A stretch of DNA of 41,409 bases, taken from NCBI RefSeq assembly GCF_003334765.1, contig NZ_QOWT01000034.1; one strand, written 5' to 3'. The notes beneath the pieces are model-generated. The model was not told where the DNA came from. It made no database searches and worked only from the letters and a program-made list of their open reading frames with translations. This document shows, piece by piece, positions 1 to 41,409 of the stretch. A program made the translations under genes and the position numbers. Within the stretch, counting starts at the first letter, position 1, and every line of letters begins with the position of its first letter. Source of the stretch: Escherichia coli (GTDB lineage Bacteria > Pseudomonadota > Gammaproteobacteria > Enterobacterales > Enterobacteriaceae).

Positions 1-10309: not shown

Positions 10310-10678
10310 CTAGTTATCGTTGATTTTGTCCAACAACTTGTCAGCATAATCGCCGCGTAAAAAATCGGTACTCAATCCAGCTTGTCGCAGCTTCAATTCC
10401 AGTAATGACAATCGACGGCTAACCTCTTGATATTGCGGATCATCGTGACGGATACCTTTGAGAATATCCAGAAGCTGAATTGCTTCTCTCCGTTGCTCAA
10501 GTTCTGGCGGTAAGCAACCGGCATTCTTCAGCAAGCGATACCCCGCACGTAATTCCGGTGGCACGTGAGAATCATCATCCAGTATCAATGGTTCGCCGCT
10601 ACCTGCCAGGTTATCAAACTCACCTTTCGCTTGCGCTTCTGCTATATGGCGCTCTGCCCACTGGTCAAGTAACCACAT
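10310..10678 (-). CDS. yhdN: YhdN, DUF1992 protein (122 aa)
   Basis: ORF 10310..10678 minus; sequence recognised as YhdN. Confidence 0.8.
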   Translation of the reverse strand: MWLLDQWAERHIAEAQAKGEFDNLAGSGEPLILDDDSHVPPELRAGYRLLKNAGCLPPELEQRREAIQLLDILKGIRHDDPQYQEVSRRLSLLELKLRQAGLSTDFLRGDYADKLLDKINDN

Positions 10679-10743
10679 AAATACTCCAGGGGATGAACAA
10701 AAAGAGTACAGCTATTGTAGATAAGTGGGGATACTACGGGTAT

Positions 10744-10771
10744 AAAAAAACCCGCCGGGGCGGGTTTTTTT
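10744..10771 (-). terminator. Intrinsic terminator of the alpha operon (after rplQ), symmetric and potentially bidirectional
   Basis: AAAAAAA-CCCGCC-gg-GGCGGG-TTTTTTT; A-run and T-run flank a GC stem, 14 nt downstream of the rplQ stop. Confidence 0.8.
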
Positions 10772-10784
10772 ACGTTGCTTCAGA

Positions 10785-11192
<408 letters not shown>

Positions 11193-11208
11193 TTAACCTG
11201 TGATCCGG

Positions 11209-12198
11209 TTACTCGTCAGCGATGCTTGCCGGTGGCCAGTTTTCCAGGCGCATGCCCAGAGACAGTCCACGGGAAGCCAGCACGTCTTTAATCTCAGTAA
11301 GAGATTTTTTACCAAGGTTAGGCGTTTTAAGGAGCTCAACCTCGGTACGCTGTACCAGATCACCGATATAGTGGATAGCTTCTGCTTTAAGGCAGTTAGC
11401 AGAGCGGACAGTCAATTCCAGATCGTCAACAGGGCGCAGCAGGATCGGATCGAACTCTGGTTTCTCTTCTTTCACTTCAGGCTGACGTACATCACGTAAG
11501 TCAACGAAAGCTTCCAGTTGTTCAGCCAGAATGGTTGCCGCACGACGAATCGCCTCTTCAGGATCGATTGTGCCGTTGGTTTCCATTTCGATGACCAGCT
11601 TGTCCAGGTCGGTACGCTGTTCTACACGCGCTGCTTCAACATTGTAGGCAATACGCTCCACAGGGCTGTAGCATGCGTCGACCAGCAGACGGCCGATTGG
11701 GCGCTCATCTTCTTCCGAATGAATTCGGGTAGAAGCCGGCACATAACCACGACCGCGCTGAACTTTGATACGCATGCTAATAGACGCGTTCTCATCGGTC
11801 AGGTGGCAGATCACGTGCTGCGGCTTGACGATTTCGACATCACCGTCGTGGGTGATATCGGCTGCAGTCACAGGGCCAATGCCAGATTTATTCAAGGTAA
11901 GAATAACTTCATCTTTGCCCTGAACTCTCACCGCCAGCCCTTTCAGGTTGAGCAGGATTTCCAGGATATCTTCCTGAACGCCTTCTTTGGTGCTGTACTC
12001 ATGTAGTACACCATCAATCTCAACCTCGGTCACCGCGCAACCCGGCATCGATGAGAGCAGAATACGGCGCAGTGCGTTACCCAGAGTATGGCCAAAGCCA
12101 CGCTCTAAAGGCTCAAGGGTCACCTTGGCGTGCGTCGAACTCACTTGCTCGATATCAACCAGGCGCGGTTTTAGAAACTCTGTCACAGAACCCTGCAT
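11209..12198 (-). CDS. rpoA: DNA-directed RNA polymerase alpha subunit (329 aa)
   Basis: ORF 11209..12198 minus; [27 protein letters not shown]-terminus and alpha-CTD recognised. Confidence 0.97.
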
Positions 12199-12223
12199 TG
12201 TGTCCTCTCTTTGGTACTAAGCT

Positions 12224-13270
<1,047 letters not shown>

Positions 13271-13283
13271 TCAATCACCCCGA

Positions 13284-13720
<437 letters not shown>

Positions 13721-13786
13721 TACAAAAGATTGGCTGGCTAATCTAGCCAGCTCAACCCAACTTTGCAAGAAAAATATGCGAAAAAA

Positions 13787-15266
<1,480 letters not shown>

Positions 15267-15273
15267 CTGCTAC

Positions 15274-16407
<1,134 letters not shown>

Positions 16408-16412
16408 CTACC

Positions 16413-17720
<1,308 letters not shown>

Positions 17721-17747
17721 TTACTCCCGTGATTCAATTGGTGACAA

Positions 17748-18056
<309 letters not shown>

Positions 18057-18067
18057 GTAACCCTACC

Positions 18068-19330
<1,263 letters not shown>

Positions 19331-19394
19331 CTAATGTCAACTACTACTGAGACCCGAAAATCAGGTCGTTAAAAATCCCCATATCGAGGGCGCG

Positions 19395-19430
19395 GCATTA
19401 TAACACCGCTTCAAGGATATGGGTAGAAAA
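19395..19430 (-). promoter_or_regulatory. spc operon promoter candidate with extended -10 (TGtTATAAT)
   Basis: Minus strand reads GTGTTATAATGCCGCGCCC: TATAAT at 19397-19402 preceded by TGn (19403-19405), GC-rich discriminator; no convincing -35 at 17 bp. Confidence 0.45.
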
Positions 19431-19460
19431 AATAAACGGCTCATTTCTGAGCCGTTTATT
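19431..19460 (-). terminator. Hairpin after rpsQ (S10 operon terminator/attenuator candidate)
   Basis: AAACGGCTCA-tttc-TGAGCCGTTT perfect 10-bp stem, about 25 nt downstream of the rpsQ stop; flanked by A/T runs. Confidence 0.6.
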
Positions 19461-19482
19461 CGTATTGAGAGAGTGTACTGTA

Positions 19483-21411
<1,929 letters not shown>

Positions 21412-21416
21412 CTACC

Positions 21417-21698
<282 letters not shown>

Positions 21699-21711
21699 TT
21701 ATCCTCTAAAA

Positions 21712-24107
<2,396 letters not shown>

Positions 24108-24127
24108 TCAATCGCTCAATGACCTGA

Positions 24128-24610
<483 letters not shown>

Positions 24611-24644
24611 CCGCGCATTATACATACTTAACCACCGAACGCAA
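24611..24644 (-). promoter_or_regulatory. S10 operon promoter
   Basis: Minus strand TTGCGT (24639-24644), 16-bp spacer, TATAAT (24617-24622), GCGCGGG discriminator (stringent-type). Confidence 0.6.
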
Positions 24645-24676
24645 GCGTATTGCTAGTAAAGTAAACAGCCTTCGGG

Positions 24677-25096
24677 TTATCTCTCAAGTTCGTTCAGTGC
24701 ATTTTTGACACGCTCTCTTAAACCGGCTTTCTCTTCGCTTTCTTCCACAGTATTTTCTTCGTCTTCAGAAGAAGAGGGGGCATTCTCAACCGCGACGCCT
24801 GGGTCATCTTCCTCCTCGACGGATTCGACGACGGGGAGTGGCTGTTTTTTGAAGAAATAGTGTTGTGTTGATTGTTTAAAAGCGGGCGTTTCAGCCTCTA
24901 CAGTGACTTCGGCTTTTACTATCCAAAGCACCCATAGCTGCCTGGCATACCCACCAACCAGCACCATTCCTGCAAACCACAGGCAAATCAGTAATAAACA
25001 AATTACATATATTATGGTGCTGTGTTTTTGTCGGGAGAAGATACCAGGGTGACCTGTTTCTTTCTGCTCACGCGCGGCGATATAGAATTCAAACAT
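24677..25096 (-). CDS. gspB: GspB, type II secretion accessory protein (139 aa, single TM, acidic C-terminal region)
   Basis: ORF 24677..25096 minus; hydrophobic segment IIYVICLLLICLWFAGMVLVGG and Glu/Asp-rich tail; adjacent downstream of gspA. Confidence 0.8.
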   Translation of the reverse strand: MFEFYIAAREQKETGHPGIFSRQKHSTIIYVICLLLICLWFAGMVLVGGYARQLWVLWIVKAEVTVEAETPAFKQSTQHYFFKKQPLPVVESVEEEDDPGVAVENAPSSSEDEENTVEESEEKAGLRERVKNALNELER

Positions 25097-25097
25097 G

Positions 25098-26567
25098 TCA
25101 TTTCCCCTTCACTGTTGTTTCCGGGGAAATATTTGCTTCATCCCGATATAAGTAGGCACTCTCCCCTGCCACCTGCCAGAGATGTACTAACGTTGAAAAG
25201 CCAACAACACCGTCAGTTTTCAAGTGGTGGCTTTTTTGAAATTGCTTTATTTTTTCTACCAACAAGGGACGCCACTCCGCCGAAGGTTCTGTCGAAATAT
25301 GCAATGCGCGGTTTAACATCGTTTCCAGCCAGAGAATCTCTTCCTCGCTGCTATCACGCGTAATGGTACTCTCCCCTTCCGGCGACATTTTCCACAACAG
25401 AAGATAATCACCCGTCCATACCGACTCAAACCATTTATGTGTCAGCGTCCACGTTTGCTGACCTACGAGGACATCAACGCTAGCCTCACCGACGCGAACG
25501 ACCACAACAGGCAATTTTTTGTCCCCGACTTTAAGCGATGCGATCCAGGGCAAATTCTGATCTACCAATGTTTGTAAAGAAGCATTCCCACTTTTACATG
25601 CCAGCCCCGCTCTTACTGCCTGATCGCACCAGGCCGAATCAGCTGGGACCTCGTACCCCCATACGCCGTATAACACGCTTAGCGCCTCACTATCGCGCAT
25701 CACCACATGAGCAATATCCTTAGTCATATCTTGTTTAACTACTGGCGTTACGGGTATCAGCCACGCAGGAACGGGTAACGTAGCTGTAAAAGAGGACAGC
25801 AGTAGCCAACCACAGGTAAGAGCGATAATGGTTCCACTCATCACCACGGCAAGCTGCATTTTCCGGGGGCGGTTATCACCCAATATGCGGTAAATCATTC
25901 GCCATTGTTTTGCTGTGAAAACGCTGGTCTGCTCGGCTTGCTGTAATAAGCGAATTGTTTCGCCGGCAAGCGCCAGCTTTCTGCGATCGCCCCGACATAA
26001 TAAAGCTATCCGTTTCAGAACTCTGGCGGTTAAAAGGAGATCGGGTTGGTCAATATTCTGACCTTCAAGGATGCTTGCCTTAAGTTCGTGCTCCGTCAGA
26101 CGTCCTATCGAGACAAGTTCAATGCCCTGTTTTTTAAAATCACGTTCGACTTTTCGATCGGGTCTGCCGATCAGCAAAAATTGACCGTCAGGAATAAGAG
26201 ATATTGCGCGTTGGAGATCATCAAGTATGCGGCGGTGATTCAGGTGAGCATTTTCAATAATAATAAGAGGGCAGCGACTATCAGTTCGATGAAGCGCATG
26301 CAGTAATTGCCCCGCCATCTCATCTCGCGTCCAGGCGCTGTCACGGCAGCCCTGTTCAGCCGCGTTATCGTCGGTAACGATCCATGCGGCCTTACCTTGC
26401 CAGGAAACAACGAGGCTTAAAGTAATCACACGGCGATGTTTATCTTTTTGCAGTTGCTGCGCCAGCCAGGTTTTTCCACTTCCAGCCTCACCCAACAAAT
26501 AGCATAGACGCCAGGTTTGACGTTTCTCACACAACCAGGAAAGAATAACTTCTCTTCTCGTAGACAT
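25098..26567 (-). CDS. gspA: GspA, type II secretion ExeA-like ATPase (489 aa)
   Basis: ORF 25098..26567 minus; Walker A GEAGSGKT near the N-terminus, central TM segment, C-terminal periplasmic domain; SD AGGAAG upstream. Confidence 0.85.
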   Translation of the reverse strand: MSTRREVILSWLCEKRQTWRLCYLLGEAGSGKTWLAQQLQKDKHRRVITLSLVVSWQGKAAWIVTDDNAAEQGCRDSAWTRDEMAGQLLHALHRTDSRCPLIIIENAHLNHRRILDDLQRAISLIPDGQFLLIGRPDRKVERDFKKQGIELVSIGRLTEHELKASILEGQNIDQPDLLLTARVLKRIALLCRGDRRKLALAGETIRLLQQAEQTSVFTAKQWRMIYRILGDNRPRKMQLAVVMSGTIIALTCGWLLLSSFTATLPVPAWLIPVTPVVKQDMTKDIAHVVMRDSEALSVLYGVWGYEVPADSAWCDQAVRAGLACKSGNASLQTLVDQNLPWIASLKVGDKKLPVVVVRVGEASVDVLVGQQTWTLTHKWFESVWTGDYLLLWKMSPEGESTITRDSSEEEILWLETMLNRALHISTEPSAEWRPLLVEKIKQFQKSHHLKTDGVVGFSTLVHLWQVAGESAYLYRDEANISPETTVKGK

Positions 26568-26746
26568 AGAACTTCCTGTTTTAATTATTGATTATCCTTA
26601 ATCATAAAAATAATGTATGTATTTATTAATTAAATACATATTACTAATATAAATAAATTTTGCTTGATTCATGCAAGCGGCATTAATACTATTTATACTA
26701 ACGTCAATATACAACCCACCCAATCTATTTTATTAGAACATACATC
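26568..26746. promoter_or_regulatory. AT-rich divergent control region between gspA and gspC (H-NS-silenced promoter region candidate)
   Basis: 179-bp intergenic region, visibly about three-quarters A+T, with a 10-bp perfect inverted repeat TATGTATTTA/TAAATACATA (26616-26640). Confidence 0.5.
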
Positions 26747-27562
26747 GTGCCCACACTACGTTTCCCCTTCCATCTGGCGAATCATAATAAAGATGCTGCC
26801 ATCAATATATTGATTATATTTATAAGCATAGGGTCGATTATTTTTAATGTGAATTATTTCCATACAACTATAGTTAAAAATGGACAGATCATTAATCAAC
26901 CAACAAACGCATTTCAGTCTGATTTCAGCCTTGCCGCTTTATGGCGTAACGAAAATCATGCTGGGGTAAAAGATGCAAATCCCGTGGCAGTTAATCAGGA
27001 AACACCTAAGCTCTCTATAGCGCTTAATGGCATTGTACTCACATCGAATGATGAGACTTCTTTTGTCTTAATTAATGAGGGGAGCGAACAAAAGCGATAC
27101 TCCCTCAACGAAGCCCTTGAGTCAGCGCCGGGAACGTTTATTAGAAAAATAAATAAAACCAGCGTTGTGTTTGAAACTCACGGGCATTACGAAAAAGTAA
27201 CTCTCCATCCAGGGCTACCTGACATCATCAAGCAGCCTGATTCAGAAAGTCAAAATGTACTCGCTGATTATATTATCGCCACGCCTATACGTGATGGAGA
27301 ACAGATATACGGGCTTCGATTGAACCCTCGTAAGGGCCTCAATGCATTTACCACCAGCTTGCTACAACCAGGGGATATCGCCCTCAGGATCAATAATCTT
27401 TCGCTGACCCACCCTGATGAGGTTTCACAGGCATTAAGTTTACTGCTAACTCAACAAAGTGCTCAGTTTACAATTCGTCGCAACGGCGTACCCCGCTTGA
27501 TAAATGTTTCCGTCGGGGAACTTACAGGAATGAATGGACTGCGTCATGAAAGGACTCAATAA
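26747..27562 (+). CDS. gspC: Type II secretion protein GspC (271 aa)
   Basis: ORF 26747..27562; N-terminal TM segment [15 protein letters not shown]; first gene of the gspC-O array. Confidence 0.85.
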
Positions 27563-29498
27563 AATCACCTGCTGCTTGCTGGCAGCACTACTCATGCCTT
27601 GTGCAGGACACGCTGAGAACGAACAATACGGCGCGAACTTCAATAACGCCGATATCCGCCAGTTCGTGGAAATAGTGGGTCAGCATCTTGGCAAAACGAT
27701 CCTGATCGACCCTTCGGTACAGGGAACCATTTCCGTACGCAGTAATGATACGTTTAGCCAACAGGAGTACTACCAGTTCTTTTTAAGTATTCTTGATCTT
27801 TACGGTTATTCCGTGATCACGCTGGACAATGGTTTTCTGAAAGTGGTTCGCTCAGCTAATGTAAAAACATCGCCAGGGATGATTGCTGACAGTTCTCGTC
27901 CAGGCGTAGGTGATGAGTTGGTCACCCGAATTGTACCGCTTGAGAACGTTCCTGCTCGTGACCTGGCCCCCCTGCTCCGCCAGATGATGGATGCGGGTAG
28001 CGTCGGTAATGTTGTGCATTATGAACCCTCCAACGTTCTTATTCTGACCGGTCGTGCCTCCACCATTAATAAACTGATTGAAGTCATAAAGCGCGTTGAT
28101 GTCATCGGCACAGAGAAGCAGCAAATTATTCATCTGGAATATGCGTCAGCGGAAGATCTCGCCGAGATTCTTAATCAATTAATCAGCGAAAGCCACGGTA
28201 AAAGCCAGATGCCAGCCCTCCTCTCCGCGAAGATTGTGGCGGATAAGCGAACCAACTCTCTTATCATCAGTGGACCGGAAAAAGCACGCCAGCGCATCAC
28301 TTCATTACTGAAAAGCCTTGATGTCGAAGAGAGCGAGGAAGGAAATACCCGGGTTTATTACCTGAAATATGCTAAAGCCACGAATCTGGTGGAAGTGCTA
28401 ACCGGTGTTTCCGAAAAGCTGAAAGATGAAAAAGGGAATGCGCGTAAGCCCTCCTCTTCTGGCGCGATGGATAACGTCGCCATTACCGCCGATGAACAGA
28501 CTAACTCTCTGGTCATTACCGCTGACCAGTCCGTCCAGGAAAAACTCGCCACGGTAATTGCGCGTCTGGACATTCGCCGTGCACAGGTGCTGGTTGAGGC
28601 AATCATCGTTGAAGTTCAGGATGGAAATGGACTAAACCTCGGCGTGCAATGGGCGAATAAAAACGTTGGCGCACAGCAATTTACCAATACCGGATTACCG
28701 ATTTTTAACGCTGCGCAAGGTGTGGCTGATTATAAAAAGAATGGTGGGATCACCAGCGCGAATCCTGCCTGGGATATGTTTAGCGCCTACAATGGCATGG
28801 CCGCAGGCTTCTTCAATGGCGACTGGGGAGTACTGCTTACCGCGCTGGCCAGTAACAATAAAAATGACATCCTCGCCACCCCAAGCATCGTAACGCTGGA
28901 TAATAAACTCGCGTCCTTCAACGTGGGGCAGGATGTGCCGGTGCTATCCGGGTCACAGACCACTTCAGGGGATAACGTCTTTAATACCGTCGAACGCAAA
29001 ACGGTGGGGACAAAACTCAAAGTTACTCCGCAGGTCAATGAAGGCGACGCGGTGTTGCTCGAAATAGAGCAGGAAGTCTCCAGCGTTGACTCTTCCTCTA
29101 ACTCGACGCTCGGCCCGACGTTTAATACCCGTACTATTCAAAACGCCGTGCTGGTCAAAACCGGTGAAACGGTGGTCCTGGGCGGATTGCTGGATGATTT
29201 TTCTAAAGAGCAAGTGTCAAAGGTTCCTCTGCTTGGCGATATTCCTTTAGTGGGGCAACTCTTCCGCTATACCTCCACCGAGCGCGCTAAACGCAACCTG
29301 ATGGTATTTATCCGTCCGACGATTATCCGTGACGATGATGTTTATCGCTCACTGTCAAAAGAGAAATACACCCGTTACCGTCAGGAGCAACAACAGCGGA
29401 TCGACGGGAAATCAAAAGCGCTGGTTGGCTCGGAAGATTTGCCGGTGCTGGATGAAAACACGTTCAACAGTCACGCCCCTGCGCCATCGTCACGGTGA
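27546..29498 (+). CDS. gspD: Type II secretion outer-membrane secretin GspD (650 aa)
   Basis: ORF 27534..29498; start placed at ATG 27546 ([23 protein letters not shown] signal peptide); secretin C-domain motifs ([15 protein letters not shown]). Confidence 0.9.
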
Positions 29499-29507
29499 GG
29501 CATTCAT

Positions 29508-30989
29508 ATGAGAATTCACTCACCGTACCCCGCCAGTTGGGCGCTGGCACAACGAATTGGTTATCTCTATTCAGAGGGCGAGATTATTTATCTCGCCGAT
29601 ACGCCATTCGAGCGGTTACTCGATATTCAACGTCAGGTTGGCCAGTGCCAGACCATGACCAGCTTGTCACAGGCTGATTTTGAAGCTCGGCTGGAAGCGG
29701 TATTCCATCAGAATACCGGTGAGTCGCAACAGATTGCGCAGGATATCGATCAATCCGTCGATCTTCTCTCGCTTTCGGAAGAGATGCCCGCAAATGAAGA
29801 TCTCCTGAATGAAGATTCAGCGGCACCGGTTATCCGCTTGATCAATGCGATTTTGAGTGAGGCCATCAAAGAAACCGCCTCTGATATCCACATTGAAACC
29901 TATGAAAAAACAATGTCGATCCGTTTTCGCATCGACGGCGTTTTGCGGACAATTTTACAGCCAAACAAAAAACTGGCGGCACTGCTTATCTCCCGAATTA
30001 AGGTCATGGCTCGTCTTGATATCGCCGAAAAACGTATTCCACAGGATGGAAGAATTAGTTTGCGTATCGGGCGACGTAACATAGATGTCCGCGTATCCAC
30101 ACTGCCGTCCATCTATGGTGAACGCGCCGTACTCCGCCTGCTGGATAAAAACAGCCTCCAGCTTTCATTGAACAACCTGGGGATGACGGCAGCGGATAAG
30201 CAGGATTTAGAAAATCTCATTCAGCTTCCGCACGGTATTATCCTGGTGACAGGGCCGACAGGCTCCGGTAAAAGCACCACGCTCTACGCCATCCTTTCGG
30301 CGCTGAATACTCCCGGCCGCAATATTCTGACGGTAGAAGATCCCGTGGAATATGAGCTGGAAGGCATTGGGCAAACGCAGGTGAATACCCGTGTGGATAT
30401 GTCTTTCGCTCGCGGCCTGCGCGCCATACTTCGCCAGGACCCGGATGTCGTCATGGTGGGGGAAATTCGTGATACAGAAACCGCGCAGATTGCGGTTCAG
30501 GCCTCGCTCACCGGCCATCTGGTACTCTCAACACTCCACACTAACAGTGCATCAGGCGCAGTGACCCGGCTCCGCGACATGGGCGTCGAATCATTCCTGC
30601 TTTCGTCTTCCCTGGCAGGGATTATCGCGCAACGTCTGGTTCGTCGCCTGTGTCCGCAATGCCGACAATTCACGCCCGTATCACCCCAACAAGCGCAGAT
30701 GTTTAAATATCATCAGCTCGCGGTGACAACAATTGGCACTCCCGTAGGCTGCCCTCATTGCCATCAATCCGGCTATCAGGGGCGCATGGCGATCCACGAA
30801 ATGATGGTGGTGACGCCGGAATTACGGGCCGCTATTCATGAAAATGTGGATGAACAAGCACTGGAGCGACTAGTCCGGCAACAACACAAGGCCTTAATCA
30901 AAAATGGCCTGCAAAAAGTGATAAGCGGTGACACCTCCTGGGATGAGGTTATGCGCGTCGCCAGTGCCACGCTGGAGAGCGAAGCATGA
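29508..30989 (+). CDS. gspE: Type II secretion ATPase GspE (493 aa)
   Basis: ORF 29508..30989; Walker [10 protein letters not shown], tetracysteine motif CPQC...CPHC. Confidence 0.95.
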
Positions 30990-32182
30990 ATTATCGCTAT
31001 CGCGCCATGACCCAGGATGGTCAAAAATTGCAAGGGATCATTGATGCTAACGATGAACGTCAGGCACGACTGCGGCTGCGTGAAGAAGGGCTTTTCCTGC
31101 TGGATATTCGCCCCCAAAAAAGTTCGGGAGTAAAAACACGTCGCCCGAGGATCAGCCATAGTGAACTGACGCTTTTCACCCGGCAGTTGGCAACCTTAAG
31201 CGCAGCGGCATTACCCCTGGAAGAGAGCCTTGCCGTAATCGGTCAACAAAGCAGTAATAAACGACTGGGTGACGTGTTAAATCAGGTACGCAGCGCCATC
31301 CTTGAAGGGCATCCCCTTTCCGATGCATTACAGCATTTTCCCACGCTTTTCGATTCGCTCTATCGTACCCTGGTAAAAGCGGGCGAAAAGAGCGGGCTGC
31401 TGGCCCCGGTGTTGGAAAAGCTGGCTGATTACAATGAAAACCGGCAGAAAATCCGCAGCAAGCTCATTCAGTCACTGATCTACCCCTGTATGCTCACTAC
31501 GGTGGCGATTGGGGTCGTGATTATTCTCCTCACTGCTGTCGTGCCCAAAATTACCGAACAGTTCGTGCATATGAAGCAGCAACTGCCGCTGAGTACACGC
31601 ATTCTTTTAGGTCTGAGCGACACGTTGCAACGTACCGGCCCGACATTATTAGCGACAGTGTTTATTGTCGCTGTAGGTTTCTGGCTCTGGTTAAAACGCG
31701 GCAATAACCGCCACCGTTTTCATGCCATGTTGCTGCGCGTTGCGCTCATCGGCCCGCTGATTTGCGCCATTAACAGCGCACGCTATCTCCGCACTTTAAG
31801 TATTTTGCAATCCAGCGGCGTCCCTCTGCTGGATGGGATGAATTTGTCCACCGAAAGCCTCAACAACCTCGAAATTCGCCAGCGTCTGGCAAATGCGGCA
31901 GAGAACGTTCGCCAGGGTAACAGCATTCATCTTTCGCTGGAACAAACCGCAATTTTCCCGCCGATGATGCTCTACATGGTGGCCTCTGGCGAAAAAAGCG
32001 GGCAGCTCGGCACATTAATGGTCAGAGCCGCAGATAACCAGGAGACACTCCAACAAAATCGGATCGCCTTAACGCTCTCCATCTTCGAGCCAGCACTCAT
32101 TATTACGATGGCACTGATCGTCCTGTTTATTGTCGTGTCGGTACTCCAACCTCTTCTTCAACTTAACTCAATGATTAATTAA
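30986..32182 (+). CDS. gspF: Type II secretion inner-membrane platform protein GspF (398 aa)
   Basis: ORF 30986..32182; 4-nt ATGA overlap with gspE. Confidence 0.95.
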
Positions 32183-32191
32183 GGAAAGCAT

Positions 32192-32629
32192 ATGCGCGCA
32201 ACGGATAAGCAACGCGGTTTTACATTACTGGAAATTATGGTGGTGATCGTCATTATCGGCGTACTTGCCAGCCTGGTGGTTCCTAACCTAATGGGCAATA
32301 AAGAAAAGGCGGATAAGCAAAAAGCCGTCAGCGATATTGTGGCGCTGGAAAACGCCCTTGATATGTACAAACTCGACAATCATCACTATCCAACCACAAA
32401 TCAGGGGCTTGAATCCTTAGTAGAAGCGCCGACACTGCCACCGCTGGCCGCAAACTATAACAAGGAAGGTTATATCAAGCGTCTGCCTGCCGATCCCTGG
32501 GGCAATGATTATGTCCTCGTTAATCCTGGTGAACATGGTGCATACGATCTGCTTTCAGCAGGGCCCGATGGTGAAATGGGAACCGAGGACGACATCACCA
32601 ACTGGGGTTTGAGCAAGAAGAAAAAGTAA
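32192..32629 (+). CDS. gspG: Major pseudopilin GspG (145 aa)
   Basis: ORF 32192..32629; prepilin leader and cleavage motif [17 protein letters not shown]. Confidence 0.95.
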   Translation: MRATDKQRGFTLLEIMVVIVIIGVLASLVVPNLMGNKEKADKQKAVSDIVALENALDMYKLDNHHYPTTNQGLESLVEAPTLPPLAANYNKEGYIKRLPADPWGNDYVLVNPGEHGAYDLLSAGPDGEMGTEDDITNWGLSKKKK

Positions 32630-32636
32630 GTCAGCG

Positions 32637-33146
32637 ATGAATCAGCAACGCGGGTTTACCCTGCTGGAGATGATGCTGGTGCTGGCGCTGGTCGCTATCA
32701 CGGCAAGCGTGGTGCTCTTCACATATGGCCGGGAGGATGTCGCCAGCACTCGTGCGCGCGAAACAGCGGCGCGGTTTACCGCTGCACTTGAATTAGCCAT
32801 CGACCGCGCCACGCTCAGTGGTCAGCCTGTCGGTATCCATTTCTCTGATTCAGCATGGCGCATTATGGTACCGGGCAAAACACCATCAGCCTGGCGCTGG
32901 GTTCCATTACAAGAAGATGCCGCAGACGAGAGCCAAAATGACTGGGATGAAGAACTCTCAATTCATCTTCAGCCATTTAAACCTGATGACAGCAACCAGC
33001 CACAGGTTGTGATTCTGGCCGACGGACAAATCACGCCCTTCTCTTTGTTGATGGCTAACGCCGGGACCGGTGAGCCGCTCCTGACGTTAGTCTGTTCAGG
33101 CTCATGGCCCCTGGATCAAACGCTCGCCAGAGATACCCGCCCATGA
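32637..33146 (+). CDS. gspH: Minor pseudopilin GspH (169 aa)
   Basis: ORF 32637..33146; [15 protein letters not shown] prepilin N-terminus. Confidence 0.9.
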
Positions 33147-33520
33147 ACAAACAATCAGGGATGACACTGCTTGAAGTCTTACTGGCGATGAGTATTTTCA
33201 CCGCTGTTGCTCTGACTTTAATGAGCAGTATGCAAGGGCAACGAAATGCCATCGAGCGAATGCGTAACGAGACGCTGGCATTGTGGATAGCGGATAACCA
33301 GCTTCAGTCACAAGATTCATTCGGCGAGGAAAACACGTCCAGTTCTGGCAAAGAGTTAATAAATGGCGAAGAGTGGAACTGGCGCAGCGATATCCACTCA
33401 AGCAAAGACGGCACGCTTCTGGAACGCACCATAACGGTGACATTACCCAGCGGTCAGACAACCTCGCTTACGCGTTATCAAAGCATCGATAATAAATCCG
33501 GGCAGGCACAAGATGATTAA
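33143..33520 (+). CDS. gspI: Minor pseudopilin GspI (125 aa)
   Basis: ORF 33104..33520; start placed at ATG 33143 ([19 protein letters not shown]) giving an ATGA overlap with gspH. Confidence 0.85.
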
Positions 33521-34100
33521 TCGCCAGCAGGGTTTCACATTGCTGGAGGTCATGGCGGCGCTGGCGATTTTCTCAATGCTTAGCGTGCTGGCGTTTATGA
33601 TTTTTTCGCAAGCTTCCGAGTTGCATCAACGCTCACAGAAAGAAATCCAGCAGTTCAATCAGCTACAGCGCACCATCACCATTCTTGATAACGATCTCCT
33701 GCAACTGGTCGCCCGGAGGAATCGGAGTACGGACAAAATCATGGTGTTGGGTGAAGAAGCTATTTTTACCACGCAAAGTCGCGATCCGCTGGCTCCTCTC
33801 AGTGAAGCACAAACCTTACTCACTGTTCACTGGTATCTGCGAAATCATACGCTCTACCGTGCTGTTCGTACTTCTGTGGATGGCAGGAAGGATCAACCCG
33901 CCCAGGCGATGCTGGAACATGTCGAGAGCTTTCTTCTGGAAAGTAACAGCGGGGAAAGCCAGGAACTTCCTCTCTCAGTCACGTTACATCTGCAGACTCA
34001 GCAATATGGGGGGTTACAGCGCCGTTTTGCATTACCTGAGCAGTTAGCGAGAGAAGAGTCGCCAGCTCAGACGCAGGCCGGGAATAATAACCATGAATAA
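33513..34100 (+). CDS. gspJ: Minor pseudopilin GspJ (195 aa)
   Basis: ORF 33513..34100; [16 protein letters not shown] prepilin N-terminus. Confidence 0.9.

Positions 34101-41409: not shown

Follow-up and report, generated by a model that had tools for sequence, protein, structure and literature searches.

The gspA/gspC spacer of Escherichia coli is an H-NS- and SlyA-controlled promoter region that is already known, and that is re-identified here in a window of 41,409 nucleotides (contig NZ_QOWT01000034.1 of assembly GCF_003334765.1), the window being the whole stretch of DNA analysed. The account that we consider likely is that the spacer is the control region described in K-12, where H-NS, once nucleated, spreads along about 330 bp of DNA with overlapping promoters, where SlyA, and reportedly LeuO, act as counter-silencers, and where a perfect inverted repeat probably arose incidentally, or belongs at most to a degenerate binding zone. 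Sequence features, composition, statistics and conservation were computed here; silencing, occupancy and SlyA binding are taken from the literature. Which promoters belong to the reported 5' ends, and that the palindrome has no function, we infer. What is added to the published picture is small: the gspC -35/-10 pair is an element conserved across genera, the reported gspA 5' ends would agree with -10 hexamers on the minus strand, which overlap the -10 of gspC, and no segment of the spacer is less conserved than the one that holds the palindrome.

How might the region work? An A+T-rich block of about 330 bp, made up of the spacer and the 5' end of gspC, would hold the sigma-70 promoters of gspAB and gspC-O, set back to back and in part overlapping. 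H-NS would nucleate and spread on the same block, and both operons are silent under laboratory conditions, as is established in the literature. Silencing would be relieved by H-NS antagonists that bind inside the spacer, namely SlyA, seen by EMSA, and LeuO, reported from SELEX. Seen from the start codon of gspA, the palindrome comes before the promoter core; it belongs to the 5' leader of gspA (+24 to +72) if the ends at -97 to -121 are start sites, and otherwise covers the -35 predicted for that gene. Most probably it arose incidentally from low-complexity A+T-rich sequence, and quasi-palindrome template switching may have sharpened it; at most it would be part of a degenerate H-NS/SlyA zone, and it is probably not a dedicated operator.

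The locus and its A+T-rich block

The spacer is the 179 bp from 26568 to 26746 between two divergent start codons. On one side gspA, the first gene of gspAB, runs on the minus strand from 26567 to 25098 as an open reading frame of 489 amino acids; on the other, gspC, the first gene of gspC-O, runs on the plus strand from 26747 to 27562 (271 amino acids, GTG start). The 451 bp round the spacer are 100% identical to E. coli K-12 records, and in an identical K-12 record the RefSeq gene order is rplC, rpsJ, gspB and gspA on one strand, with gspC, gspD and gspE divergent. The open reading frames and the RefSeq annotation of that record show that the gene names and the extent of the spacer had been given correctly in an earlier, sequence-only reading of this DNA. 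From its precomputed Pfam domains (GspA_C39-like, AAA_22 and PG_binding_1), the predicted product of gspA is an ExeA-like ATPase and peptidoglycan-binding assembly factor of a type II secretion system (T2SS). No obvious Shine-Dalgarno sequence was found before the GTG start of gspC; the start context ATATC(G/A)TG, with GTG or ATG as the start codon, recurs in distant relatives.

The gspA/gspC region (window positions 26450-26900) is contained in 3141 of 5426 complete E. coli genomes. The other 2285 have no match to it, so that the control region of the cryptic T2SS-alpha is frequently lost; some retain a gspA fragment only, APEC 102026 being an example, with 11% coverage of 26450-26900. A search of genome contigs with GspA returned only two contigs, both of them contaminant E. 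coli sequence.

The composition of the spacer is extreme. The window as a whole has an A+T content of 50.5%, gspA one of 51.0% and gspC one of 57.6%; the spacer has 77.1%, which bears out the earlier statement that it is markedly richer than the flanking genes. It is essentially the A+T-richest stretch of its length in 41 kb, since only 0.03% of 179-bp windows are as rich. The comparison set beforehand as the one that might refute an unusual composition was with the local intergenic average. The 12 other intergenic regions of the window have a mean of 59.4% (sd 5.5), about 3.2 sd below the spacer, and the composition signal is therefore real. The next A+T-richest intergenic regions are the flanks of chiA, at 70% upstream (41023-41313) and 67% downstream (38161-38328); chiA encodes a chitinase thought to be exported by T2SS-alpha, and is likewise silenced by H-NS (PMC5797941).

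The richness had been placed in the spacer alone, and there the coordinates were too narrow. It continues into gspC as far as about 26900, with 67.5% A+T from 26747 to 26900, so that the block covers 26568 to 26900, that is, the spacer and the first 150 bp or so of gspC. This block corresponds to the H-NS silencing platform and to a published 'promoter island'. The further description of the spacer as curved DNA found no support. A wedge model, which is indicative only, puts the spacer at the 20th to 48th percentile of the window, and its four A/T tracts are without helical phasing.

That the spacer should be a substrate for H-NS had been proposed from its composition, with the suggestion that H-NS peaks be looked for at the locus. 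The proposal is right but already published, as both silencing and occupancy are in the literature. The gspAB and gspC-O operons of K-12 are described as cryptic and H-NS-silenced, and as derepressed in an hns mutant, in Francetic et al. 2000 as relayed by PMC5797941 and PMC2649431. Association of H-NS with the gsp locus in ChIP-chip is recorded from two studies (marks K and O), and there is an IPOD-HR occupancy peak in the spacer, whose authors remark that the precise location of H-NS was previously not known. A SELEX paper on the RpoD holoenzyme lists the spacer with an 'HNS' flag (PMC3946193). RNA polymerase holoenzyme SELEX peaks fall within the spacer and inside gspC, with RpoS and RpoF peaks in or near gspC. 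Finally, a published set of 78 promoter islands includes the locus (3453428_392, gspA(-)/gspC(+), H-NS mark K; Panyukov & Ozoline 2013).

The high-affinity H-NS motif tCGATAAATT (PMC2094087) was scanned for with a cut-off of at least 8/10. The best match in the spacer, at 26650 to 26659 on the plus strand (TAAATAAATT), scores 8/10, and three further 8/10 matches lie at 26802-26843. The 333-bp block thus holds 4 of the 43 matches in the window, where 0.35 would be expected, an enrichment of about 11-fold that partly reflects A+T content. No site of 9/10 or 10/10 was found in the scan.

Promoters and SlyA in the spacer

A predicted sigma-70 promoter for gspC, TTGATT-17-TACTAT, lies on the plus strand at 26664 to 26692, with the -35 at 26664-26669 and the -10 at 26687-26692 (PMC3946193). 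Its -35 and -10 parts, CTTG and a TAATAYTATT block, are kept in seven of seven distinct spacers, including those of relatives whose GspA is only 41-45% identical. Conservation across genera makes at least this promoter look selected, and not spurious.

For gspA, a table in PMC2760140 lists 5' ends at -97, -112, -121 and -236, that is, at 26664, 26679, 26688 and 26803 of the window; the reference number that the table gives for them resolves to an unrelated paper. Two -10-like hexamers, both TAGTAT, can be read on the minus strand at 26691 to 26686 and at 26700 to 26695, with a spacing of 9 bp. The first lies 7 nt upstream of the end at -112 (26679), and the second likewise 7 nt upstream of that at -121 (26688); the ends are themselves 9 nt apart. 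The hexamers would accordingly pair with these two ends, and the fit in spacing supports the ends as genuine start sites. The first hexamer overlaps the gspC -10 on the opposite strand, so that, if the pairing is right, the -10 elements of gspA and gspC overlap. A consensus scan also gives an alternative gspA promoter, TTAATA-17-TATGAT, at 26629 to 26601 on the minus strand, which is predicted in PMC3946193 as well. Its -35 hexamer (26629 to 26624) is inside the palindrome, and none of the 5' ends listed in PMC2760140 corresponds to it.

Two observations on neighboring sequence may be recorded here. The presumed gspC leader, 26699-26746, is almost invariant between E. coli and the E. ruysiae-type genomes described below. 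On its minus strand there are -35-like sequences, TTGGGT and TTGTAT, that would serve the -121 and -112 gspA starts, and such overlapping signals may explain the conservation of the leader. Further on, in the part of gspC that codes for the membrane anchor, a 14-bp perfect palindrome, ATCAATATATTGAT, is found at 26801-26815, at the reported -236 end of gspA (26803). It includes one of only three exact matches to the IHF core in the window (WATCAANNNNTTR), and two of the 8/10 matches to the H-NS motif.

The smaller inverted repeat that had been described as a hairpin, GCTTG/CAAGC with 5-bp arms at 26662-26666 and 26674-26678, is present in the sequence. It overlaps TTGATT-17-TACTAT, however, and is thus just the -35 hexamer plus promoter spacer of gspC. 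The spacer has 10 repeats with arms of at least 5 bp, against 5.3 in shuffles, and a 5-bp repeat is trivial. Might the repeat, with the T-run on the minus strand, form a small intrinsic terminator that insulates gspA from antisense transcription arising in gspC? A consensus scan does find it terminator-like on the minus strand (1 found, 0.3 expected). The stem, however, is only 5 bp with three G-C pairs, it overlaps the -35 hexamer, and it is of a kind common in the spacer; moreover, the repeat is broken in E. ruysiae, where CAAGC has become CAACC, and is unconserved in distant relatives. We regard a terminator here as extremely improbable.

SlyA is the only specific factor shown to bind the 179-bp fragment. 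Purified SlyA gel-shifts exactly this fragment (primers TC59/TC60) with an apparent Kd of 50-100 nM, and overproduction of SlyA raises gspCDEF 2.4-fold (PMC5797941). Binding of LeuO in the spacer is reported from SELEX. A candidate SlyA site of the form TTAN6TAA, TTATATTAGTAA, lies on the minus strand at 26641 to 26652, its center 79 bp upstream of gspA (PMC5797941, Table 3). It directly abuts the right arm of the palindrome, and is outside it. TTAN6TAA occurs once in the spacer, where 0.57 occurrences are expected by chance (P = 0.44). In E. ruysiae-type genomes the sole TTAN6TAA is TTAATGCGTTAA, which is the right arm of the dyad itself and resembles the leuO candidate site TTAATGCATTAA. Both haplotypes, E. 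coli and E. ruysiae type, therefore have exactly one TTAN6TAA, within about 10 bp of the dyad, a mild hint that binding of a SlyA-type protein there may have been maintained.

The palindrome: chance, descent and function

The palindrome is at 26616-26640, with the arms TATGTATTTA (26616-26625) and TAAATACATA (26631-26640) on either side of ttaat. It is a perfect, A+T-rich repeat of 10-5-10 geometry, with half-site ATGTATTTA and a single G·C pair in the stem, and 49 bp separate its left end from the start codon of gspA. It is thus present just as it had been described, about 50 bp upstream of gspA. As a single-stranded DNA hairpin it is weak (-5.9 kcal/mol, z = -2.3).

Is it more than chance would supply? 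The answer depends on the length of DNA considered. In 2000-5000 shuffles of the spacer, with loops of up to 5-20 nt allowed, perfect arms of at least 10 bp arose with a probability of 0.006-0.026 when mononucleotide composition was kept and of 0.012-0.036 when dinucleotide composition was kept. Against shuffles of the spacer the palindrome is nominally rare, then, but this does not hold once multiple testing is allowed for. The window has six distinct perfect repeats with arms of at least 10 bp, of which five are terminators with a G+C stem and a T-run, after mscL/trkA, rplQ, rpsQ, chiA and tufA. When the DNA was shuffled in blocks of 200 bp, so that local composition was retained, 0.48 such repeats arose per 41-kb window. 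One unexplained repeat in 41 kb is therefore compatible with chance, which supplies one about a third of the time.

No other match to the palindrome, with up to three mismatches, was found in the 41-kb window, including the A+T-rich DNA upstream and downstream of the co-regulated chiA, and half-site matches in the window number 14 where 8.1 are expected, which is about the chance rate. A metagenome scan for the 8-5-8 core gave 120 unrelated A+T-rich matches, the gsp loci being only two. Such palindromes are therefore common in A+T-rich DNA, and, the matches being unrelated, the scan is uninformative on a regulon. An Rfam scan of 26300-27000 gave sub-threshold noise only, with no family near threshold. 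The texts on the gsp locus that were consulted do not mention the palindrome. Set by eye against consensus sites for ArcA, NagC/Mlc, TyrR, LexA, CRP, ArgR and Fur, the palindrome fits the spacing of none, an inspection from which we conclude nothing.

What does the history of the spacer say? Five E. coli haplotypes, 97.3-100% identical, have two variable sites in the spacer. In four of the five the palindrome is invariant; in STLEFF_47 a T>C change at 26620 breaks the dyad. The next relatives, with GspA 75% identical, are Escherichia ruysiae, 'Escherichia sp. MR', E. coli H605 and unclassified Escherichia, and all 11 of these E. ruysiae-type or cryptic-clade loci share one haplotype across the palindrome segment. 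Between K-12 and the E. ruysiae type, identity is 99.7% in rpsJ, 71% in gspB, 77% in gspA and 79% in gspC. The whole spacer is 85% identical, its left part 89% and its right part, with the promoters and the gspC leader, 91.5%, and the segment that holds the palindrome and the SlyA candidate (26613-26652) only 66%. By these identities the flanks of the spacer appear more constrained than coding DNA, and the palindrome segment appears the least constrained of the spacer.

The dyad of the E. ruysiae type is AATGCATTTA-ttgata-TTAATGCGTT, in which 8 of 10 positions still pair. Two pairs are altered on both arms, one from T·A to A·T and the other from T·A to C·G. With six arm substitutions and the register held fixed, two compensatory pairs have a probability of about 0.03, in what is a single independent comparison. 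In free register, a dyad of 8/10 is found in 15% of shuffles, and simulations of neutral descent give P = 0.25-0.40. As there are only two independent haplotypes, E. coli and E. ruysiae type, the test for covariation is almost powerless, and as a sign of selection the compensatory changes may be suggestive at most. Compensatory changes can also be produced without selection, by quasi-palindrome template switching. The synteny gspD-gspC <> gspA-gspB-rpsJ also holds in six loci at a greater distance, with GspA 41-45% identical and spacers of 61-66% A+T; no counterpart of the palindrome was found in the spacers of these six.

Several features of the related loci are of interest in their own right. 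When 24440-27760 is aligned with the E. ruysiae-type locus L025, rpsJ and the rpsJ-gspB spacer are 97-99.7% identical, and gspB, gspA, gspC and gspD only 71-82%, with a sharp boundary at the edge of the gsp block. The sharpness of the boundary suggests that the whole T2SS-alpha cluster may have undergone an old allelic replacement or recombination. In L009, a locus of the same synteny with GspA 45% identical, there is an 18-bp perfect inverted repeat, TATATTTATAATTATTAT-N10-ATAATAATTATAAATATA, at positions 238-283 of the reverse complement of 2136-2500, in what appears to be the part of gspC that codes for a transmembrane segment; it is far beyond chance. In the metagenome contig L119, the gspC side of the spacer, palindrome included, is joined to two open reading frames at the equivalent of about 26607. 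One of these looks like a putative NlpC/P60 hydrolase, and both would seem to resemble conjugative-transposon genes. The junction is directly after the stop codon of an open reading frame, in a AAAAATAAT run. Most likely the two sides were wrongly joined in assembly through a low-complexity k-mer, the less likely alternative being a real insertion.

Could the palindrome nevertheless be the operator of a specific dimeric regulator, either SlyA, a MarR-family protein, perhaps as two dimers over 26616-26652, or another factor? From a position some 71 bp upstream of the point where gspC is predicted to start, and covering the leader of gspA or its predicted -35 hexamer, a bound factor could oppose H-NS at gspC and at the same time block or modulate gspA. 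The perfection of the dyad and its nominal rarity in shuffles of the spacer argue for this, as do the two double changes in E. ruysiae when the register is fixed. So does the proximity of SlyA, which binds the fragment and has its candidate site next to the right arm. Of the 12 positions of the SlyA consensus TTAGCAAGCTAA, the palindrome core TTATTAATTAAA has 7 and the published candidate 8, and in E. ruysiae the right arm is itself the only TTAN6TAA. Against an operator, the palindrome segment has the lowest conservation in the spacer, the dyad is broken in one natural E. coli haplotype, and the distant syntenic loci are without it. In free register the E. ruysiae dyad is unremarkable (P = 0.15-0.40), TTAN6TAA is at its chance rate, the 41 kb, the DNA upstream of chiA included, contain no similar site, and the geometry matches none of the known operators compared. 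We judge a specific operator to be unlikely. A fuller version, that the palindrome and the adjacent TTAN6TAA would be a two-dimer counter-silencing operator for SlyA or another regulator, kept by compensatory evolution between E. coli and E. ruysiae, and that the bound factor would switch on the cryptic T2SS-alpha and chitinase in a natural niche, activating gspC-O from about -71 and occluding the gspA leader or -35, is a speculation that we doubt. Were the palindrome truly an operator, it would offer a way to the natural signal by which type II secretion and the chitinase, both cryptic, are turned on.

The palindrome might act instead in RNA, as an A-U-rich stem-loop in the gspA 5' leader that affects the stability or translation of the mRNA. 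The ends reported at -97, -112, -121 and -236 do place it in that leader, and the hairpin is present in the minimum-free-energy fold of the K-12 leader; that fold, however, is no better than those of shuffles (z = -0.5), and the source cited for the ends is the one that resolves to an unrelated paper. The stem is almost wholly A-U, the E. ruysiae leader is predicted to fold without the hairpin, the T·G position would be an A·C mismatch on the transcribed strand, and no Rfam family matches. An effect through RNA is, in our estimate, very unlikely. A structured RNA or terminator at the palindrome was likewise considered and rejected, on the single G·C pair, the z of -0.5, the lack of an Rfam match and the unconserved fold.

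Relation to known control regions

The SlyA/RovA-type counter-silencing sites of the MarR family, such as those at the hlyE, slyA and leuO promoters, are likewise set in an A+T-rich target of H-NS. The gsp fragment is like them in being shifted by SlyA at 50-100 nM, in having a candidate TTAN6TAA, here beside the dyad, and in the 2.4-fold higher expression of gspC-O when SlyA is overproduced. It is unlike them in that the gsp palindrome is 10-5-10, and not the 12-bp TTAGCAAGCTAA core, and in that TTAN6TAA is found at the chance rate. A second parallel is the T2SS-beta of ETEC (yghJ-pppA-yghG-gspC-M), whose promoter Yang et al. reportedly found, in 2007, to be repressed by H-NS/StpA. There too a type II secretion operon is silenced by H-NS through an A+T-rich upstream region; the locus, however, is non-homologous, lacks a divergent gspAB and has another chromosomal position.

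Promoter islands, which occur in A+T-rich horizontally acquired DNA, are a further likeness; the gsp locus is listed as one of them (Panyukov & Ozoline 2013). Like them, the gsp locus has several reported gspA 5' ends and SELEX peaks for RpoD, RpoS and RpoF, and like bidirectional or overlapping promoters it appears to have -10 hexamers that overlap on opposite strands. Unlike promoter islands, it has one -35/-10 pair that is conserved across genera. The closest comparison is with the H-NS-silenced, divergent gspAB and gspC-O promoters of K-12, at the T2SS-alpha locus beside rpsJ: this is the same locus, without difference, and the published K-12 data on the binding of H-NS, SlyA and RNA polymerase concern the same 179-bp spacer.
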